Source: a virus | Direction: 5' to 3' (one strand) | DNA length: 64,000 nt | Virus record (IMG/VR): IMGVR_UViG_3300009551_000007 | Span: 17,753 to 81,752 of that record | Shown: positions 1 to 64,000 of the stretch, one piece after another | Numbering within the stretch: the first letter of the stretch is position 1 | Layout: each line of letters begins with the position of its first letter | The notes under the pieces: generated by a model | Told to the model about the DNA's origin: nothing | What the model saw: the letters and a program-made list of their open reading frames with translations, nothing else | Databases searched by the model: none | Translations under genes and position numbers: made by a program

Positions 1-363
1 ACTGGCGTCCCTCTCGATCTGCGTGATCGCCGACCCGCGCAAGTTACCACTGTCAACGGGTACGATCAACTGACTCTCGCGCTGGATCAGGAGGGCACCG
101 GCGTAGATCGCCTGTGCGAGGGTCGCGCCCCGCCTCAGTGCCTCTTGTATGATCTTTCTCACTTCGGGCTGGAGGCGGTGCGCCGGTTCGATCAGGTACT
201 TGGCCTGGCCGTTCGGGTGGACGGCTTTCAGGTCTTCGTGCACTCTTAGTGCGTAGGATGCTGTGTAACCGACAATCACTGAACAGCTGTTCTTGAGCGA
301 CTCCTTGTATTTCGCGTCGATCACCGCACGGAGGCGGGAATAGTTCTCGAACACGACCTTCAT
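1..363 (-). CDS. HK97 gp10-like tail-completion protein (partial, runs off window)
   Basis: Manual translation MKVVFENYSR...GYTASYALRVHE...GQAKYL...VPVDSGNLRGSA; motifs typical of the gp10 family; start overlaps the upstream stop. Confidence 0.6.
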   Translation of the reverse strand, partial: MKVVFENYSRLRAVIDAKYKESLKNSCSVIVGYTASYALRVHEDLKAVHPNGQAKYLIEPAHRLQPEVRKIIQEALRRGATLAQAIYAGALLIQRESQLIVPVDSGNLRGSAITQIERDAS

Positions 364-740
364 CATGGCGGTGTCACGGCCGGTAGCGCCGCGCCTTGTC
401 GCGTGAGATTGAGCTGGCGGCGAACGTACATGCCCCGCAGGTCACTCGCCTCTTGCCCCGACGCCACTTTCATATACTGGTTGTCTGCCGCCGAACCGTT
501 GTAGTCGGCGAGGCAACCCCTCATCATGATCGAATCCACGGGCACGTCGGTGTCGACGATGACCTGAGCGTCTATCGCGATCTTCTGACCGTCGTCGCCC
601 GTACCGGCGGTCCGCTTAGGCATCCAGCGGCAGTCGACCTGGACGGGCGCGGCTACCGTTGCCTTACCGTAGGCGTCTACGCCCGTGGCCCGCCAAAGGA
701 TAGCCGTATGAATCAAGTCCGAGTCTTCGATAGGAGGCAT
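363..740 (-). CDS. putative head-closure/head-tail joining protein
   Basis: GVDAYGK...VDCRW motif; position downstream of adaptor; probable start MPPIEDS at 740. Confidence 0.55.
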   Translation of the reverse strand: MPPIEDSDLIHTAILWRATGVDAYGKATVAAPVQVDCRWMPKRTAGTGDDGQKIAIDAQVIVDTDVPVDSIMMRGCLADYNGSAADNQYMKVASGQEASDLRGMYVRRQLNLTRQGAALPAVTPP

Positions 741-828
741 TTCTAGCACCGTATTCGCTCGTAGCGGCACGAACACCGTAGGGAGTCCACGAACCTACGG
801 CTCTCGCGCTCGTGCCGCTACGATGCTC

Positions 829-1263
829 CTAAGTGGCCATAGGGGAACCGTCGATCTGATCCGTCCCGGCCCAAAATCCCCCCGGTTCCTCCGCGCCCTC
901 TTTCATCACTGTCGCCAGTAGCCCGGACGGGTCCATGTTTTTCGCGACTTGGCCGTAGGTAGTAGAGTCGAGACCCATACCGGTCTTGCCGGCATAGCTG
1001 GCCGACGCACCCAATGTCGACTTGTTGCTGAACTGTCGGTCACTCATCTTGTACAAGTGTGCGGCCAGCCAAAGCTCGACGAGCGCGGCGTCAGCGGCTT
1101 CGACGTGATCGACGTCCGTCCTCACGTTCGCCTTTGCCACTAGGCGGTCGACGATGCGGCTGGCCGACGCGATGAAGGGCCGGAGCGTCGGGTTGCGGCG
1201 CAAGTCGTAATCGCCGCCCGGTGCCAGTATCTCACGGACGGCGGCATCAGTGTTCCTCGCCAT
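829..1263 (-). CDS. putative head-tail adaptor protein
   Basis: ELWLAAHL...GLDSTTYGQ...DPSG motifs typical of phage adaptors; synteny. Confidence 0.6.
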   Translation of the reverse strand: MARNTDAAVREILAPGGDYDLRRNPTLRPFIASASRIVDRLVAKANVRTDVDHVEAADAALVELWLAAHLYKMSDRQFSNKSTLGASASYAGKTGMGLDSTTYGQVAKNMDPSGLLATVMKEGAEEPGGFWAGTDQIDGSPMAT

Positions 1264-1361
1264 GTCGACAGTCCCCCCCCCGTCGAACGGTCCGAATCGT
1301 ATAGAGACGCCCGCCCCGCCACAGGAACGAGGCGAGCGTCCTAGTAACGCCTGCCGTGTTA

Positions 1362-1583
1362 CTAGCCCTTGTGAGCGGCGATGAGGTCTTTCAAGAAACT
1401 CACCACCGCGTCGTCGTACTTGTTACTGGTCCCGGCGGCGAAGCTCTCCAGCGTCGGGAGCACCCGCTCGGCACCGGCAATCACTTCGTCGATCACGTGC
1501 CCTGCCGTCTCGATGTTCGGTAGCATCGCCTTCATCGGTTCCTTCGCATGACACGGCTTGGATGCCTTGATTTTGTCTGCCAT
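1362..1583 (-). CDS. hypothetical protein
   Basis: ORF with GGAG RBS before MADKIK; ends with a TAG TAA double stop. Confidence 0.5.
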   Translation of the reverse strand: MADKIKASKPCHAKEPMKAMLPNIETAGHVIDEVIAGAERVLPTLESFAAGTSNKYDDAVVSFLKDLIAAHKG

Positions 1584-1706
1584 GGTAATGGCTCCTTGTT
1601 CTACAGGCTGGTCACACACTCGGTATCTCCCCCGCGCCAGCCGTCGCGCTCCGCCTGTATTGGACGCTGGGCGGACACGGGGGAGAGGTCTAAGGACGTC
1701 GGCGTG

Positions 1707-1973
1707 TTACGCCTTCATCTTGGCTTCAAACTCGCGGTAAGAGACGCAGCCGTCACTATCAGCGTCCATCTCACGGAGGATTGCGGTGGCGGCAGCCCAA
1801 CGGTCCAGCAAGCTGAGGTCCATGGCGTCGGCGAGTAGCGCGACGATCTCCTTGCGGCTCAGTCGCCCGTCCCCGTCGGCGTCTTTCGCGTCGAACGCTT
1901 TACGCCAGTCGCCGCCGTACCGACTGTTAACGAGCGCAGTCACGTCGGCGATCACTTCGGCCCGCGTAGTCAT
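1707..1973 (-). CDS. EF-hand calcium-binding protein
   Basis: Two canonical loops, DADGDGRLSRKE and DADSDGCVSYRE; start MTTRAE at 1973. Confidence 0.75.
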   Translation of the reverse strand: MTTRAEVIADVTALVNSRYGGDWRKAFDAKDADGDGRLSRKEIVALLADAMDLSLLDRWAAATAILREMDADSDGCVSYREFEAKMKA

Positions 1974-2013
1974 GACTCCCTCGTCGTCGCGATGGGACGG
2001 GCGAACGGGCGAC

Positions 2014-2406
2014 TTACTTGCAGCGTCCGAACAGGCGGCGGACGGGCCCACCGCGTGCGCCGAACCCGGTCGTTCCACACTGACCGTTTGCGCACGCGCC
2101 GGACGAGTCCCCGACGAACGAACCGTCCGAGGCGAACACCCCGTTAGCGGCGTAAGGGCTGACTTGGAACGGCGTCGTATTGAATACTTGGGGCTGAACC
2201 GGTCCAGTCGGCGGGAAGGGTGAAGGTGAGGGCGTTACGCCTACCGACTTGCTTTCGAGGGCACTGACGCGGCGTTCGAGGTCGGTCAGGCGCTTATTGA
2301 TCGCTTGAAAGTCTTCGGCACGGAGCGGTTCCGCCGCGAAGCTCTCTGAGGAGAATAGACCTAATACGATACCGGCTGCTAGGGCGGAAACCACGATGAA
2401 ACGCAT
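2014..2406 (-). CDS. secreted/membrane protein with coiled coil and CANGQC motif
   Basis: Signal peptide MRFIVVSALAAGIVLG; C-terminal GACANGQC...RRLFGR resembles planctomycete small secreted proteins. Confidence 0.55.
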   Translation of the reverse strand: MRFIVVSALAAGIVLGLFSSESFAAEPLRAEDFQAINKRLTDLERRVSALESKSVGVTPSPSPFPPTGPVQPQVFNTTPFQVSPYAANGVFASDGSFVGDSSGACANGQCGTTGFGARGGPVRRLFGRCK

Positions 2407-2450
2407 GCTTAACTCCTTGTAGGGGCGAACTGGTACGGGCGAACCGGTCG

Positions 2451-3509
2451 TCACGCCTTTAAGGGCGAGAAGTCTACTGCTGCGAGTAGCGTCTCACGCG
2501 CCGGGAAGCCGTCGTGCTGTGAGAAGGCGTAGGCTTCTGTGTCACTGTTAGCGAGAATCTTATTGGTGAGGTCGTAGGTCACGTAGAACAAGCCGGCGGG
2601 GTAGTCTGACGGGGGCTCACCGTGTGCGTCCGGGCCCCAGTTGTTACCCCAGCCGAACACCGGGCCCACGTCCGGGTGGTCCCAGAACTCGTGAATCCAC
2701 ATCTGATGGCCCCATGTGGCGTTCCAGCGGGACACGAGGCGGATTTGGTTCGGCGACTTACCCGCGACGGGCGGTGTCATCGGCGCGAACCCGAAGTTAC
2801 TCGCGCAGGTCAGTGGGTAGCCGTTGGCGAGACTCGCAATGGCGTCGTCTGCCGACCGGATGGGCGACGCGGTGTGGAACAGGCGCTTCTGCCCGAACTC
2901 CAGCCAGTTGGAGGCGATCTGTGCGCCGTCCGACCACTGCATTTCTAGGTTGCCAGACAGCACCGCCCAGCCGCCTTGAATCTTCGGGTCGGGCAGGTCC
3001 GGTTGGCCGTCCGGGTCGAGCTCAAACAACCCGTCGCCCGTCGCCGCCTGTTGCCATGCCGTTCCGAACGAGCCTTCGCCGGAACCCTGAATGCCGCCAC
3101 GGAACCGCGACCGCCCGTAAGTGTACAGCCACCAGGGCCAGCGGTACTCGATTGCCGCGCCCTTCAGGGCGATCTCGACGCCCTGCTCGATGATCGACAT
3201 GTTGCCGCCACCGGCACCCACGCAGCTGCCGGTCTGCTGCCAGATGAACGCCGGGTCTTTCCCGCCGAGCGCCTTCCGAATGTACTTCCAAAGGTTGTAG
3301 CGGCGGGCGTCGAGCGTGTACTTCCCCCGGATGTTGAACTTGGGGAGCATGCGCTCGGCGGCTTCCTTGAACTCGTTCTGGGCCTTGGTGCGGCGGTCCG
3401 TGTTCAGGTAGCCGAAGTTGATCACCGTCCCGCGCGCACTCTCCCGCGCCGCCGCCTCGATGCGGTTCTTCGCGGGGAGTGCGGAGAAGTCGATTGTCTC
3501 TAGTGCCAC
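2451..3509 (-). CDS. papain-like (C1-family) cysteine peptidase
   Basis: QTGSCVG (catalytic Cys), WGHQM (His) and NNWG motifs in papain order. Confidence 0.7.
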   Translation of the reverse strand: MALETIDFSALPAKNRIEAAARESARGTVINFGYLNTDRRTKAQNEFKEAAERMLPKFNIRGKYTLDARRYNLWKYIRKALGGKDPAFIWQQTGSCVGAGGGNMSIIEQGVEIALKGAAIEYRWPWWLYTYGRSRFRGGIQGSGEGSFGTAWQQAATGDGLFELDPDGQPDLPDPKIQGGWAVLSGNLEMQWSDGAQIASNWLEFGQKRLFHTASPIRSADDAIASLANGYPLTCASNFGFAPMTPPVAGKSPNQIRLVSRWNATWGHQMWIHEFWDHPDVGPVFGWGNNWGPDAHGEPPSDYPAGLFYVTYDLTNKILANSDTEAYAFSQHDGFPARETLLAAVDFSPLKA

Positions 3510-3549
3510 GTTCAGCTCCTTGGTTTGCCGTGGGCGAGTCAGTTATCGG

Positions 3550-4032
3550 TTAGCCGAGAATCACTGTCACTTGGGACGTTTGCGCTGCGGTCCCGGACAG
3601 GTCGATTGTCTTATGTGTCGAGTCGATGGTGGTACCGTTATTGTTGAACGCCCAGTGCGTGGTACAGCCGGCGGGGATGGTGACCGACGTGCCGAACAGG
3701 TTCAGCCCGTTCGACGCGCCCGGCACTATCGTGAGGGGGTTCGCACCGAGGTTCTTGACGCGAATCTCCTGGACCTTCATGCCGTTCCCGTCAACCACGC
3801 CGCCGTTGGTCCCGGTCAGGTTGCGGAAGTCAATGGTCAAGGCACCACTCACTAGCGCGGCGGTGAATAGGGCACATAGCTGTGCTGGCGGCGACGAACC
3901 GGAATTCATCGTCCTGCTTTGGTCGAACCCCGTGTGAGTGACTTGCCGCGTGGCGTCGGGTGCCGACCCGGTATTGTTGGGTAGCGTCTCGACGACTTTG
4001 ATTTGTTGAATCGAAGTGACGGTCACGGCCAT
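3550..4032 (-). CDS. hypothetical beta-rich, possibly virion, protein
   Basis: 160 aa, rich in T/N/G, in the structural region, with RBS. Confidence 0.45.
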   Translation of the reverse strand: MAVTVTSIQQIKVVETLPNNTGSAPDATRQVTHTGFDQSRTMNSGSSPPAQLCALFTAALVSGALTIDFRNLTGTNGGVVDGNGMKVQEIRVKNLGANPLTIVPGASNGLNLFGTSVTIPAGCTTHWAFNNNGTTIDSTHKTIDLSGTAAQTSQVTVILG

Positions 4033-4116
4033 GGCATTTCTCCCAGGAGGTTGGTTCCGGTTAGCGGTGTCGAACGGATGGACCTTTTTCGACGAGAGTA
4101 CGGTGCGCGACCGACG

Positions 4117-4908
4117 CTATTCGAGCCCGGCCGCGATCTCGTTGAAGGCGTCCACCCAGTCCTGTTTCGTCTTGATCTTACCTGCGTTGTACTGAGCGAA
4201 GAACTGCGTGGCGACGGCGTCGGCCCATGCCTTCCAGTCGCTCGTCGTTCCGCCCGCGCCCGATAGTGCGGTCGCATTGGAATCCGCCCAGTTACCGAGC
4301 ACGAGTTTCGCTGTGGCTGTCGAGTTCGACGGGTCGGGCTGGCCCCCGGCGGTGACGGCGGTCGCGAAGGCGCGAATCGAACCGGCGAGCGCCTTCAGTT
4401 CCGCCGCCTTATGACCTTTCGCGCCGGCCCGACTGGTTTGGGTCAGACCGAACTTCGTTTCCGGGTTGGGTGCAGGCGGGGTCACCGGGTCAACGGGTGT
4501 GACTGGTACGGCGGGCTTGACCGTGAACTCGAACCAGCCCTGGAGGACGTCTTCGCCCTTGAAGGCACGGACGCGGGCCTTGTAGGTGCCCGGTGGGATA
4601 ATGAATTCGTAAGTGCTCTTGTTCTTTTGCGCGGCTTCGTCCAGCCCCTCGAACGGGTACACGTCCCAAAGTATCGTGTAGCCGGACGGGACGCCGACCA
4701 CGGTCAGGCGTTGGAGCTTGTAAGGTTGTACTTCCTTGATGCCGGTGACGGAGAGTGGGACCGGGTCGGACGGCTTGGGGTCGTCGGGCGCGCCGAGAGC
4801 GGGGAGCGAGTACCCGCTGGAAGCCGGCACATTCTCGACGGGGCCGCGTTGGTCCGCCGAAGCGAGGAGACCGAGTACGGTGGATAGAAAGTACAGGCGG
4901 AATGCCAT
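4117..4908 (-). CDS. exported protein with Pro-rich linker
   Basis: N-terminal signal peptide; PVPVTPVDPVTPP linker; AAGGAG RBS. Confidence 0.55.
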   Translation of the reverse strand: MAFRLYFLSTVLGLLASADQRGPVENVPASSGYSLPALGAPDDPKPSDPVPLSVTGIKEVQPYKLQRLTVVGVPSGYTILWDVYPFEGLDEAAQKNKSTYEFIIPPGTYKARVRAFKGEDVLQGWFEFTVKPAVPVTPVDPVTPPAPNPETKFGLTQTSRAGAKGHKAAELKALAGSIRAFATAVTAGGQPDPSNSTATAKLVLGNWADSNATALSGAGGTTSDWKAWADAVATQFFAQYNAGKIKTKQDWVDAFNEIAAGLE

Positions 4909-4954
4909 GAGTTAGCTCCTTATGGCGTTGTCGGGTGAAGTTCTCTGAGGGGAA

Positions 4955-5416
4955 TTACCCCGCCTTGGTTGGTGGTGGCGTGATCGGCATTTTACGGATG
5001 CCCGAATCGGGGCTGGCCACCTTTTCTTCGATCTTCGCTACCACCACGTCGGCCGCCACTGCGGGAAGAGCGGCAAGGACGGTCTTAATGTCGCCGGCGT
5101 TCGATTCGACCGCGCGGCGGGTCGTATCGTTGGTCGAGTCGTTGACTTGGGTCCATGCCTTAATGGTCGCCAAGATCGTCTTACTGATCTCACGGTCATT
5201 GTCGGCGTTCGCTTCCGACATCTCGACCTTGTCACTGAGGACCGAGATGCGGTTCATTAGGGCACGGACGCGGAGCACGAAGTAGATGAGGACTATGAGT
5301 AGGGCGGCTTTCATCCCCAGCCACATCCACATCATGAGGTACATTTTATCCACCGCCTCCATCATCGGGTCAACATGGTGCACGTTGAGGAGGATCAGGT
5401 TAGTGGTCGGTGTCAC
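4955..5416 (-). CDS. membrane protein (possible lysis cassette)
   Basis: Hydrophobic helix YLMMWMWLGMKAALLIVLIYFVL followed by a coiled coil. Confidence 0.5.
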   Translation of the reverse strand: MTPTTNLILLNVHHVDPMMEAVDKMYLMMWMWLGMKAALLIVLIYFVLRVRALMNRISVLSDKVEMSEANADNDREISKTILATIKAWTQVNDSTNDTTRRAVESNAGDIKTVLAALPAVAADVVVAKIEEKVASPDSGIRKMPITPPPTKAG

Positions 5417-5918
5417 GGTCGCTCTCGTTGGCTTGGGGCGAGATGGGACGGTGGAGACCGGAACCGCCGGGAACCAGATCGTTTATCTGCTCCTCCAGGC
5501 CCTCCGGTATCGGCATCTTCTTGCTCTTGGCCCAGGCCAGAATCACGCGGAGAATGGCGCGCGTCGCCGAGTGTTCCGTTTCACACCGTGATGCCCTCAC
5601 CACCGCGTCCCGCTCGCGGCTCTCGGCGGCGGCTATGGCGTCGTCACACTTCTTCTCCACCTCGTTGAACTTGGCGGTCTGCTTCTCGAACTCCTTATTC
5701 AGCCGGTCCACAACCTCCCATGCTTCCGTGGCCGCGCTCCGGTTCTTCTCCTGTCGAATGCTCAAGTCGACCCTGGACGCCTCCGCGCCGATCACGATGT
5801 TCTGTTCACGAATCTTCCTCACTAGTCTCCATACGACCGCCGCTGCCCCGACGAGCGGAAGGACCGACGAAACTAGGGCAGTTACCCACCATGGAGTGCC
5901 GTTGTTTTCCCCGTCCAT
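5400..5918 (-). CDS. holin-like membrane/coiled-coil protein
   Basis: N-terminal TM helix (WWVTALVSSVLPLVGAAAVVW) plus a long coiled coil. Confidence 0.45.
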   Translation of the reverse strand: MDGENNGTPWWVTALVSSVLPLVGAAAVVWRLVRKIREQNIVIGAEASRVDLSIRQEKNRSAATEAWEVVDRLNKEFEKQTAKFNEVEKKCDDAIAAAESRERDAVVRASRCETEHSATRAILRVILAWAKSKKMPIPEGLEEQINDLVPGGSGLHRPISPQANESDRDTDH

Positions 5919-5962
5919 CTCGCTCTCCGTCTGGGCTGGTGATCGTCCGGGCGACGGTGAGG

Positions 5963-6433
5963 TTACTCGCTCCCCTCCTCGCCCGTGCTACTGCGGTGTG
6001 CGCGGATGGCTTCGATGATTTGGGTCTTATTGGCGCGACTGTCGATGGCGATTTCTTCGGCGTCGGCGAGCTTCTTGAGGTCGGCCACCGTCATGTCTTC
6101 CAGCCCGTCACTCGCCGGTGCCGCTTCCTCCTCGGTCACTTCCTCGTCGGGCGTCTCTTCCTCGTCGGAGTGGGCTGCCCCCTTCGGCCCGATGTCTTTC
6201 TCGGTTTGAACGATGGGCTTCGGCGGGAGCGTCTTCGCCGGCTGCTTCAGGTTCTTCTTGGCGTTGGCGATCTCGGATTCGGTCGCGGGCCGGCACCGTT
6301 CGGGCATCGTTTCGGCCAGGTTCTCTTCCGACTCGAACACCGAATTATTCGGGTCACTACTGGTGTACGTTCGGGCGTTCACCCCTGTGCCGGTGACGTG
6401 TCCCCCGGCTGTGAGCTTGATCCAAAAAGCCAT
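5963..6433 (-). CDS. protein with C-terminal Rho-N/HeH-like domain
   Basis: LEDMTVADLKKLA...KTQIIEAI; a common gene type downstream of phage major capsid genes. Confidence 0.6.
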   Translation of the reverse strand: MAFWIKLTAGGHVTGTGVNARTYTSSDPNNSVFESEENLAETMPERCRPATESEIANAKKNLKQPAKTLPPKPIVQTEKDIGPKGAAHSDEEETPDEEVTEEEAAPASDGLEDMTVADLKKLADAEEIAIDSRANKTQIIEAIRAHRSSTGEEGSE

Positions 6434-6539
6434 GACGGTCTCCTGTGGGAGGTGTGGACGGGCGATTCATGAGGCGGGCGGCTCTGGGACGCCGGCACAG
6501 CGTATCGGTCGTAGGAACCGCCAGAGCCGCCCATGTGTG

Positions 6540-7625
6540 TTACGCCGTCCGCATGTGGGCTGTGCCGCTGTTGCCCGCAGTGTCGGGGCGGAGCTGCGTG
6601 AGAAGCATCGCCATGACCTTGTAGTGCTTGGCCATGCCACCGAGCGACTCCCATTGAATGGTTTGCACTTCCATGCCGACGACGACGCGGACGGACTGAA
6701 CTTGGGTCTCCTGGAGAACGCAGTTGTATTGCGTGTTCGGCAGGAGGTCGAGGGTGATGATGTCCTTGATGTCGTCGATGGCGAGGATGCGCTGCCGGAG
6801 CGTCGTGCTGTTGTTCGTGTTCGGGTTGAAGTCGGCGTCGAGCCACTGGGACCATTGCTTGTTGACGTAGAACACGAACGGGCCGCGGTGCTTATTGTTT
6901 AACAGGCTCTGGCGGATTGCGAGGATGGCGTTGATGATCGCCTGGTTGTTCGTGCCGTCCGGGACAACCATGTCCGTCTTCGTGACACGCTGCGGGAAGT
7001 TGATCAGCCCGTAGATCGTGCCGCCGCCGAACGAGAACGGGCCGACGGCACCCGCGCCGAGGCCTTCGAGTTCTTCCGCGACCTTGATGCCTGCCAGTTC
7101 GGCCATGGTGGTGTCGAACGGCATGTTACCGTTCCGCGACACGAGCACCTCACGCGCAGAGAAGTCGAAGTCTTTCCACGCAATGGGCAAGGGGAAGTTG
7201 GCGTAGTCGGTCGTCGGGCGGTCGCTCTCGCCCCGGCGAATCGGGTCCATGCCGATGGTCGCTGGCGTCGTGTCGTACTGCTTTTGGTACTGGAGGACCG
7301 TGTGGGCCATCGCGTTCGGGATGTTGTAAACCAGACCTCGACTGCGAATGGAAGTGATCAGGTTCAGCTGGTTCTGGAGGGCCTTGACCACGGCGTTGTC
7401 GAACTCGTACCATGCGAGCCGGGGCAGCGTCGCCGGCGCGTTCGTCACCATGACGCGCTTCTCGAACTTGCCGGTTTTAGGGTTGAACTCCGTCCGCTGG
7501 ACGTAGTTCCGCCCGTCGGAACCAATCCAGGGGCGCAGGACGCCAATGTCGAAGTTGTTCGCAATCAACCGGTCTGCGGAATCGCCCAGACCGTTGGCGA
7601 AATTCATCAGGGAGTCAACAGGCAT
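6540..7625 (-). CDS. major capsid protein (HK97 fold, encapsulin/linocin-like clade)
   Basis: 361 aa; LPIAWKDFDFSAREV...VAEELE...IYGLINFP; follows protease-scaffold and decoration genes. Confidence 0.8.
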   Translation of the reverse strand: MPVDSLMNFANGLGDSADRLIANNFDIGVLRPWIGSDGRNYVQRTEFNPKTGKFEKRVMVTNAPATLPRLAWYEFDNAVVKALQNQLNLITSIRSRGLVYNIPNAMAHTVLQYQKQYDTTPATIGMDPIRRGESDRPTTDYANFPLPIAWKDFDFSAREVLVSRNGNMPFDTTMAELAGIKVAEELEGLGAGAVGPFSFGGGTIYGLINFPQRVTKTDMVVPDGTNNQAIINAILAIRQSLLNNKHRGPFVFYVNKQWSQWLDADFNPNTNNSTTLRQRILAIDDIKDIITLDLLPNTQYNCVLQETQVQSVRVVVGMEVQTIQWESLGGMAKHYKVMAMLLTQLRPDTAGNSGTAHMRTA

Positions 7626-7684
7626 GAGCAGTTCCTAAATGGGGGCGAAGGTGCGGGGTGAATTAACGTGGACGGTCGGACGGC

Positions 7685-8158
7685 TCAGATCACGATCATG
7701 CGGATGAGGGTGTCCGCCGCGAGTACGCCGCCGGTGTCGTCGAGGGACTTACCGACCAGGCCGGTCGTGGCGGCAATCGCCTTGCCCGCCGTATTGAAGC
7801 TGATGCCCTCTTCCTTGTCGATGTCTTCACCGAGGAGGGCGAGTACCAGTACGACGTCGCCCTTGCCGGGTATGTAGACGCCGATCTGTTCGCCCGGCGT
7901 CAGCGCGTCGTCGATGCCCAGACCGGTGAGGGATTGTTCTTTGGCAATCATTAGGTCGGGTGCGCCGCCCGTGGGACCGCCCGAACCACCAGTGGCGGCG
8001 GACGCGCCGACCGCTGCGGTGTCCACTTCCATGACGCGGACGGCTGTGGTGCGCTTCAAGTTCTGACCGGGCTTGCATGCCCCAGACAGGATGACTTCTT
8101 CGTCGCGGCCGTTGTCGCCACGAAGGACGATCTTGGAGTGGCCCGAAATGGAGGGCAT
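7685..8158 (-). CDS. putative capsid decoration protein
   Basis: Small Gly/Ala-rich protein between scaffold and major capsid gene. Confidence 0.6.
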   Translation of the reverse strand: MPSISGHSKIVLRGDNGRDEEVILSGACKPGQNLKRTTAVRVMEVDTAAVGASAATGGSGGPTGGAPDLMIAKEQSLTGLGIDDALTPGEQIGVYIPGKGDVVLVLALLGEDIDKEEGISFNTAGKAIAATTGLVGKSLDDTGGVLAADTLIRMIVI

Positions 8159-8226
8159 AGGATGATCCGTGTAAGGGTTGTGGGCGACAGGGGCGAGTCT
8201 CGGCTAATGTCGGTGCCGCGCCGGGG

Positions 8227-9810
8227 TCACTTCTTTTGTGGCGCGAAGTCCCACTTGGCGTCTTCCAGCGGTGCCTCGTTAATCACTGGCGTCGGGTACG
8301 TTCCGGCGGCACCGAAGAAGTTGTTGGTCGGCGCGGTGAACGGGTTGAGCACGGTAGTCGGCTGGTTCGGGTTGCCGGTAGCGGTCGGCATCAGCGAGAG
8401 CATCATCTGAAGTTCTTCAATCGGCTTCGCCGTGAGGAACTGAACCGCCTTGTCGCGCTGCTCGCCCGCAGCCATATTGGCGACGAGCTGGCCGATAACT
8501 TGGTTCTTCTCGTTCTGGTGGACCTGGACCGCCGAGTTCCACACCGGGCGGAGCGCTTCGGGCATCTGCTGCAGCCACTGGTCGGGCGACAGCGTCCCTG
8601 TCGGCGCGGGCGTCTGGGCCGGGGCGGGTTGAGTTTGAGTGTTATTGGTGGGCACGGCTACCGGTTGGGTCGGGGTAGGAATTTTGGGCGTGGTCTTCCA
8701 GGTGTTCGTAGTTCGGTCGTAGGTGTGTTGGTTGCCGTAGCCGTCGACGAAGCTCGTCATGCCGGCGTTGGCGGCGATCTGGCGGCGTGCGAAGTCCATT
8801 GCCCTCAGGTCGTTGTCGGTGAGCTTTTCGAGTTCGGTCTGGGTGCGGCCCTTCCACGGCGCGTCGTCGGGGACGACGTTGCAACCGCAGTTGGTTACGA
8901 GTTGGTTGACCATCGCCGCACGTTGTTCGGCGGTAAGCGGAATCATGGTATCTCCTGTGACGGACGGGACGGGGGACTGGTCGGTGTTCGTGGTGGGCTT
9001 GGTTCCGCACATCGCGCCGAACATGCCCATTTGACGCTTGGTGAGTTTATGACCGTTGACCATGCCGTCCTTCATGATCTTACATGCCTTGTCGGGGGTC
9101 ATGTCGAGCATGCCGGACGGGTGAGCCTTATTGAGCACCTCGACGAGACCGGCGAGTTCGGCGATGAAGCCGGGACCGCCCGACACTTCGACGTGAATGC
9201 CCTCGTTGAGCGTGACGCTCTCCAACGGCACCGGGTCGACGGGAGTGTTCAACGTCGGGAGGAGCTGGTTCACGAGGAACCCGCAGCCGTCCTTGATCGT
9301 GCACGCGCCCGGCGAGTCGAGGAGCACCGCCAAGTGATCGGCCTTGTAGTTCCGCGCCGTGGCGACGTAGGACCGGCCGTTATGGTTCGCGCCGGCCGGA
9401 GCTGGCTGGTTGGTAGTGAATAGTCCGGTCGACAGCCCGAACGGTTTCTTATTGCGGAGGTAGTCGATTATGCGTGGCTCGACTTGATTAGTGGCCTCGA
9501 CGTCGAACCATGCTTCGGCACGTAGCCGACCGTCGTAGGTGCTACGGTGGAGGCGGCCAATTACGTCGATGTCCGGGTCTCGCCCGGAGACGTGAAAGCC
9601 GTTACGGACGGGATGACCGACGGTAATGGGGACGTCATTCCACTGTGAGACGTCGCGCTTCACCTCGTCTTCGGGGTAGTACAGCGGGCCGTTCGAGCCG
9701 GGCAGTACGCCGGGCACAATGAGAGTGGCGTTGGCAACGAGGTACTCACGCCCGTTCCGCTTCACGGAAGTGACAGTGTGTATGCCGTTGAGAATCAGGA
9801 GGGATTCCAC
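8227..9810 (-). CDS. prohead protease (DUF2213-like) fused to scaffold
   Basis: PITVGHP, LSTG and DHLAVL...GAC motifs; low-complexity helical C-terminus. Confidence 0.75.
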   Translation of the reverse strand: MESLLILNGIHTVTSVKRNGREYLVANATLIVPGVLPGSNGPLYYPEDEVKRDVSQWNDVPITVGHPVRNGFHVSGRDPDIDVIGRLHRSTYDGRLRAEAWFDVEATNQVEPRIIDYLRNKKPFGLSTGLFTTNQPAPAGANHNGRSYVATARNYKADHLAVLLDSPGACTIKDGCGFLVNQLLPTLNTPVDPVPLESVTLNEGIHVEVSGGPGFIAELAGLVEVLNKAHPSGMLDMTPDKACKIMKDGMVNGHKLTKRQMGMFGAMCGTKPTTNTDQSPVPSVTGDTMIPLTAEQRAAMVNQLVTNCGCNVVPDDAPWKGRTQTELEKLTDNDLRAMDFARRQIAANAGMTSFVDGYGNQHTYDRTTNTWKTTPKIPTPTQPVAVPTNNTQTQPAPAQTPAPTGTLSPDQWLQQMPEALRPVWNSAVQVHQNEKNQVIGQLVANMAAGEQRDKAVQFLTAKPIEELQMMLSLMPTATGNPNQPTTVLNPFTAPTNNFFGAAGTYPTPVINEAPLEDAKWDFAPQKK

Positions 9811-9901
9811 GCCGGTAACTCGCAGTAGTTTGTTGCTATCCGCGAGTTACCTTAGTGGAGTGAAAGAGTTGACTTCTAGACGTGCGGGGAAACAAAGACG
9901 C

Positions 9902-10204
9902 TTAAGATTCGACCGCCTCCTTATGGGTCATAAGATTCACGACGTGCTGGTAGTGGAGCTTCCTATTTATCCGGGTCGACAAGAGTTCGTGGCCGATGGT
10001 CCGGAGCTTCTTCCTGATCTCGAACATGTGCTTAATCAGGTGACTATTGTCCGCCAGTTCGTCGATGCATTTCAGTAGCTCGGTCGACTCGTGGGGCCGG
10101 CCGTCCGACAGCACGCGAACGAGCTTGGCTTGCATCTTCGTGAGGGTAATTCCCCTCAGGAGGTCCGCGTCGGGGTGGTCATTAACTTGAGGCTTGTGCT
10201 TCAT
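9902..10204 (-). CDS. putative winged-helix DNA-binding protein
   Basis: LTKMQAKLVRVLSDGRPHESTELL...IKHMFEIRKKL resembles an OmpR-type wHTH. Confidence 0.5.
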   Translation of the reverse strand: MKHKPQVNDHPDADLLRGITLTKMQAKLVRVLSDGRPHESTELLKCIDELADNSHLIKHMFEIRKKLRTIGHELLSTRINRKLHYQHVVNLMTHKEAVES

Positions 10205-10415
10205 AGTCTTCTCCTGTGGCGGTGATTTCGTAACTCACTTCCGTCTCGTCGGGCGCCAGTATCGGGTCGCCAGTAAGCATGGCTTCAATCCACGCATTGG
10301 CCTCGCCCTCGGTGTCCGCTTGCGGTGCGCCCATGTCGGCGAGTGCGAGCTTCCCGCCGGCCTTCTGTTGGGCGGTGAACAGGTCGTCGGTCGGGAGGAT
10401 GTTCGGGGTAGCCAT
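10182..10415 (-). CDS. small acidic protein, candidate immunity protein for the MuF toxin
   Basis: 77 aa, directly downstream of MuF-ART, with AGGAGA RBS; function inferred from position only. Confidence 0.35.
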   Translation of the reverse strand: MATPNILPTDDLFTAQQKAGGKLALADMGAPQADTEGEANAWIEAMLTGDPILAPDETEVSYEITATGEDYEAQASS

Positions 10416-10442
10416 GGTATAGTCTCCTGAGGGGAACTAGTA

Positions 10443-13400
10443 TCACTTGAGTTCGATGCCTGTTTTGGGGGACAGGCCGCCCGTGAGTTGGTTCATATGT
10501 ATGTGGAGCTTGTCGCCGACCTTTTCCACCTTAGTGACTTGGTACTGGGCGTTATGGTTGATCAATAGCTCCGTCTCGGTGGGAAAGTGCGAGTACGGGC
10601 GGACGTCGAGACCGTGTATGGCTTGGATCACGAACTGGACGTTGCCGTTGAATGCTTTATCAGTGGACGTCGAGGTGAACCCCGGCATCGTCGCGGCGGT
10701 CTTACCGTCTATCGACGCTTGTGCTGCACTTTGGAGTCGCTTCAGCGTCGCCTCGTCCACGCTAATGCCCCGCTTCACCTGAATTGGGGGCGGGCCGAAC
10801 GGCTTGGCTGCAGCGAACTGCTTCTGTAAGTCGTTGTACATGTCCGGACCGTTCTTATTCGGCTTACTCCCCGCACCACCGAACTTGCCTTTAGGCGGCT
10901 TGTCGGTGTTCCGGAGCGACTCGTTCATTGGCCCGTCGTAGCCCCAGGTGTAATTATTGATATGGGAGGCGGTCCGTTCGTCGGCCACGGGCGGTCGCGT
11001 ATGGTCCGGTAACTTCGAGTTCGGCTCACCCGTCACCGCGTCGTCTTTCGCGTGTACCGCTTTGATGTGGGGGTTTTGTGCCTCGAACGCCAATGTTGAC
11101 TTCGTGTCGTACTGGCCGGCGTTCGGGTCGAGCACGTGAGCGGTCGGCGAATTGTGAATTGTCGGTAGTTCCGAGGGCGATTTACTCCCGTGTATGACTT
11201 GGTTGTCATGGGTCTTAGCGTGGTTACTGTTGCCGTTCGCTTTAATATTGATGCGTGACGCCGCTTGCAGCCTGCCGGTTACGTGACTGAGATCATTGGC
11301 CAGATTTAAGTTGGCACCGAAATACGCCGCCACGCTCTTGATTTGGTCGGGGCTCAGGTTCGTTAGGTGCTTGGCTATGTCGTCGGTCTTGCTATTGCCT
11401 ACCGGCATGCTATGGAAATCTGCCTCTATCGCGTGAATGGCTTTCTTAGCTTCAGGGGTAACGTGGGCAAGTTTAGCAGCGTCACCGAGGACGTGATGAC
11501 CGTGCTCGTTCTTGGGGGCGGACTGCGTCGTGGCCGTCGAACCCGGCGGGAACGGGAGGTCATGTAGGTTCGGCTTGGGCATCGTCGCCGCCGTCTGACC
11601 GACCGGGCTATTGTGTTCGGTCGCGGTCGGCGGGAGCGGCGGCGCGGCCTTCTTCACCGACGTGACGACCGCACTGTGGCCCGCTACGGCCGCAATCGCT
11701 TCCGGCGTGATGTCTTTCTTCGTGACGTACTTGCCGGTGATCTTCGTGCCCGCTGGGAGTACCTTACCCAGCTTCTCCAGCTGCTTCGCGTTCTCCTTAC
11801 CCACTGGGATTGTCGGGGCTTTGAACTTGCCGTCCTGAATGCCGTTCGGGTTCAGCAGGGCGATTTTATGGAGGTCCAGTTCGGTGAACGCAGCACCACT
11901 GGCCTTGAGGTGAGCAACTAGACCGGACGCCGAGCTCAAGTCATGCGTGCCGCCCGAATGGGACGGGGACGTAACCGGGGGCGAATGGACCGGTGGGGTA
12001 GGCGTCGGCGGCGGCGACACGGGCGGATGACTAACGGCGGGCGGTCCGGACGGCGGATGAGCGGTCGGCGCGTGAGACGGTGACCCGTGGACGGGGTTCG
12101 GTAGAGGTAGCCCGGCGTGAATCGTCGCAGTGCCCGACTCGCCCTTGAAAGTGATATGGACGAACCCGGCTTGGGTATGGGACACGGACGCGACCTCTTT
12201 CACTTTACCCGATGCACCCGTGTACTTGTCCCCCGGCTTCAGTTCGCCGTAGGTCTTCGGGTCATGATGAGCGAAGGTGCAACCCGGCCCACTGAACTGG
12301 TTGCAGCCCTTTGGGTTATTGTTGATAATGAAAGCGTCGATGGTGCCGAGTGCCGCACTGAGGAGGTTATTGATTGGCACGTTAGACGGCTGTTCGGGCG
12401 CGAAGGTGTTTAGGCCGGTGACGAACTTGCGGTCACCGTTAGCATTGTCTTGGGTCGGCATGAAGTCGCGTAACATGAGGTCGATTCCCTCCACTGGGCA
12501 GGTACATTGTTCGTGGGCTTGGTTGACGAGCGGCCCGTCGGGGCGGGCGACGGCCACCGGCGTGTTCACAAAGAATTCGTCGCCGCCGGCCTTGTCGGAC
12601 TTTATGAACGCGCTGACGATCTTACCTTTCGTGTCCTTGGTCCCTTTACCCGTCTGACCCAGATTCGGCACCCAGGCACAACGACAGCGCGGGTGACGGG
12701 GAATCTTGCCGCGTGCTTCGGCCACCGTTAGAACGACGCCGCCTAACGGGGCACACAGAGGGCATACGCGACCGTCGTGAGCCGTCGTCCATTCGACTGC
12801 GACGCCGACCGTCTCGATGCCCATGCGGTCGAAAGCGTCCAACTGACCCTCGGCATGTGCCCGGATGATCTCGGTGCGGGCGATCACGACGGCGCGGGTC
12901 TTCGTTAGTCCGATCTGCTTCACCATCTGGCGTGCGATTTCGTCGGGCGAACTGCCGGCAGTCAACCCGTCGGCGAGGACGCGCGCCAGATCGGTCGACA
13001 TCTGTTCGTTAATCCCGTCGAGGTGAGTGAACGTCCGCGTGACGAGGAAATTCACCTTTTCGACGGGCGTCTTTAGACCGAACGACTGTTTCAAGAACTC
13101 GTCCTTGGCCTGGTCGATTTCCTTACCTTGGGCCTTGTCCGCGGCACGGACGTCGCCGAACGCTTTACCGACGCCCTTCAGGTACGCTTGCTTCACGTAA
13201 TCGAGCCAAGACGCCTTCTCGGTCGGGCCACTCACGAGCGTCTTAATCTTGGTTTTCACCCAGTCGAGGAACCCACTCACCTTGTCGGCGAGCGACGAGA
13301 ACTGCCATGCGTTCGTTGTGAACGGGTTCGGTGCCGGCTTCAGGCCGAATGCGTCGGCTGAAACGACGAGTTGCTTGATCTCGGCGGCTAGGAGGTTGTA

Positions 13401-13544
13401 CCGCTTACCGGCGAACGCCACAAGCGCGTTCCGGAGCGAGATAGTGCGGGTCGGGTCGAGGTTGGCTGCCGTCGCCGAAGTGATCGCGAGCTTAGCGGGC
13501 GGTAAACGTGACGCGCCCCGCATAAGACGTTTACGCATACTCAC
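10443..13544 (-). CDS. MuF (SPP1 gp7-like) minor head protein with C-terminal ADP-ribosyltransferase toxin domain
   Basis: IARTEIIRA...DGRVCPLC...HPRCRC (MuF); C-terminal YT..MNESLR, KRG, FTSTS, ETE (R-S-E ART signature). Confidence 0.85.
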   Translation of the reverse strand: MSMRKRLMRGASRLPPAKLAITSATAANLDPTRTISLRNALVAFAGKRYNLLAAEIKQLVVSADAFGLKPAPNPFTTNAWQFSSLADKVSGFLDWVKTKIKTLVSGPTEKASWLDYVKQAYLKGVGKAFGDVRAADKAQGKEIDQAKDEFLKQSFGLKTPVEKVNFLVTRTFTHLDGINEQMSTDLARVLADGLTAGSSPDEIARQMVKQIGLTKTRAVVIARTEIIRAHAEGQLDAFDRMGIETVGVAVEWTTAHDGRVCPLCAPLGGVVLTVAEARGKIPRHPRCRCAWVPNLGQTGKGTKDTKGKIVSAFIKSDKAGGDEFFVNTPVAVARPDGPLVNQAHEQCTCPVEGIDLMLRDFMPTQDNANGDRKFVTGLNTFAPEQPSNVPINNLLSAALGTIDAFIINNNPKGCNQFSGPGCTFAHHDPKTYGELKPGDKYTGASGKVKEVASVSHTQAGFVHITFKGESGTATIHAGLPLPNPVHGSPSHAPTAHPPSGPPAVSHPPVSPPPTPTPPVHSPPVTSPSHSGGTHDLSSASGLVAHLKASGAAFTELDLHKIALLNPNGIQDGKFKAPTIPVGKENAKQLEKLGKVLPAGTKITGKYVTKKDITPEAIAAVAGHSAVVTSVKKAAPPLPPTATEHNSPVGQTAATMPKPNLHDLPFPPGSTATTQSAPKNEHGHHVLGDAAKLAHVTPEAKKAIHAIEADFHSMPVGNSKTDDIAKHLTNLSPDQIKSVAAYFGANLNLANDLSHVTGRLQAASRINIKANGNSNHAKTHDNQVIHGSKSPSELPTIHNSPTAHVLDPNAGQYDTKSTLAFEAQNPHIKAVHAKDDAVTGEPNSKLPDHTRPPVADERTASHINNYTWGYDGPMNESLRNTDKPPKGKFGGAGSKPNKNGPDMYNDLQKQFAAAKPFGPPPIQVKRGISVDEATLKRLQSAAQASIDGKTAATMPGFTSTSTDKAFNGNVQFVIQAIHGLDVRPYSHFPTETELLINHNAQYQVTKVEKVGDKLHIHMNQLTGGLSPKTGIELK

Positions 13545-15209
13545 TTACCTCCCAACTGGCCGGAAGCTGCGGCGTCGGACGCGGCCGCGCTTCCCTGGGA
13601 AGAACCTACCGACCCTTGTTGTGATGGGTTGGGTTGGGAGGCGTCGGGGCCGATGGGGTTGCCGTTGGCGTCCACTTGTTGGGATACCACCGCTTGTGCT
13701 TGTTCTTCGGCCTGGGCCTGGGCGTTCGCCTTGTCCGCGTTGTCGACGATGGACTTCGCCTCCTCCATGTCGAACTGTTGCACGAGCGTCCAGTAGTCGA
13801 GCGGCGTGATGTATTGCTGCAAGCCGCCGGTCGAGTACGCGGTCAGGCCTTGGGTTATCGTGAGTGCTGCCTGTGCCTTCTCTTGGTCGCTCTTGCTCGT
13901 GAGGTCGGGCCATTCGACCTTGTAACCGTCGGCCGGTTCCGAGAGGACGCCCAGGTAGATCAGGCGGTCCACGAACGGGATGACGATGCGGGGAGTGATG
14001 TAGTTGTCTTGTCGCTCACTCAGCCGGTCGTTCCATGCCTTGTCGTCTTGGTTCGAGGCGAGTTCGCCGCGCTCCGAACCTTTGAAGATGCGGACGGGCA
14101 TGCCCATCTTGATACAAATGGTCTCGATCATCTTGTCGATCTGCGGGGACGGGTCAACCACCTGGGTCGGGAGCGAGGTGGCGTCCATGTTCTGGAGCGC
14201 GATCCATCGCTGGAGGTCGTTCTCGTACTTCCACATCATCTGACGGACTGCGGCCTTGTCGACGGGGATTTCTGCCGCCTGGGATTGCGTTTTCAGCGCG
14301 ATGCCGGCGAACGCGCCCTTCCAGTACATCTCAGGGCTGGAGAGGAGCAGCTTCATCAGGCCTTCGAGCGGGTACCACACTGGCCTCTGGCGTGGGACGG
14401 CGAGGAAGTCTATCGACGACGGCTGGTGATGAATATCGGCGACGTGGATGACGCGCGTCCAGTGGATCTCGGACGTAGAGTTGGGCGGGAGGACGCCGGA
14501 CGTCGACTCGAACCTGTCCTCTAGCGTCGCCGGCACTCGTCACCTGGTACGACAGTGGCCGCCCGTACCGGGGCGACGTCGGGTCAGTGTCGTACTTACT
14601 AATCTTGCATTCGTAGTCGGAGTACACCTGTAGGAAGTTGAGTTTCTGCCCCTTCCTAGGCTTGGCGGGCTGGAGGAGGTCGGCGGCACCGTCGGCGAGA
14701 CCGAGGAGGACCAGACCAAACTGACCGATGCCGCTCATAATGTCGGCGCGGGTTAATGGTTCCCATATGGCCGTGGCGTCGTCGTCATTGTAGTGCGACG
14801 GGATGCCGTTGGAGAGGAGCTGTTTCGATAGTGCCTTCCAGTCCTTCTCGAACGGCGTCGTCGCCTTGCCCGATTCCTTCTCGTACACGCACGGACACAC
14901 CTGCCATGACTCCTTCGGCAGTACCTCGACGACCCGCCCGCCGACCGGGTTGTACTGGAACATCTCCATGTACTTTTGCGGCGTCACGGTATGCGGTTCG
15001 TCGACACGACACGCCGAGTACAGGTTCCGCGACTTGTCGGACAGCGCGTTAATCAGCCAGTCCTGGCGTGACTGAATATTGACGACGAGGTGCCGTAACT
15101 GGGCGTCGTTCATGCTCTCGAAATTGGGCGCGAACCGGGGCGAGTAGTCGGCCGGCATTTCCGGGTACGCACTACCGGTCGCGTTAGCCGTGCCGTTTCC
15201 TTCGGACAT
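13541..15209 (-). CDS. portal protein (DUF1073-like), split by a +1 frameshift near 14540
   Basis: N-part (from 15209) reads to YGRPLSYQVT; IHWTRVIH...GSERGELASNQD...VEWPDL continues in the +1 frame (13541..14536). Confidence 0.75.
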
Positions 15210-15281
15210 GTCTACCTTTCGCTTAGGGGAGATCGTGCCGCTACGAACGAACGGCGTGCCAGAAACCGGGTTTAACCTTGA

Positions 15282-15641
15282 TCACATCGGCTTCGGGTTT
15301 AACCCGGCCGCGCCCCGTTTCGCGGCGTCTTCGACCGACTGCCATACCGCGACGTCTTCGGCGTAGTACGCCTCGAACATGGCACGGACCGCTTCGATGG
15401 CGGCCTGCTCGCTCGTACCCGGTTCGACGTCGTGCTGGAATAGGGGGTAGTATTTTCCACCCACGACCATCTTGTCTACGTGCCCGTCGCGGACCCAAAT
15501 CACCTTCGACCGCCCGCCGTCCCACGGCACGAGGTACTCGTGGACCGTCATGCCCTTGTGAGTGAAGACACACCTCGGTAGCACCTTGCCGGCTATCAAT
15601 CGGTCGGCGATTGATTCGTCCGTCGTGTCGCCCTTCGCCAT
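15282..15641 (-). CDS. hypothetical protein
   Basis: ORF with AAGGTG RBS before MAKGDT. Confidence 0.45.
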   Translation of the reverse strand: MAKGDTTDESIADRLIAGKVLPRCVFTHKGMTVHEYLVPWDGGRSKVIWVRDGHVDKMVVGGKYYPLFQHDVEPGTSEQAAIEAVRAMFEAYYAEDVAVWQSVEDAAKRGAAGLNPKPM

Positions 15642-15712
15642 GATATCACCTTTTGAGTTGAGTGGGCGAACCCGTATCGTAGTACGGGCGGCTAGACCCA
15701 ACTAGGGTTGAA

Positions 15713-15958
15713 TTAAAACATCGGCTTCTTGTCGTCCTTGTACCGTTCGAGTTGCTTCTTCTCCTCAGATAGTTTCTTATTGGCCTCCTTGAGAGAGGCG
15801 ACGTCCGACAAGAGGCGGTCGCGCTGGAACGCGAGCCGCCGAAACACGTTGATTGCCTTCTCATTCAGCCGACCGTACCTGGCGGCTTCGAGGACCGCCG
15901 CGAGTTCGACGTCACTCGGCGGGTCTTCGAGGAACGTCATGTTGCTACCGTCGCTCAT
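15713..15958 (-). CDS. hypothetical coiled-coil protein
   Basis: AAGGAG RBS; 81 aa. Confidence 0.5.
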   Translation of the reverse strand: MSDGSNMTFLEDPPSDVELAAVLEAARYGRLNEKAINVFRRLAFQRDRLLSDVASLKEANKKLSEEKKQLERYKDDKKPMF

Positions 15959-15982
15959 TCTAGCTCCTTGGTTAGTCGTCAG

Positions 15983-17689
15983 CTATGAGGCACATATGCC
16001 TGCTTTACAGTCGTCGGGCTTGGCCATGTCGGACGGCTCGTAGGTTTCTTCGATCTCCTCGCCGATGCGCTGGACTGCTTCCTTCCAACTCACACGGTTG
16101 AGGGGTTGACCGCCGCGACATTCGTCCGGGTAGGCGGTAATGCCCCTCAGTGTCGGCAGGTACTTAAGGAGTTTATCACCGAACGACTTAATCGTGCCCT
16201 CATTGTTCACCGAGCTGCCCCACTTCGGAATGTTGATCGTCGAGGCGATGCCCTGGTCGACGTAGGATTGCATGTCGGACTGGAACTTGATGCGGCGCTC
16301 GACGTCCTCTGCGAGTTCGTAGGCGTCCTCGATGAGTGCCGGGTCGGTCTTCTTGTCGTTGATGATCCTGGCTGCGGTCGCGTCGATCACGTACTGGTAG
16401 ACCGACTTGTTGCCGTCCCGTAAGTACCGGCGCTTGTAGGCCACGGCGTAGATCGGTTCGATGCCGCTGGTGGTTTCGGCGACGATTGAGATGGTCCCGG
16501 TCGGCGCGATGGACCGACAAGCGACCGGGCGGGCGATGCCGAACTTGTCGGCGAAGTCGTCGGCGGCTTTTCGCGTGAGGGTCTCGTACACCGTCATCCA
16601 CTTACCCAGTTCGCTCATGTCGCCGTACCGGTAGCCGCGCGCGAGGAGCCATTCGTGCACGCCCATTAACCCCAGTCCAATCCGGCGGTTCTTCTCGCGG
16701 ACGACAGCCATCCTGTCCGTCGGCATCTTGCTGTACAATGTCCCGCAAAGTAAGAACAGCACCAGGTCGGGTATCGCGTCGGCGAACTGTTCAATCGTGG
16801 AGAACCGTGCCATGTTGATCGAACCGAGGTTACAGCAGTCGGAGTCGTCGTGGCTGTCGACCTCCGTACAGGCGTTTCGGAGGTCACTGAGGTGGCCGTG
16901 GAGGTCGGGGTCCATCATGTCGACCGAGAAGCCCGGTTCGGCGGTCTCGCACATCTGTCGGACCACTAGCCAGTAGACCTTACAGGCCCATTCATGCGTG
17001 ACGACGTGTTCGCCGGCCCAATGACGGTAGACCTTTCTCCAGTTCGGGTCGGCCATGGCGGCGAAGAAGTCGCGGTCCAGTCCGACGGAGATGTTGGTGC
17101 CGTCCATTGGCGCCGGGAACAGGAAGTTCTTCGCCTTCTCCCGCTTATACACTTCAGCCCAATTCTTCATGCCAACGTACTTGAAAACGTCTGGGTGAGC
17201 CCAGTGCAGGCCGGCCCAGATCGCCGCACGCCGCGACCCGCCTTGCATAATGTGGCGACCGGCTTCGTTGACCATCTGCATGAGCGACAATGGGCCGGTC
17301 GAAGTGCCACCCATGCCGCGAATGTACGCGCCCTCGTGCCGCAGACCGGAGTACACGCAGCCGACGCCGCCGCCGGTCATTAACGCCGACGTCACCTTAT
17401 GCATCAAGTCTGCCCAGCCCTCGCGGGAGTCTTCGGCGCGAAACAGGAAGCAGTTGTTGACTTGCGGGTAGGGTCGGCCCGACGAGTACAGGTAGCGACC
17501 ACCGGGCATGAACATGCGGTCTTGTATGTAGCCGACGACTTTATGCGTCGCCTCGGGCGCGTACCCGTCCATGACGCTGTGAGCCACTCTCCGGGCCGTG
17601 TCGGGCCATTCCTCCTTCATGTTCGTGTTGATACTGTGGGAGTATTTGCTGAGGTAAATCGACCGGGCGAACTCAGACATAGGCACCAT
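15983..17689 (-). CDS. nrdJ: class II (adenosylcobalamin-dependent) ribonucleotide reductase
   Basis: PGGRYL, NNCF, GGSRRAA, NACTE, CNLGSIN, IGLGLMG, SIAPTGTIS motifs; C-terminal Cys pair; no beta-subunit gene nearby. Confidence 0.85.
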   Translation of the reverse strand: MVPMSEFARSIYLSKYSHSINTNMKEEWPDTARRVAHSVMDGYAPEATHKVVGYIQDRMFMPGGRYLYSSGRPYPQVNNCFLFRAEDSREGWADLMHKVTSALMTGGGVGCVYSGLRHEGAYIRGMGGTSTGPLSLMQMVNEAGRHIMQGGSRRAAIWAGLHWAHPDVFKYVGMKNWAEVYKREKAKNFLFPAPMDGTNISVGLDRDFFAAMADPNWRKVYRHWAGEHVVTHEWACKVYWLVVRQMCETAEPGFSVDMMDPDLHGHLSDLRNACTEVDSHDDSDCCNLGSINMARFSTIEQFADAIPDLVLFLLCGTLYSKMPTDRMAVVREKNRRIGLGLMGVHEWLLARGYRYGDMSELGKWMTVYETLTRKAADDFADKFGIARPVACRSIAPTGTISIVAETTSGIEPIYAVAYKRRYLRDGNKSVYQYVIDATAARIINDKKTDPALIEDAYELAEDVERRIKFQSDMQSYVDQGIASTINIPKWGSSVNNEGTIKSFGDKLLKYLPTLRGITAYPDECRGGQPLNRVSWKEAVQRIGEEIEETYEPSDMAKPDDCKAGICAS

Positions 17690-17819
17690 GGTAGCCGTCT
17701 CCGTACAGCCCTCGCCCGTAGTGGGCGATAGGCGGGTTTTTCACAGGCGGATAAAAACTGAACGAGACGGTATAATACGAGATTTTGCTTTATCGCGTTT
17801 TCCCTAAATCCTTTCTCGC

Positions 17820-18698
17820 TCAACTCTTACGCTCGATACGGATGAATGGTTCGTCCACGATCAGTAACGTGGTGGGCGGCGTGTCCGAGGCGGTCTGATT
17901 GACTTCGCCCTTTGCGTAATGGAACGGAGTCTCCTGGGAGGAATTAACCGGTGCCGGAGTTGGTATGCTCTCTCGGTTCGGCATGTTGACGTAGCCATTA
18001 ACTGACCCGCCGCTAACAGTTTCGACTCGTTTGTCCTGTTCGGCTGCTGGTTCGCCCCTTTCGACGCCCATGAGCACGTCCGGCGGGACCGCGAAGCCTT
18101 TGATAGTGATTTGCTTGGCTTTGTCTAAGTCCCATTCGAGAGGTGGGTACTCGCTACATACTACGCCCTCGTGCCCTACGTGAACCTTCTCGACCTCCTC
18201 CCGCATCTTGAGTACGGCATAGTGAATGTCGTCCGGCTTCATGTCTTTCACTTCGTACCGCTTCCCGAAGTTGTCGACGAGAGTACAAGGGGACTTGACG
18301 ATGGGCGGGCCACTGGCGCGAAGCGTCTTCAGATCGAAGTTGAACGGGGCGTGGTGGATTGGCAATGGGAAGTCGAGACCGAGACGAGTGAAGAACGTCT
18401 CGCGGCGGCGTTCTAGCCGGACGCCCTCGAATATTAACTGTGAATCGAGGAGCGGCGGCGTCTCTAATGGTTTCAGTACCGGGAACGACGGATGGTAAAT
18501 GAGCAACTCGAACGAGCAGCTTTCCCAACTGGCGTTGACGGACACGACATGGGCGTCGGCGGGAATCTCCGAGCCACCAGCAGGCACGTACAAGCAAGAG
18601 CAGTTGCGCGAATCGCGAATCATGGTTAGCATTTCTCGCGCGCCGACGCGGACGCGCTTCACGCGGAGCAACTTCTCGTCAATCATTTCTTCGTTCAT
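17820..18698 (-). CDS. hypothetical protein
   Basis: 292 aa ORF with GGAG RBS between terL and nrdJ. Confidence 0.5.
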   Translation of the reverse strand: MNEEMIDEKLLRVKRVRVGAREMLTMIRDSRNCSCLYVPAGGSEIPADAHVVSVNASWESCSFELLIYHPSFPVLKPLETPPLLDSQLIFEGVRLERRRETFFTRLGLDFPLPIHHAPFNFDLKTLRASGPPIVKSPCTLVDNFGKRYEVKDMKPDDIHYAVLKMREEVEKVHVGHEGVVCSEYPPLEWDLDKAKQITIKGFAVPPDVLMGVERGEPAAEQDKRVETVSGGSVNGYVNMPNRESIPTPAPVNSSQETPFHYAKGEVNQTASDTPPTTLLIVDEPFIRIERKS

Positions 18699-18711
18699 CC
18701 GAATCTCCTAG

Positions 18712-20496
18712 TTAGAACCCGCCGGCGTACCCTGCGTTGGACGGGCGTTCGAGCATGGCATGAATCGCTAAGGCGAGCGAGTCGAGTTCGTCGGGCGAGC
18801 GACCGAGGAGCGACTTGAGCGTCTGCCCCTTGTAGTTCGGGTTGGGCTTATCTTTCGGGATCATGTAGGTGCGGCCCTCGGCGTCGATCTTCAGCGGTAT
18901 GGGCGACATTTGACGGTGGAGTTCGCCGTACTCACGGCCAATGCCGAACCCGTGGAGTTGTGTCCCTCCGAGGGTCGGCGACACTGTGTTCTCGGCGATC
19001 TCCGTGGCGCGGTACGCCATTGAGACACGGTCCAGTTCCACGCCGTCCTCACTGTACCGCTTTTCCTTCATCGTCTCGTATGCCGTGAGCGCGGCGGCAG
19101 CCTCTAGCCGCGACGGGTCGATCAGTTCGCGAATGGTTCCGTACAACTGTGCCCGACGGTTCTTGAACGAGTACCGCTGCTCGCGGATGCCGAGGCGCTC
19201 ACTCAGTGTCGACTTGCTCCGCTTCGGGTCGGTCGCTATCGGTTCGCCGAACGCCACGGTGCGGACGCCGTAGCCCTTCTCGCGGAGTGCGTCGGCGTGC
19301 TGCAGGCCGTTCCCACGGTCGAAGCAGACCAGTTCCGGCGCGAGGTCGAACTCCCTCATCATGGCTATGGTCATAGACGGGATCACGGCAGTGTTGGGCG
19401 TCTTATGCGACAACTGTTTCATCACGCCGTACCGGTCGACGATTGTCCATACCGTGTAGTCGCCGCCTTCCGCCGGGTCCACGCCCATGCCTTCCGCGGC
19501 GCGACGGATCAGGCCGCGCTTCACTTGATCGTCAATCCAGTCGGCCCATTCTTCGGCCTTGAGTGTCCAGTGCGGGGGATACAGCAGGACGTCGGCCCCC
19601 TTCCAGAACTTGGCGTGTAGCCCAATCGACTGGCGGATGAGGGGCCAGGTCTTCAGCCTCTCCTGGTACACGAACCACGGCATAACCCCCGGCACGATCA
19701 CCTCACCGGTCGGCTTCATACCGGCGGCGATCTGGGCACGGGCGTACTTCACGTTCGGCGAATCCTCGGCAGTGATCGTAATCACTTTACGTAGTTTACC
19801 CGGACGCGGGTCATCGGTCGGTCGCTCGACGTCGCCCGGCTTCTCCTTCGTGCCGTCCTCCCGCGAACCGCCCTCGACGGCGCGGTGAAAGAAGTTCTCA
19901 CACGGGAACGGGTTGCCGATGGCGAGGCGGCGATGTGCCCATGAATCCGCTGCGTCCCAACCTACGTCGTCGACGCCGGACGCTTCGTCAGCAATGAATA
20001 GCGTGCGTGGGACCGGCGGGAACTCGCCCGGCACTTCGGGCACATGGTGACCCAGTAAGCCTTCGCCCTTCTTCGCGACCCGGCCCCGCAGGTAGCTCTT
20101 GGGATGGAGTTTACCCTTGAGCGGTCCGTTCGTGTACACGCGGCGGATTTCCAGATCATTAACCAACAGTGGCCCGCCCTTGCTCGCCTCCAGCGGGAAC
20201 CGGGCGCTTTGAATCAGGTTCCGTATTTCCCCCCAGAGGACGCCGTTCAGCTGCATTTCGTCCACCGACGTCGTTATCACACGGCACGGGTAGCGGGTCA
20301 GGAAGAACCACAGTGCTATGAAGGCAGCAGTGAAGTCCTTCCCTAGCATGTTACCGGCCACGCAGACCGTGTCGCGGTTGTCCTGCACGGAGTATATCAG
20401 TTCACGCTCTCGGTCGTAGAACTGAATATGCGGCCACATGATCCGCTGGAAGCGGAGCGGGTCGACAATGTAGGTGAAGTTGTTACGGTCGGCCAT
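18712..20496 (-). CDS. terminase large subunit
   Basis: AGNMLGKD (Walker A), FIADEASG (Walker B), IGNP, GVDPAEGGD and SPDELDSL nuclease motifs; likely start MADRNN overlapping the upstream TAA. Confidence 0.85.
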   Translation of the reverse strand: MADRNNFTYIVDPLRFQRIMWPHIQFYDRERELIYSVQDNRDTVCVAGNMLGKDFTAAFIALWFFLTRYPCRVITTSVDEMQLNGVLWGEIRNLIQSARFPLEASKGGPLLVNDLEIRRVYTNGPLKGKLHPKSYLRGRVAKKGEGLLGHHVPEVPGEFPPVPRTLFIADEASGVDDVGWDAADSWAHRRLAIGNPFPCENFFHRAVEGGSREDGTKEKPGDVERPTDDPRPGKLRKVITITAEDSPNVKYARAQIAAGMKPTGEVIVPGVMPWFVYQERLKTWPLIRQSIGLHAKFWKGADVLLYPPHWTLKAEEWADWIDDQVKRGLIRRAAEGMGVDPAEGGDYTVWTIVDRYGVMKQLSHKTPNTAVIPSMTIAMMREFDLAPELVCFDRGNGLQHADALREKGYGVRTVAFGEPIATDPKRSKSTLSERLGIREQRYSFKNRRAQLYGTIRELIDPSRLEAAAALTAYETMKEKRYSEDGVELDRVSMAYRATEIAENTVSPTLGGTQLHGFGIGREYGELHRQMSPIPLKIDAEGRTYMIPKDKPNPNYKGQTLKSLLGRSPDELDSLALAIHAMLERPSNAGYAGGF

Positions 20497-21074
20497 TACA
20501 ACGTGCCCCACTGGTCTGCCATGGCTTCGGCGATACCGCTGAATGTGACGGACCGTAACAGGCCCCTTTCGGGCGAGGGCGGCAAGCACCTCAGTGTGTC
20601 GTCGTAGGGCGGCGGAACGAACTCGGTCGGTTCCAGTTTGGGGAGGCCCTTTAGCCAGAGACAGGTCGATTTCTTTTCGCGGTGGCCGAACTGGTAGGGC
20701 TGAATGGTTTGCGTCGGTCTGCCGACTATGTTCATGGCTGCCCCGCACATCAACGGGTTTTCAACGCATACCCTCGGCGCGTTCGCGGCGAGACACTTCA
20801 GGAACAGTTCCGTAGCCTCTATCATGCTATCCCGTCTGCCCGGTCGCTTTAGATACTGCACGCCGCTATTGGTGAGGTACGTGCACGGGGGATGGGCTAT
20901 AACCAGATCCCATTCCATACCCAGCAGGGGCGTCACGTCGCGTCGGAAATGTAAGCCCCTGGCGTCGGCGTTCCCCCAGCCCATCCTCAGATCGCAGCTG
21001 TAAGCGAGATGACCCCTGCTCCGGAAGGCGTCTCTAACGGTCCCGGAAAACTCACAGGCTATCAGTACACGCAT
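20496..21074 (-). CDS. DNA cytosine-C5 methyltransferase (short phage type)
   Basis: LIACEFSG, AHPPCT and VENP motifs. Confidence 0.8.
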   Translation of the reverse strand: MRVLIACEFSGTVRDAFRSRGHLAYSCDLRMGWGNADARGLHFRRDVTPLLGMEWDLVIAHPPCTYLTNSGVQYLKRPGRRDSMIEATELFLKCLAANAPRVCVENPLMCGAAMNIVGRPTQTIQPYQFGHREKKSTCLWLKGLPKLEPTEFVPPPYDDTLRCLPPSPERGLLRSVTFSGIAEAMADQWGTL

Positions 21075-21122
21075 TAGCGATCTCTGGGAGGAATAGACGA
21101 GTATGGTGTGGTCTGCGCGATG

Positions 21123-21332
21123 CTATATGCCGTCCGTGACCTGCGTGAATCGGCCGTCCAGGAACTCGGATAGTTCGCGGTAGCGGAGCTTGTCGTAATG
21201 GACGGAATGGTACACGACCGATTTCTCGACACCGTCCCGGTCACCGTTGGTCGAGCAAGTGGCTACGCCGATCACGACGTACAGCCCGCCCTTGCGATGT
21301 TTCCACACGCTGTAAGGTGATGGTTCGTTCAT
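21123..21332 (-). CDS. DUF1653-like protein
   Basis: WKHRKGGLYVVIG...VVY...RELSEFLDGRF. Confidence 0.6.
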   Translation of the reverse strand: MNEPSPYSVWKHRKGGLYVVIGVATCSTNGDRDGVEKSVVYHSVHYDKLRYRELSEFLDGRFTQVTDGI

Positions 21333-21537
21333 GTTGTCTCCCGTAGGAACTCGTCGATGGCTTCGCGGAACCGTTCAGCAACTGCTCTCGTTAAGACGAT
21401 CTTGTATGGTTCTTTACAATCGTCGTTGGAGAGGATCATTACCGGTTCGCCGTCGCGTGGGCCCGTGAACACCGAGCCGATGGATATGTGTTCGGGCGGG
21501 TACACGATGACGGTGACCGGTACTGCTGTGGCCATGG

Positions 21538-21861
21538 CTACTTACCCGTGTCCGAATGAAACACGGCTTCCCCGTTAGTGATCGTGAAGTGTGCCTTACA
21601 CTCGCCGGTCCATCGAATCGACGGCGCGAGGGTCGGGCCGGCGTCGCCCTCGGCGTAGCTCCATCGGTGAATGCCTTCGACACGCGGATGCTGGTCGGTC
21701 ACGAGGGGCGTGTAGCACGAGTTACCACACCCACACGGACAAACGAAGTCCACGGCGTAGGGTTCGCCGCCCTTCACGATCACTTGCATTTCGCCGGCCG
21801 CGGGCGCGGGTCGGTCGCAGCCGAACTGGTACCGAACCGACTTGTATTTAGTTACCATCAT
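21538..21861 (-). CDS. DUF6527-like small Cys/His protein
   Basis: CPCGCG...PTLAPSI...CKAHFTITNG. Confidence 0.55.
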   Translation of the reverse strand: MMVTKYKSVRYQFGCDRPAPAAGEMQVIVKGGEPYAVDFVCPCGCGNSCYTPLVTDQHPRVEGIHRWSYAEGDAGPTLAPSIRWTGECKAHFTITNGEAVFHSDTGK

Positions 21862-22113
21862 GGAACCCTATTGTAATGCGTTTCGTGGTCCGCGACGAGA
21901 GCACCACCGAAGTGACCTCGTGGGGCGCGACCTTGGCCGTGAACCGGTTGCCGTCCCGCCACCAGACGACTTCGTAACTGTCGAGGCCGGTCTCGTCAAT
22001 CATCACGGTTAGGACGCGCGCCAGGCGCTCGCCGTCGCCCAAGTTCACCCATTCACCCGGCGCGTACACTACGAGTTGTTTGTCTGAACCGCCGTCGCCT
22101 TTAATCGCCACTG

Positions 22114-22485
22114 TTACTTCTCCTTGGTCAGTACGAACCTGTTGTTGTCGTAATCGACGCCGCGTGAGAAGCTCGACATTTTCACGTAGAACCCGCCCTC
22201 GCCGACGTCGCGGTGATCGCAGTAGATATGACCGACGCACGACAGGTGGTCGTCCTTGTACGACCATATACCGGAATAGATGACGGTTTCGTCGAGCACG
22301 GCGACGTAGGTGTAGTCGCCCCTCAGTTCGAGTACGCCGGTTTGCGAGTTGCCGTTCTTCTCGGTGACCTCGATCTTCCAAGTGCCAATGTACTGGTCTT
22401 CGGGTATCGGCTTGGGTTTCGGCACGGGCGCTGCTGCGGCGAACCCGGCCGTAACCAGCAACACGGTTAGTAGTGAGCACTTCAT
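22114..22485 (-). CDS. secreted protein with planctomycete-type APVPK signal
   Basis: Signal peptide ending AAAAPVPKPKP followed by IGTWK. Confidence 0.55.
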   Translation of the reverse strand: MKCSLLTVLLVTAGFAAAAPVPKPKPIPEDQYIGTWKIEVTEKNGNSQTGVLELRGDYTYVAVLDETVIYSGIWSYKDDHLSCVGHIYCDHRDVGEGGFYVKMSSFSRGVDYDNNRFVLTKEK

Positions 22486-22535
22486 ACGAGCCTCCTGAGG
22501 GGAACTAGTGGCCTGTGATGCGTGAGGTGGTGCTG

Positions 22536-23264
22536 CTATTTCCTCGCACGCTTGGGCGACGATATGGGGGCTTCCTCGTACACGGCCTCCGCGTCGGTCT
22601 GAGCCTCGATCAACGGTAGGTCGGCCGGCGGGAGCATCTTCACCGAGTTGATCTTGTCCTCAATCGGGTCGGCGGCTTCGGCACCGTACTGTTTCTCCAC
22701 CATGGCATCCCAGTTGACGTTGAAGACGGTCACGCCGCCCTGCTTCTCCTTGTCGAACGCCCCGCGTATCCGGAGGCGCATTTCGACACACCACTTGATC
22801 GTTTCAAGGTAGGCGGGGTTGCCCGTTTGCCCTTTCAGCGTCCGCTCGATGTTCTTCTTTATCACGTGGAGGGGCGTGTGCTGGGCGTCCAAGCCCTCGC
22901 GCTCGATGCGGACGCGAGTGGTTTGACTTTTCGGGTTGCCTACTATCTTGGGGATGCGTGGTGCCTTCTCGGTCCTGACCGTCCGCGATTCGAGCGGGTC
23001 ACATGACTTCAGCCAAGCGTTCCAAGCCGTCGACTCCAGTAGGTCGATCTTGGCCATTTCTTCAGCCTTGGCCTCGTCGAACTTAGTGACCGACTCCGCC
23101 AGCCACAGTTTCCGGATCACCTTTAGGTCTTCACATATCGTACCCTGATCGAACCCCACGTGCTGGCCGATCTGCCACTGAGTCCATCCGCGCAAGTACA
23201 ACTCCGACACGGTCTTGCGTCGCTCCAATATCTCAAGTTCCTTCGAGTTGGTCATCTTCCGCAT
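22536..23264 (-). CDS. putative terminase small subunit
   Basis: N-terminal HTH (RRKTVSELYLRGWTQWQIG...TICEDL); GNPAYL motif; upstream of terL. Confidence 0.6.
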   Translation of the reverse strand: MRKMTNSKELEILERRKTVSELYLRGWTQWQIGQHVGFDQGTICEDLKVIRKLWLAESVTKFDEAKAEEMAKIDLLESTAWNAWLKSCDPLESRTVRTEKAPRIPKIVGNPKSQTTRVRIEREGLDAQHTPLHVIKKNIERTLKGQTGNPAYLETIKWCVEMRLRIRGAFDKEKQGGVTVFNVNWDAMVEKQYGAEAADPIEDKINSVKMLPPADLPLIEAQTDAEAVYEEAPISSPKRARK

Positions 23265-24620
23265 ACCCCACCCTCCCATGCACATATGAACCTTATACCT
23301 TTGACCCCTATGCCCCACTACCGCTCGGACCACCATCCCACGTATCGCCCGACGCCGAACACGGTGTACCCGTACCCGACGATTACCATGAGGCACCCCA
23401 AGCCGACCACCTCCGGCCCGTGGCATCCGACCACGTCGAGTAGCCGGTTCTCCAGCATTAGCGCCTTGATGTATAGACCGTTCACAGTTGGACCGAACAT
23501 GTTACCCTCCGAACGTGAGAAAGTGGATCGTTAGCCCGACGACGCCCAGCAACGTACCGCCGATGAGGAGCCATTCCCGCACCGGCTTCTCCGTCGCCCA
23601 TTCCGTGATCGTCTTCTCGCTCCTCACTGCTCGCCCGGCGTCGTACACTAGGGCGGTGACTTGAACCACTACCGCGAGGACGAACAATGCCAATCCGTAT
23701 GTGCTGATCATGAGTACGTCTCCCGTGGTGAAGCAGCTAGAACCGAGTTGTCGGGCCGGGGTGCGGCGATAATGTCCGCGGCCGTCGCACGCACGCCGGC
23801 CTCGATCAGAGCGAACCCGTTCTCTTGTAGCCAGTCGGCGAAAACCAGTAGTAACGTCGCATCGGTCTCGGTCTTCAACGCCGCTATCCAGTTACCGGCG
23901 TCAGGATGCTCTCTAAACCGCCGCGCCTCGGTTATCAACGAGTCACGTAGTGCGTTGAGCCTCGTCACATCATCGGGGAGAAGCTCATGCGAGTAATCGA
24001 ACGTACCGAAAGCGACCTCTATCACTTCCACACGAACATGTTCCACGCCGGTCTCACGGACTATGTGGTGCCACTGCGACTCGTACATGAAGCAGCGTTC
24101 GCACTTCGCCGAGCCGCCTACTATCTCCCAGCCCATCATAGAGTGCACCGTTGTACAACTCTCGTAGCAAACCATGCATACCTCGTCCTCGGTCGAACGG
24201 CGGCTCATATTCGTGCCCTCTTCGGCGGGTCAGGAGGGGCGTCTACCGAGTCTGTACCGCGAGTGGACGGGTCACCTACGAGCGATGTGATTACGTCTTT
24301 AGGGGCGACGCCCTGCTTGTGGCGAAGGGCAATGAGAGTAATCACGTTCGCCAGGCTCAGACCCGACAGGCCGTGGAGGAGGAACAAAGTCAAAATCAGT
24401 TCGTCCTGGGGTCCAGGCCCACACTTGAGAGATTCCGACCGTTCGTCACTTAGTACCACGCGTGAGCCGGTCTCGTCGGTATCGACGGTAACGAACCCTG
24501 CGGAATGGAGCGCGAACCCCGACGCCTTTAGAGCCGCAGCTATGATTATATGAACCACGTCGTCGGGGAACACGACCGGCATCCAGTAGTTGCGTAACTC
24601 ACAGTACCCCATAGCGTACT

Positions 24621-24935
24621 TCATGATTCGTCCTCCGCGATTCGCCTCATGGCGGTGATCGACCGTACCCGACTGGTGCCCACGGCGTCCGGGTCGAGGT
24701 CACCGCACTTGCCCGCTAAGAAATCAACCGGGCGCGGATCACCCCAATACCGGGCGTCGTAGGGGTGGAATAGTTGCTGCCGCTTCGCCGCCCGCTCCTC
24801 GAACACGCAGAGCTTTTCCGGCGTACCGGGGGGCGCGGTCGTCGGCCCGTCGGGTAGCGGCCTGCCGAACGCCCCACCGTCAAGGTACGTCTTTAGCTTG
24901 AAGGTGGGTTTGTAGTTCCTCACGGGTGCTACCAT
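24621..24935 (-). CDS. hypothetical protein resembling a Gemmataceae small-protein family
   Basis: PTTAPPGTPEKLCVFEERA...LFHPYD, recognised from memory only. Confidence 0.45.
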   Translation of the reverse strand: MVAPVRNYKPTFKLKTYLDGGAFGRPLPDGPTTAPPGTPEKLCVFEERAAKRQQLFHPYDARYWGDPRPVDFLAGKCGDLDPDAVGTSRVRSITAMRRIAEDES

Positions 24936-25410
24936 GGTTACACGCTAAACGGGTTGCGGGCGAGCCTTTAGCGTAGCGGAGTTCAACACTTTCGGTATGG
25001 GGTCGTCGCTCAGTAATCGTCTATCGCACAACGACAAACCCTAACAAACGCGACTGCTATTATACTACGTATACGCGATACCCTTGTTTGTTATTTATTT
25101 GTTTACTATGTATTTATTATAGGACGGGAAGCATGTACATGTTCGCCTCCCGGCCCTACGACTCGTAGCCCCTAACCGGTAGGGAGGTCGGGCGTCGGTA
25201 CGATGGGTAGGGTGCCCGTTCCCTCCCCCGTAGGCACCGAGGAGGCACGAGCGAGTAGGGCATTCACCTTACCGGCCAAGAACCTTTCCAGGCTATTGCG
25301 AGCCTCCTTGTCTTTACCGAACGTCGAAAGTAGCCGGTCGAACGTCACGTCACATTTGTGTTCGCATTTCCACTCAAACATCCACTCCATAACATGTTCC
25401 GGTAACACAG

Positions 25411-26832
25411 TCATTGTCCATTCTCCCCAGAGGAAAAGCGGGCGGCGAACCGACTCCGAGCGAGGGCGAGCTTCTTCGCCGACTCGATGCGATACTTTAG
25501 CCGCTCGTGAATCAGGGGAAGGTAGTCGGGGTTCAGTTCGCACAGTACCGCGTTCCGCCCCAGGTCCAACGCCACTTCCGCCGTCGTGCCCGACCCGCCG
25601 AACGGGTCCAGGACCGTCGCCGGCACCGGTTCGGCCGGCGAACACGAACACGATTGCTCCCAAGCCACGGTCTCGGCGCGAACGCCTTGGCGCGTGAGAT
25701 TGATTACGTTACCCGTCCCGTTCGCACCCGTCCGCTTCACAAACTCGTTAGGGCGGTCCCTCGTCAGCGTCGTCTTTTCCACCACGCGAACGTAAGGCGC
25801 ACCGCATCCGGGGCATACGCCCTTCTCAGACGACCCGGCGAGTACGCAAGGCTTCACCAGTTCGGGCGGGTAACAGGCGAAGTGCGCGCCCTTGTACGGC
25901 TTCGGGCATATCGTCCATACGTCGCCCTTCGTTCGCGACTCGTCGAGGAACCTACCGAGGAGTTCCGGCGACTCCCGGCCCAGCCATTCGAGGAGTGCTG
26001 ATTCCGAATCGACCGACCACACGGAACGCCTATTGCGGTTATCAACACCGCCGTCGCCGGGAGCCATTTTGTTATGTATGCCCTCTTCGAGGTTCTTTTG
26101 CCCCGGCTTCGACCGCGCCTTGCGGTTGTCGTTCGGGTACGCCGCCGGTTCCTTGATCGCTTCTTGGTCGAAGTAGTACGTCGGCGACTTGGTAAACATG
26201 AACAGGTACTCGTGCGCCTTAGTGCATCGGTCGGTTACGCTCTCCGGCATCGGGTTCGGCTTGGCCCATATCAAGTCGCTCCGTAGGTACCAGCCGTCGG
26301 CCCGGAGCGCGAACGCGACCATCCACGGGACGCCGATCAGGTCTTTTTGTTTGTACCCTTCTCTGGCTCGGCGCTTCGACGATTCAAATGTCTTGGACCG
26401 AGACGCTCCGTTAAACAACTTCCGATTTTGATTAGACGGGGCATCGGGAGAATACCCGCCGCCTCCCGAATAACTGTCGCCGATGTTGAGCCATAGTGTC
26501 CCGTCGTCGCGGAGGACGCGATGCACTTCGCGGAAGACGGCGACGAGGTTCGCCACGTACTCTTCCGGCGTCTTCTCCAGGCCAAGCTGACCCTCCACCT
26601 CGTAGTCCCGTAGCCCGTAGTACGGTGGCGAGGTAACGACACAGTGAACCGACCTATCGGGGAGATGCTTTAGGGTCTGCGCGGAATCACCCGTGAGGAT
26701 GGTTACGGGCGAGTCGGGCGACAGCCTAATACCGCAAGCCAAACATTTCGTTCCGTCGTCGGACCGGACGTGATCCGACGAGAACCATGTCGCGTTAACA
26801 CACTTCGATTTGCTATGCACCGGCTTCGGCAT
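25411..26832 (-). CDS. DNA amino-methyltransferase (N4-C/N6-A, beta class)
   Basis: TSPPY, HFACYP and LDPFGGSGTT motifs; Cys-rich insertion. Confidence 0.9.
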   Translation of the reverse strand: MPKPVHSKSKCVNATWFSSDHVRSDDGTKCLACGIRLSPDSPVTILTGDSAQTLKHLPDRSVHCVVTSPPYYGLRDYEVEGQLGLEKTPEEYVANLVAVFREVHRVLRDDGTLWLNIGDSYSGGGGYSPDAPSNQNRKLFNGASRSKTFESSKRRAREGYKQKDLIGVPWMVAFALRADGWYLRSDLIWAKPNPMPESVTDRCTKAHEYLFMFTKSPTYYFDQEAIKEPAAYPNDNRKARSKPGQKNLEEGIHNKMAPGDGGVDNRNRRSVWSVDSESALLEWLGRESPELLGRFLDESRTKGDVWTICPKPYKGAHFACYPPELVKPCVLAGSSEKGVCPGCGAPYVRVVEKTTLTRDRPNEFVKRTGANGTGNVINLTRQGVRAETVAWEQSCSCSPAEPVPATVLDPFGGSGTTAEVALDLGRNAVLCELNPDYLPLIHERLKYRIESAKKLALARSRFAARFSSGENGQ

Positions 26833-27853
26833 ATCCATGTCCTTTCAATCGTTCTCGTGCTATGGTTGCGTAACTTTCTTCCAACTCGATACCGGTAGGG
26901 CTCATCCCTTCTTGACGGGCCGCTAGTAGGGTTGTGCCGCTACCCGCGAACGGGTCGAGTAGCTTGCCGGCAGGGGGCGTAACGAGGCGTACTAACCATC
27001 TCATCAAAGATAGAGGCTTGACCGTTGGGTGTGTATTGTCTTCGCCGCGTTCGGCCTTGGACGCCTTCGCGCAGTAGAAGAAGCGGGCGGCTGTGCCGGT
27101 ATCGGAATTGCGTTCCACTAGACCGTCCTGGCCCGCGTGCCCGCTCGTCGACAACCCGCCGCCGCCGCGCGCCTTCGGGTAGTGACCGCCGTTACGTTCG
27201 CCGAACGCCGCGAACGCTTCCATCACCTCGTCACTACCGTCATGGACGACGTTCGCGGGGTAGCGGCCCATGGTTTCAGCTTTCGCGACGTTTTCACGTA
27301 CCCTTGCGGCATGTGCCTCTCGTGCTAACGGGTCGCTCATCCAAGGTCTAGTCCAACCTTCGTGGCCTTTTTGGTCCGCCCGCGTTCCCCCTTCGGCCCC
27401 TCCCCCTAGTTTGTCATTAGTCGGTACTCGGCACACGTCGATACTCAACGGTAATACCCGCTTACCAGGCTTCCTCGCCAGAAGTACCGGTTCCCATGCG
27501 GGCTTTAAGCAACCCTCACCCTTCGGGAAGCCCGTTCCGTAAATCCACATCAAGCAGTCGCGGACCTCGAAACCGGCGTCTTCGACCGCACACGTCAGGC
27601 GGTGATAGGTGCGAGCCCCGCCGAAGCACAGCATGTAGCCGCCCGGCCGGAGTACGCGGAGGACAGACCGCCAAGTGTCGGGGTCGAACGCCACGCCCGA
27701 TCTGTCCCATGCTTTACCCATGAAGCCGAGTTCGTAGGGCGGGTCGGTCACTACGGAATCGAACCCGGAGTCAGGGAGGGTTAGGGACAGTTCTCGCATA
27801 TCGCCGGTCAGTACCTTCGCTCTGGTCGCTGACCGGTGAACGGGTTTAGGCAT
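26813..27853 (-). CDS. DNA amino-methyltransferase (DPPY, probably N6-adenine)
   Basis: TDPPY, HPTVKP and LDPFAGSGTT motifs. Confidence 0.9.
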   Translation of the reverse strand: MPKPVHRSATRAKVLTGDMRELSLTLPDSGFDSVVTDPPYELGFMGKAWDRSGVAFDPDTWRSVLRVLRPGGYMLCFGGARTYHRLTCAVEDAGFEVRDCLMWIYGTGFPKGEGCLKPAWEPVLLARKPGKRVLPLSIDVCRVPTNDKLGGGAEGGTRADQKGHEGWTRPWMSDPLAREAHAARVRENVAKAETMGRYPANVVHDGSDEVMEAFAAFGERNGGHYPKARGGGGLSTSGHAGQDGLVERNSDTGTAARFFYCAKASKAERGEDNTHPTVKPLSLMRWLVRLVTPPAGKLLDPFAGSGTTLLAARQEGMSPTGIELEESYATIARERLKGHGYAEAGA

Positions 27854-27854
27854 G

Positions 27855-28205
27855 TTACCCTCGTGTTGATTTCGTGAAAACGTAGTACGCCCCGAAATCG
27901 TCCTCACCCCGTATCGGTTGTTCGTAAACGACCGACCAGCCGGCCTTCCGGTAATCGTCCTCCACGTCCATCCAGCGGTTATTCATCAGTACCGCTTCAC
28001 TGACTATCTGGGGTTCGCCCGCGCTGTCGGCGAAGTACCTGTTCATCTTCTCGACGGCGAGCTTCAGCGCTTCGATGAGCGTGATTCGGGCTTCTCTCCC
28101 GTCCCACTTCTCGACGAGTAGTTCGTTGAAGGCGACGAATACCGCTTCCGGTATCCGTCTCGCTTTCGGGTCACGCTTAATATCTTGCGGTTTAATCGGC
28201 GGCAT
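27855..28205 (-). CDS. hypothetical phage protein
   Basis: IPEAVFVAFNELL...WMDVEDDYRKAGW; resembles a recurrent small phage family. Confidence 0.55.
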   Translation of the reverse strand: MPPIKPQDIKRDPKARRIPEAVFVAFNELLVEKWDGREARITLIEALKLAVEKMNRYFADSAGEPQIVSEAVLMNNRWMDVEDDYRKAGWSVVYEQPIRGEDDFGAYYVFTKSTRG

Positions 28206-28325
28206 AACGACCCCTAAAAAGTGAAACTCGACACTCTAAACGGCACGACCGTCGCTAAACGGGTAGAGACACGTCTAAGACGGCGTTCGTGCTAAGGCGG
28301 GCAAATACGGAGCTAGAAACTGGGT

Positions 28326-30752
28326 CTATTCGGCACTCTCGTCGGCCGCGATACCCGATTCCGTGAGCGATTCGGCTTCGGCAATCGCTTCGAGTTCGGC
28401 GAGCGCTTCCGGCGATGCCTCGGCGGTCGCGAACGGGTTCGTCGATTCGATGTCGGTCGGGATCTCGTTATTCACGACGACCGACCACAGTCGGCGAAGG
28501 AGTGAGGTTAGCCGCCATTTCGGCTTCGAGCGGACGCCCGGCGCGAGTATCGCCGTGAAGGTTTCGACGACACCGATCTTCCGCATGAATCTCAGTAGGT
28601 CGTTCGCCTTGTTCGTCGTCTCGTGAGTGAACATGGCGAGGTTGCGCGGCTCGATGCCTGTCTCACCGGAATCCATCATCGCCCTCGCCATGTCGAACGT
28701 GATCCCGCACGACGTGTCGATAGCCACCGACCGAACGAGATCCATAACCTCGGTATCGACCTCCCGCTTATTGAGGACGGCAGCGAGACATATCGCGAGT
28801 CGCCCCAGCTGTTCGGTGAGGCGGGGCGAGAACTCCCGCACAACGATCTCCTCTTGCTTTAGGCTGGGGCGGGCGCGGAGGAAGGCCACGAATAGGGCCA
28901 TATCCATGATGTCTTCCTCGCACTGCTCAGACATGATCACGGCTTCTTGTAGCCCCGTCGCGTTCTCGCGAAGGTACTCGACGTACCCACCGCATAGAGC
29001 CATAGCGCGGGTGAGCTGCGGGTCGTGTCGCGTCTCCGGCTTACCATTGGCTTCCATGCCCCGGTTCCGAATGAGCCGTTTCATGACCATGCGCTGGACC
29101 TCCCGCTCGAAGTCCTCATCCATCTTGTCCATAATCGAGCAGGTCAGGAACCGCTCGCCGAGTTCCGACGTGTCGAGCAGTCGCAGCGAACTGGTGCCGC
29201 ATAAAATCCAAGTCATATTGATTGAGCCGTAGTCGCGACCGCTACCGGTCTTGAAGTGGGTCCGTGCGGTGCGGTCGTAGATGTCCCGCGCCTCCGAGAG
29301 AATCTTGCCCAGATTGTCGGACTGGAGGAGCGTGTCGCCGTCCTTCGTCACCAGTGTCTTATTGAACAGTTTACTGATCAGGCCCAGGTCTTCGGACGGG
29401 TTCTCCTTGTCTTTCACGCCGGAAAAGAAGCCGGTCAGGTGGCTCATAGGCTTCGTGTACTTACTCGCCACGCAAACGGCCTCGCAGAACGTCGTCTTCC
29501 CTGTTGACGGCGGGCTAATGAACCGCATCCATAACTGTGAGCCGACGCCGGTCGTGGAGATGATCGTCGACAGCATACACGCCAAACCCTTGCGCATACC
29601 GGGGTTCCATTTCAGCGCCTTGCGGAACTCCTTTTCGAGCTGGGAGAAGGTGTTACAAGGAAGGCACTGGAGTTCGCTACCGCCCGTAGCCTTGGCGGTC
29701 GCGGTCCGGCCGGGCATCCAATCTTCCGGGAACGGGAGGACGTTGGCCATCAGTCCGCCGAGCGCCTTCACGCGGTCGGATATGTTATTCACACAGTTGA
29801 AGTAGTCACTCACGTCGAACCCGTCGGCGTAGTTCGGCGTCCAGCCGCCCTCACCCCAAGTCATCACGTTGATAGTGGAGGGCTTATTCTCCCCAGAGAG
29901 CAGCGTCTGCGTCGCCCGGTTCATGCCCGCCCAACCGTTCGGCGGCTGCATTACGCCCGACTCGTGCTGGACGGGATAGTCATTATCGTACATCATCCAA
30001 ACGTGCTTGTCGGCGCAGTAGTCGCGGTACATGTCTGGGAAGACACTCGCGCCCGGTGCCGCAACCACGTTAGTGAAGTTGAATAGCGACCCCATTTCGT
30101 TCGACGTGAGTGCGTAGTAGCTCTCCTGTTCGGGCCGGGCACGCTTCACCACTTCATAGAACATGATCCCGTCCCAGGGGCCTTCCAGAATCGCTAGGTT
30201 AGGCTTGCCCGGTTCGTACAGGGTCATCGGGGTATGAATGCCGTGGTTTAGGCCCGGCATCGAGTACCACCGCCACCGGTTCTTTTGCGGTTCATGACAG
30301 TAGCGGTAGAGGTTATTCATGCTCCCCTTCTCGTTGTACGAGGGGATGAGCCATTCGCCGGTAAGCACTGACCGAACCACGCCCCATTCGATTGCCGATT
30401 CGGGATACAAGAAGCCGCGTTCGGCAGCCAGCCCGTCGTAATCGGCACCGGCCTTCATGCACAGTTCGTGGTATTCCTTGATGAAGTTGTAGACGTTCCC
30501 TTTCCGCCCGCAACTCTTACAGTCCCATTGGCCGTCGGCTACCCCGACGTAGAACTTACCGACCTTTCCGCACAGCGGGCATTCGCCGACGGCTTGATCA
30601 CGGTCCTCGCGCGCCTCAATGTCGACGCCGTGAAACACGTAAGGCTTCAGCCATTTCGGCGCGTCGGCAATCGAACTCATGTCATCTCCTATGAATAAGA
30701 CCTGGCCCCGTGAAGGGCTAGGTGTGTAGTGTAACGGAAACTTCGGCATCAA
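28326..30752 (-). CDS. primase-helicase (Zn finger + TOPRIM + AAA+/MCM-like ATPase)
   Basis: CPLC...CKSC, ILEGPWDG...YDND and SPPSTGKT motifs. Confidence 0.75.
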   Translation of the reverse strand: MMPKFPLHYTPSPSRGQVLFIGDDMSSIADAPKWLKPYVFHGVDIEAREDRDQAVGECPLCGKVGKFYVGVADGQWDCKSCGRKGNVYNFIKEYHELCMKAGADYDGLAAERGFLYPESAIEWGVVRSVLTGEWLIPSYNEKGSMNNLYRYCHEPQKNRWRWYSMPGLNHGIHTPMTLYEPGKPNLAILEGPWDGIMFYEVVKRARPEQESYYALTSNEMGSLFNFTNVVAAPGASVFPDMYRDYCADKHVWMMYDNDYPVQHESGVMQPPNGWAGMNRATQTLLSGENKPSTINVMTWGEGGWTPNYADGFDVSDYFNCVNNISDRVKALGGLMANVLPFPEDWMPGRTATAKATGGSELQCLPCNTFSQLEKEFRKALKWNPGMRKGLACMLSTIISTTGVGSQLWMRFISPPSTGKTTFCEAVCVASKYTKPMSHLTGFFSGVKDKENPSEDLGLISKLFNKTLVTKDGDTLLQSDNLGKILSEARDIYDRTARTHFKTGSGRDYGSINMTWILCGTSSLRLLDTSELGERFLTCSIMDKMDEDFEREVQRMVMKRLIRNRGMEANGKPETRHDPQLTRAMALCGGYVEYLRENATGLQEAVIMSEQCEEDIMDMALFVAFLRARPSLKQEEIVVREFSPRLTEQLGRLAICLAAVLNKREVDTEVMDLVRSVAIDTSCGITFDMARAMMDSGETGIEPRNLAMFTHETTNKANDLLRFMRKIGVVETFTAILAPGVRSKPKWRLTSLLRRLWSVVVNNEIPTDIESTNPFATAEASPEALAELEAIAEAESLTESGIAADESAE

Positions 30753-31828
30753 GCTCGCGGCGTACTCGGATTGTGCTTGGCGGAGTCGGCGACCTTACCC
30801 ATGTCGGTCTCAGGAATATCGGCAACCGTGTAGTATTCACCCTCGACTATGGGTGCCGTCATACAGATACCGTGAGACCTCAGTGCGTCATTTAGACTAC
30901 ATTCCCCGCACCACATTACCGGTCTGATCTTGCTCAGCTCGCCTCGGTTCCAAGTTAGCACTTTCGTCGCCGCCTTATCGCAGTACTGACAAGCCGGCAC
31001 GAGCGGAACGACGTTATTCAGTTCCTTCAGATTCGGCAACGCCTCATCCATCTGCGCCGCCGGAACGTGAGTCAGCGTGGTATGCCCTTCTCGGTTCCCG
31101 TAGAACTTGGCGAACGCTCGGTTACCGACTGCCTGACGTTCGGCTTCGCGGTCGCGGTTCTCGTCGGCGGCTGCCTTCTCGGTGAATTTGTCTGGGAACC
31201 TCGCACGGAGCTTAGCAATGTTGGAACGCATCACGTCTTCGAGGGAGAAGCCGAGTGCGTTACAGGCGAGTGCGACGTACCACATCATATCGCCGAGTTC
31301 CTCCTTAGCGTTGGTAGTGTCGAGTGGCTTCCCGTACCAAATGTTCTTCTGGAGGAGACTACAGAACTCGCCGGCTTCCCCACTCATGCCGATGGCCGCG
31401 TGGAGTGCGCGGGTTTGTAGCACCGCGTCACTGCTATTGGGGACGTCGTTGATGTTGTCGAAGGACACGAAGCCGCCGAACGAGTGGGCAATGCGCTTCA
31501 GGGCTTTGATCTGCGGCGCTTCGGTGCGACTGGCGAGTTCCTGATACACGTCGGGGAGCATTGGTTCGACGGGCGGCATTGGTGCCTTGGTTGGTACGTC
31601 CGCGAACGGTTCGCGACCGCCGTGGAGGGCGGTGTTCGGCTTCGGCTGACTCATTTTCTTCTCCAGGTCTAGGGCTAACTGGTGAGGACACGGGCCGTGA
31701 ACGCTACGGAGCGTGTCGCACCGGGGACAAAGATCGTTAACAGAATAACCTAAGGGGCTATGCGGGCAGATTGTCCAGCGGCTCGCGTCGTCGTACACGC
31801 GGCCGCACTTGTCACATTTTACGTACAC
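30749..31828 (-). CDS. MazG-like nucleotide pyrophosphohydrolase with flanking Cys-rich domains
   Basis: GMSGEAGE...KEELGDMMWY...NIAKLRARFP. Confidence 0.75.
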   Translation of the reverse strand: MYVKCDKCGRVYDDASRWTICPHSPLGYSVNDLCPRCDTLRSVHGPCPHQLALDLEKKMSQPKPNTALHGGREPFADVPTKAPMPPVEPMLPDVYQELASRTEAPQIKALKRIAHSFGGFVSFDNINDVPNSSDAVLQTRALHAAIGMSGEAGEFCSLLQKNIWYGKPLDTTNAKEELGDMMWYVALACNALGFSLEDVMRSNIAKLRARFPDKFTEKAAADENRDREAERQAVGNRAFAKFYGNREGHTTLTHVPAAQMDEALPNLKELNNVVPLVPACQYCDKAATKVLTWNRGELSKIRPVMWCGECSLNDALRSHGICMTAPIVEGEYYTVADIPETDMGKVADSAKHNPSTPRA

Positions 31829-31873
31829 TTCATTCTCCGAACAGGAAACTTCGGACGATAATGATTACCCATT

Positions 31874-32353
31874 TCATTCCAGATGCCTCCAATTTCTACC
31901 GTTTATCACGTGAGATATTGCTGACTGACTCACTTTAAAGTAGTCAGCAATCTTATGCTGGCTCCATCCTAATTTGCGCAGGACCACTATCGACCTAACT
32001 TGCTGTTCAGTCATTTTAGCTCGTCCGTGCTTAACCCCGAAACTATGTCGCTTCTTAGACACCTTGTCGTCGGAATTATCTTTGGCAGTTCCAAGGAACA
32101 AGTGTCGAGGGTTTACGCACTTAGGTACGTCACAAGAATGAAGGACGTTTAGTCCCTCCGGTATCGGTCCAAATGCTAAGCACCAACTAACTCTATGGGA
32201 TAGACACTCTCCATTTAGTTCGTTACCGACGTTGTCTATTAAGCCGTATTGGCCAGCCTTCTTTCGAGCAACGTATAACCAGCATTCGTTCGGCCCGCGT
32301 TTATTAACTTTGGGCCAGAATCGTTCGACTATTGATCTCCTGGGTCTACTCAT
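31874..32353 (-). mobile_element. free-standing HNH homing endonuclease
   Basis: HRVSW...VLHSCDVPKCVNPRHL...N plus C-terminal HTH; visibly more AT-rich than neighbours. Confidence 0.8.
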
Positions 32354-33052
32354 TCAATAACGTCTAACCTCCCACCATATGGTATTGAAGCCGGGAACCG
32401 TGCCCCATTCACATTCGTAGGTGGAGAACTCGACCACGTGACCGGGATAGCGGTCTAGTAGTATCTCCAACCAATCGAGACTGTTCGGGCACATGTGCTG
32501 CTTGAGTATCAGCCGTGCCCTGGTTCCTTCCGCGTGCATTCGCGACTGGTAATCCCTCCGGGCGTATTCGGCGTTGAAGCCGTCGCGCATCGTCATCCGT
32601 TCGCGGTTGAACATTAGGTACAGACCGGCACTGTTCATTCCGGCATGGGTCGGCTCGGTCGCCGGGTCGAGTAGCACGATTTCGCCTTGGAGTACCTTGC
32701 GGTGTTCCGGGGCCATCGCCGAGCAGTACCACACGTCGGGGTTCGGTGCGGTCGACCATAGATTCACGATCTGCCACGCCGACATGTTGTAATGGGTTGC
32801 GCCCGCAGCGACCTTGTTACGCAAGTGGAACTTCTGATCATAGCCGAGTTTCTCAGCCCAGTCGTAGGCGTGCTGGAAGTCGTACAGGGTCTTCCAGGTC
32901 GGCGAAGCGTTGCCGAACTCTCCCGCCGCGTACCGCCGCGCGAAGTCGACCTTGGTTAGCACGGGCGGCGGGTGCTCGATTTCGCGGAACCTTATCCAGT
33001 GCAGGTTCACCCATTCATTCACGTCCACTATTTCGCCCTCCGTTTCAACCAT
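32354..33052 (-). CDS. hypothetical protein in nucleotide-modification cluster
   Basis: About 230 aa, coupled to the TS-like gene; start uncertain. Confidence 0.5.
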   Translation of the reverse strand: MVETEGEIVDVNEWVNLHWIRFREIEHPPPVLTKVDFARRYAAGEFGNASPTWKTLYDFQHAYDWAEKLGYDQKFHLRNKVAAGATHYNMSAWQIVNLWSTAPNPDVWYCSAMAPEHRKVLQGEIVLLDPATEPTHAGMNSAGLYLMFNRERMTMRDGFNAEYARRDYQSRMHAEGTRARLILKQHMCPNSLDWLEILLDRYPGHVVEFSTYECEWGTVPGFNTIWWEVRRY

Positions 33053-34380
33053 TCGGTACAAGCCAACCGCCAGTCGTCGGCCATTATGGTCGTGGCGACC
33101 TCTAAGGCATGATCCATGCTCTCCCGCCCGTCAATACCGGCGGAGTCCTTGGCTTTAGACCTCTTATATGCCTTGAACGCACTGAACGTTGGAGATGCTA
33201 CGTTACGCAGGAACGGCTCGCTTATGTCGCCCAGGTTTAGTGAACGGTCGGAATCCCCACCGTCGTAGAAGTCAACTATCGTCCGTAGTTGATCCTCGAA
33301 CACCTCTACATTCTTGATGAGTGGCACAGTCTTGGAGATCATACAGCCTGGGGCATCAGTGTGGAGAGAATACCCGTCAGCGAAATTTTTGGCATTGAGC
33401 CATTCCTCCGGCTTCCAGTTCCAGTCGTAGACGTGGAGGTTGTTGGTGAAGTGGTGGTACTTACCAACTTCGGCACCTAGTCTCGCGGCCATGTACTCCT
33501 GGAGGAAGGTAAAGTGACAATAGTTGGCTCCTAGTAGTCCCCAGATCAGATCGTTGCTGCGGTTAGTCACCGTCATGTCGAGATAGGTCTTAGTCCCCCG
33601 TACCGGCATCGCCATGTGATGCTCAGCCTCTCTATTGATATACTCCTCTTGGCGGATGCTAAACATCACCGACAGGTTGCAGCATGTATCGCGAGACCCT
33701 TTGTCTTTATGTGTACCGTCACATTCAGGACAGTGACCACTTTGGTTAGGGTCTCCGTTAAATTTATCACCGGCTCCGTTACAGTACCTACAAACCCCTC
33801 CCCCAATCTTCAACAGGTCGTCCTCCACATTCCACATCTGGAGCACGGCCCGGCGGGAATTGGGGTCTGCCTTGAGATGGTTGACAAGAATGTCCAGTTG
33901 ATCAATCCCTCCATGTTGTTTGTGCCAAGCTAATTTCACGCTCGGACATTCTTCAAATCCCTTAATACTGGTCATAGCAGTCCGCCACCGATACCCGTAA
34001 GCCCCATTAGTGGTCACCCCGTCGTCGCTGAATTCCTTCATCTTCTTCGCGTAGTACGCGAGCGGGGTTACGTCGTTCCGACCCGCGAGCATCCATAAGG
34101 CTTCGTAGAGGTGGAAGAATGGGTTAGCGTCGCGTGCGGCGTTGAATAGTACCCGTTCCCGTGGGTGCGAGTAGGTGAGCGTGACCGGTTCGTCGATCAT
34201 CATCACGTTGCCGTTGCGGGACGGTTTCTTGACGACCAGTTCTCTCTCTACGTAGTCAGTGTGTAGTGGGTTCCCATCGTCGTCGTAGCTGGTCCTGGCC
34301 TCGCGGACCTTGCCGCCGTTCTTAAATAGTTTCACCAAGTCGCGGAAGGCGGTGTTTACGTTTCGAGTGCGTAGGTGCAT
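33028..34380 (-). CDS. thymidylate synthase-family dUMP hydroxymethylase (5-hmdUMP synthesis)
   Basis: RDANPFFH, GAYGYRWR, SRRAVLQMW, catalytic CN, NRSND..G..AN and NNLHVY motifs; cluster context. Confidence 0.8.
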   Translation of the reverse strand: MHLRTRNVNTAFRDLVKLFKNGGKVREARTSYDDDGNPLHTDYVERELVVKKPSRNGNVMMIDEPVTLTYSHPRERVLFNAARDANPFFHLYEALWMLAGRNDVTPLAYYAKKMKEFSDDGVTTNGAYGYRWRTAMTSIKGFEECPSVKLAWHKQHGGIDQLDILVNHLKADPNSRRAVLQMWNVEDDLLKIGGGVCRYCNGAGDKFNGDPNQSGHCPECDGTHKDKGSRDTCCNLSVMFSIRQEEYINREAEHHMAMPVRGTKTYLDMTVTNRSNDLIWGLLGANYCHFTFLQEYMAARLGAEVGKYHHFTNNLHVYDWNWKPEEWLNAKNFADGYSLHTDAPGCMISKTVPLIKNVEVFEDQLRTIVDFYDGGDSDRSLNLGDISEPFLRNVASPTFSAFKAYKRSKAKDSAGIDGRESMDHALEVATTIMADDWRLACTEWLKRRAK

Positions 34381-34416
34381 GATCAGCTCCTTGAAAGACG
34401 GGCGACTAGGGGTAGG

Positions 34417-35031
34417 TTACGCGATACCGGCTTCACGGTTCGCTTGGTTGAAAAGTTCGGTCGCGTAACTCATGAATTCGAGCACGAGGCGCGACTCGAT
34501 GCCCAGCTGCATCATAGGCGGGAAGTCCACGTTCACTTCGCGGACGATCTCCATTGCTTTGTTGATTATGGACTGGGAACCGCCGATAATGTTCTCGACG
34601 GTCCGGGCGTGGACGGTTTCCTTTAACCCGTAGAACTGGGCTGCAGCGTACTGCTCGATTTTGTCGAACAATTCGACCCGTTCCCAGTCCTCCACCGACG
34701 GAACCCGTCCGGCTAACTGAAGCCAGAACCGCTCGCGGACCGGCTTCTCAGCCGCACGCTGGCCGACACATTTTACTGGGCCGGGCACGTCGCCGAACAC
34801 TGTTACTTCCACCTCATGTAGGAGTGTAAATAACGCCACTTCGGCTCGTGCGTCGAAGTACCGGGCGAGCCGAGCGGCCCCGACACAGTGATGTGCGACC
34901 GATTGGAACAGTCGGGTATGGCCGGCATACATTGGCGTCCGACAGTGGTTGAGTGCTATGTCGTGCATTGTAGCTACGCCGTCGTCGGGTTCGATGCGGG
35001 CACCAGAGAAGAGGACGATGTAGGGTTTCAT
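34417..35031 (-). CDS. HD-family 5'-deoxynucleotidase-like protein
   Basis: DIA...YAGHT...SVAHHC...LLHE...GDVPGPVK (YfbR-like, HD to HE variant). Confidence 0.65.
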   Translation of the reverse strand: MKPYIVLFSGARIEPDDGVATMHDIALNHCRTPMYAGHTRLFQSVAHHCVGAARLARYFDARAEVALFTLLHEVEVTVFGDVPGPVKCVGQRAAEKPVRERFWLQLAGRVPSVEDWERVELFDKIEQYAAAQFYGLKETVHARTVENIIGGSQSIINKAMEIVREVNVDFPPMMQLGIESRLVLEFMSYATELFNQANREAGIA

Positions 35032-35059
35032 TTTAGCTCCTTGAGGCGGGCGAACGTGG

Positions 35060-35626
35060 TTAGGCGGGCGAAGACGTTAGTGATCTGAGACTCTCCCGCA
35101 CGTATGCGACAGGGTCGGTCATGGCGTGCCGGTTATCGTTGCGACGATGAGGGAATAGTACTGCCTTTCCCCCGGTCGCGCGGCCCTTCTCGTCGGCGAC
35201 GAACCGGTTACAGTTAGGCGGGCTGTCGTCGATCAAGACGGCACCGGGCTTCGCGACCTTGTACTTGTGCGGGGTAATGAGGAACCGGTCGAACCGCGGG
35301 CCGAAGAACTGTTTCATCCACCGGACCTTGCCAGTATAGGACGCCTGACAGTGGCCCGCGTCCGTCAGAGTTTCGAGGGGGCAAGTAACGATGTGGAACG
35401 CCGAATCGTACCGCTGGACGAGGGCGATCAGTTCATCGGCCCACTCGAAGGGCTTGAGGCCCGTCCAGAAGTCGGCGTCTCCCACGATTGGCCGAATGAA
35501 CTTCTCACCGGTCCACACCGAGTCGCCGTAGACGCGGATCATTTCCAGGTGAGTGAGGCCGTGTGCCCGACACGCGCCGCCGAGAAAATCGACCAGCACC
35601 TCGTCGAGGTCGAGAAAAATTTCCAC
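35060..35626 (-). CDS. HAD-family 5'(3')-deoxyribonucleotidase
   Basis: FLDLDEVLVDF and LIDDSPPN motifs. Confidence 0.75.
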   Translation of the reverse strand: MEIFLDLDEVLVDFLGGACRAHGLTHLEMIRVYGDSVWTGEKFIRPIVGDADFWTGLKPFEWADELIALVQRYDSAFHIVTCPLETLTDAGHCQASYTGKVRWMKQFFGPRFDRFLITPHKYKVAKPGAVLIDDSPPNCNRFVADEKGRATGGKAVLFPHRRNDNRHAMTDPVAYVRESLRSLTSSPA

Positions 35627-35688
35627 ACTAAGTCCTCCATAAAATCCAAGGGTCGGAAACAATTTGAGAGAAAACAGCCGGTACGCTA

Positions 35689-35716
35689 TTGACGTTGCGG
35701 GCCGACCGGCTATTAT
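35689..35716 (+). promoter_or_regulatory. sigma70-like promoter for 35794..36258
   Basis: TTGACG-16 nt-TATTAT. Confidence 0.5.
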
Positions 35717-35793
35717 AACGGTGTAGGGCGAAGTGGGGGTTCAGCCGAAGACTGTCTGACGCGACCCTCGCTGACCTATAAAGGAGCTTTAAG

Positions 35794-36258
35794 ATGACCA
35801 TTGCTAACACCACGACCACGACCACCCCGAAGACCGCCGGTAAGTCGAAGACCGCGAACCCGAAGCCGGCGAAGGGCGCGAAGCCGGTAGCCGCGAAGAA
35901 GGCCGACCCGAAGCCGAAAGCGCCGGCACTCAAGGAACTCAATAGTGGCCTCCGGACGCCGCAAGTGCGAGTGCTCCAAGCCCTCTCGAAGGGCAACGTA
36001 ATGAGCCGGTCGCAAATCAGCGAAGCCGGTAAGGTGGACCAGGCGGCTCTCGTCGAGTACATCGGTAGCTCCGACGACAACGTGCGAAAGGTCAACGACG
36101 AAAAGCACTTCAAGAGCCTGGTGACCCTCAAGTACGTGAAGTTCGCCAAGCCGCCGGAAGCAGACGCCGTCGGAGCGTACTACGAAATCACAGCCGCAGG
36201 TCGACAGATCGTCACCAAGATTCTCGCCGCCTACAAAGCCGCCGGTAAGACGGTCTGA
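35794..36258 (+). CDS. basic DNA-binding protein (PAK-rich tail plus winged helix)
   Basis: AAGGAG RBS; KPAKGAKP repeats; YYEITAAGRQ wing motif. Confidence 0.65.
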   Translation: MTIANTTTTTTPKTAGKSKTANPKPAKGAKPVAAKKADPKPKAPALKELNSGLRTPQVRVLQALSKGNVMSRSQISEAGKVDQAALVEYIGSSDDNVRKVNDEKHFKSLVTLKYVKFAKPPEADAVGAYYEITAAGRQIVTKILAAYKAAGKTV

Positions 36259-36284
36259 CCCGCTACCCGATTCGCCCAATCTTC

Positions 36285-36318
36285 AAACACCCCAGCATTA
36301 GCCGGGGTGTTTCGCTTT
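36285..36318. terminator. bidirectional intrinsic terminator
   Basis: AAACACCCC-loop-GGGGTGTTT between convergent genes. Confidence 0.65.
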
Positions 36319-37148
36319 TACCCCACATTCCACATTAGCATTTCGCCGGCGTACTCGCTACGGTGATTTATCAACCAGCGGAACGCCTTCAGGTCGTAAT
36401 ACTTGTTCGACGGCCACGCCGGGTCTCGCCCCGGCCTCGACTCGTCGCCGTAAGAGTACCCTTCGTCAATAATCGTCAAGTCGTCGTCCATTGAGTACCC
36501 GGACGAATCCGCCAGGTACTGGAGCAGTTCCTCGTGACTCCGCGAATAGCCCAAGTGGATAATGAACTTGGGTGGTGACCGTCCGATATCGTTGGCACGG
36601 TCGACGAACCCGCGAATCACCCCGGCGGCGATTGTACCCGACGACGCCGGCACTATCACGTAATCGGCGTAGGGGCAGCCGGTCACTTCCTTCGCGGTCT
36701 CGTCGACCGATTCGCTCAGCTTTAGGGCGTTGGGGATCATTACGCCGCCGCGCCCCAGCACGTCCTTCTTCGCCTGATGATAGAGCACGGCACTCATGCC
36801 GGCTTTTAGTGCGACGATTTCCGCGCCCAGTTCCGCCGATTTGAGCTGTGCCGGAAACGGTCCCTTCTCCTTCACGCGACTCGGATAGTAGTTCACGCAT
36901 TTCTTACCGAGGAGCGAACAAGCGCGTGCGACCGCGTGGCCAGCTTGAGAGTGGTACGTGTCGAGGACGCCGATCACTTCCGCCTCCTGTTTCGCTACCC
37001 AAGCGTAGACGCCGCGCGCCTTGGAGAACGGTGGGCCTGGTGGGGGACACGCTAAGTCTTCGCGCTTCACCCAAAGCCCGAACGCCTCTCGGTGGTCCTC
37101 CACGGGCGTGTTACGATTGAGCATTCCGCGAGCCGTCCGAACCATCAT
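36318..37148 (-). CDS. PLP-dependent enzyme (fold type II), putative decarboxylase of the DNA hypermodification pathway
   Basis: TPVE...VKREDL...SKARG and VPASSGTIAAG motifs; cluster context. Confidence 0.75.
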   Translation of the reverse strand: MMVRTARGMLNRNTPVEDHREAFGLWVKREDLACPPPGPPFSKARGVYAWVAKQEAEVIGVLDTYHSQAGHAVARACSLLGKKCVNYYPSRVKEKGPFPAQLKSAELGAEIVALKAGMSAVLYHQAKKDVLGRGGVMIPNALKLSESVDETAKEVTGCPYADYVIVPASSGTIAAGVIRGFVDRANDIGRSPPKFIIHLGYSRSHEELLQYLADSSGYSMDDDLTIIDEGYSYGDESRPGRDPAWPSNKYYDLKAFRWLINHRSEYAGEMLMWNVG

Positions 37149-37341
37149 TAGATTTCCTCCGTCGATGCCGGGTAGAAACTATCGCCCTTGTCGTCGAGGA
37201 CGCTGACGCCGACGACGGCATCGCATTCACATATGTAAAGCGTCATCTGTCGTCCGTTCGCGGAACACGACTCTTCCTTTGGCGTGTTCAACGAATCGTG
37301 GACGTTACTGTAACGGTATGTCTTACCGCAGTAAGGGCATT

Positions 37342-38310
37342 TCACTTCCATAACCCGCCTCGCTTTCCCGCTTTGATTAGTTCTTGTGACAGTGGGCACT
37401 TCGCGAACCGTAGGAGGGCGTTCCGCGCCGCTCTCACGTCCTCGCCGATTTCGTAATGGCCCTTCGTGTATGAGTGCCATTTACATAATATCGTCTCCAC
37501 TTCCTGCCCGTTGAGAGGCCTATCGTACCGAGGCGGCGCGAAGCCCGCTAACCGGCCGCGGAACTCGTCCACCTCTCGGTTGTCGACCTCCACTCTCGAC
37601 ATCTTAGGAATCACGTTTAGCGGTCGCTGGCTATAGACCTTAGTTCGCGGGCGTTCGTTGCTAGGCGGTGATGCTAAGTGTGTAAGAATGTCGTTAATCG
37701 CCCACTCGCCTACCGCGTCGCCGAACCCGTTCGACGGTTCACCGCACACACTCCAGTGTAGCCGCGCCCCCTCCTGGGGAGAATCGTACATGACCGTGTG
37801 GGTGTCGAACGCGACCCGGCATAAGTCGAGGCGTTCGAGCATGTCCGCGACCTTGAAGGCGATCCACGGGCCGAACCCCACCCACGTTCTCACGTACCGG
37901 ATAATGTCTTCGGCGCGGAGGATGCCGAGCGTGCTTTTCGCCGGCCCGCTATCGAAGTAGGAGAACAGGTTATCGACGCCTTGCGACCGGAGCCATTTCA
38001 CCGACGCCTCCGCGTTCCGGCCGCGGAAGTGACGGCGTTCGGCGGAACGGGGGAAGTCGGCATTGCCCTTCGATAGAGCCGCCGTCATCATCCGGTCGAA
38101 GAACGCCGATTCGACGTCATGAGGGTACGCCAGCGCCGACGCCGTACCCACGTGGTAAAAGCACCAGTAGGCGAGGAGCCACCGCTTGAGCTTGAACCTG
38201 TGATGACTGTCGCGTAAGGCGTCGGCTTTGATTGCCTCCCACGCCAACACGTAGATCGGGTCCAGGTCGTTCAGTCGGAGCAGTTCGCGGCCGAAGGCGT
38301 AGACCGTCAT
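37342..38310 (-). CDS. amino acid:DNA transferase (aGPT-Pplase2-like)
   Basis: DLDPIY, RWLLAYWCFYH, ERRHFRG, FGPWIAFKVADMLER and EVETILCKW motifs. Confidence 0.75.
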   Translation of the reverse strand: MTVYAFGRELLRLNDLDPIYVLAWEAIKADALRDSHHRFKLKRWLLAYWCFYHVGTASALAYPHDVESAFFDRMMTAALSKGNADFPRSAERRHFRGRNAEASVKWLRSQGVDNLFSYFDSGPAKSTLGILRAEDIIRYVRTWVGFGPWIAFKVADMLERLDLCRVAFDTHTVMYDSPQEGARLHWSVCGEPSNGFGDAVGEWAINDILTHLASPPSNERPRTKVYSQRPLNVIPKMSRVEVDNREVDEFRGRLAGFAPPRYDRPLNGQEVETILCKWHSYTKGHYEIGEDVRAARNALLRFAKCPLSQELIKAGKRGGLWK

Positions 38311-38557
38311 GCCGCCGGTCTCGGTACTCACTTGCCGTCCTCCGCGACCTTGATCTGGATAGGCCCAGGTGGCAGATCGGTGGTGCCGCCCGGCTTCAGT
38401 CCGACGAGTATGGCACGGTCGGCGGACCAGGCCAAGTACACGTGGCATATCGGGCACCGTCCGCCGACGGGTACGGACTTCACGAACCGGTCCGGTTCCA
38501 TCTCGACGCGCTGCTTGCACACCGGACAGAATATGTTGACCTTGAATAGGGGCTGAC

Positions 38558-40918
38558 TCATTTCTTCACTCCGAGTTGAATGAGTTGGGTGGCGCGGCCC
38601 TTGCCTTCGCCGATGGGGATTTTCAGATCACGCATTTCGACCGCGTTCGCTTCGCCGGCCAGTTCGTCACCGCAGCGTGGCTTCCCGGCGTTGTCCTCGG
38701 AACAATGTAGACAGCCCGACGGCGGACACTCCTCGACCGGGCGGAACTGCTCGGCGTCGGAGGCACGCGTGAAGACCGGGACGGCGTGCCCGTGGCACTG
38801 GTCCGAGGTCGTGAAGTCGCGGGCGATACTGACGCCGGTCTTCGATAACACCTTCCCGTCGGCGTCGCGGGCGTACTTGTACTCGTAGCATACCGAGTAC
38901 GTGAGACCGTACTTGCGGGCGTAAGAGGAGTACATGCGGTGCGCCTTGAGGCGGTACTCCTCTTCCACCGTCCGCTGCGAACCGATGTTTTGCGTGAACA
39001 GTTTCTCGAACGCCGCGCCGCGTTCGCCGAACGTCTGTTTCATCCGCTCGACCATGGCCGGTGCTCAACTGTAGCCGGCCTCGACGAACTTGACTATGAC
39101 GTGGTCCGCGCCGACCGCCCGGAGGCGCTGGAACAGTTTGACGATGTCGCCGTGCGACGTCACCCCAGGCACTATTGGGTTGACCTGAATCGAGACGTAG
39201 ATGCCGGCGGTCTTCAGTCGCTCGATGTCGGCGTAATGGTCCTCCAGGCTCATGGCACCGGGCGAGAGGAGTTTCCAGTCTGCGGCGTCGCCCGTGTTGA
39301 GGGACTTTTGCGCGTAGGAGTACGGCGACAGCTTCAAGAGGTCCACGGCCCAGTCCGGGTAGCGGAGGCGCGACAGGAAGAACAAGGGCAGCCCGGCGTC
39401 GACGAACGCCTTCGCACCTTCCTCCGTATTGTGGTAATACTGTTCGAGAGGCGTGAACGGGTCGGTGAACGACGAGAAGTAGCCGGCCGCGCCCCGGCGC
39501 ATTTTGGTGATCTGTTGTCGCACCTGGTCGCCGTAACCCAGCGGGACGGTAATTAGGCCGGTGCCCCTGTAGCCGCGCATACCGGAGTTGATATAACAAT
39601 TGTGAACTAGAACGCCCCGCTGGAAGAAGTTTTGCGATTCGGTTTGGATGTCGTGGACGCGAACTCGTCCCGGTATTTTTTCAACCCCGACGACGTAAGT
39701 ATCCCCAATCTCTTTAGTGCCTTTTGGTCGAAAATTACCACGTGGTATCCCATTAGTCTGGCTTGCTGAATTTTCCTCTCGCCGTCGGCAGTCATGTACC
39801 CTTTCACCTCGAATATACAGTTGTCGGGAGGGAGAACGAAGTCGGGCACATATGCCGACCCGTCCGGCAACGAAATTGAAAACGGTTCGTAATCCCAATC
39901 GTACCCACGGCGGTCGAGGTACTCCGCGAGTAACCGTTCCCATCCCGACCTCATTTGAAATGTGCGACCTTTTCTGTCCGTGAATAGGCCGCGCTTGGAA
40001 TGTTTGTATCCCGATACGCCGTTCCTGACTCGTTCCGCTTGGGCTAATCTCCATTCCGGGGATTTCGGCCCACTGGCCCTCTTGCTCATAGACTCTCTGT
40101 TCGCGAGAGCATGGGCGCTCATTCTCTGGCGCGTCTCCGTAGACTTGGGCTTCCCCTTGGTAGGCGACGACTTGCCCAACCTCTTCATGCCGTTCTCGGA
40201 GCGAATCACTAACAGGCAAGCATCGCAGACTTTCCTGTGGTTCGGTATGACCGTATCGCATCGGCAGGCTTTCAAGGCGTTCTCCCGGTTTTAGGTTTAC
40301 CGCGTTCACCCATGCTCGGCGGGAAACCGAGTATACCGGATGATCACCGGTCATTAATAGCTTCCGCCCGTCGTTCAAAATCAATCTCACCAACCCTTCC
40401 GGCTTCCAATGCGACGTTACCCCCACGACCTTAGTGATTTGTACGCCCAACGGCGTCCTGCCCAGTACCGAGTCGCCGACTTTGAAACTTTCTATCGGTG
40501 CCGAACCATTGGGGGTGTCGACCAGTTCACCAGCTGGTAAAGAGAACTTACAGCCTACCGCGCACCAACCGCCGTAGGGTTCAGTGAGAACGGCTTCGGT
40601 GAAACAAGGCCGCGGGCGGCTCGCGGCGCTCTCGTTGTGAAGACTCTGATACCAACCTTGGAGTTCCTTACCCTTCTCAATTCTCATGTGAGGGTAGGGC
40701 TGGAGGTACGCGAGAACGGCCTTCTTGTCCTCGTCTTTGGCGTTGCGCACCATACCGATACGCACATCACGGACCTTGGTGACGCCCAGGTACGGGTCGC
40801 TGATCACGCGAATCGGTCCCAGTTCCTCACGGGGTTCCTTAGTCATGAAGTAATGGTAGCGTTCGGCGGACACGTCGGATTCATCGGTCCGCCCCACCCA
40901 GTCGGTCTCGTTATTCAC
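38558..40918 (-). CDS. radical SAM enzyme (hypermodification isomerase-like) containing an intein and an in-frame TGA at 39065-39067
   Basis: CAVGCKF|C motif restored on intein removal; FTDPF; ORF 38558..39055 is in frame three codons after the TGA and carries a Cys-rich C-terminus. Confidence 0.75.
39599..40543 (-). mobile_element. intein (315 aa, Ser1...His-Asn, +1 Cys)
   Basis: Block A SLPAGELV, block B MTGDHPVY, blocks F/G VHDIQTESQNFFQRGVLVHN/C. Confidence 0.9.
39607..40275 (-). CDS. putative homing endonuclease (Zn ribbon + NUMOD3-like + PD-(D/E)XK) nested out of frame in the intein
   Basis: GGGAGA RBS, TTG start; GKPKSTETRQRMS; RSGWE...YEP...YVPDF...EVKG. Confidence 0.8.
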   Translation of the reverse strand: MKACRCDTVIPNHRKVCDACLLVIRSENGMKRLGKSSPTKGKPKSTETRQRMSAHALANRESMSKRASGPKSPEWRLAQAERVRNGVSGYKHSKRGLFTDRKGRTFQMRSGWERLLAEYLDRRGYDWDYEPFSISLPDGSAYVPDFVLPPDNCIFEVKGYMTADGERKIQQARLMGYHVVIFDQKALKRLGILTSSGLKKYRDEFASTTSKPNRKTSSSGAF

Positions 40919-41228
40919 TGTCGGTCTCCTTGGATTGTTCTGAGTGCCACTTGTAGAACGTCGCCAATTTGGCGTCGACGCGGCCCATGTAAGCCGCGTC
41001 GTTCAAGCCGTTAGCTTGTGTGAAAAACAGTACCGCCGCGTTGAGGTCAGCCAGTTCGGCCCGGAGGCCGTCGCGGAGGTCACCGTCCCAGTGCTTCGTG
41101 TCGCCGCCGGTCTGGAGGAGCTTGCCCAGTACCTGGAGGACTTCACCACACTCCTCGATGAGCTTGGCCGTGCCGGGCCAGGTCTTCGACCCGAACGAAA
41201 ACGGGTCACCGCAGTTGATCTGATCCAT
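40911..41228 (-). CDS. small MazG-like protein
   Basis: KLIEECGEVLQ...AELADL; GGAGGGAG RBS. Confidence 0.65.
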   Translation of the reverse strand: MDQINCGDPFSFGSKTWPGTAKLIEECGEVLQVLGKLLQTGGDTKHWDGDLRDGLRAELADLNAAVLFFTQANGLNDAAYMGRVDAKLATFYKWHSEQSKETDSE

Positions 41229-41538
41229 CGTCTCCCTCCCGTATCTGTCGCAGTTTCCAACCGGCCACCAGGCCAATGAGGAACGCGAACAGCATTCCGA
41301 TTGCCACCGTGAGAACCGTGCTAGTCATCGTCGGCACTCCTCACGCTCGTGTCGTCGGCGATCTTTCGGACCGTTACCGTGACGACGTACTGGACGTTGT
41401 AAGAGTCAGTGAGGACACGCGCCAGTGCCGTCTCGATCTGCTCACCGATACGCACGGCGGGCAGATACTCCTCGTCTGCGGTGACGAACGTCTTATCCAT
41501 CAGCACATCGTTCGGACTCATAGTTCCCTCCAGAGAGT

Positions 41539-42195
41539 TTAGGCACGCACTCGTGCCGTGAGTAGGTTGACGACTAGTTCCGGTAACTGGCGGGCGGAAG
41601 CGCGGCGGCACCATACGCCCGCTTCGGTCAATTTTACCCGCGCCCGCTCTATCGTATTGACCCGCTTAGTTGTATTCAAGTGGTTGAGTTCCTTTTCGTT
41701 TCCGGCTTCCTGTCGCCGCGCCTTGATCTGATCGAGACACTTATCGACTGGCGTGTTGAGGAAGAAGCAGCGGACGTCGGACATTTGGAGTGTCCATTTT
41801 GTGTCCTCTGAGAGGAGTAGCCCCTCGGTTAGTACGACTCCCGCACCGCCGATTATGCGGCGGCATGTACAACCCTTCACGTCGCCGGCGTCAATCACGT
41901 CGTACACGGCGCGTGCCGAACCAATGTTGTCGCACCCGCCGCAGACCGCTTCGTAATGGCCGAGCACTATGATTCTAGGCGGGAAAATCGGTAGCCTGGA
42001 GTTACCTAGTTCCATGTCGTACTCGCGGAGGTAGTAGCCGAGTGGCTTCTTGCGCCCCTCGAACTCGACCAGCTTGCCGTTATCGACGCCGGCGTCAACG
42101 TAGAAGGGCACCCAATCGCTGCCGAGGAGTGACATTATGGACCTCATAGCCCAGGTCTTGCCTGATCCTGAGGTGCCGCGAATTTGCACGATCAT
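41539..42195 (-). CDS. P-loop nucleotide kinase
   Basis: IRGTSGSGKT Walker A; GGCD; LTEGLL; cluster context. Confidence 0.75.
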   Translation of the reverse strand: MIVQIRGTSGSGKTWAMRSIMSLLGSDWVPFYVDAGVDNGKLVEFEGRKKPLGYYLREYDMELGNSRLPIFPPRIIVLGHYEAVCGGCDNIGSARAVYDVIDAGDVKGCTCRRIIGGAGVVLTEGLLLSEDTKWTLQMSDVRCFFLNTPVDKCLDQIKARRQEAGNEKELNHLNTTKRVNTIERARVKLTEAGVWCRRASARQLPELVVNLLTARVRA

Positions 42196-42875
42196 TAGCC
42201 CCTCCGAATGGTTCTCAGTTCGAGGTCGAGGCCGGCGATGGCCCGCCTCAAGTTTTCCTCGGTCAGTAAGCAGTTCAGTTCGCGGTACACGCCGCCCCTC
42301 GCGCCCGGCACCGGAACGAGTTTATCGGCCCACTCCATGCGGCGGTAATCGCCCTTCCAGACGTTCCCCGACGACGTTTCATCCGTGACGCCCTGCTCGC
42401 TCGCCTGACCGTGAAACACGACCACGATGTCGACGTCGCTCGACAGACCCGTTGCCGCCCAGTTGGTCGCTCGCGGATGCTTGATCTTCGGCGCGCGGAC
42501 CAGTAGGCACCGGAGAAGGTACTCACCGAGCGTCACCGTCGCGAGGGTCTCACTCGCGTTGATATTCTCGTACCCCAATTCGGTCTTGGCTTTCGGCAGC
42601 GCCTTGGCGACTTCGGCGGCGAACATGAGGAAGACGTCGTTGCTCACTTTGGTCTCGTCCTTAGACCCGTCTCGCATGCGGCGGTACACTTCGACCTTGT
42701 CGACGCCGGCGTTATTGTAGAACACGGCCACTGCCTGGATATGCGCTTCGGAGAGGAGGCTACCGACGCCGGCGGGGACGGCAGCAGCAGACACAGGGCC
42801 TGCTATGTGAAAGTAAGCGCGGACCGGGTCGGGGTTCGTCCCCTCAGTGACATGTATTAGGTTCGGTTCGGACAT
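42195..42875 (-). CDS. hypothetical protein
   Basis: 226 aa, translationally coupled ORF. Confidence 0.5.
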   Translation of the reverse strand: MSEPNLIHVTEGTNPDPVRAYFHIAGPVSAAAVPAGVGSLLSEAHIQAVAVFYNNAGVDKVEVYRRMRDGSKDETKVSNDVFLMFAAEVAKALPKAKTELGYENINASETLATVTLGEYLLRCLLVRAPKIKHPRATNWAATGLSSDVDIVVVFHGQASEQGVTDETSSGNVWKGDYRRMEWADKLVPVPGARGGVYRELNCLLTEENLRRAIAGLDLELRTIRRG

Positions 42876-42877
42876 TG

Positions 42878-43735
42878 TTAGACTCCTGGGTAACGGGATT
42901 TGGGCTTACCTTCGCTGTGGAGTGCGCGTTCGTACTTGTCGAACTCGCATAGACAGTTCTGGTAGTCGTGGGCTTCGAGGCGCGAACTAATTGATTCGGG
43001 GAGCACTGAGCGTAACTGTTCGATGAGTTCGCGGAGGCGTTCCACGAAATAGTCCTGATGGAAACCGGATTTTACCGGCAGTCCGAGGACGCGGTTCATT
43101 CCACGCGCACTGCCCGGCCCGACCGGTGCCCACCTGTTGTAATCGGACCAGTAACCGTCCTTTGCCCAGCGGAGGTCCGCGACGACTTGCCCGGCCATGA
43201 ACGAACCGAACCCGTACCGGCATACGAGCGCTTCGTGGGCGGCTTGCATGGTGGACCCGTCGATGACCGGTGGGTCGGACAGGAGGTGTTCGAGGTAATA
43301 GTCGAACACGGAAGCGATCTTATCCTGACCGTCGTTACCTCGCACCATGTATGCACCGTTGAATATCGTTACCCCTTGCCGTTTTACCGCGCGGAGGAGA
43401 GCGACTATGTCGTCAACTTGGGGGCCGCGAGAGTCGAATACGAGTTGGGTTATTCGGTCGAGGGACGACGGGAGGTTAATGAACCGCGCGACCGCCGCCG
43501 CGTACACGATACTGGGATGATCGAAATGGGGTTCGTACCAGTTGTTCCATAGCCAGACGCTCACGGCGTCGTCCATACGCCGGACGTTGCAGAAGCGGTA
43601 CTGCTGTAGTATCTCGTCGTCGGTCCAGGGCTTAGCTTCGCCCGCCATACGCTTCAAACGGACCGATTCCCGTTCGCGAATCCAGTATGCGAGACGGGCG
43701 AACGGGGACAGCTTACGGACGTCTTCGGTATTCAT
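42878..43735 (-). CDS. 5-hydroxymethyluridine DNA kinase (aGPT-Pplase1-like)
   Basis: ERE...PWTDDEILQQYRFCNVRRMDD, GSFMAGQVVADL, GPGSARG and QNCLCEFDKY motifs. Confidence 0.8.
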   Translation of the reverse strand: MNTEDVRKLSPFARLAYWIRERESVRLKRMAGEAKPWTDDEILQQYRFCNVRRMDDAVSVWLWNNWYEPHFDHPSIVYAAAVARFINLPSSLDRITQLVFDSRGPQVDDIVALLRAVKRQGVTIFNGAYMVRGNDGQDKIASVFDYYLEHLLSDPPVIDGSTMQAAHEALVCRYGFGSFMAGQVVADLRWAKDGYWSDYNRWAPVGPGSARGMNRVLGLPVKSGFHQDYFVERLRELIEQLRSVLPESISSRLEAHDYQNCLCEFDKYERALHSEGKPKSRYPGV

Positions 43736-43930
43736 ATTTTCCTCATAGGGTAAAAGCCTTGCACTGGTCATAATCCCAGTCCTCGACTAGGGCCTGGAAC
43801 CGGATGTGCGGGGGTAGGTCTTGAAACTTTAGGGCTATGGAGAGCCGCTCAATAGCACCGGCAACAGCCCTTGCAGCCCCACATGGCCGGCGGACACTGT
43901 TTCCCGCACCCCGGCCAGTGACAGTGGTGG

Positions 43931-44707
43931 CTACGGGTTTGCCCCTGGTTCTTTACCCAGTTTACCTTCACTTGCTTCGGGAGGGTAGCTACCTGAGCTT
44001 CCTTCTCCCGCCGCGCCCTGATCGCTTCCGCTCGCGCCCTCATGAGTCGTCTTTGATACACTATCGCCGGTATCGGTGGCATGTGAGTGCTCCTTGTCGT
44101 AGGCCGTGATTAGCCCACCCTCACGCGAGTAGGCACACTTCTCGAAATGCTTATCCATCACAGCCTTATAGCCCACGTTCCCTTCCGCTTCGTGCGCGGT
44201 CACGCCTTCATCCCAGTCCTTACGGTTCGTAATCATACCGGGCGAACGACAGACCGGGCATGTCGGTATCCCCGGTCCGGCGTAGCCGAGCTTCGACCAG
44301 TCATCGGTCCAGTACGTGCACATTGCCGAGTACCAGACCGCACGGAGTGGGTCGTCCGGGCCGCACTTCGTCCCCGATTGAGTGAGACATTTCTTCCCGA
44401 CGCCGACGGACGATTCATCGGTCACGGGTGCCGTAGAGACGCCGGCTAACGAGTCGATCTCCTCTTTCGTATTGACTAGTACGGTAATGGGGACGTTAAT
44501 ATGGCCCGTGACCTCGACGGCGAAGTTGCGGGCCAGCTGGAGGACGAACGCCGCCTTCATCACCGACATGCTCTTCCCGTTCACCGCGACGACGTTGGCA
44601 ATGCTCGTGCGCTTATCGACGACGTTGGCGACGACGAGGTAGGAGCCGTTGCGGAACGAGAACACGTCCCCGCAAACCAGGTTCTCGACTAGTGTAGTTG
44701 ATTTCAT
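43931..44707 (-). CDS. hypothetical protein
   Basis: 258 aa ORF with CTYWTDDW...CPVC. Confidence 0.45.
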   Translation of the reverse strand: MKSTTLVENLVCGDVFSFRNGSYLVVANVVDKRTSIANVVAVNGKSMSVMKAAFVLQLARNFAVEVTGHINVPITVLVNTKEEIDSLAGVSTAPVTDESSVGVGKKCLTQSGTKCGPDDPLRAVWYSAMCTYWTDDWSKLGYAGPGIPTCPVCRSPGMITNRKDWDEGVTAHEAEGNVGYKAVMDKHFEKCAYSREGGLITAYDKEHSHATDTGDSVSKTTHEGASGSDQGAAGEGSSGSYPPEASEGKLGKEPGANP

Positions 44708-44811
44708 CTGTGTCCCTTTCGAGTTTGAAAATGAGCCACGCCCCGATCAAGCCTATGAAGGGGGTCGAGATCAGGGCCAGTACGCTGTAGCCGTCCATAG
44801 CGGTCTCCGTG

Positions 44812-47034
44812 CTAGAGGGTCACGCCTTCACTCCAGCTCACCTCATTAAACTCAACACCTACCGGCGTGGGGATACCGAACCCCTCACCGCCCTTCTCCA
44901 TGAGGCGTTGGAGTACCCGTATCCTACCGAGGTTCGAGTGTTTCGGGTTCGTCTTCGGGTGGGCACGTTTCGGGAAGTCGAAAACGATTTCGTCGTGGAC
45001 CTGAATGGCCATGAAGTAACCGTCGTGTGCGAGGTTGCCGCCCCGCGCCAGTACCTGTCTGTTCCACTCGTCGAGCTGTTCCTGGCACCTCACCATGGCG
45101 CGGGCGGTCCACCACATAGCCGACCCTTGAATATGATAGTTTAGCGGGACGGTTTCGAGGATATAGCCCCTCTCCGTTCGCGTACACATGATCGGATAGC
45201 CGCGCGCCGGGTCAACCGACTTGTCGGGAATCGTCTCCACGTACCCGTACTTGTTGGCGAACCGTATGCACTTCTGGTTGAGTGCCTCCAGTTTCGAGAA
45301 CCGCTGTTTTAGGAGGCGGTGGCTGTATTGCTTATGGAACGCGCGGTCTGCCGTCCCCCATCCGTCAACCTTCTCTACTGCGCCGTACTGGACCGCGAAC
45401 CCGCCGTTTTTACACCACTGGTAGTAGCTCGCGCCGTACTTCTTCTTGCAGTACGGACCTGCTTTATCGAGACCCACTTCCGCCACCGCCGCGTCCCATA
45501 TGTCGGGGTAGACGGTATGGAACCGTAGCAAGTGGTTGGAGCCGTAGTACGGCGGTGATTCCGAGTTCTCGAATATCTCGATCAGTTCCTCTTGCAAACT
45601 CTCATATGCCGGTAGTCGGTCCTCGATGCCCTTCGCGTCGAGTGAGTACCATTCGCGACCCGGCCCAGGGCCGAAGCCCTTGCGGAGATTGAACGATTCC
45701 TTCTTCGAGACGTTCTGCACGTTCGGGTACTTACAGCCGGCGCGGAGGGTGTCGGTGCCGGTCTGACGGTAGTCCGGGCATAGCGTGTACCACTCGCCCT
45801 CCGTCATTAGCCCCATAACGTCTTGTTCCATGGGTATCCAGAACCGCTTATAGCCCTCCATGTAGATTATCGCAGTGTCCCGACTCCGTTTCTCCTCAAG
45901 TTTACATATGAACGTCCGCTCCTTGGACGTGATCGGGAGCGTCAGTTTGTAGTGGGGTATAGCCACCTTGGCGTCGAGACTCGGCGCGTTGGTCTTGGAT
46001 TTCGGGTTGCGGACGTGCTCCAGCTTCATCTTGTCGAAGCACAGTTCTCGGAGCGAGTTATTGACCCCGCTCTTAGGGAGCACCAAGTCATGACCGAACG
46101 ACTTGGCTATCGACACACTGACGCGAGCCGCCCGTTCCGATTCTTCGCGGTACTCCGTCGTCAGTTCGTCGAGACGGAGGCGATTGACGGTCACGCCCCG
46201 GTCCTCCATGCGGTAGAAGATCGCCGGTAGCCTCATCCGTTCGGCGAAGATCGCACCGAGGTTCCGCTGTTCGATGATCTTCCGCTGTTCTTTCCATAGC
46301 GGAATCTCTATGCCGGAGTCGGCGTTACCGTAATCGCGCAGAACCGTCCACCATGGATGCCCTACCGGCAGTTTCCGCTTTAGCGCTAGCGTATACGGCA
46401 TTTCGGCTTCGGACATCATAGCGGGCAAATTAAGTGTTTTGGCGACAGCCCTCGGTAACCAGTAGTCGGCACGCCAGAACTCCTTGTCGTTGGAAGGGTT
46501 CATGGGGTGGTCTTCGGTGTTTATGTTCCAGTTCCCGTACTTCGCAACGAAGTCCTTAGTGCGCACGAGCCGCCGCGCCTCCTTCACGGCGTTCTCCAGC
46601 GCCTTTTCGAGGGGCTGTATATTGACTTGAAGGTACAGCTGAGCGCAGTCGGTCAGGTTCCGGGGCTTGTTCGAGTAGATGAGGTGGGCACCCACTTGGG
46701 TGTCTATAACGTGCCTCCAGACCTCGTAAACGTCCCAGTGCTCCCACATACCAATCGAAGCTAGTGCGAAGATGTCGAACTTGGCGTTGTGTAGGATCAG
46801 ACCGGCGTCCGGGTCAACACTCACGTCGCCTATGGGCCCGTTCGGGCCACTGGCAAACAGTAGCTCACCGATCTCGCGGACGTCGCCCGGCGGAATTAAC
46901 GGCATCCGCGTCAACGGGTCCACATCCCATTCCCAGTAGCGGAGCGTACCGTCACCTTCGCAAGTAGTGACGAAAAAGGGCCGCGTCCCATGGTCGAAAT
47001 CTAGACCGGTCGTTTCAGTGTCGAGGGATATCAT
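44812..47034 (-). CDS. polA: DNA polymerase family A with 3'-5' exonuclease
   Basis: DTETTG, HNAKFD, PNVQN, motif A DAKGIEDR, motif B CKNGGFAVQYG, motif C VHDE. Confidence 0.9.
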   Translation of the reverse strand: MISLDTETTGLDFDHGTRPFFVTTCEGDGTLRYWEWDVDPLTRMPLIPPGDVREIGELLFASGPNGPIGDVSVDPDAGLILHNAKFDIFALASIGMWEHWDVYEVWRHVIDTQVGAHLIYSNKPRNLTDCAQLYLQVNIQPLEKALENAVKEARRLVRTKDFVAKYGNWNINTEDHPMNPSNDKEFWRADYWLPRAVAKTLNLPAMMSEAEMPYTLALKRKLPVGHPWWTVLRDYGNADSGIEIPLWKEQRKIIEQRNLGAIFAERMRLPAIFYRMEDRGVTVNRLRLDELTTEYREESERAARVSVSIAKSFGHDLVLPKSGVNNSLRELCFDKMKLEHVRNPKSKTNAPSLDAKVAIPHYKLTLPITSKERTFICKLEEKRSRDTAIIYMEGYKRFWIPMEQDVMGLMTEGEWYTLCPDYRQTGTDTLRAGCKYPNVQNVSKKESFNLRKGFGPGPGREWYSLDAKGIEDRLPAYESLQEELIEIFENSESPPYYGSNHLLRFHTVYPDIWDAAVAEVGLDKAGPYCKKKYGASYYQWCKNGGFAVQYGAVEKVDGWGTADRAFHKQYSHRLLKQRFSKLEALNQKCIRFANKYGYVETIPDKSVDPARGYPIMCTRTERGYILETVPLNYHIQGSAMWWTARAMVRCQEQLDEWNRQVLARGGNLAHDGYFMAIQVHDEIVFDFPKRAHPKTNPKHSNLGRIRVLQRLMEKGGEGFGIPTPVGVEFNEVSWSEGVTL

Positions 47035-47199
47035 AGGACGGATTCTCTGGGAGAAACTAGTACCAGAAGCTAGTCGAGGGGGTTGCCGAGGAAGTATACG
47101 GCGTCCGTGCCGTGCTCGCGGAGTTATTCGAGTCGTCGGCACGGCGGCGCGTCACTACGGGTGATAAAGACGTAGTAACGGCGAATGGGCCGTGCCCGC

Positions 47200-47595
47200 T
47201 TAGCGGTCGTCATCAGGCGCTAACTCTTCAGCCAACTTCGCTATGTCGGCCACGAGCGCGTCGGTCGGGCCTTCTACGTAGAGCCGGTTGCGGAGTTTCG
47301 ACACTTTCGATTGTACATTTTTCTTCTCGCGGCGTTCGACGCGGTAGTATTCATGCTCCGCTTCCTCCTTTTCCGCGAACACCTTCAGATACTCCTTGTT
47401 CGTCTTACAGAACGCCTCGAACGCCGCCTTGGCCCTCTCGTGCCGGTGCTTGGCTACGATCTGTACTTCTGTGTTGGCTGACGACAGGCTATTGAGTGCC
47501 TTGTGTAGGTCGCTCTTCCGCCTCTCGGTCTGTTGGATTTGGGTTTGCGTCATTAGCGGCTTGTCGCCTGGTGTCGGGTCGGGTTTCTTTGCCAT
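47200..47595 (-). CDS. hypothetical coiled-coil protein
   Basis: 131 aa helical ORF. Confidence 0.5.
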   Translation of the reverse strand: MAKKPDPTPGDKPLMTQTQIQQTERRKSDLHKALNSLSSANTEVQIVAKHRHERAKAAFEAFCKTNKEYLKVFAEKEEAEHEYYRVERREKKNVQSKVSKLRNRLYVEGPTDALVADIAKLAEELAPDDDR

Positions 47596-47690
47596 CTGTT
47601 CTGCCCTTCATTAAACATGGGAGGCACGGACGACCGGAGGAACTGACCCCCGAACCGCCACATGCGATACATTTCGGGCGGTGGACTGGC

Positions 47691-49010
47691 TTAGGCATTT
47701 TGATGCGCCGTAATCAGTGCGAGGACTGCCGCGATGACGTCGGGCAGAATTTGTTGAGGCGTCTTCCCGGCTATCAGGTCCGAAATCACGACCGGCAGTA
47801 CCGTCGTGAAGATCAGCGCGAACAGTCCGGTCGTGATTGGCCCGCCTAACTTGGCCTTCACCGAGGGATGATCGAGGGCGTCGCGGATGATCGCTATTGC
47901 CTTGGCGAGCCGCCCGCCGCCGAGTTCGGCCTTGCCCGCCTGGTTCGTCACGGTGACTTGCTGAGGTGCGACCGTTAGCGCCGGAATGTCGACTGACCCG
48001 ATGCGCCCGCCGAACGGCCCATGCACCACCAAGCCCTTGATCGGTGTCGTCGTGCCGCCGGATGTAGTGCCGTGGAACGTGAGTGGCGCGGGCGGTGGTG
48101 GGGGACTTGGCGGAGACGGAGGGGAGGGTGGCGACGGCGGCGAAGGCGGGCTGGGAGGTGGAGGTGAGGGCGGCGACACGCCGGGAAACATTGCGACTAC
48201 CGCAGCCACCTTGGTCGCGTTCCCACCCATCGCGACCCATTTCGACGCCTGAACACTCACGTGCCGGCCCTTGGCGTCCAGACCCGTTGCCTTGTCGAAC
48301 TGCTGCCGAGAGAACGCCACGAACGTCTCCGGCTCGACGCTGGCGACGAACTTCGGGCCGACCGTGCACTTGTCCCCCCAAGTTATCAACTGGTAGTTAC
48401 CGCTCGCGTCCACGTCGGCGAGGGGCGTGTAGTGCCCGTTCTGGTCGTCCGGTGTCATGGCGCTGAGCCACTTCGTACCGGGTTCCCACGTGTCGAGGAA
48501 GGCGTCGGGCACGCTCCACGCCATCATTACGGCGAAGAACTGATCAATGGCGTACTGGGCGAGTGGAACATTGGTTACGTCGATGTCGAGGTGATCATCG
48601 ACGACGTAAGCCGGGTTACCCATGAGACCGCCGCCGCCGGTAGTCCACATGCCGCCCGTTCCGACAAGCATGTCCTCGTCGGTGCCGTTGTCGCCGCCCG
48701 AATACCTCTCGTACTGACTGTCGAGGGCGTTGACGTTCGGGGTGATCTGGGAACCCTTGCCCTGACGCCACGCCCAAATGACGTCAACGTGATCGCACAT
48801 GGCCGGTCCGCATATGCCGAGGCGGTCGTTGTCGTCCATATTGAATACGGGCGCGTGATCGCCGAGACTACTGACGGGCAGTGTCGTCACCGGGACAGCA
48901 CCCGCGACCGGGGCGAACGACGCAATGGCGGTCTTCCGCCGCATACGTTCACGGGGATGAAACACGACGTCGTGGCCGCGCTTCTTCAGTTTCTTTACAA
49001 CTCGTTCCAT
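47691..49010 (-). CDS. papain-like cysteine peptidase with Ser-Pro repeat linker and hydrophobic C-terminus
   Basis: NDRLGICGPA (Cys), NGHY (His), ITWG; SPP repeats; C-terminal TM-like helices. Confidence 0.55.
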   Translation of the reverse strand: MERVVKKLKKRGHDVVFHPRERMRRKTAIASFAPVAGAVPVTTLPVSSLGDHAPVFNMDDNDRLGICGPAMCDHVDVIWAWRQGKGSQITPNVNALDSQYERYSGGDNGTDEDMLVGTGGMWTTGGGGLMGNPAYVVDDHLDIDVTNVPLAQYAIDQFFAVMMAWSVPDAFLDTWEPGTKWLSAMTPDDQNGHYTPLADVDASGNYQLITWGDKCTVGPKFVASVEPETFVAFSRQQFDKATGLDAKGRHVSVQASKWVAMGGNATKVAAVVAMFPGVSPPSPPPPSPPSPPSPPSPPSPPSPPPPPAPLTFHGTTSGGTTTPIKGLVVHGPFGGRIGSVDIPALTVAPQQVTVTNQAGKAELGGGRLAKAIAIIRDALDHPSVKAKLGGPITTGLFALIFTTVLPVVISDLIAGKTPQQILPDVIAAVLALITAHQNA

Positions 49011-49043
49011 ACGGTCTCCTAATTGGCATGGGTAAGGCGCGAC

Positions 49044-49196
49044 GCCTGAGAGCCTTCAAGGGTCTTACTTCACGGGACGATTCCCGCATAGCTTGTCGGG
49101 TGCGGTCAAGCGGCCCTGCTAATCTGCCCGTTCCGTTGTTACTCAGGGGACACGGAACACGTCCCGGCGAGCGTCACCGTACTCGCCCTCTCAGGC
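49044..49196 (-). ncRNA. candidate multibranch structured RNA
   Basis: Closing stem GCCTGAGAG/CTCTCAGGC; internal stems GGCGAG/CTCGCC, GGGACG/CGTCCC and TTCCGT/ACGGAA. Confidence 0.45.
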
Positions 49197-49199
49197 TAG

Positions 49200-49273
49200 A
49201 GGCTCTGGTGGGGGGTCGAACCCACAACTCCGGGTTTAGAGTCCGACGTTTTACCGGTTAGAACTACAGAGCC
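49200..49273 (-). tRNA. tRNA with CUA anticodon (amber suppressor; Trp-like body)
   Basis: Acceptor GGCTCTG/CAGAGCC; D arm GTTC..GGTA.AAAC; loop CT-CTA-AA (anticodon 49237-49239); T arm GTGGG-TTCGA-CCCAC; one extra C in the T loop, an A-C mismatch in the anticodon stem, no encoded CCA. Confidence 0.75.
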
Positions 49274-49277
49274 GAAA

Positions 49278-49375
49278 GACCGACCGAGTAAAGGTTCGTC
49301 CCCTGCCGCCTCACGGTCACCACTACAAGCAGTGACCGTCTCGACGAAAGCGGCAAGGCAGTTACCCGGTCGGCC
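49278..49375 (-). ncRNA. long interrupted hairpin between the two tRNA-like genes
   Basis: GGCCGACCGGGTAA/TTACTCGGTCGGTC, TGCCGC/GCGGCA and ACGGTCAC/GTGACCGT. Confidence 0.5.
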
Positions 49376-49377
49376 AG

Positions 49378-49515
49378 TCCCCGCGGCCGGAATCGAACCG
49401 GCGATCTCTCCAGTGTTTACCCTATGGCGGCTAGTCGGAGGGTTGAGACCGAATTCCCCGCCACCATAGAGTCGTACACCTTAGAATGAGCGCTCTACCA
49501 CTGAGCCACGCAGGG
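49378..49515 (-). ncRNA. tRNA-like RNA (138 nt) with ~65-nt structured insertion in the anticodon arm
   Basis: Acceptor CCCTGCG/CGCGGGG; D arm GCTC-AGTGGTA-GAGC; T arm GCCGG-TTCGATT-CCGGC; insertion has a 13-bp helix ACTCTATGGTGGC/GCCGCCATAGGGT. Confidence 0.7.
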
Positions 49516-49661
49516 GTCCACCGTCGCGGCGTCCGGTCGACGAGCAAGCCAAAACTCCGACCTCGCGCCGCGACGGTAGTATGCGAGTCGTAGGGGAGGC
49601 GCGGGTTATCAGTCCGCCGGCCGTCCTCGTCACGGCCTCTCCCCTACGACGGGGAAGTGCT

Positions 49662-51029
49662 TCAGGCCATGTTCTCCAGCTGGTCGTACTTGACGCCCTT
49701 CCATGTCTTATTGCGGTCTTCGAGAGACAACACCCAGCACGTCCGCTCGTCGGGCTGGACGGCACTGATCTCGACCTCGATGGCCTTCGTCATCGGCTTC
49801 TTGGTCTTCGGGTCGGTGCCCTTGAATAAGAACACGTCACCGACCGCCGGGTGCCATTCGTCCCCCGCCGAGTCCGCCGGCGCGTCTTCGGCGGGTGCCG
49901 CGCCATCTTCCGGCGAAACGACCGACTTGATCAGTTCGGCGATCTCGCTCCAACTGCCGCAAGCCCCAATCTGATCGTCGGTGATACCGTGCTTGTTGGC
50001 GATCTCGGTTAGTCTCGCTGCGGCTGACTCTTGCTCCGAATTGGTGGCGTCGTCAGCTGCCGCTACCAACTCGTCAAAAGGGATTTCGTCGCCAACCTGG
50101 TACTCGTCGGACGGCACGGGTTCCGGTGCCGGTGCCGGCTTCGGTGCTGCCGGTTTCGGTCCCGGTTTCGGGGCTAGGGGCGCTTTCGCGGCCGGTGATG
50201 GAGCCGGTTTCGGTGCTCTCGGTTTCGGTCCCATGGGCGCTTTCGGTGCCGCAGCTGGAGGCTTCGCGGTTACCGGTGCGGGCTTGGCTTGAACCGGTGA
50301 GACTGGGGCCGGTTTGGGAGCGGTAACTGGTTTCGGTGCGGCGGGCTTCGGAGCAGTAGCGGCAGCAGCTGGTGCCTTAGCTGGGGCGGGCGGTTTCGTC
50401 GCTGCCGGCTTCGGGGGTGGCGGGGTTTGAGTCGAGACCTGAGCCGATTCCTCGACGCCGTCACCCGGATGCTCGAACCCTTCCGGCGGTTCGCAGACCT
50501 CCTCCCATTGATGGAACGTCCTCGGGTTGGGGAACTCCATCGTGGGTTGCCCCTGCCGCGTCGAGAACCTGATACACGGCTGCGATTGGACAATGGCTTG
50601 AATCGTGAGTTCGAGTTGCTCATCCAATCCTTCTTCGGTGAACTGCGACGTGTCGACGCCGAACATGCGGAACAAAGCGTACAACTTATTCAAGTTGTCC
50701 TGAAGGGTCTTCGAGGCTTTCGTCGGCGTGTCGTAGAGGTAGACGTTCTGGTTCGTCCGCCGGCCCTTCACCTTCCTCTGGTTCCCGGCGTCGTCGATCA
50801 CGAAGTCCGGGGTGATGGCGATGGCGGCGGCGTAGAAGAACGGCTTGCCTTTATTGTCGCCGTCCTTGTGCAAGTCGAACTTCATCTCTTTCAGGTACGC
50901 GACGCCCTCGACGTTGGGGGGCATTTCGCCGAACGACTGGGGTAGCCCCGTTTCGTTCTTCACTGTTTCGGAGGCTGCCGCGAGCGCCCCACTAATTTGA
51001 CTGAGAGCCGATTTCATCGTGCCTGCCAT
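49662..51029 (-). CDS. putative ssDNA-binding/replication accessory protein with long Pro/Ala/Lys linker
   Basis: Follows the AAA ATPase and exonuclease genes; beta-rich N-domain, PAKP-rich linker, acidic C-domain; AAGGAG RBS. Confidence 0.5.
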   Translation of the reverse strand: MAGTMKSALSQISGALAAASETVKNETGLPQSFGEMPPNVEGVAYLKEMKFDLHKDGDNKGKPFFYAAAIAITPDFVIDDAGNQRKVKGRRTNQNVYLYDTPTKASKTLQDNLNKLYALFRMFGVDTSQFTEEGLDEQLELTIQAIVQSQPCIRFSTRQGQPTMEFPNPRTFHQWEEVCEPPEGFEHPGDGVEESAQVSTQTPPPPKPAATKPPAPAKAPAAAATAPKPAAPKPVTAPKPAPVSPVQAKPAPVTAKPPAAAPKAPMGPKPRAPKPAPSPAAKAPLAPKPGPKPAAPKPAPAPEPVPSDEYQVGDEIPFDELVAAADDATNSEQESAAARLTEIANKHGITDDQIGACGSWSEIAELIKSVVSPEDGAAPAEDAPADSAGDEWHPAVGDVFLFKGTDPKTKKPMTKAIEVEISAVQPDERTCWVLSLEDRNKTWKGVKYDQLENMA

Positions 51030-51273
51030 TGCTTGCTCCTTGTGAGTTAGAAAGTGCCCCTCAGCCGATTTCGCGGCGTGTTTTACGGGCTGGCCGCCCG
51101 GACCGTTTGTCTGTCCGAAGTTACTCGCGGGCTATTACCCGCGAGACTTATCACCGGGAGTCGAACCCGATTCCCTTCACACCTGCCCTCGGTCAGCGAG
51201 TGGGAATCGAACCCACCTTTTCGCACACTGTCTTCCAGAAAGCGGAGTATACCCGAAACCTCTCGTAACGGTT

Positions 51274-52146
51274 TCATTCGTCCGGAAACTGAAACTCGCC
51301 GCGAATGACCGACACGATTTTGTCGTAGTCGGGGTCGATCAAAATGTCGGGGAGCGGGAACCCTTTCGGGGCGCGGAACTTGGTCTGGTACGTCGCGTGC
51401 GGGCCCATCCTCAAACAGTACTCGACACGCCCGGTCTTCTTGAGCATGGTTTGTTCCTTGCCGGCGATCTTCACCACGCTCGGTCGCATCTCACTGCGCT
51501 TGAACGTTTGCATGATGTAGTCGACGGCACCGTTCGTCCAGTTGGTGAGCGACGGCATTAGTGCCGCACCGACCGACGCCTCAATCACGTCCGAACCTTC
51601 GCCCTCGCCGCCGAACGTCTTCTGGTGGGCCACTATCACGACGTTTTGAGCGACGCTGAGGAGGGCGCGCAGGTTCTCGCGGAACTGGGTGGATATGGTA
51701 CCGTACTGCTGTTGACTGGCCGTCCCCCAGCCCTTCTGTTCGGGTATCTTAGTCAGCCCGCAAACCTCCTTTAGGATCATGTCTTGGTAGCCCGTGGCAT
51801 GGTCGAGCACCAGTGTCCGGAAACTCGACGCATGATTCTCGGCCAGCTCAACGAGTTCGCCCGAATCCTCCAACTTGAACTCTTTGATCCGGCCCTGGTT
51901 CTCCGCAGTGTAGACGCTCCTGAGTTCGCCCGGTTTCTTGCCCCCGCTCACCGACATCCAAAGGAGCGGCGCGGGGAACGTCGAGGCGATAGTAGTCTTG
52001 CCCGTTCCGCTCACTCCATACAGTAGCACCTTTATGCCGTCGTCGTCGGTGAACTGTATTGGTTGTATCCTATCGAGGAGCGACCGTTTCGGAGCGGGCG
52101 CGGCTCTCGCGCCGGGTCTTATCGGGTTGATTCTCGGCGGCGGCAT
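51274..52146 (-). CDS. AAA_24/Sak4-like recombination ATPase
   Basis: LLYGVSGTGKT, LVLDH and VVIVAHQ motifs. Confidence 0.75.
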   Translation of the reverse strand: MPPPRINPIRPGARAAPAPKRSLLDRIQPIQFTDDDGIKVLLYGVSGTGKTTIASTFPAPLLWMSVSGGKKPGELRSVYTAENQGRIKEFKLEDSGELVELAENHASSFRTLVLDHATGYQDMILKEVCGLTKIPEQKGWGTASQQQYGTISTQFRENLRALLSVAQNVVIVAHQKTFGGEGEGSDVIEASVGAALMPSLTNWTNGAVDYIMQTFKRSEMRPSVVKIAGKEQTMLKKTGRVEYCLRMGPHATYQTKFRAPKGFPLPDILIDPDYDKIVSVIRGEFQFPDE

Positions 52147-52155
52147 TTTAGCTCC

Positions 52156-53316
52156 TTACAGTTCGGGGAACAAGTCGGTGATCCGCTCCAGCCCCACTTC
52201 GGAACCGGTTTCGAGGTAGGCGTCCACGTCGGTACAGCCGCCCTCGTCCATAGGATTATAGACGCCGAACGGGTAGCGGTAATGCCGTGGGGTATGAGTC
52301 GGGAACACATTACGTCGGAGTTCGCCTTGGAACGGGTTACCATTATTCATCTTGCACCAATCCCACCATTCGTAATCGTCGAGTATGTTTTCGAGCACGG
52401 GATTGAGGAACGTCTCGCGGAACTTCATCAGGTTGGACGGACTGACTTCCGACGCCCACCGGTAAAAGAACTCGCCACGGTTCTCACGTATGATCGCGCC
52501 CAGCCGTTCCATGTAGCTCTCGAACGTCTCACCTTGTGGGTTACTCTTACTCGGCTTATGCTGAACGATACTACCCTTGCCGCCCGATAGTGGTCGGCGA
52601 ATCACGTTGTAGCGCACGCCGGCTATCATACTCCCTTTCGGAATCACCGCGTTCAGTTCCGGCGTGTACCGTGCTTCGTGTAATGCGACGAGGTAAATCA
52701 TGGTCTGAAGGTCGAACTTGAGCTGACGATGGAGGGCGTTCACGTCCACGTCGCCTTTAACCTTGTTCTCCTGAAGCCAGACCCGTTTGCCCAAACCCAT
52801 TGCGCGTTCGTCGAGTAAGTCGACACTGTCCCACTTGCCTCGGAGTCTAACGGACCGGCCCGACGGCAGTTTGTAGTCGATACTGAAGTGCTTCTCGGCC
52901 AGTAGCGGCGTGCGGTCCACGGCTTCCGGGTTGTCGGCCCAGTGATCGAGGTACACGGGGAACTGTTGAAGACACACGTTGTACCACTTGTTAACGTGCT
53001 CTTGGTCGATGCGGTAGTGGGCTGCGAGTCTCATGGCGTAGTCGAGCAGTGGCTGCCAGTGATCTATGCCCTGGGCGTATGCTTCCTCGCAGACGTGCCA
53101 CATGTTACCGTATTCGATTCGATGGTTGAAGCCTTCTACACCACTCAACCCTTCGATTACGAGGAGGCGGAACCTCTCGCGGCATACCAGCCAACGGCTA
53201 ATGAGACTCTGAGTTATACCGTCTTCGACCGGACCGCGCCACACGGACCTTTCCACGGTGACCGGCGGTTTTAACTTCGTTCCCGTCAACGCGGAACGCT
53301 TCTGCGGGGCAGGCAT
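52156..53316 (-). CDS. PD-(D/E)XK (RecB/Cas4-like) exonuclease
   Basis: ITQS...C.ERF, G...H, LRGKWDSVD, ENK and Q..IY motifs. Confidence 0.75.
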   Translation of the reverse strand: MPAPQKRSALTGTKLKPPVTVERSVWRGPVEDGITQSLISRWLVCRERFRLLVIEGLSGVEGFNHRIEYGNMWHVCEEAYAQGIDHWQPLLDYAMRLAAHYRIDQEHVNKWYNVCLQQFPVYLDHWADNPEAVDRTPLLAEKHFSIDYKLPSGRSVRLRGKWDSVDLLDERAMGLGKRVWLQENKVKGDVDVNALHRQLKFDLQTMIYLVALHEARYTPELNAVIPKGSMIAGVRYNVIRRPLSGGKGSIVQHKPSKSNPQGETFESYMERLGAIIRENRGEFFYRWASEVSPSNLMKFRETFLNPVLENILDDYEWWDWCKMNNGNPFQGELRRNVFPTHTPRHYRYPFGVYNPMDEGGCTDVDAYLETGSEVGLERITDLFPEL

Positions 53317-53379
53317 ATCTTCTCCCAGTAAGAGTCTACGAACGTAACCTAGTGACAACTAGGCCAGTAGGAATTGATT

Positions 53380-54006
53380 TTAGAACGGGTTCGCGCGCAT
53401 GTCGCCTTCGACGCCGCCTCCCTCGCGGAGGTCGCTAACCGCACTACGGAGAGTAGTGATACATCGCTGAATGGCGAGGGATTGACCCACTATCGGGGAG
53501 CGGATGATCGCTGCCGGGTGAGTGATAGTGATGATCGGCACTAGGGGCAGCTTCACATGATCGCGGTACATGGGGTTACAGTATTCCATGGCGCACTTGC
53601 CGACAGTCACAATGAGTTTCGGTTCGACGATTCGGGCGAAGTATTCGAGGCGCGGCTTACATGCGTCAACGTGCTCCATGTCCGGCTCGGCGAGCTTCCT
53701 ATTGTTCTCGCCATAGGGGGCACACATTACTAGATTGGTGAGGCACCATGTTAGATCGCCGAGCGACTTGGCTATAACATGGTCTAGGAGTTCGCCGGCG
53801 GGACCGACGAACGGTTGGCCTATGGCGTCCTCGCTGAGTCCCGGTGCCTCGCCTATGAATAGCACGTCAGCCGGTAGCTTGCCGCGAGCGAAACAGACGC
53901 GCTGGCGAGTCGCATGTAACTCGCACGCTGTACAGTCCTTCCATTCGGCCACTAGCTGCTGGTACGGGCTAACGGTCGGTAGCGACTTACGCACTGGGGT
54001 CGGCAT
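53380..54006 (-). CDS. uracil-DNA glycosylase family 4
   Basis: CTACEL, IGEAPG..ED..GQPFVGPAG, TNLVMC and HPAA motifs. Confidence 0.85.
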   Translation of the reverse strand: MPTPVRKSLPTVSPYQQLVAEWKDCTACELHATRQRVCFARGKLPADVLFIGEAPGLSEDAIGQPFVGPAGELLDHVIAKSLGDLTWCLTNLVMCAPYGENNRKLAEPDMEHVDACKPRLEYFARIVEPKLIVTVGKCAMEYCNPMYRDHVKLPLVPIITITHPAAIIRSPIVGQSLAIQRCITTLRSAVSDLREGGGVEGDMRANPF

Positions 54007-54595
54007 GGGACGTTCCCTCCTTAGTGTAACGGGCATACAGGGCCATTAGGGTAGCGTCGCCCGTAGCGTTAGTGATCTTCTGGGAGAAGGGGACACCCTG
54101 GAGGCGGGCGGTGTCTGTGAGGCGTCGCTTCCATGCCGTCTTCTTTTCGGTCTTGCCGCGCTTGAGGTTGAACGCCTTTTGCCATGCTTGCGGGGTTACC
54201 AAGTCGTAGGGAATGGAAGCGGCGATCAGGGCCATTTCGAGGAACCCGGTGCTCTTCCCGAACGCGAACATGGTGTGGCCCGACGCGCGGTTGGACGAGC
54301 CGTCCGGGTGCGCGTCCTGACCGCCCGCTCCGACGCCCATGTAGCCGCCGACCTTTTCCATGACGGCGTACCGTATGCCCCCTAATGGGGCTGCGAACCG
54401 GGCGGCGTCGTTCACCCAATCCCATATGTCTCGCGGCGTCATCGGCGTCTCGCCCTTCTTGAGGGCCGTTAGCGCGTAACTCCCCGACGTCGAGAACACG
54501 ACCATGCCGCCGCTACTACCAGGGTCTATGCCCATGTAGAACCGCGACGCCGCCTCATGTTCTCTGGGAGAAGGTAACCGGACGGGTGAGGGCAT
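53987..54595 (-). CDS. RuvC-like Holliday junction resolvase
   Basis: MGIDPG..GG, VMEKV, F.FG, VTPQAWQK and DATLMA motifs. Confidence 0.75.
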   Translation of the reverse strand: MPSPVRLPSPREHEAASRFYMGIDPGSSGGMVVFSTSGSYALTALKKGETPMTPRDIWDWVNDAARFAAPLGGIRYAVMEKVGGYMGVGAGGQDAHPDGSSNRASGHTMFAFGKSTGFLEMALIAASIPYDLVTPQAWQKAFNLKRGKTEKKTAWKRRLTDTARLQGVPFSQKITNATGDATLMALYARYTKEGTSHADPSA

Positions 54596-54689
54596 TACCG
54601 TCTCCTGTTATTCAGTGCGTCGACTATTGCACAGGCCACGTAGCCCGCCGCGAACGCCACTAGTACCTTGAGTAGGAACGCTAGTACGG

Positions 54690-54914
54690 TCATTTCTTCC
54701 TCGTGAGGCGGGCGGTGAGAGATAGGCCGTTCGGGGCTATCGAGACCGACGCCGCGTACCCATGCTGGGACGCCATGTTGCGAACGTATTGACTCATCGT
54801 GTCTATCCGGCCCGTGAAGTCCTTGCCCAGTCGGAGCGTGAAGGTGCCCTTAGCGAACCAAGTCTCCCACGGGTAGCGCCGGCCGAACCGTTTCGGTTTG
54901 ATGTTCGATTTCAT
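54690..54914 (-). CDS. small basic putative DNA-binding protein
   Basis: GRRYPWETWF...G.DF; GAGG RBS. Confidence 0.5.
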   Translation of the reverse strand: MKSNIKPKRFGRRYPWETWFAKGTFTLRLGKDFTGRIDTMSQYVRNMASQHGYAASVSIAPNGLSLTARLTRKK

Positions 54915-54958
54915 AACACTATCTTACCTCTTCTAATGGATTTTGGGGCACCGGTATT

Positions 54959-55447
54959 CTACGCGCCGCGCGCGCCTCTAGAAAGGGCGCGACACTTGAT
55001 AAATTTCTTCCGCGACCGGAACCCAACGCCGTTCACTCGCCGGCAGCATTTCCCGCATCGCCCGCACACGTTCCACTCCGTCCGAGCACCTCGCGGCGTC
55101 ACGTCGTAGAGCCGGCCCTTGCGCATCTTTCTCTGGAGGAAAGTAAACGCCGACTGTGACTGGGCGAGTGACCGCTTCCGGCCCCGCCGGGTGAACTCGA
55201 CGCGCCGATGACACCTATCGCACAGCGGGTAGAGTCTGTCGAAGGACATGCCGAGGAGCGTGTCGAGGTCGTAGTCGTAATGATGTATAGTGTCGGCACG
55301 TCGCCGGCATAGGTAGCACGCGCCGTCGGTCTTACGGAACGCGACCCATCGTATCGCCTTCCATAGGTCGGAGGATAGATAGTCGTAGTACGACGGGTAG
55401 CCGAGCCGCCGTAGTAGCATGTTACGTAGGGCGTAGGACGCTACCAT
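54959..55447 (-). CDS. HNH nuclease-like protein
   Basis: YYDYLSSDLWKAIR...CYLC...HHYDY...LCDRCH. Confidence 0.65.
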   Translation of the reverse strand: MVASYALRNMLLRRLGYPSYYDYLSSDLWKAIRWVAFRKTDGACYLCRRRADTIHHYDYDLDTLLGMSFDRLYPLCDRCHRRVEFTRRGRKRSLAQSQSAFTFLQRKMRKGRLYDVTPRGARTEWNVCGRCGKCCRRVNGVGFRSRKKFIKCRALSRGARGA

Positions 55448-55574
55448 GTGAAGGCACTCTCTGGGAGAAACTAGACACTTCACCGACCGACACCGGGCCG
55501 CGCGGTGAGGAAAATTATCCTACCGCGAAAACACGCGGGAAAAGGAAAAAGACGCTATACTCACGACGGGTGAG

Positions 55575-55625
55575 TGTTGTTATTAATATATTAATATTAA
55601 TACAACTATTAGAGTATATAAGGGA
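55575..55625. other. AT-rich imperfect palindrome at the strand switch (candidate origin or divergent control region)
   Basis: TTGTTATTAATATATTAATATTAATACAA in a GC-rich genome, between divergent gene blocks. Confidence 0.5.
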
Positions 55626-55664
55626 TTCTCACCAACTTTAGAACATCAACTCGAAAGGCTTGTC

Positions 55665-56249
55665 ATGACCGACCGACACGAATGGGAAATGGACCGCCGT
55701 CACGTAGACCTTCTCGGAGACGTGCTCGGCAACCTCCACATTGACCGCGCAGTTGAAATCGGCTCGTTCCGCGGCGCATCCACTATGGCGTTCCTTAACG
55801 CGATGTCGGCACGCGCCGTCGAGTACCTCCAGATTGTCGAACCGAACCCGACGCCCGAACTCGTCGCGCTACTAGAGGAGCACAACTACGGGCCGGTTGA
55901 CCTCCTCACCGTCGAATCGGCTTCGTTCCTGCCCGGCGCCAAGTTCGACGCCATATTGGTCGACGGTGATCATTCGCTGAGAGCCGGTGTCGTCGAGTCC
56001 GCCTACGTCCTCCGCGAACCGCGCAAGCTCGTCGCCCTTCACGACACCAACTCCGACGCCATTGGGATTCCCGGTTGTCGCGGGCCGGCGTACTTCAAGT
56101 ACAAATTGATCGAGGCCGGCTACGTCGTGTTCGAGGACTGCGCGAAGCGACCGGGCGAGCGGACCGAGCGCGGGTTCCTTCTCGCCTCGAAAGACGACCA
56201 CGTCATCGACATTGTCCGCCGCGCGTTCGTCCGTCACGCCAAGCCGTAG
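55665..56249 (+). CDS. class I SAM-dependent methyltransferase (Methyltransf_24-like)
   Basis: VEIGSFRGAST, FDAILVDGDHS and ALHD motifs. Confidence 0.8.
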   Translation: MTDRHEWEMDRRHVDLLGDVLGNLHIDRAVEIGSFRGASTMAFLNAMSARAVEYLQIVEPNPTPELVALLEEHNYGPVDLLTVESASFLPGAKFDAILVDGDHSLRAGVVESAYVLREPRKLVALHDTNSDAIGIPGCRGPAYFKYKLIEAGYVVFEDCAKRPGERTERGFLLASKDDHVIDIVRRAFVRHAKP

Positions 56250-56385
56250 GTCTATCTCTCCCAGAGAGTCACTTCCGCGCCCCCCCCCAATTCCGAAAAA
56301 AACTTCACCTGGCCGATTAGTTGTGTTTTACAGCCGTCGGTCCACTTCCGCGCACTTCGTCGTTGACCTTTTCCTAAATCCGCCC

Positions 56386-56413
56386 TTGACTCCGGCGTAG
56401 TACCTCCTATAAT
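56386..56413 (+). promoter_or_regulatory. early sigma70-like promoter
   Basis: TTGACT-16 nt-TATAAT with TACCTCC before the -10. Confidence 0.7.
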
Positions 56414-56504
56414 GGTCGTAGATGGGCGAGCTTCTCGGCGAACTGCTCGCGGCCATCCTGTCCGGTCTGAGTTCCTAACCCTTACTATGTGAACGGAGCA
56501 AGCC

Positions 56505-56927
56505 ATGAAAGATTTCACCCCGAAGCCTCTGACGGCCAAAGAGACCCTGATGATCTTCAAGATCGCCGAAGACCAGTTCACTAACGGCGAACCCGAAACC
56601 GGGACTTGGACATCCGCCGTGTGCGAGACTCAAAGCGACAAGGCGGTGTTCGGTTCACTGGTTAAGAAGGGCTACGCCGCGACGAACGGCGAGAGTTGTA
56701 ACCTAACCAAGCCCGGTCTGGAAGTGTACTACGCGATGAAGCCGAAGACGGCGGAGGAGGTAGACCGCCGGGAAGAGCATTCTGATGGCCAACTAACACC
56801 GGCACAAATAGCCCAATCGTTCCTCAATCGAGTCGAGGAAGAAACTATTCCGCAGTCGATCAGGAGACTGGGAACGTTTTTGGATCAAATCAGGTCAGAG
56901 GTCCAGTCGTTACTCGCGAATAAGTGA
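56505..56927 (+). CDS. hypothetical early protein (wHTH-like)
   Basis: GGAGCAAGCC leader; GSLVKKGY...LTKPG. Confidence 0.55.
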   Translation: MKDFTPKPLTAKETLMIFKIAEDQFTNGEPETGTWTSAVCETQSDKAVFGSLVKKGYAATNGESCNLTKPGLEVYYAMKPKTAEEVDRREEHSDGQLTPAQIAQSFLNRVEEETIPQSIRRLGTFLDQIRSEVQSLLANK

Positions 56928-57000
56928 CCCCCTCTCAAGCCCTTCGACAATAGGAGGGCTTCGGAGGCGGCCACTTCGGACGCTAATCAAGGAGCAAGCC

Positions 57001-57300
57001 ATGACTAGGTCGAAGGTCAAGCATGTGTACGTTCTGAGCAGAGAACACTATCGTTTACCGCCCAACGAGAGCGACATGGTGGCTTCTATTCCGATCGAGG
57101 TTCGGGCGGGAACCGACACTGGTAGGATTAGCCTCAAGACCGAAGCCAAGAAGCTCGCGCAAGAGCTTTGCGGTAGGTACGGAGGCGAGTTGAAGGAGCA
57201 TACTAGCGTCACTAAGGAGTACCGCGTCTGGGTCGATTCGTCAGACCAGAATTGCCCCCGGTTCGTTTACGTCGTGCGTCGCGTCTATTACATCGGTTAA
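57001..57300 (+). CDS. hypothetical early protein
   Basis: AAGGAGCAAGCC-ATG leader. Confidence 0.55.
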   Translation: MTRSKVKHVYVLSREHYRLPPNESDMVASIPIEVRAGTDTGRISLKTEAKKLAQELCGRYGGELKEHTSVTKEYRVWVDSSDQNCPRFVYVVRRVYYIG

Positions 57301-57324
57301 AACACATTCACAAGGAGCAAGCCA

Positions 57325-57870
57325 ATGTTCGATTCGTCAACTACCTTCCCCGCTGGGACCACGAAGCCGAAGCGCGTCCGGAAACCCCGGACGCCGAAGC
57401 CGGTAGTCGAACCGGTCGCCATCATCGCGCCCGAACCGCTACCAATCCTTCCATCACCCGTCGAGGCGAAGCCTGAACCGAAGCCGGTCGACAAAACACT
57501 CACGCACTACGCTGTGGCCGGTATCGCCGTAATGGCGACCTTGTCGGCCGGACTGAACGGGTACGCGAACGCCCAGCACTCGCCCGTCGCCTGGGCTGGG
57601 TGGGGAATGGGTCTGGCGATTCCGGGCGTGATCCTCCTCCTCGGTAAGGTCGCGGGCATCCTCTACCAGCGCGGGTTCAAGCCCCTCGCCTACGTCACTG
57701 CCGCGTCGGGCATAGGCCTGCTCGCCCTCTCGGTATGGCACTGTGCTGTGTCGATCTCGATGATCACCGGCTCCGACCTCCTTCTGGCTGTGCCCATGGC
57801 GATAGCGATTGACGTGGGGTTCGTGTGCTGCGAGCTGGCCGTGCTGACCGACAAGGAGCGAGTCGGTTAA
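57325..57870 (+). CDS. four-TM membrane protein
   Basis: Pro-rich N-terminus then four hydrophobic segments; AAGGAGCAAGCC leader. Confidence 0.65.
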   Translation: MFDSSTTFPAGTTKPKRVRKPRTPKPVVEPVAIIAPEPLPILPSPVEAKPEPKPVDKTLTHYAVAGIAVMATLSAGLNGYANAQHSPVAWAGWGMGLAIPGVILLLGKVAGILYQRGFKPLAYVTAASGIGLLALSVWHCAVSISMITGSDLLLAVPMAIAIDVGFVCCELAVLTDKERVG

Positions 57871-57972
57871 ACCTCGCTACCGACCTAGTACGGAGCGTGC
57901 CTACCCTCTATAATGCTTACGTCGCTTCTAGTCGGGGCGACGTTCTTTTACCCAACTCTAGGGGAGTCTAGT

Positions 57973-58278
57973 ATGAGTATCGACAAGTCGCTCGAAGGTG
58001 CCGTCTCGATTGTGATTGGCGACCGGGACGTGCTAATGGGGTTCACTGGCGGAACGGGCGTGGCGCGTGTCTGGTTCGCGCCCCTGCCCCTCGACCACGT
58101 TTTGGAGATCAATAAGCCAACCAAGGTGACGAACTGCGAACCGCCTCCCGACACCGTCGCAGAGGTCTTCTTTGTCGACCGCGACGCACTCGACGGGTTC
58201 ATTGAGCTACTAAGGCACTACCGGGACGTCGCCTGGCCGCCCCCGACGCCGATGAATCCGGCCCGCGACGAGAACTAA
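57973..58278 (+). CDS. hypothetical protein
   Basis: GGGGAG RBS; TATAAT at 57909-57914 upstream; terminator downstream. Confidence 0.5.
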   Translation: MSIDKSLEGAVSIVIGDRDVLMGFTGGTGVARVWFAPLPLDHVLEINKPTKVTNCEPPPDTVAEVFFVDRDALDGFIELLRHYRDVAWPPPTPMNPARDEN

Positions 58279-58285
58279 ATAGCAC

Positions 58286-58325
58286 CAACCCCGCGAATAT
58301 ACGTGTCGCGGGGTTGTTTCGTTTC
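58286..58325 (+). terminator. intrinsic terminator
   Basis: CAACCCCGCGA/TCGCGGGGTTG followed by TTTCGTTT. Confidence 0.6.
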
Positions 58326-58366
58326 CTGGCGTCCGGCGCGATTCCGAAAAATCCGTTCAACCGGCG

Positions 58367-58394
58367 TAGACGAACGCACCGTACCTCCTATAAT
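58367..58394 (+). promoter_or_regulatory. early sigma70-like promoter
   Basis: TAGACG-16 nt-TATAAT; TACCTCCTATAATGGT is identical to the copy at 56401. Confidence 0.65.
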
Positions 58395-58436
58395 GGTAGG
58401 GAGACGGGTAAGGGTCAACCACTAACGGAGACGGTC

Positions 58437-59261
58437 ATGGTTACGAAAGAGTTCCTCACAGCCGGTAACGCGACCTTCACGGTCGAACTCCCCGCAGCCT
58501 TCATCGAGGCGAACGCGACCGCGAAGACGCCGGAGATTTACCACCCCCACTACACTTACAAGATCGAACGGACGGAGTTCAAGCGCGACGCGAAGACGTT
58601 CTGGTTCATCTACTCGCTCACGGGGCCGGACAACACCGCCGATTACACGTACCTGGGAAAAGTCAACCCGGAAACCGGTGAAGTGTCTCTCACCGCGAAA
58701 TCCGCCTTCCCCGCGACCGCGACACGCGTGAAGGTCGCGCAGAGGGTAGTGCTGGCGATCTTCGCCGGGAACGGCGCGAAGGTCGAAGCCGCCGGATGGA
58801 AGGTCCACCACGAGGGGCGATGCGGTCGGTGTGCACGAGTCCTAACGGTGCCGGACAGTATCGAGAGCGGCATCGGGCCGGAATGTGCGAAGAAGATGGG
58901 ATGCTCGAAGCCGGTTAAGAAGGAAGCATTTCCGGCACCTACGGCAGTTAAGGTGAGCGAACCGACGGTTAAGATGGGCGAAGCCCCGGCAAAAACCGAA
59001 AGTGCCGTAACGGGCAAAATCGAGCAAAAGAAAGCGAAGCCCGGTTCCTACCCGAAACCGGTCGCTAACCCGCTCGCGGCGACGGGCGCACCTCTCTCCG
59101 CGCCGGTGCCGAAGACCTATCCGAAGACGCGAGTGGTCTACGTTTCCGACGAACCTTACATCGACGTCTCGAAACTGAACGAGACGCGCGACACGGAGGG
59201 CGAACTCCAGGGCTGGTGGGGAGAACTGAACGGCCAGCCGGTAGTGGTGTTGAATGACTAG
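58437..59261 (+). CDS. DUF6011-like Zn-finger protein
   Basis: AGNATFT...LTGPDNT.DY.YLG...HEGRCGRCARVLT.P.SI..GIGPEC. Confidence 0.7.
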   Translation: MVTKEFLTAGNATFTVELPAAFIEANATAKTPEIYHPHYTYKIERTEFKRDAKTFWFIYSLTGPDNTADYTYLGKVNPETGEVSLTAKSAFPATATRVKVAQRVVLAIFAGNGAKVEAAGWKVHHEGRCGRCARVLTVPDSIESGIGPECAKKMGCSKPVKKEAFPAPTAVKVSEPTVKMGEAPAKTESAVTGKIEQKKAKPGSYPKPVANPLAATGAPLSAPVPKTYPKTRVVYVSDEPYIDVSKLNETRDTEGELQGWWGELNGQPVVVLND

Positions 59262-59365
59262 CCGGAGCGAGTTGAAGAAAAATCCTCAACTGCTATAGAC
59301 GCGGTTGGGGACGTCCGGTAAGATGCACCGTGTAGGACCGACTCACCCTCGAACCGGAGACGACT

Positions 59366-59713
59366 ATGAGCAAGCCCCTAATCAACGCCGAGCGGTACGC
59401 CGACGCGGTGAAGCGCCGCAAGAAGGAACTCACCGCCAAGAACTTTCCGGTCGACCTTCACACGCCGGAAGGGATAGCCCTCTACGCGAAGCTGTGGGCG
59501 TTCGCCGGCCGCGCGGCTCGCTACCAGACCTACGACGCGAAGACCGACACCGTGCACTACTTCTTCGACGTCACAATGGGCAGCCCCACGGCACTGCTGA
59601 TCGCGACCGACTACGCTCAAGAGTGCGGCTATCTGGCGACCGCTTGCGAAATCGAAGATCGCTGGGGCGGCTCGCGGAAGTTCGTCGAGGTGAAGATCAC
59701 GCCCGCGAAGTGA
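59366..59713 (+). CDS. hypothetical protein
   Basis: GGAGA RBS; phage-like codon use. Confidence 0.5.
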   Translation: MSKPLINAERYADAVKRRKKELTAKNFPVDLHTPEGIALYAKLWAFAGRAARYQTYDAKTDTVHYFFDVTMGSPTALLIATDYAQECGYLATACEIEDRWGGSRKFVEVKITPAK

Positions 59714-60168
59714 CTCCCCCTGCTCCGCTCGTCTCGCCCGCGAGCGGTACGGGAGCAGCCATTCCGGCTCTCTAAGAAATGCATACCGATGCTGATTGCG
59801 GCGTTCGCTCTCGGCTTCGTTATCGGTCGGCTGTACTTCCACTAGGAGGAGATACCTGTGCTCGTGAGAATCGTCGTGCGGGTCTGCCCGCCGGAACAGT
59901 TAGACCAGATCAAATACGATCTGAAGATTTACGAACTGGCGGACGAAACGAGTCGCGAGCAGCGAGGTCTGATAGGCGAGTGGCGGAAGCCGACGCCGTA
60001 CCTGCTCTACTCCGTTCAGCAGTTCCAAAAGACTTGGGGCGAGCAAGTTGCCGCCCATGTCGAGGTGTATTAACCGGGGGATGATATGATCTTGTTAAAG
60101 CTACTCGTGATAATCGCGGTCTAAGGGCATACGGTCCGTACTGATTCGGAAAATTCCTAACGAGGGGG

Positions 60169-60196
60169 TAGCCGCTGGACCGATACCCCCTATAAT
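60169..60196 (+). promoter_or_regulatory. early sigma70-like promoter
   Basis: TAGCCG-16 nt-TATAAT; TACCCCCTATAATGGTAGG. Confidence 0.55.
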
Positions 60197-61153
60197 GGTA
60201 GGTAGACCGAACTAACCCGTAACGGAGACCGAACATGGTATTCATCGTCTGGACGCTCGAAGGTAAATCCCGCCATCTACTATCTTGTCATGCCACACTC
60301 GCCTCCGCGCTAACCTGCCTCAGGCTAGAGGCCGACGGCGGTAAGGTGAACGAAGACGCGAAGCCGGGTAGGATAGCCGGGGCCGGCTGGGGTATAATCC
60401 GGGCTACCGGCGAACGGGCCGACGGCGTTCGGTACGCGATCACCCAACACTCAGTGGAGAACTAGAGATGGTGAAGACGATAGTCAAATGCGCGAACACG
60501 GAGCTAGGCCTGTTAGTCAAGTCCACCCATCCTCTGGCGAAGCACCACGAGGTGAACGCAGTAACGGTGACGAGGGCGGGCGACAGGGTGAGTCTCGATG
60601 TGGACGGCGGCAAGCAACAGGTGACGGTCTATCTCTCCCAGAAGACCGCACTCTGGCTGGCCGTCTCCCTCCTGGGAGAGATAGGCATACCCGAAGTCGA
60701 GCCGGCACTCGCCAACGAAACTAGCGACCTCACTAAGGTGCTCAAGTTCCTCACCAAGCTGCGTGCGAAGGCGGTTCTCGGCGTCGAGAAGGAGGCGTGA
60801 AATGCTAATCACCGACATACAAAGATCGGTCAGTTATCAGGTTTGGTTCGCGGGCGTGAAAGTTTGGTCGACTGTTATATCAGTGAGACCGAAGAAGGGC
60901 ACAGTCAAAGTGAGGAGGTCTGATACCGGCGAATCTCGAATCGTCCCGTTCGTTCACTTCGCCGGGGCTTGTGATCCGAGGAAGGGCGAGGCAATGAGAC
61001 TGAAACAGAGACCGAACCGGAAGCCCTTGTCGTACCTGAACGACGATTACGAGACGCCCGAAGATGACGGGTGACCCTTCCTCCCTCGCCCGGTAGCGTG
61101 GGCGAGCGGGGAACGGCCAACCAATCCGGTCAGGCGTTCACGAGGAGCGAGCC

Positions 61154-61498
61154 ATGAAGAGTACGAAAGAGTCACCGTTCGACGTAATTGACCAAACCAG
61201 TCAGCGGTTCCGTGAGCGCGGAGGTCATTACCTGATCGTCGACACCGACATAGGCATACAGTCTCAAGCGATCAAGAGCCGGCGAAAGGATGAGTGGACG
61301 GTGTGGCCTCCTAACGGCGCGGCGGTCAAGTACCCGCCCGACTCGACGCCGGAATGGATTATCGAGCAGATGAAGAGATTTATCAAGCTCGCGATCATCG
61401 GGCTAATGGAGGACGTGCGGCAGGAGACCGAGCGGGAAGCGAAAATGCTTCTCGATACCATGCCGGTAAAAAACGCGCCGTTACCGAAATCCGTATAA
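61154..61498 (+). CDS. hypothetical protein
   Basis: AGGAGCGAGCC-ATG leader. Confidence 0.5.
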   Translation: MKSTKESPFDVIDQTSQRFRERGGHYLIVDTDIGIQSQAIKSRRKDEWTVWPPNGAAVKYPPDSTPEWIIEQMKRFIKLAIIGLMEDVRQETEREAKMLLDTMPVKNAPLPKSV

Positions 61499-61613
61499 CG
61501 TAGTTCGCCTACGGGTCATGCTCGTAGGTCGGTTTCCGAAATCGCAACCTCCTCGTGGTGGAAACTGGACGGGCACCTCGCCCGACTAATCGCGATACCT
61601 AAGGAGCAAGACC

Positions 61614-61970
61614 ATGGCCGATACGACTGCCCCCGCGACCGCTGTCCCGAAGACCACCGCATCCGCCAAGAAGCCGGTAGCTGCCCCACCGAAGCCCCCC
61701 GCGAAGCCCGAACAGCCGAAGCCGACCGAACCAGCCGCGACTACCGAGGGCAACGGTAAGGCCTGCCTGATCACCCGCACTCAGTTCCGTGAGAGTGCCC
61801 CGGCAGCCGTTCAGATCAATGACGTGATCAAGAAGAAGGAGTTCGCCACCGGCACGCTCGGCTACTACGGCCAGATCACCGTCGTGGTTACGGTCGACGG
61901 TGTGCCTATGAAACTCCGGGGCCAGGCCCAGTTGTTCGTCGACAACTCCAAGAACGCGGTCGAAGGGTAA
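61614..61970 (+). CDS. small protein with PAK-rich N-terminus, possibly nucleic-acid binding
   Basis: AAGGAGCAAGACC leader; KEFATGTLGYYGQ. Confidence 0.55.
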   Translation: MADTTAPATAVPKTTASAKKPVAAPPKPPAKPEQPKPTEPAATTEGNGKACLITRTQFRESAPAAVQINDVIKKKEFATGTLGYYGQITVVVTVDGVPMKLRGQAQLFVDNSKNAVEG

Positions 61971-62048
61971 CCGTCTCAGAGTCCGTCGAAGGCGCGGCCG
62001 AACCGTAGTACGCCGCGCCTCCTCTCGTTCCAATCTAAGGAGCTACAA

Positions 62049-63842
62049 GTGGTTAAGCCTGTTAAACTTCCGTCGGCACAAGACCTGGCAGATAGCGTCA
62101 CGCCCGAAGAAGTGGCGGAGTCGATTGCTCTGTCTGATCAAGGCGACGGTGACGAACAACTCCAAGCCGTTCCGGATTCGGTCACGGTCGAAACGCTGGT
62201 CGAGCGCGACGTGATCTACCCGGACTTCGTAGCCGTCCGGTGTAAGTACCCCAGCTACGAGGGCGCGACCGACTACGACGCGCCGCCGATCACCTACGAC
62301 CAGGCCATGGCGTTGCTCGGATGGACCGTCGAACAGAAGGGCGACGGCTGGGGCGGCTCCTACCTCCTGATCGACCGCGACAAGAACAAAGTCAGGTGTC
62401 TTAACAACACCGACAACCGAAAGCTGAGTTTGGCCTGGGCTGAGACACTGGCCCAAGACATCCTCCGTCTCAATTTCAAGCTCAACGGCGAGTCCATTAT
62501 CATCGGGCGAACCGGGCGCGTGATATCCGGCCAACACCGCCTGATCGGATTCATCCTGGCATGGCAGGACTGGTTCAAGAACCCGGACGCCTACCCGGAA
62601 TGGACTGCGGTCGGCGGGCCGGTACTCGAATGTCTGCTGGTGTACGGCGCGTCCGAAGCCGAAGACGTGGTGAGGACCATCGACAACGTGAAGCCCCGGA
62701 CCGTCACCGACATGTTTATGACCTCGCAGATGTTCAAGGTCGATTCGCGGGGGAACGCGATCAGTACCGCCGACCGCGAGAAGATGGCTGGGATGACGGC
62801 TGCTGCGGTGATGATGCTTTGGGAGCGGACGCGAGCCAAGGAGAACGCCTGGAACCTAAAGATGTATCGGAGCAACTCCGAGTCGATGGAGTTCTTCCTC
62901 CGTCACCGCCGACTGGAGGAAGCCATTGGGCACATCTTCATCGAGAACGCCGGCAAGAAGACCCTAGCCAAGTTCTTCAAGCCGCTAGGTGCTGCCGCCG
63001 GAATGATGTACCTCATGGCGGCGTGCCGGAGTGATCTTAAGGCGTACAAGGCAGACGCGGAACTCCGCGAGGCTAACCTCAACTTCGACGCCTGGGACGA
63101 CGCACAGGACTTCTGGGTGCTGCTCGCCGCCGGTGACCCGGAGTTCGCCCCGGTGGTTGACGCCTTCAATTCGATTCCCGGTTACCACGACTTCGGCACT
63201 GGCGGAGTGGACGAGTACATCTCGGTCCTGGCGAAGGCGTGGCTGCTCTACCTCCAAGGCCAAAAGTTCAAGAAGGACGACCCGCGCCTGGTATGCCAGT
63301 ACCGCGAAGACCCCAATAACGAGTCAAACAAGATTCTCGACGAGTGGCCGACGGTCGGTGGCGTCGATCTGGGGCCGGAAGGAACCGGCACGACAGTCAC
63401 CGACGCCGACGATGATGAATCGACAATGTCTCCCGACCAGATCGCGGAGAAGATCAAGCGTGAAGAAATGGAGGCGCAAGGGCTTGTTTACGACGAGCGG
63501 GACGCCAGTGCGCCGCCCGAACCGCCGAAGAAGACCGGGCCGAAGCCAGCGGCGACGATCAGCCCACCGCCCTTGGTCCCGCCTGCGGTGAAGGCGACGG
63601 TGGCGGCATCCAAGCCCGTCGGAAAAGCCCCGGTCAAAGCGACGTTCGAGATGTCGGACGAAGACAAGAAGATTCTCGAACAGCGTAAGGTTTCGACGCC
63701 CGCCGGACCGTCGAAAGAACAGCCCAAGACGGTGAAGCCGAAACCGACGCCCGGTGCTAAGCCGCCGGCAGCTAAGCCTACCGAGGTTAAACCCAACGGT
63801 AAGAAGCCTGCTGCGAAACCGAAAGTGGCCAAGAAGAAGTAG
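62049..63842 (+). CDS. ParB/Srx-like domain protein with Lys/Pro-rich tail
   Basis: NR.LS...LNGESIII...SGQHRL...TIDN..PRT..D; histone-like C-terminus. Confidence 0.6.
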   Translation: MVKPVKLPSAQDLADSVTPEEVAESIALSDQGDGDEQLQAVPDSVTVETLVERDVIYPDFVAVRCKYPSYEGATDYDAPPITYDQAMALLGWTVEQKGDGWGGSYLLIDRDKNKVRCLNNTDNRKLSLAWAETLAQDILRLNFKLNGESIIIGRTGRVISGQHRLIGFILAWQDWFKNPDAYPEWTAVGGPVLECLLVYGASEAEDVVRTIDNVKPRTVTDMFMTSQMFKVDSRGNAISTADREKMAGMTAAAVMMLWERTRAKENAWNLKMYRSNSESMEFFLRHRRLEEAIGHIFIENAGKKTLAKFFKPLGAAAGMMYLMAACRSDLKAYKADAELREANLNFDAWDDAQDFWVLLAAGDPEFAPVVDAFNSIPGYHDFGTGGVDEYISVLAKAWLLYLQGQKFKKDDPRLVCQYREDPNNESNKILDEWPTVGGVDLGPEGTGTTVTDADDDESTMSPDQIAEKIKREEMEAQGLVYDERDASAPPEPPKKTGPKPAATISPPPLVPPAVKATVAASKPVGKAPVKATFEMSDEDKKILEQRKVSTPAGPSKEQPKTVKPKPTPGAKPPAAKPTEVKPNGKKPAAKPKVAKKK

Positions 63843-64000
63843 ACTTTAACGAGTCGCCTATCGGCCCCCCCTTAAACGGGGGGGGGGTCTACCCATTTCT
63901 TAACAGGAGACCGAACGTGAGTGAGACCGAACCGAAAACCAACGACACGCCGGCCGGTATCCCCGTAGCCGAGCAGTCACACGTCACTACGCCCGCGACC

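Follow-up and report, generated by a model that had tools for sequence, protein, structure and literature searches.

An intein in the radical-SAM gene of a YuA-like phage harbors a putative homing-type nuclease gene in an overlapping +1 frame

The window analyzed here is a stretch of 64,000 nucleotides from an IMG/VR virus record (IMGVR_UViG_3300009551_000007), with a G+C content of 59.5%. It carries a radical-SAM gene ('DNA repair photolyase'), homologous to gp12 of phage YuA, which is interrupted by an intein. Inside the DNA of this intein lies another ORF, in a different reading frame. All the features of the locus are on the minus strand (Table 1). We take the host enzyme to belong to the thymidine-hypermodification-type gene cluster of YuA-like phages. 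Thymidine hypermodification was reportedly described by Lee and colleagues in 2018.

Table 1. Features of the intein/nuclease locus, with positions in the window.
Feature	Positions	Strand	Basis
Host ORF as listed, 617 aa	39065..40918	(-)	ORF list
N-extein	40544..40918	(-)	ORF list; phrog_9252 E=1.3e-121; alignment with YuA and CN1 gp12
Class-1 intein, 315 aa	39599..40543	(-)	Exact insertion compared with intein-less homologs; Pfam Intein_splicing
N-terminal splicing domain, about 92 aa, blocks A and B including T-G-D-H	40268..40543	(-)	Conserved in 16/16 inteins
Host-frame 'filler', about 185 aa	39707..40267	(-)	Stop-free, low conservation; composition
C-terminal splicing domain, blocks F and G (...VHDIQT...VLVHN)	39599..39706	(-)	Conserved in 16/16 inteins
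C-extein	38558..39598	(-)	Alignment; P0008; Logan contig
Nested ORF, 222 aa, TTG start, TAG stop	39607..40275	(-)	ORF list; +1 frame relative to host
GGGAGA, Shine-Dalgarno-like	40281..40286	(-)	Sequence; five bases upstream of TTG
Catalytic codons E113; D145; E156; K158	39937..39939; 39841..39843; 39808..39810; 39802..39804	(-)	

The N-extein closes with the first two cysteines of a CxxxCxxC iron-sulfur motif (CAVGCKF), and the residue that follows the intein, Cys+1, is the third cysteine of this motif. The intein starts with Ser1 and ends with His-Asn. In the alignment with the intein-less gp12 of YuA and of Bordetella phage CN1, the insert is flush on both sides and comprises exactly 315 aa between ...GC(K/A)F and CYINSG.... 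An earlier inspection of the DNA (hereafter the sequence-only reading) had placed an intein of this length, of the form S...HN/C, directly before the third cysteine, and the alignment confirms it. That reading had also proposed profile searches in both frames. In the host frame, Pfam Intein_splicing matches the intein with E=7.2e-8 and 32.8 bits, below the curated cut-off of 35.8 bits (34.8 bits in a whole-genome search); in the nested frame, the best of the phage families reported below is phrog_9019 (E=1.2e-13). The splicing blocks T..H, V[HFY]DI and HN followed by C are kept in 16 of the 16 related inteins, 15 of which have Ser1 as the nucleophile and one Cys1. Between the two splicing domains, the filler has a composition in which R, G, S, E, Q, P and K are abundant.

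The listed host ORF ends at an in-frame TGA within the C-extein (39065..39067), where homologs have a tryptophan; the 786-aa homolog P0008 has W at this very site. A Logan contig, which is an independent assembly, has T>C at 39065 and thus reads TGG at this codon. Hence, the radical-SAM gene is one ORF of 786 aa. Recoding of TGA as tryptophan was considered and rejected: the independent contig has TGG, 17 of the 47 long ORFs end in TGA, including this gene at its own end, and the anticodon CUA of the phage tRNA reads UAG and not UGA.

The intein DNA (945 nt) is free of stop codons when read in the host frame but has 11 of them in the +1 frame and 17 in the third. The 11 stops of the +1 frame are 10 upstream of the nested ORF and the stop codon of the ORF itself. 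The filler had been described as stop-free in the sequence-only reading, together with a nested ORF introduced by GGGAGA and TTG in another frame, and both are present as described, with two frames open across about 670 nt. The same reading had the nested ORF overlapping blocks F and G, which is the case since its TAG sits two codons before the last codon of the intein. The part of the ORF that overlaps the C-terminal splicing domain is a non-homologous tail, and block F is echoed in the +1 frame by the tail of nuclease homologs. The GGGAGA motif is supplied by conserved Gly-Glu codons of the intein. In the three loci for which we have DNA (the window and the phage contigs L003 and L004), GGAG is found at the same place, 6-7 nt before TTG, ATG and TTG, respectively. 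As mini-inteins share these Gly-Glu codons, GGAG may not have evolved as a ribosome-binding site. The nearest upstream stop in the +1 frame is 6 codons before the start in the window and 1 codon before it in L003. We also considered a regulatory hairpin over the nuclease start and rejected it, as folding was no better than in shuffles (z = 0.22, -0.73 and 1.28). The nested gene is missing from the proteins called for this contig, i.e., it was missed by gene callers.

The nested protein has a Cys4 motif and a basic region that is NUMOD3-like, along with a PD-(D/E)XK core that resembles T7 endonuclease I. Its profile match to T7 endonuclease I (1m0d) has E=2.6e-5, with the motifs RSxxE, PDF and ExK aligned, and the residues E113, D145, E156 and K158 are invariant in 8 of the 8 sequences of alignment A1. 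Among the PHROGs it matches endonuclease and resolvase families (phrog_9019, as given above, and phrog_945 with E=3.6e-12). The match to PF05367 (Phage_endo_I) reaches 22.4 bits (E=1e-4), below the curated threshold of 29.1, and we therefore name the protein 'endonuclease-I-like' and do not call it a member of PF05367. The sequence-only reading had proposed a Zn-ribbon/NUMOD3-like/PD-(D/E)XK nuclease. The nuclease core of this proposal stands, with the T7 endonuclease I profile and the invariant tetrad; its N-terminal part is less clear. The match to NUMOD3 (PF07460) is weak (E=0.052, 13.9 bits for a cut-off of 20.4), with clear NUMOD3 matches in 4 of 10 more distant family members (P0100, P0125, P0089 and P0092). 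The putative Zn ribbon is suggested by the Cys motif alone, whose first pair is CxC in the window and CxxC in the relatives. Seven homologs of the nested protein were found in the databases, with 43-63% identity, and the wider nuclease family comprises 7244 representatives at E<=1e-3.

The same architecture is found in relatives. In both L003 and L004, which are IMG/VR phage contigs, the host frame has no stop codon and the nuclease is in the +1 frame, so that two frames are open as in the window; the third frame has 23 stops in L003 and 14 in L004. As for L004, its +1 frame is already open where the intein begins, far upstream of the nuclease start, which leaves room for a fusion product at that locus. 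Further host proteins with a large intein were analyzed by codon-compatibility threading. These are protein pairs only, i.e., a +1-frame nuclease is compatible with the host protein and the open frame is inferred. In 10 of 10 such proteins (P0009-P0018) the nuclease score of the +1 frame was 115-201, against at most 22 for shuffles and the +2 frame, and P0245 had a +1-frame score of 155.8. As an example of the fit, P0005 could be threaded into P0018 at 207 of 209 positions. Altogether, the clade includes at least 14 diverged examples at one site and three likely ones at a neighboring site. Among the 21 proteins and the loci examined, we found no version of this intein with the nuclease in frame. 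The sole in-frame fusion is P0086, where a member of the nuclease family is joined to an intein N-domain; it is a different intein, in a DNA-polymerase-like gene, and its coding DNA was not found in the viral contigs.

Mini-inteins of 129-133 aa without nuclease occur at the same site (P0019, P0020 and P0022). A free-standing copy of the nuclease is present in the locus L029, and none of 10 distant nuclease relatives has an intein domain. Alleles with the intein are in the minority, and close relatives lack it. Among the best 120 C-extein homologs, 109 have at most 503 aa, and none of the 68 matching isolate-phage records covers the intein. The extein of P0017 is 81% identical to the intein-less CN1 gene. 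The identity of the splicing domains tracks that of the exteins (Spearman 0.51), and hence much of the history of the intein looks vertical.

The differences at nuclease codon positions 1/2/3 were 72/62/128, 80/64/126 and 79/65/135. In the N-terminal splicing domain, substitutions peak instead at position 3 of the host codons (65, 59 and 69). The middle of the intein is thus under selection in the nuclease frame, and the N-terminal splicing domain in the host frame. For the same bases, identity is 54-58% in the nuclease frame and just 24-32% in the filler frame. Together with the positions of the substitutions, these identities reveal that, across the overlap, selection is purifying in the nuclease frame and relaxed in that of the intein. 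The host frame is nevertheless kept open: a T that would make a stop occurs at 0 of 158 at-risk host-frame sites, compared with 102 of 482 (p=1.35e-14). When the synonymous codons of the nuclease were reshuffled or redrawn (5000 trials per locus and method), the host frame was open in a fraction of 0 to 0.0014 of the trials. The host frame over the nuclease is kept stop-free by selection, while its amino-acid sequence is itself not conserved. This signature of stop avoidance at the codon level implies that both products matter.

We interpret the locus as a composite selfish element, made of a class-1 intein and an out-of-frame gene for a homing-type nuclease. From the sequence evidence, we give this interpretation a probability of roughly 0.8. 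The intein would be translated within the radical-SAM precursor and then splice out, so that CAVGCKF is joined to CYINSG again and the CxxxCxxC iron-sulfur motif is made whole. The nuclease gene, placed between the N-terminal splicing domain and the C-terminal one, on the intein's strand and in the +1 frame, would be expressed separately, by internal initiation at TTG (ATG in relatives) after the GGAG supplied by the intein. The nuclease would then cut intein-less alleles, whose repair would copy the intein and the nuclease together. The host-frame reading of the nuclease gene would be a linker of about 185 aa, unconstrained in sequence, which must have no stop codon because the host enzyme must still be made. 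The sequence-only reading had a nuclease gene of the free-standing type invading a mini-intein and being translated separately. The sequence evidence all fits this model: the frame-specific selection, the host frame conserved only in its lack of stops, the mini-inteins, the free-standing relatives, and the GGAG with a start codon at the three DNA loci. The mini-inteins at the same site and the free-standing relatives are in particular what the capture of a free-standing nuclease gene may leave. As for the direction of evolution, these data are consistent with either the invasion of a mini-intein or the loss of the nuclease, yielding mini-inteins.

Other explanations of the locus were weighed against the composite element. 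The nuclease might be retained for something other than homing, either because the phage has domesticated it, e.g., to resolve junctions as T7 endonuclease I does, or because it is a decaying relic in a vertically inherited intein. The closest solved relative is indeed a resolvase, structure-specific and not site-specific, and phage relatives carry the annotation Holliday junction resolvase. The correlated divergence of intein and extein and the altered Cys motif of the window (CxC for CxxC) point in the same direction. However, the Cys4 and basic N-terminal modules, the location within an intein and the free-standing relatives with multiple HTH are traits of homing enzymes, and an intein that is a minority allele, missing from close relatives, argues for homing as well. 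Decay in particular is at odds with the position-3 pattern and the invariant catalytic tetrad, which persist across 54-58% identity. We thus regard a non-homing nuclease as unlikely. It seems even less probable that the nuclease arises from a programmed +1 ribosomal frameshift that fuses it to the N-extein and the N-domain of the intein. Such a fusion would be compatible with the open +1 frame of L004, and P0086 provides, in another gene, a member of the nuclease family in frame with an intein N-domain. Yet the +1-frame stops described above are so near the start in the window and in L003 that there is almost no room for a shift site. Moreover, GGAG and a start codon are present at 3 of 3 loci, and the z-scores given above indicate no significant RNA structure at the site.

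An artefact is the explanation to which we give the least credence, to the point of hardly considering it: two compensating indels, a pseudogene, or a frame open by chance in G+C-rich DNA. The G+C content of the window would favor chance openings, and there is one base that differs from the other assembly in the same gene, at the TGA discussed above. The Logan contig comes from run X1, a rhizosphere metagenome that is probably the source sample of the window; it differs from the window at this one base in 2051 and has no indels. Another soil metagenome, from a different study (X2), contains a 272-nt identical contig at 40180..40451, which is too little to name a habitat. Among the runs listed as containing the stretch there was no RNA run, which speaks neither for nor against expression. 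A sequencing or assembly frameshift was rejected given the absence of indels in the X1 contig and the frame offset shared by L003 and L004, two other phage contigs with 52-59% identity in the nuclease. The sequence-only reading had named compensating indels, or homologs with the nuclease in the intein frame, as observations that would speak against it; the Logan contig has no such indels, and an in-frame nuclease was seen in none of the homologs of this intein that we examined. Furthermore, 11 host proteins fit the nuclease in the +1 frame only. Chance is ruled out by the codon reshuffles, where the probability of an open host frame is at most 0.0014, and by the 14-23 stops in the third frame.

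The sequence-only reading had cautioned that similar architectures might already have been reported, and this was well founded: the architecture is in print for other inteins, mainly in preprints of the Gogarten lab from 2025-2026. The nuclease family and the host gene are new here. Gosselin et al. 2025 (bioRxiv 10.1101/2025.01.02.630785) described inteins of actinophages with out-of-frame homing endonucleases (HEN) and proposed an invasion by free-standing HEN. As in our case, the splicing blocks enclose a HEN ORF of the same strand whose frame is not the one used by extein and intein; no stop interrupts the host frame, and the nuclease has free-standing relatives. Their nucleases are endonuclease VII-like and in 'frame 3', whereas here the nuclease is a T7-endonuclease-I-like PD-(D/E)XK enzyme in the +1 frame. 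The actinophage inteins are hosted by genes for DNA polymerase, minor capsid, terminase and thymidylate synthase, compared with the radical-SAM gene of a YuA-like soil phage in the present case. The terms 'Radical SAM' and 'endonuclease I' have no occurrence in the main text of that preprint.

A second preprint (Phillips, DeSimone & Gogarten, bioRxiv 10.64898/2026.09.14.751524) concerns, in the part available, a cyanobacterial dnaX intein with an out-of-frame LAGLIDADG endonuclease, for which a secondary invasion is proposed; it credits Gorbalenya 1998 for such an architecture. According to the same part of the text, the dnaX intein also has an overlapping ORF between the splicing domains, an SD-like motif before the start, coexisting mini-intein alleles, and purifying selection in the endonuclease frame with relaxed selection in the intein frame. 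We count as a further likeness that its in-frame stretch is predicted to be disordered. It differs in being cellular (from cyanobacteria), in its LAGLIDADG nuclease, in its +2 offset and in its extein. In the fractured genes of Dassa et al. 2009 (PMC2677866), judging from the portion of the article available, a free-standing Vsr-like or GIY-YIG endonuclease gene lies between the halves of a split intein. These are also phage genes, with the nuclease gene at the endonuclease insertion point of the intein and overlapping its 3' part, and they offer a model for the acquisition of nucleases by inteins. There, as that portion describes it, the host is in two ORFs, splicing is in trans and the overlaps span only 6-69 bp. 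In our case, the host frame is continuous (0 stops in 3 of 3 DNA loci) over an overlap of about 670 nt, and cis-splicing is therefore expected. Finally, the available text of Arsenault et al. 2025 (PMC11855218) presents ShiLan-type out-of-frame HNH insertions in phage methylase genes, where an in-frame insertion without stops in a phage gene likewise hides a nuclease ORF in another frame. As described in this text, those insertions have no detectable splicing domains and encode HNH nucleases, in contrast to the complete intein found here.

T7 endonuclease I itself (1m0d, 1fzr, 2pfj) shares the core motifs RSxxE, PDF and ExK with the nested protein, but only about 65 residues align. It is a junction resolvase of about 149 aa that stands alone, and the nested protein has an added N-terminal Cys4 and basic region of about 100 aa. 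Beyond the articles cited above, our literature searches turned up a genome announcement; they revealed no intein in a phage radical-SAM gene. They revealed no endonuclease-I-like nuclease in an intein either, in articles taken without their supplements and with queries other than the exact term PD-(D/E)XK.

One may go further and see in this clade a long-lived module, coding in two frames, in which the acquisition of nucleases by inteins is recorded, an extension to which we would give even odds as a whole. A mini-intein may have captured a homing gene of the free-standing, T7-endonuclease-I-like kind while the host frame stayed intact. The ribosome-binding site and the start codon of the nuclease may have been built from the conserved Gly-Glu-x-Leu-Glu codons of the intein, and the 185-aa 'linker' may be an overprinted polypeptide, selected only against stops. 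A single nuclease lineage may also be associated with inteins at two sites of the iron-sulfur motif that are seven codons apart, one before the first cysteine and one before the third.

Out-of-frame homing endonucleases of inteins have been described only recently and are termed rare. To these, the present clade adds the T7-endonuclease-I-like PD-(D/E)XK family, not linked to inteins in the literature searched, as well as a new host, the gene for the radical-SAM enzyme of YuA-like phages. The evolutionary evidence is unusually clean, with its diverged examples at one site, a selected frame that switches inside the intein, and the avoidance of stops. The natural linker of about 185 aa, free of sequence constraints and tolerated by the intein, may interest intein engineers. 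As a living intermediate, the clade also links mini-inteins, fractured genes and canonical inteins. If the dual-coding module is real, with one nuclease lineage at both sites, it would be the nuclease, and not the splicing domain, that defines the target region, and the PD-(D/E)XK endonuclease-I-like enzyme would be a further type of intein-associated homing endonuclease.

The host ORF matches phrog_9252 ("DNA repair photolyase", radical-SAM family) with E=1.3e-121 in a profile search, and the matching gene occurs in 68 isolate phage records, mostly of Pseudomonas YuA-like and Bordetella phages, at 60-80% DNA identity. None of the 68 covers the middle of the query (0/68 cover 80% or more). Aligning the window protein with gp12 of YuA (480 aa) and of Bordetella phage CN1 (484 aa) revealed a single insert of exactly 315 aa, placed between ...GC(K/A)F and CYINSG, with the third Cys of CxxxCxxC immediately after it. 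Its first residue is Ser and its last two are His-Asn, and the Pfam profile Intein_splicing matches the host protein slightly below the cut-off (E=7.2e-8, 32.8 bits vs. 35.8). The intein thus lies where the sequence-only reading had placed it. That reading had also claimed an uninterrupted filler (the host-frame translation between the splicing domains) and a nested ORF on the same strand with its own GGGAGA and TTG, overlapping the C-terminal splicing blocks; all of this was recovered. Across the 945 bases of the intein there are 0 stops in the host frame, 11 in the +1 frame, and 17 in the third. Ten of the +1-frame stops precede the nested ORF; the eleventh is its own TAG, two codons short of the intein end. 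The nested start is 643 bases downstream of the host ORF start, which puts the nested ORF in the +1 frame. The G+C content is 54.0% in the intein, 58.4% and 62.0% in the exteins, and 59.5% in the whole window. With 81,752 bases, direct terminal repeats, and a CheckV value of 100%, the phage record is complete, and a genome-wide search found in it a single intein and a single member of the nuclease family.

Features of the intein locus in the window and in two related IMG/VR phage contigs (L003, L004)
Feature	Coordinates	Strand	Basis
Host ORF, 617 aa	39065..40918	-	ORF listing
Nested ORF, 222 aa, TTG start, TAG stop	39607..40275	-	ORF listing
Intein, 315 aa, 945 bases	39599..40543	-	alignment with intein-less homologs and stop count
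GGGAGA, five bases 5' of nested TTG	40281..40286	-	sequence
tRNA, anticodon CUA (amber suppressor type; ARAGORN label tRNA-Pyl)	49199..49273	-	ARAGORN
L003: host ORF 799 aa, intein 317 aa at the window's site, nested ORF 223 aa, ATG start			
L004: intein 316 aa, nested ORF 198 aa, TTG start			

An in-frame TGA is found at 39065..39067 (-), where the YuA, CN1, and L003 homologs have Trp in the alignment. The codon is TGG in a Logan contig of X1, a rhizosphere metagenome run, and the database host protein P0008 has Trp there. We considered TGA as a non-stop codon in this phage and rejected it: 17 of the 47 long ORFs end in TGA, as a normal stop. Most likely, the radical-SAM gene is intact, with a single 786-aa ORF, and the TGA reflects a variant or an assembly error. 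The nested ORF ends with TAG in the window and in L003, as do 13 of the 47 long ORFs, and read-through would extend the product by 17 residues to a TAA. Genes around the host gene (33028..43771, -) have matches to a thymidylate-synthase-like enzyme, nucleotide phosphatases, a PLP "threonine dehydratase"-like enzyme, and a kinase-like "small terminase" family. Thymidylate synthase, the kinase-like small terminase, and the PLP enzyme also lie beside the radical-SAM gene of YuA and CN1; the neighbourhood fits a thymidine-hypermodification cluster.

Compensating indel errors might have created the out-of-frame layout. Yet, the X1 Logan assembly has an 81,660-nt contig spanning the stretch, with one base difference and no indel in the 2051 bases compared; X1 is probably the window's source sample, hence this is an independent assembly, not independent data. 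L003 and L004 have the same layout, with no stop in the host frame across the intein and 23 and 14 stops, respectively, in the third frame; they are the only ones among the 21 loci examined with another long frame open over the nuclease. The conservation of the arrangement in relatives shows that it is not an error. A 272-nt contig from X2, a soil metagenome run of another study (2025), is identical to the window at 40180..40451, spanning the intein N-domain and the nuclease start.

Protein data extend this picture. A search of 5.8 billion proteins gave seven nuclease homologs (210-261 aa, 43-63% identity), of which six share a C-terminal tail, S-T-T-S-[KR]-..., outside the nuclease domain. 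Read in the +1 frame, intein block F (V-H-D-[LI]...) yields this tail, a first sign that the six may be likewise nested. Searching with the intein part retrieved ten more host proteins (P0009-P0018, 751-842 aa) covering the whole intein at 33-41% identity, and three whose intein at that site is a mini-intein of 129-133 aa. We then asked by threading whether the codons possible for a host protein would also allow the nuclease in the +1 frame. The window pair was recovered at 221/221 positions, and the nuclease homolog P0005 pairs with P0018 at 207/209. With gaps allowed, all ten large inteins score 115-201 for a +1-frame nuclease, i.e., they are compatible with one from protein sequences alone, and the further large-intein protein P0245 scores 155.8; no score above 22 came from shuffled queries, the +2 frame, or the three mini-inteins. 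Where the filler has conserved islands, such as L-G-L-R-T, they are the -1 shadow of the nuclease's invariant W-D-Y-E-P.

To analyze selection per frame, we threaded the three DNA sequences (window, L003, L004) on the nuclease alignment and counted differences per nuclease codon position. The pairwise counts at positions 1/2/3 were 72/62/128, 80/64/126, and 79/65/135, and for the same nucleotides the amino-acid identity is 54-58% in the nuclease frame vs. 24-32% in the host frame. Within the N-terminal splicing domain, it is host codon position 3 that varies most (65, 59, and 69 differences, vs. 25-36 at positions 1 and 2). Hence, the selected frame changes within the intein. A host-frame stop can arise only where a T ends one codon and the next nuclease codon begins with AA, AG, or GA. 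Such a T occurs at 0 of 158 at-risk sites vs. 102 of 482 other sites (Fisher p=1.35e-14). When synonymous codons were permuted or redrawn (5000 trials), 5-10 stops arose on average and the host frame stayed open in a fraction of <=0.0014. The host frame is constrained to remain open. The residues R, G, S, E, Q, P, and K make up 0.57-0.59 of the filler vs. 0.43 of the extein. Frame-specific selection and stop avoidance together indicate that both products are maintained, the nuclease for its sequence and the filler only for continuity. We conclude that, as far as sequence can tell, an intein with a homing-type nuclease as a separate overlapping gene is real and well supported, and that the sequence-only reading stands.

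The nested product matches phage endonuclease/resolvase families (phrog_9019, E=1.2e-13; phrog_945, E=3.6e-12) and, more weakly, Pfam Phage_endo_I (E=1e-4, 22.4 bits vs. a cut-off of 29.1). A profile of eight nuclease sequences matches T7 endonuclease I chains (1m0d, E=2.6e-5), aligning RSxxE, PDF, and E-x-K; E113, D145, E156, and K158 are invariant in the alignment and correspond to the catalytic residues of that enzyme. From the proposed Zn-ribbon/NUMOD3-like/PD-(D/E)XK architecture, the nuclease core is thus retained, as endonuclease-I-like, and the NUMOD3 match is weak (E=0.052). The family comprises 7244 cluster representatives at E<=1e-3, of which 831 reach E<=1e-10 and 16 reach E<=1e-30. 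Ten more distant members examined from viral contigs are stand-alone proteins with no intein domain (0/10); nine have several helix-turn-helix modules and six an endonuclease-I or DUF1064 match, a predicted make-up that is the build of free-standing homing endonucleases. The homolog P0007 is itself free-standing in an Actinomycetota MAG (L029 728..1558, and L024), with no second open frame across its gene in L029. It is flanked by the 3' end of the neighbouring gene and by a near-copy of that end (...IELPR[SA]EWAQ...), as though the nuclease gene had brought along a duplicate of the 3' end of its target.

The splicing motifs were compared in 16 related inteins (large inteins, three mini-inteins, L003, L004). 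Position 1 is Ser in 15 and Cys in one, and block B T-x-x-H, block F V-[HFY]-D-I, and the junction His-Asn followed by Cys are kept in 16/16. To study the distribution, we took the best 120 of 668 C-extein homologs, inferring intein presence from length alone: 109 have <=503 aa, 9 have 759-835 aa, and 2 have 592 and 632 aa. By this measure the intein is a minority allele, and the nearest relatives of the window extein (72-77% identity) are intein-less. The extein of P0017, a large-intein host protein, is 81% identical to intein-less CN1 gp12 and <=65% to any other intein-bearing extein. Splicing domains tend to be more alike where the exteins are (Spearman 0.51 between the two identities), which counts against recent homing and suggests that much of the association is old and vertical. 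In three proteins (P0205, P0214, P0258), a large intein precedes the first Cys of CxxxCxxC, seven codons upstream of the window's site; these inteins also look compatible with a +1-frame nuclease of the same family (threading scores 73.7, 39.4, and 61.2 vs. a null of <=21). P0269 has mini-inteins at both sites, one beginning with Ala, and P0021 has another intein farther upstream, after ...RNRPC. The Fe-S motif region is, from these predicted proteins, an intein hot spot with more than one site. In P0086 (571 aa, DNA-polymerase-like), the intein N-domain continues in frame into Cys4, NUMOD3, and an endonuclease-I-like nuclease of the same family, and the protein ends there without a C-terminal intein part. 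It resembles a fractured gene or a split intein; its encoding DNA was not found among the viral contigs searched.

The sequence-only reading had cautioned that similar architectures may exist, and the same kind was published in 2025-2026. Gosselin, Arsenault, and Gogarten describe 63 non-canonical inteins among 784 actinophage inteins and propose intein invasion by free-standing HENs (bioRxiv 10.1101/2025.01.02.630785). Phillips, DeSimone, and Gogarten report a cyanobacterial dnaX intein with a LAGLIDADG enzyme in a +2 ORF and frame-specific selection results like ours, crediting the idea to Gorbalenya 1998 (bioRxiv 10.64898/2026.09.14.751524). Arsenault et al. 2025 (PMC11855218) describe HNH insertions that are out of frame and lack splicing domains, and Dassa et al. 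2009 (PMC2677866) describe fractured genes, in which the host gene is broken by the nuclease gene, whose overlap with the C-intein gene is only 6-69 bp. The architecture is therefore not new. What sets our case apart is the endonuclease-I-like PD-(D/E)XK nuclease, the +1 offset, the host gene, the phage group, and the depth of conservation. In a literature search of texts outside the supplements, with terms other than the literal PD-(D/E)XK, we found no account of such a nuclease in an intein and none of a phage radical-SAM gene carrying an intein. The main text of the Gosselin preprint (bioRxiv 10.1101/2025.01.02.630785) mentions neither "radical SAM" nor "endonuclease I".

Under the mechanism we propose, ribosomes would translate the whole 786-aa precursor, and self-excision of the intein would rejoin the exteins, restoring the Fe-S motif. 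A second population of ribosomes would start at the internal TTG (window, L004) or ATG (L003). GGAG lies 6-7 nt 5' of the nested start in all three DNA loci, and we found no structured RNA around this start. The nearest upstream +1-frame stop is 6 codons before it in the window and 1 codon in L003, which favours initiation over frameshifting. GGAG and the start codon are formed from the conserved G-E-x-L-E codons of the intein, present in mini-inteins too, and the start site may thus have been co-opted from the intein rather than imported. Empty alleles would next be cut by the nuclease near their CxxxCxxC codons and, during recombinational repair, receive a copy of the element.

What the first reader, a model, noticed from the sequence alone, without database searches (positions are those of the whole stretch)
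49020..49655. 640-nt non-coding array of six back-to-back folded RNA modules
Seen, 5' to 3' on the minus strand: hairpin ~49587-49650 (GTCGTAGGGGAG/CTCCCCTACGAC), hairpin ~49520-49577 (ACCGTCGCGGCG/CGCCGCGACGGT), the expanded tRNA-like RNA, a ~98-nt interrupted rod (49278-49375), the CUA tRNA, and a multibranch domain closed by GCCTGAGAG/CTCTCAGGC (49044-49196). Spacers are only a few nucleotides and there is no credible ORF. Inference: a polycistronic ncRNA precursor in which the tRNAs act as RNase P/Z punctuation to release undescribed RNAs, or a single large structured RNA.
Basis: partly seen in the sequence, partly recalled or inferred. Interest (0 to 1): 0.75.

Follow-up and report, generated by a model that had tools for sequence, protein, structure and literature searches.

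The report
Phage tRNA mini-cluster with hairpin spacers
This non-coding stretch of a phage genome is a small tRNA gene cluster whose spacers are very stable RNA hairpins, and one of its two tRNAs carries a long hairpin where its anticodon loop should be, so it probably cannot read codons.

Summary
The array is real but is better described as a compact tRNA cluster than as six new RNAs. The window is part of a complete 81.7-kb uncultured phage. Between two genes of its replication module lie: a gene-end hairpin (hp1), then two "hairpin + tRNA" units: hp2 + a tRNA-like gene with about 66 extra nucleotides in the anticodon arm, and a 98-nt rod + a CUA (amber-suppressor) tRNA. Five modules are supported: both tRNAs exceed Rfam's cut-off, and hp1, hp2 and the rod fold at z = -4 to -7. 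The sixth, "multibranch" domain is weak (z = -1.5 or 0) and is most simply the 5' UTR of the next gene. No non-tRNA module has a homologue anywhere I searched, so covariation could not be tested. In related phages the same slot also holds tRNA(-like) genes. All 12 examined have a stable hairpin ending 0-6 nt before the tRNA 5' end, and 5 of 12 have non-canonical anticodon arms. Best reading: co-transcribed tRNA punctuation, where RNase P/Z cuts leave hairpin-capped RNAs. No transcript data exist. Earlier notes of this scan describe insert-bearing tRNA-shaped RNAs in other phages, and I found seven more in IMG/VR.

The parts
49662..51029 (-). Upstream gene P0002 (455 aa, Pro/Ala/Lys-rich linker, no Pfam or PHROG hit); stop TGA 49662-49664. 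Follows a Sak4-like annealing protein gene (51274-52146).
   Evidence: Homologues precede the tRNA slot in relatives (BLASTP E 4e-14 for L005, 1e-4 for L018).
49587..49650 (-). hp1: Y-shaped gene-end hairpin, 12-bp perfect closing stem plus two inner hairpins, starting 11 nt after the P0002 stop.
   Evidence: dG -39.2, z -5.35. Same shape and position after a stop codon as the element at 6476-6532.
49520..49577 (-). hp2: leader hairpin of the expanded tRNA, ending 4 nt (2 nt in the extended fold) before its 5' end.
   Evidence: dG -38.2, z -4.08; position.
49378..49515 (-). Expanded tRNA-like gene: 7-bp acceptor stem (C1-G72, one U-G pair), canonical D arm (AGUGGUA loop) and T arm (UUCGAUU loop), discriminator A, no encoded CCA. 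The anticodon arm is replaced by CUC/GAG, a 7-nt bulge AUUCUAA and a long hairpin.
   Evidence: RF00005 45.7 bits, model positions 1-71, 77 nt for 11. Fold. No single deletion restores a canonical anticodon arm.
49411..49480 (-). Hairpin domain inside the expanded tRNA (5 bp, internal loop, 13 bp, capped by a small stem-loop).
   Evidence: The 81-nt stretch 49406-49486, which also takes in the 3-bp helix below this domain, gives z -4.34, 0 of 200. That stretch has 4 G-U pairs and is 13.1 kcal/mol more stable in sense than in antisense.
49278..49375 (-). 98-nt interrupted rod that fills the whole spacer between the two tRNAs (2 nt after the first, 4 nt before the second).
   Evidence: dG -59.5, z -6.98. 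In one search the 94-nt helix read from the upstream fold has 6 G-U pairs and is 17.1 kcal/mol more stable in sense than in antisense.
49200..49273 (-). tRNA with anticodon CUA (loop CUCUAAA). Irregular: a C13-A22 mismatch, an A31-C39 mismatch, and one extra base in the T loop.
   Evidence: 48.3 bits with the alignment; ARAGORN.
49011..49196 (-). Leader/5' UTR of the next gene, including the claimed multibranch domain (49044-49196) and the RBS AGGAGA (49015-49020).
   Evidence: z -1.50 and +0.04; sequence.
47691..49010 (-). Downstream gene P0001 (439 aa, SPPSPP linker, hydrophobic C-terminus, no Pfam or PHROG hit). In three relatives its homologue sits elsewhere, with no gap in front of it.

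Best explanation
The stretch is a compact tRNA cluster embedded in the phage's replication-gene operon. It is transcribed together with the flanking genes. Its order is: a gene-end hairpin (hp1), then two 'leader hairpin + tRNA' units (hp2 + expanded tRNA-like RNA; rod + tRNA-CUA), then the 5' UTR of the next gene.

Inferred mechanism. Host RNase P cuts at the 5' end of each tRNA shape. A 3' enzyme of the RNase Z type cuts after the discriminator, since no CCA is encoded. These cuts divide the transcript. Each upstream piece then ends 2-4 nt after a very stable hairpin, which should block 3' exonucleases: the P0002 mRNA ends in hp1-hp2, and the spacer becomes the 98-nt rod. The hairpins may also keep the GC-rich flanks from mispairing with the tRNAs.

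tRNA-CUA is a candidate weak amber suppressor. The expanded RNA keeps everything needed for tRNA-type folding and processing but has no usable anticodon arm. It is therefore a non-decoding tRNA look-alike, either a pure processing signal or a natural 'tRNA scaffold' carrying a hairpin.

Shown: the sequences, the folds, the tRNA matches, the layout in relatives and the strand asymmetry. Inferred: co-transcription, the cleavage sites, the protective role, and any role for the released pieces.
For: 1. Only two tRNA matches exist in the whole 81.7-kb phage, and both are here. All parts lie on the coding strand with 2-11 nt spacers. No sigma-70-like promoter or U-tailed terminator was found on that strand.
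2. Related phages carry tRNA(-like) genes in the same slot, after the P0002-family gene and before the polymerase.
3. All 12 tRNA(-like) genes examined there have a hairpin whose 3' end lies 0-6 nt from the tRNA 5' end. These are window x2, L005, L008, L012, L016 x3, L018, L023, L026 and L027. By a strict rule (closing stem of at least 7 bp, dG at most -20) 7 of the first 9 pass, against 37 of 600 random positions in the same loci. The three found later all show the hairpin too.
4. The hairpins share no sequence. Two paralogous leaders in L016 differ by one compensatory change, GGCGCCC/GGGCGCC against GGTGCCC/GGGCACC.
5. The sense RNA folds better than the antisense for 10 of 12 leaders, by 17.1 kcal/mol for the rod and 13.1 for the insert. 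That points to RNA rather than DNA structure.
6. 5 of the 12 tRNAs have non-canonical anticodon arms while their acceptor and T arms are intact. That is what a processing signal would need to keep.
7. 9 of 12 are followed by CT rather than CCA.
8. hp1-like hairpins follow other stop codons in this genome, 5 of 85 genes against 10 of 500 random positions.
Against: - There is no transcript, end-mapping or cleavage datum of any kind, and the host is unknown. The closest cultured phage polymerases are under 25% identical.
- No close relative of the array was available, so no covariation test of hp1, hp2, the rod or the insert was possible. The one compensatory change comes from another phage.
- A hairpin 0-6 nt from the cleavage site could hinder rather than help RNase P (recalled: the protein subunit contacts the single-stranded leader).
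- In more distant phages, dense tRNA clusters mostly lack such hairpins: 1 of 7 internal tRNAs in L048 and L057 has one with a closing stem of at least 7 bp. The rule is therefore not general.
- Three leaders in relatives carry U-runs (L018, L023, L027) and look like ordinary terminators.
- In GC-rich DNA a loose measure of upstream structure is often met by chance: 258 of 600 controls reach dG at most -20.
- tRNA-CUA has three irregularities and may work poorly.
Confidence: 0.5

Rival explanations
1. The hairpins are transcription terminators or attenuators of the upstream gene. The tRNAs and the next gene are made only by read-through, and the closeness of hairpin and tRNA is a by-product of compaction.
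For: hp1 starts 11 nt after the stop codon. Similar hairpins follow other stop codons. Leaders in L018, L023 and L027 end in U-runs like intrinsic terminators. In distant phages the first tRNA after a gene usually has the hairpin while internal ones mostly do not.
Against: hp1, hp2 and the rod have no U-tract, and the terminator scan found nothing on this strand. The rod and two L016 hairpins lie between two tRNAs, where a terminator would silence the second tRNA. No promoter is visible after them.
Confidence: 0.2
2. A decaying tRNA cluster: the expanded tRNA is a pseudogene broken by an inserted palindrome, tRNA-CUA is a damaged tRNA, and the hairpins have no selected role.
For: The gap upstream of P0002 holds two orphan T-arm motifs and a truncated minihelix. 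5 of 12 tRNAs in this slot are aberrant. tRNA-CUA has two stem mismatches and an 8-nt T loop. No module is conserved elsewhere.
Against: In the expanded tRNA all 16 acceptor, D and T pairs and the conserved loop bases are intact, which random decay would not spare. The insert is itself a strongly folding, strand-asymmetric hairpin. Insert-bearing full-length tRNA matches recur in other phages.
Confidence: 0.15
3. One reading: hp1-hp2, the rod and the insert are functional small RNAs in their own right (regulatory, decoy or anti-defence), delivered by tRNA-guided processing or by a tRNA scaffold.
For: Very low folding z-scores. The rod would be released with defined ends. The engineered tRNA-scaffold design shows that such chimeras accumulate in bacteria (PMC3753655, search listing and abstract start only).
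Against: No homologue of any of them in relatives, in the phage's own genome, in the phage record collection, or in the pattern scans of IMG/VR and JGI metagenomes. No Rfam match at E up to 10. The positions are those of generic leader and gene-end hairpins.
Confidence: 0.12
4. DNA-level elements (replication origin, cruciforms or recombination sites) in the replication module, or one large structured RNA.
For: The stretch lies between replication genes, with many inverted repeats in 640 bp.
Against: G-U pairs make the sense RNA far more stable than the antisense, which DNA hairpins would not show. No repeated motifs or iterons were found: one 14-nt imperfect direct repeat only. The modules fold independently.
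Confidence: 0.03

Closest known systems
Phage tRNA gene clusters with co-transcribed extra stable RNAs (phage T4 tRNA region with species 1 and 2 RNAs; recalled, no paper seen: search did not list one)
   Same: tRNA genes packed head to tail in one transcription unit of a phage, with non-tRNA structured RNAs between them that are freed by tRNA-processing enzymes. T4 species 1 is rod-like and, as I recall, an RNase III substrate.
   Different: Only two tRNAs here, one of them non-decoding. The cluster sits inside a protein-coding operon. The spacer RNAs have no homologues, and every tRNA has its own leader hairpin.
MALAT1-mascRNA 3'-end formation (PMC8457004, PMC4824109, PMC13170383; search listing and abstract starts)
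   Same: A tRNA-like element directly downstream of a protective RNA structure. RNase P cleavage makes the 3' end of the upstream RNA and the 5' end of a small tRNA-like RNA that does not decode.
   Different: That system is eukaryotic and nuclear and uses a triple helix. Here there are plain hairpins in a phage, half of the tRNAs look functional, and cleavage is untested.
Insert-bearing phage tRNAs: 'enigmatic introns' of Lak megaphages (Devoto et al. 2019, PMC6784885; passages read)
   Same: Phage tRNA genes longer than normal because of an insertion in the anticodon region, of no recognised intron class.
   Different: The Lak inserts were called as introns whose removal gives a typed tRNA. 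Here no single excision restores a canonical anticodon arm. There is no sequence similarity, and the phages are GC-rich and 82 kb rather than AT-rich and 540 kb.
Engineered tRNA scaffolds (Ponchon and Dardel; PMC3753655, search listing and abstract start only)
   Same: Same architecture: a foreign hairpin replaces the anticodon loop of an otherwise complete tRNA body, which gives folding, processing and stability.
   Different: That design is man-made, whereas this is a natural gene whose cargo has no known function.
Intrinsic terminators and gene-end stabilising hairpins of bacterial and phage mRNAs (general knowledge, recalled)
   Same: GC-rich hairpins a few nucleotides after stop codons.
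   Different: No U-tract. The hairpins are unusually long (57-98 nt) with 12-14-bp perfect closing stems and inner branches, and they abut a tRNA 5' end.

Membership tests
tRNA (Rfam RF00005) | Covariance-model score at or above the gathering cut-off (29 bits) over the full model | tested here: met
   48.3 bits (49200-49273) and 45.7 bits (49378-49515), both covering model positions 1-71.
tRNA (Rfam RF00005) | Acceptor stem, D arm and T arm with the conserved loop bases | tested here: met
   Expanded tRNA: 7/7, 4/4 and 5/5 pairs, D loop AGUGGUA, T loop UUCGAUU. tRNA-CUA: acceptor and T stems intact, one D-stem mismatch, 8-nt T loop.
tRNA (decoding) | 5-bp anticodon stem closing a 7-nt loop with U33 and a purine at 37 | tested here: not met
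   For the expanded tRNA, all 36 single-deletion readings were tried. The best has 4 of 5 pairs and no U33. tRNA-CUA meets the feature apart from an A31-C39 mismatch.
Intron-containing tRNA (group I or archaeal bulge-helix-bulge type) | Group I catalytic core, or a 3-nt bulge / 4-bp helix / 3-nt bulge motif at the exon-intron junctions | tested here: not met
   No intron or ribozyme family at E up to 10. The fold shows a 7-nt/1-nt junction and a 3-nt/2-nt internal loop, not a bulge-helix-bulge (read by eye). 66 extra nt are too few for a group I core (recalled).
Intrinsic (Rho-independent) terminator | GC-rich hairpin followed directly by a U-run | tested here: not met
   No terminator-like site on the minus strand in 47500-51200. 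The bases after the hairpins are UCGCAUACU, GGAC and UUUC. Three leaders in relatives do have U-runs.
RNase P-made 3' end next to a protective structure (MALAT1-mascRNA type) | Protective structure ending immediately upstream of a tRNA-like element | tested here: met
   Gap of 0-6 nt for 12 of 12 tRNA(-like) genes in this slot.
RNase P-made 3' end next to a protective structure (MALAT1-mascRNA type) | Cleavage by RNase P, and stabilisation of the upstream RNA by the structure | not testable with these tools
   Needs cleavage assays or end mapping.
YrlA / bacterial Y RNA | tRNA-like module with termini on a Ro-binding stem at the anticodon side; match to the Rfam model | tested here: not met
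   No Y RNA family listed at E up to 10. Here the termini are at the acceptor stem and the long arm is closed. The topology of YrlA is recalled; for PMC4201824 I saw the listing only.
Any described RNA family, for hp1, hp2, the rod and the leader | Match to one of the 4227 Rfam 15 models | tested here: not met
   Only tRNA hits and chance-level hits (E 0.24-9) in 48800-49900.

The most novel reading that the evidence does not exclude
In this uncultured phage clade, 'stable hairpin + tRNA shape' is a selected RNA-processing cassette. On this reading the tRNA shapes, several of which can no longer decode, serve mainly as RNase P/Z cut marks. The cuts slice the replication operon into hairpin-capped mRNAs, a phage counterpart of MALAT1-mascRNA. 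The pieces they release or carry (the 98-nt rod and the hairpin grafted into the tRNA body) would be functional small RNAs delivered on a natural tRNA scaffold.
Probability: 0.2. Interest if true: 0.65.

Novelty: new variant of a known kind. Interest (0 to 1): 0.38.

Why it matters
If the hairpin-plus-tRNA unit really is a processing cassette, phages would be using tRNA shapes as cut marks and mRNA end-makers, not only as decoders. That would explain why many phage 'tRNAs' have unusable anticodon arms. It would also caution against counting every phage tRNA hit as translational capacity.

The expanded tRNA adds one more natural example of the tRNA-scaffold design. The rod and the scaffolded hairpin are cheap targets for a Northern blot or an in vitro RNase P assay.

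As it stands the array is mostly ordinary: a small tRNA cluster with structured spacers, in a phage with no cultured relative and no expression data.

Tried and rejected
Known RNA families. Rfam at gathering score over the window and at E up to 10 over 48800-49900 gave only the two tRNAs plus chance-level hits.

Homologues of the modules: none found in any of these searches.
- blastn against 50,697 phage records.
- The whole records of three relatives (best E 0.3).
- blastn and blastn-short against all loci fetched up to then.
- The phage's own 81.7-kb genome (only 10-15-nt chance matches).
- An exact 20-mer of the tRNA/insert junction in IMG/VR.
- An exact 23-mer of the rod in JGI metagenomes.
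- A 25-mer of the expanded tRNA's 3' half and a 19-mer of the CUA anticodon arm in GTDB genomes.

These blanks therefore do not show that the modules are unique.

Closer relatives through proteins. This was the one visible chance of a covariation test.

Intron reading of the expanded tRNA: rejected.

Class II (long variable arm) reading: rejected. The first 17 nt after position 26 give 1 of 5 stem pairs.

Protein coding: the three ORFs over the array have low GC3. I did not run them against Pfam.

Mobile palindromic element: rejected. There are no paralogous copies in the genome.

Host or tRNA origin: not resolved.

Papers. Two searches for phage tRNA-like RNAs with anticodon-loop insertions or leader hairpins listed nothing that describes this layout. 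A search for the T4 species 1 RNA work listed no such paper. Supplementary files were not opened, so the Lak phage intron tables could not be compared.
Full report
**Context**

The window is bases 17753-81752 of a complete 81,752-base IMG/VR virus record with direct terminal repeats. Nearly all genes from 1 to 55,500 lie on the minus strand.

The finding sits in the replication module:
- PD-(D/E)XK nuclease (52156-53358).
- AAA_24 / Sak4-like annealing protein (51274-52146).
- P0002 (49662-51029), unannotatable.
- The 642-nt gap.
- P0001 (47691-49010), unannotatable.
- A small Cys-rich ORF.
- Family A DNA polymerase (44812-47142).

The nearest cultured phage polymerases are under 25% identical. 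The host is therefore unknown.

**Observation check**

Five of the six modules hold.
- Rfam finds two full-length tRNA matches and nothing else. They are 49200-49273 (48.3 bits, anticodon CUA) and 49378-49515 (45.7 bits, with 77 nt where the model has 11). These are the only tRNA matches in the whole phage.
- hp1, hp2 and the rod fold far better than dinucleotide shuffles, with z of -5.35, -4.08 and -6.98 and 0 of 200 shuffles as good in each case.
- The hairpin inside the expanded tRNA gives z -4.34.
- The whole stretch gives z -6.13.
- Spacers are 2-11 nt.
- ORFs over the array have GC3 of 0.52-0.60, against 0.69-0.77 for real neighbours.

The sixth module fails. The 'multibranch domain' gives z -1.50, with 16 of 200 shuffles as good. 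With the rest of the leader included it gives z +0.04. Its MFE is 0.3% of the ensemble. It is most simply the 5' UTR of P0001, whose RBS (49015-49020) lies inside the reported range.

**Relatives**

P0001 homologues in three IMG/VR phages have no gap in front of them. The array is therefore not tied to P0001.

The slot after the P0002-family gene is a different matter.
- The closest relative (G001, whose P0001 homologue is 73% identical to the window's) has, after its P0002 homologue (BLASTP E 4e-14), a hairpin and then a tRNA with a 21-nt anticodon loop. The Cys-rich ORF and the polymerase follow.
- Polymerase-anchored loci show tRNA(-like) genes upstream of the polymerase in L008, L012-L014 (same coordinates and score; counted once), L016 (three), L018, L023, L026 and L027.
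- Loci without a tRNA hit in the fetched flank include L009-L011, L015, L017, L019, L021, L022, L024, L025, L028-L031 and L034. ARAGORN calls an 87-nt tRNA in L022 that Rfam did not list.

**The leader-hairpin rule**

In all 12 tRNA(-like) genes of this slot, a stable hairpin ends 0-6 nt before the tRNA 5' end.
- A loose measure is uninformative in this GC-rich DNA: 258 of 600 random positions reach dG at most -20.
- A strict measure (closing stem of at least 7 bp and dG at most -20) is met by 7 of the first 9, against 37 of 600 controls. The two misses (the rod and L018) are hairpins whose outermost predicted pairs differ.
- The three tRNAs found afterwards (L023, L026, L027) all have the hairpin 2 nt upstream.
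- The hairpins share no sequence.
- Two paralogous leaders in L016 differ by one compensatory pair.
- Sense RNA is more stable than antisense in 10 of 12. The sense folds hold 33 G-U pairs against 11 in the antisense folds, and the differences reach 17.1 kcal/mol for the rod and 13.1 for the insert. That favours RNA over DNA structure.
- Three leaders (L018, L023, L027) end in U-runs like terminators; the window's do not.
- In more distant phages the first tRNA after a gene usually has such a hairpin, but tRNAs inside dense clusters mostly do not.

**hp1**

hp1 is not special to the array. A hairpin with a closing stem of at least 8 bp starts within 15 nt after the stop codon for 5 of 85 crude gene calls, against 10 of 500 random positions. 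The element at 6476-6532 has the same Y shape as hp1, a 12-bp stem and two inner hairpins.

The array therefore decomposes into a gene-end hairpin, two hairpin-tRNA units and a leader.

**The expanded tRNA**

Its acceptor (7 of 7 pairs, C1-G72, discriminator A), D arm and T arm are flawless. After three pairs (CUC/GAG) comes a 7-nt bulge, AUUCUAA, opposite a single G. Then come 5 bp, a 3x2 internal loop and 13 bp.
- None of the 36 single-deletion readings restores a 5-bp stem with U33 and R37. The best has 4 pairs and no U33.
- A long-variable-arm reading fails, with 1 of 5 pairs.
- No intron or ribozyme family matches.

So it is not a simple intron-bearing decoder. It is a tRNA-shaped RNA with a grafted hairpin.

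The bulge shares UUCUAAGG with the anticodon loop region of the tRNA-Arg(UCU) of L016. That hints at descent from such a tRNA, but this is inference only.

In the slot as a whole, 5 of 12 tRNAs have non-canonical anticodon arms:
- the window's expanded tRNA;
- L005, with a 21-nt loop;
- L008 and L027, with 6-nt loops;
- L012, with no alignable arm.

**Is the expanded tRNA one of a kind?**

No. An IMG/VR scan used one D-arm spelling, a 75-105-nt gap and a T-loop consensus.
- Of 26 matches with gaps of 75-94 nt, 8 have at least 6 of 7 acceptor pairs. Two of these are the same sequence in L119 and L154.
- Six of the seven loci tested give full-length RF00005 matches of 121-128 nt at the insert-bearing gene. 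L095 holds two more long matches, of 126 and 139 nt. L119 does not give such a match.
- In three of the seven loci one deletion restores a canonical arm; in four it does not.

Earlier notes of this scan describe similar RNAs in other phages. In print, Devoto et al. 2019 report 'enigmatic introns' in Lak phage tRNAs and state they knew of no earlier report of introns in phage tRNAs (PMC6784885, passages read).

**Other context**

- TAG ends 24 of 85 (or 25 of 98) crude gene calls, including the polymerase. The code is therefore standard, and tRNA-CUA could at most give partial read-through.
- tRNA-CUA has a D-stem mismatch, an A31-C39 mismatch and an 8-nt T loop.
- The gap upstream of P0002 (51030-51273) holds two orphan T-arm motifs. 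That region's fold is not significant, z -1.44, and no tRNA match appears there.
- Three of the genome's six strict T-arm motifs flank P0002. The fourth tRNA-related arm, that of tRNA-CUA, has an 8-nt loop and is not counted.

**Mechanism**

This section is inference. One transcript runs from P0002 through the array into P0001. RNase P cuts before each tRNA shape. An RNase Z-type enzyme cuts after the discriminator, since no CCA is encoded and 9 of 12 tRNAs in the slot are followed by CU.

The predicted products are:
- a P0002 mRNA ending in hp1-hp2;
- a 138-nt tRNA look-alike;
- a roughly 100-nt rod;
- tRNA-CUA;
- a P0001 mRNA with a new 5' end.

The hairpins would protect the new 3' ends and insulate tRNA folding.

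Rivals are terminators with read-through, a decaying cluster, independent small RNAs, and DNA-level elements. They are weighed in their own sections. The terminator and the protection readings predict nearly the same RNAs, and only end mapping with RNase P depletion can separate them.

**Verdict**

The finding is real but mostly ordinary: a tRNA mini-cluster with structured spacers. Two less ordinary traits stand out. One is the strict hairpin-tRNA adjacency across a phage clade. The other is a tRNA body carrying a hairpin in place of its anticodon loop.

No module has a homologue in the searches listed under Tried and rejected, and no expression data exist. Function beyond processing and stability therefore remains conjecture.

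Noticed in passing
window 49376-49377 and 49198-49199; L005, L008, L016, L018, L023, L026 just after each tRNA: 9 of 12 tRNA(-like) genes in this phage clade are followed by CT directly after the discriminator base instead of CCA; chance would give about 1 in 16 each. It may be a 3'-processing signal.
   Followed up: no
window 51030-51273 (minus strand): The gap upstream of P0002 holds two T-arm-like motifs (GUGGG-UUCGAUU-CCCAC and UCGGG-UUCGACU-CCCGG), the first with a 4-bp acceptor-like extension, plus a perfect hairpin CUCGCGGG...CCCGCGAG. There is no tRNA match and the overall fold is not significant (z -1.44). They look like fossils of tRNA genes or minihelix signals, so P0002 is flanked by tRNA-like pieces on both sides.
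   Followed up: partly
window 6476-6532, 759-823, 9806-9859; genome bases about 5446-5519 (outside the window): Other long intergenic hairpins sit a few nucleotides after stop codons, with 11-17-bp perfect closing stems. The one at 6476-6532 repeats hp1's Y shape. In one search the closing stems are 12 bp in four of the five gene-end hits and 11 bp in the fifth, which is the antisense reading of one of the four, a hairpin shared by two convergent genes.
   Followed up: partly
L005:1501-1587 (IMGVR_UViG_3300047160_000603): The closest relative's tRNA has a 21-nt anticodon loop. Removing 12 nt would give a perfect CUUGU-UUCAUAC-ACAAG arm (anticodon CAU), but only with two bases at position 26 and a 6-nt variable loop. 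It may be a mini-intron or a second non-decoding tRNA.
   Followed up: partly
L008:2170-2240 and L027:2252-2324: Two related phages carry otherwise good tRNA matches (53.2 and 50.4 bits) with 6-nt anticodon loops. ARAGORN reports two-base 'anticodons'.
   Followed up: no
L095 (IMGVR_UViG_3300015606_001334, 359,550 bases): A huge phage locus with more than 20 tRNA hits contains three full-length tRNA matches of 126, 127 and 139 nt, that is, several insert-bearing tRNAs in one cluster.
   Followed up: partly
L016:5786-5853 and 5926-5984: Two paralogous leader hairpins precede tRNA-Met and tRNA-Arg(UCU). The alignment as a whole has a mean column identity of 80%, with conserved arms, a variable loop and one compensatory C-G to U-A change in the closing stem.
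   Followed up: yes
window 44812-47142 and genome-wide: TAG ends about a quarter of the crude gene calls, including the DNA polymerase, in a phage that carries a CUA tRNA. Read-through products are possible but were not examined here.
   Followed up: partly

Follow-up and report, generated by a model that had tools for sequence, protein, structure and literature searches.

A tRNA-shaped gene with an irregular rod in place of its anticodon loop in a soil bacteriophage: a candidate non-decoding tRNA mimic

A gene of 138 nt on the minus strand of a rhizosphere bacteriophage (49378..49515, read 5' to 3' from 49515 to 49378) combines a complete tRNA body with an anticodon arm that appears unable to read a codon, and it may best be regarded, with a probability of roughly 0.45, as a non-decoding tRNA mimic, in other words a tRNA scaffold that bears a functional RNA module. 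The reading is favoured because the gene belongs to a clade in which non-decoding genes are common, because its core is complete, because it bears a long rod, and because the module at the tip of this rod is conserved in a distant relative. The tRNA genes of phages are usually read either as codon-usage helpers or as replacements for tRNAs cut by host defences. Here a tRNA body that would be unable to decode stands beside a conserved amber-suppressor tRNA, and most tRNA-type genes at the same locus of related phages are non-standard; what is new in this case is the apical module, together with the remodelling of a single locus across the clade. If the RNA is made and stable, it would represent a class of phage-encoded tRNA mimics distinct from tmRNA and YrlA, and its small size, in a clonable array of two genes, would offer a tractable route to its partner. 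If the insert is excised, the gene would provide a further example of bacterial or phage tRNA splicing by an unknown route, with a possible switch on amber suppression.

Genomic setting and the RNA array

The window, i.e., the whole stretch of 64,000 nucleotides that was analysed, corresponds to bases 17753-81752 of an 81,752-bp virus record (IMG/VR IMGVR_UViG_3300009551_000007), which has direct terminal repeats and is rated 100% complete; the DNA comes from a rhizosphere metagenome, and the phage has a G+C content of 60%. Close to the tRNA-like gene, and on the same strand, lies a replication module with a RuvC-like resolvase, a uracil-DNA glycosylase, a PD-(D/E)XK exonuclease and a Sak4-like ATPase, which continues with a 455-aa protein, the RNA array, a 439-aa protein and a family A DNA polymerase (PolA). 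Pfam assignments for 55 further window proteins include portal, MuF, ribonucleotide reductase, 5-hmdU DNA kinase, amino acid:DNA transferase, methylases and ADP-ribosyltransferase domains, and the gene set, judged from its sequence, is that of a tailed bacteriophage. PolA found matches at only 22-25% identity, in six cultured or fecal phage records. An archaeal virus with an archaeal intron, as might be suggested by C1-G72, A73 and the high G+C content, was rejected in view of the bacterial-type functions (PolA, Sak4-like, MuF, portal, 5-hmdU kinase, amino acid:DNA transferase, ADP-ribosyltransferase) and of the missing bulge-helix-bulge motif. Open reading frames of at least 100 codons span 97% of the genome in the standard code, and all three stops terminate long frames, leaving no sign of stop-codon recoding.

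Between the genes for the 455-aa and the 439-aa proteins, 651 nt of non-coding sequence (49011..49661, minus strand) are strongly structured (fold z = -4.76, with 0 of 20 shuffles as stable) and form an array in the order two long hairpins, tRNA-like gene, long hairpin, tRNA(CUA), tail. The tRNA(CUA) (49200..49273, minus strand), which carries the loop CUCUAAA and was found by ARAGORN and Rfam (48.3 bits), and the tRNA-like gene are the only two tRNA-type genes of the phage; two lone T-arm hairpins were located at 51216 and 51170. Within 49011-49661 no promoter-like or terminator-like site was found on the minus strand, the sole minus-strand match of the scan being at 51314..51297. The 439-aa neighbour resembles papain-type proteases in an Atlas structure search and is absent from the set of proteins conserved in relatives, and it was therefore dismissed as a candidate RNA enzyme.

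The tRNA body

The acceptor stem is formed by CCCUGCG (49509..49515), beginning with C1, and CGCGGGG, followed by the discriminator A (49378..49385; ARAGORN -i and Rfam alignment); 7/7 pairs are made with 49379-49385, one of them U.G. A 3' CCA is not encoded, the stem being followed by ACUG. U8 and G9 lead from the acceptor stem to the D arm (49492..49506), in which GCUC and GAGC enclose the loop AGUGGUA with G18G19, and G26 comes after it. The T arm (49386..49402) consists of GCCGG, the loop UUCGAUU and CCGGC. Both of these arms were recovered by ARAGORN -i, by Rfam and by the arm finder, and the agreement of the three upholds the perfect acceptor, D and T arms that an earlier, sequence-only reading had described at 49378-49515. 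From direct reading of the sequence, the tertiary partners U8-A14, G15-C48, G53-C61, A58 and G18G19 are all present. The only part of an anticodon stem in canonical register is CUC (positions 27-29; 49488..49490), which in the Rfam alignment pairs with GAG (positions 41-43; 49408-49410), the latter followed by a 5-nt variable region, AGAUC (together 49403..49410); the minimum-energy fold uses UCU/AGA instead.

In a local scan of 771 nt, the Rfam tRNA model RF00005 matched the gene with 45.7 bits (E 1.8e-8; cut-off 29 bits) over model positions 1-71, and its alignment places 77 nt (49411..49487; [77] vs [11] in the alignment) where 11 anticodon-arm positions (30-40) belong, which amounts to a net insert of about 66 nt. 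A match to a known Rfam family, which would have spoken against the earlier reading by its own terms, was obtained only trivially, since the family is tRNA itself, matched by way of the arms. Default ARAGORN and a whole-window Rfam scan at the gathering threshold both missed the gene and reported tRNA(CUA) only, and ARAGORN with introns allowed returned a 'tRNA-Leu(UAA), 63-nt intron at 33/34', a call that is possible only with two bases separating the D stem from the anticodon stem, one U-C mismatch and a variable loop of 7 nt. Among the hallmarks of a decoding tRNA, the acceptor stem with discriminator, the D arm with G18G19 and the UUCRANY T loop are thus in place, and what is missing is a 7-nt anticodon loop, with U33 and a purine at position 37, on a stem of 5 bp.

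The insert and its apical module

The helices proposed in the earlier reading, GGTGT/ACACT, a 13-bp helix and TCGG/CCGA, are all present in the minimum-energy fold, stacked upon a basal UCU/AGA helix of 3 bp: GGUGU/ACACU with 5 bp (49476..49480 with 49412..49416), ACUCUAUGGUGGC/GCCGCCAUAGGGU with 13 bp (49460..49472 with 49419..49431), and UCGG/CCGA with 4 bp, all on the minus strand. Internal loops of 2x2 and 3x2 nt (AA/GG, ACG/AA) flank the 5-bp helix. The fold energy of the whole gene amounts to -62.3 kcal/mol (z = -3.31) and was matched by 0 of 200 shuffles. The UCGG/CCGA hairpin belongs to an apical module (49432..49459) with the three 7-mers GGGAAUU (49452-49458), GGUCUCA (49444-49450) and UCCGACU (49433-49439), all of which occur also in the insert of a distant relative described below.

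On the 5' side of the insert, the heptamer UUCUAAG (49480..49486; U, U, CUA, A, G) resembles an anticodon loop, and the possible CUA anticodon in imperfect register to which the sequence-only reading had pointed was indeed located here. It is one base out of the canonical register, such that positions 34-36 read UAA and position 33 is C, and in the minimum-energy fold it is mostly paired, UCU with AGA, while its last G begins the GGUGU helix. Flush after the heptamer starts a self-contained hairpin of 67 nt (GUGU...ACAC).

Several other functions of the insert were considered and rejected. An antisense guide was set aside, as the insert has no match of more than 11 nt to the rest of the phage genome. 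In the insert lies an ATG...TAA frame of 16 codons, whose counterpart in the relative has only 6 codons and another register with respect to the shared motif, which speaks against a tag peptide. For a nested tRNA, the local alignment of the insert with the D-arm region of the relative's gene (z = 3.2; equalled by 3 of 200 shuffles) was too weak. In the 771-nt Rfam scan at E <= 10, no intron, tmRNA or Y RNA family was matched, and the best match other than tRNA had an E value of 0.17, which disposes of self-cleaving ribozyme, riboswitch, T-box, tmRNA and Y RNA.

Relatives at the locus of the 455-aa gene

By DNA, close relatives of the gene were not found in the phage collection: an exact 31-mer and an exact 22-mer of it had no match in viral contigs, and neither an uninterrupted ortholog nor an ortholog of its tRNA body was found among viral contigs and clade loci. 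The insert gave no nhmmer match to 880 kb of the relatives' loci, the array matched the slots of the relatives in blastn by a T arm only, and two metagenome DNA runs contained the source contig alone, plus a contig of 320 nt matching the T arm. The locus itself could be followed by protein. When the 455-aa protein was aligned with three distant homologs, seven viral loci and four metagenome loci could be retrieved (related records are designated by L and a number), which share the order exonuclease, Sak4-like gene, 455-aa gene, variable slot, PolA at protein identities of about 29% to 50%; the four metagenome loci showed no tRNA-type match.

The slot of L007, between the 455-aa gene and the DNA polymerase, holds two tRNA-like genes. 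The one at 7121-7260 scores 41.9 bits on the Rfam tRNA model, with 76 nt replacing 9 positions. Its body is different (acceptor GGUCCUG/CAGGACC), its insert is similar in size, and GGGAAUU, GGUCUCA and UCCGACU follow one another in the same order as in the phage gene, although nhmmer does not link the two inserts; three collinear shared 7-mers were obtained in 35 of 200,000 shuffles of the L007 insert. Two extra blocks between the motifs of the L007 insert pair with each other (UCGGCGU/ACGCCGA), the stems around the shared 7-mers differ between the two genes, and the similarity is confined to the motifs. The apical motifs thus look like fixed points, between which the helices would be free to vary, and the insert family has two members. 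In viral contigs outside L007, the three-motif pattern gave a coding-region match in a 467-kb contig, attributed to chance, and a further chance match lay in a methylase gene; in 596 Gb of prokaryote genomes it occurred 34 times, and at none of these 34 places did a T arm follow within 80 nt downstream or ARAGORN make a call. In the second tRNA-like gene of L007 (6944-7045), a 34-nt loop that contains a hairpin is closed by a good anticodon stem of 5 bp, and the motif GNCGAAN0-1G appears twice in this hairpin. An L007 fragment has 12 bases in common with the 5' part of the phage gene.

tRNA-type genes across the clade

The PolA alignment added 48 further viral loci, of which about 18 were taken as the clade (PolA 30-48% identical); L070-L100 except L073, PolA relatives at no more than 31% identity, were counted as outside. 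Slot elements were found by ARAGORN -i, a T-arm pattern and the arm finder, and a number of arm-finder rows were dropped as chance or out of scope (window + 28357, L060, L066 on the minus strand, L075, L078, L092, and three long composite rows of L087). As T arms and acceptor pairing served as search criteria, the survey is biased, and the conserved top half is partly an effect of ascertainment. Rfam tRNA matches were present in 9 of 21 related records at E <= 1 (8 above the cut-off), at 13 places, only three of which reached 60 bits. Canonical tRNA-Met(CAU) genes occur in L002 and L059, and by ARAGORN only in L066; L067 has a canonical tRNA(CUA) whose loop, CUCUAAA, is identical to that of the tRNA(CUA) of the present phage.

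Beside these canonical genes stands a series of non-standard ones. The loop of the tRNA-Met of L053 is extended in its 5' half by 12-13 bases, which pair with the anticodon, and the gene becomes canonical once they are taken out. L057:344-419 has a purine-rich loop of 12 nt and L062:3252-3324 a loop of 6 nt, whereas the tRNA-like genes L062:833-1008 and L058:3007-3175 extend to 176 and 169 nt. In L055 and L058:2715-2788, acceptor and T arm surround one hairpin, and GUGUGGUARC and UGAUAGGGCA are common to both; L054 likewise has acceptor and T arm with a single hairpin, and further non-standard elements occur in L063 and, twice, in L067. The clade thus ranges over loops of 6, 12 and 19 nt, inserts of 100 nt and genes with no lower half. 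The identical acceptor stem GGUCCUG/CAGGACC of L062, L007 and L055 is joined to three unrelated lower halves, and on this body the insert is present in L007 and absent from L062; the slot content turns over quickly between relatives. Taken together, the survey shows that tRNA-shaped genes with a predicted non-decoding lower half are common at this locus in the clade, and the 6-nt and 12-nt loops and the missing arms cannot be explained by splicing.

Excision of the insert and the interrupted-tRNA alternative

The sequence-only reading had left two possibilities, a tRNA mimic or an unusual intron-containing tRNA. A bulge-helix-bulge motif was not found in either the minimum-energy or the centroid fold of the gene. 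Excision of a single segment was modelled by joining the first k bases after the D arm to the last 17-k before the variable region, with a linker of 0-2 nt and a variable loop of 3-7 nt; among all splits tested, none gave a 5-bp stem and a 7-nt loop with U33, and the best candidates reached 2.5 on a stem-pair scale with a maximum of 5, none of them joining a good stem with U33. Removal of the insert in the manner of the mini-introns of Lak phages does not yield a canonical tRNA here, whereas it does so for L053 and nearly so for L007:7121-7260, which after the loss of 67 nt retains the stem CCUAG, the loop CUGUCAU and the stem UUACG. In a six-frame search of the whole phage genome, no match was found to RtcB (PF01139), to the Rnl2-type RNA_ligase (PF09414), to the tRNA-intron endonuclease (PF01974) or to Ro60/TROVE.

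These results bear on the alternative that survives best, itself rather improbable, namely that the gene is an interrupted decoding tRNA, a second CUA amber suppressor in which the 67-nt hairpin separates loop base 38 from stem base 39. It would be cut out after transcription and the ends rejoined, for example by a host double-strand RNA nuclease and a host ligase, and the product would carry the loop UUCUAAG on a 4-bp anticodon stem (CUCA / U-GAG) in which one G is bulged. In the heptamer, U33 and CUA are accompanied by a purine at 37; a tRNA with the loop CUCUAAA is its neighbour, and the chance of such a coincidence can roughly be estimated at 1-2% when a few registers are allowed. Directly after the heptamer begins the hairpin, which is self-contained. 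The L053 tRNA-Met and the trimmed L007 gene offer parallels within the clade, and unexplained tRNA introns have been published for Lak megaphages (PMC6784885). Against this stand the mere 3-4 stem pairs left after removal, in a register one base off, the missing bulge-helix-bulge, the lack of matches to RtcB, RNA_ligase and tRNA-intron endonuclease, the protease-like appearance of the 439-aa neighbour, the failure to find an uninterrupted ortholog, and the standard code, which leaves no evident need for a second suppressor. As a consequence, the intron reading is weakened, with the flush hairpin after UUCUAAG and the tRNA-Met of L053 as the points that continue to speak for it.

The tRNA-mimic reading and the remaining alternatives

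Of the two earlier possibilities, it is the tRNA mimic that fits best: top half and core are intact, no excision restores an anticodon arm, and the clade includes genes that are not explicable as introns. Further observations carry this reading. A 7-nt loop with U33 on a 5-bp stem is not obtained by any one-segment excision; the apical 7-mers reappear, in the same order, on a different tRNA body at the syntenic slot of L007; one acceptor stem is found in L062, L007 and L055 with three different lower halves; the phage retains a strongly structured non-coding block of 651 nt; and the complete core is accompanied by the rod with its distantly conserved tip. Against it, UUCUAAG beside tRNA(CUA) looks like an interrupted second suppressor, L053 resembles a true interrupted tRNA-Met, and the conserved top half of the clade genes is partly due to the way in which they were found.

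With regard to mechanism, the gene would probably be transcribed within a long minus-strand transcript of the replication module. With acceptor stem, D arm, T arm and elbow intact, it would then be open to excision and finishing by the host RNase P, 3'-end nuclease and CCA-adding enzyme, as a tRNA is. Codon reading would be impossible, as the lower anticodon stem and the loop are replaced by an irregular rod of about 25 bp, capped by the small conserved module with GGGAAUU, GGUCUCA and UCCGACU. The likeliest job of such an RNA may be to occupy a host factor that recognises the shape of tRNA; one conceivable partner is a tRNA-cutting defence nuclease, which would find no anticodon loop to cut, and the apical module would be a putative second binding surface. 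The sequence-only reading had proposed anticodon nucleases, synthetases or the ribosome as putative targets of such a decoy. Every step after transcription, that is, processing, stability and partner, we infer from the features of the RNA itself.

A broader and more doubtful proposal extends the tRNA-mimic reading to the clade. Soil phages of this group would keep fast-diversifying tRNA mimics at the locus of the 455-aa gene and PolA, retaining the acceptor/T-arm top half and often the whole core, while the anticodon end is repeatedly remodelled into loops of 6 or 12 nt or rods of 35 to 100 nt, or is deleted. Such a pattern could have been left by an arms race in which host factors attack tRNA anticodon loops or sense them, and the gene described here would be an uncuttable decoy with an apical module.

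The supposition that the gene is a decaying tRNA, in which an insertion or rearrangement destroyed the anticodon arm and the functionless remainder has not yet eroded, has a low probability. It would account for the tRNA debris at the locus (the T-arm hairpins at 51216 and 51170 and the L007 fragment with 12 shared bases), for the low scores of most clade matches to the tRNA model (3 of 13 places at 60 bits) and for the quick turnover of the slot. Neutral decay should, however, also strike the arms and tertiary positions outside the insert, all of which are intact, nor does it fit with insert motifs common to a relative whose proteins are only 36-47% identical, or with a compact phage that retains 651 nt of strongly folded non-coding sequence.

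Least probable of all is a mere processing signal, in which only the top half would matter, as a site for RNase P or the 3' nuclease to cut the transcript between the 455-aa gene and the genes downstream, leaving the lower half free to drift: the intergenic position on the same strand as both neighbours, the minus strand of 49011-49661 without promoter-like or terminator-like site, the minihelix-like T-arm hairpins also before the 455-aa gene and the freely varying lower halves of the clade are consistent with it, but the intact D arm and core, the long stable rod and the insert motifs conserved over a large evolutionary distance are left unexplained.

Comparison with known systems

In archaeal and eukaryal pre-tRNAs, the bulge-helix-bulge marks the exon-intron junctions by two 3-nt bulges, one on each strand, with a helix of 4 bp between them. 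As in these precursors, the insert lies in the anticodon arm, has a similar size and pairs with anticodon-loop bases; unlike them, the gene has no bulge-helix-bulge, and it belongs to a bacteriophage gene set in which no splicing endonuclease was found. The catalytic core of a group I intron requires roughly 200 nt or more, and the insert, with 66-77 nt and no match to intron families at E <= 10, is too short for one, as the sequence-only reading had maintained. That reading had also excluded tmRNA, a view that is sustained. The tRNA-like domain of tmRNA is without D stem and has a G3.U70 alanine identity pair, and the molecule comprises a tag reading frame and pseudoknots; here the D stem is kept, pair 3-70 is C-G, the 16-codon frame of the insert is not kept in L007, and neither ARAGORN -m nor Rfam reported a tmRNA.

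The design proposed here has parallels in the small stable RNAs of the phage T4 tRNA cluster and in engineered 'tRNA scaffolds', in which a foreign RNA replaces the anticodon loop; both are non-decoding RNAs that make use of tRNA processing and stability, as the present RNA may do. A phage tRNA-like gene with such a rod was not found described in the open-access literature text. Closest in design are YrlA and the bacterial Y RNAs, tRNA mimics bound by Ro60 (Rsr) (Chen et al. 2014, PMC4201824). YrlA is likewise non-decoding, with tRNA-like D arm, T arm and acceptor stem and a long helix for the anticodon arm, but the topology is permuted: YrlA ends in the Ro-binding helix and its acceptor-like stem is closed by a loop, whereas the present RNA ends in the acceptor stem and its rod is closed (PMC4201824). 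The phage has no match to TROVE/Ro60, no Y RNA family was matched at E <= 10, and the Y RNA motif GNCGAAN0-1G (PMC4201824) is absent from the gene, so that a permuted Y RNA was rejected and the resemblance is one of design only. 

The nearest phage precedent is provided by the 'enigmatic' introns in tRNA genes of Lak megaphages (Devoto et al. 2019, PMC6784885). In both cases the anticodon region of a phage tRNA-type gene is interrupted by an insert well below the size of a group I intron, with no known splicing mechanism. The Lak inserts occur in some relatives and not in others, and in the present clade the GGUCCUG body shows such a difference, with the insert in L007 and none in L062. The tRNA type and anticodon of the Lak genes could be assigned with eukaryote settings (PMC6784885), whereas no excision gives a standard arm here, and the present insert, at 66-77 nt, exceeds theirs in length and bears a conserved apical module.

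The tRNA(CUA) and the Hairpin Spacers

Standard-code phages appear to share a conserved amber suppressor, since the tRNA(CUA) next to the 138-nt tRNA-like element (window 49200-49273, minus strand) and its counterpart in the related viral locus L067 (L067:3340-3411) have an identical anticodon loop, CUCUAAA, and related acceptor stems (GGCUCUG/CAGAGCC vs GGCUCCG/CGGAGCC, discriminator U), in phages whose DNA polymerases (PolA) are 43% identical. The L067 tRNA is canonical throughout and scores 62.2 bits, while the window copy, in which the T loop has 8 nt and A31.C39 is mismatched, reaches 48.3 bits. In the window's RNA array, the tRNA-type genes are bordered by spacers (49274-49377 and 49516-49661, minus strand) that consist of long, near-perfect hairpins; among these are a rod of ≈ 100 nt and a 12-bp stem that encloses two hairpins. 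Long hairpins of the same style separate the tRNA-type genes of L067.

Flanking Protein Genes and Isolated T Arms

Upstream of the array, a gene for a 455-aa protein (window 49662-51029, minus strand) is located between a Sak4-like gene and PolA, a position that fits a putative single-strand DNA-binding protein (SSB). The protein comprises a conserved N-terminal domain of ≈ 180 aa followed by a long Ala/Pro-rich linker, and its family consensus features an internal GDEIPFD-like motif, which we take to resemble the tail of SSBs. Farther upstream, two isolated T-arm hairpins are present on the same strand (window 51160-51235): GUGGG UUCGAUU CCCAC, which has an acceptor-like stem of 4 bp, GCGA/UCGC, on its flanks, and UCGGG UUCGACU CCCGG, whose core, CGGG UUCGACU CCCGG, recurs in the T arm of the tRNA-like gene L007:7121-7260 of a related phage. 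Directly downstream of the array lies the gene for a 439-aa protein (window 47691-49010, minus strand), which gave no Pfam or PHROG matches and is not present in the relatives examined; its Atlas model is similar to papain-family cysteine proteases (TM 0.44-0.51).

tRNA-Like RNAs in Related Phages

A second small conserved RNA family of the clade is represented by two orthologous tRNA-like RNAs of ≈ 70-74 nt, L055:4181-4250 and L058:2715-2788, in which the acceptor stem and T arm are present and the D and anticodon arms are absent; common to both are GUGUGGUARC, one hairpin, and UGAUAGGGCA. What looks like a tRNA remnant, at L007:7300-7345, contains an uninterrupted stretch of 12 bases, CGUGGCUCAGUG, that also occurs at the acceptor/D-arm junction of the window's tRNA-like element, and it has no matching 3' half. 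In the same locus, the tRNA-like gene L007:6944-7045 bears a hairpin at the anticodon-loop site, which holds GUCGAAAG and GACGAAUG. Both fit GNCGAAN0-1G, the motif described for the Ro60-binding strand of the bacterial Y RNA YrlA (PMC4201824).
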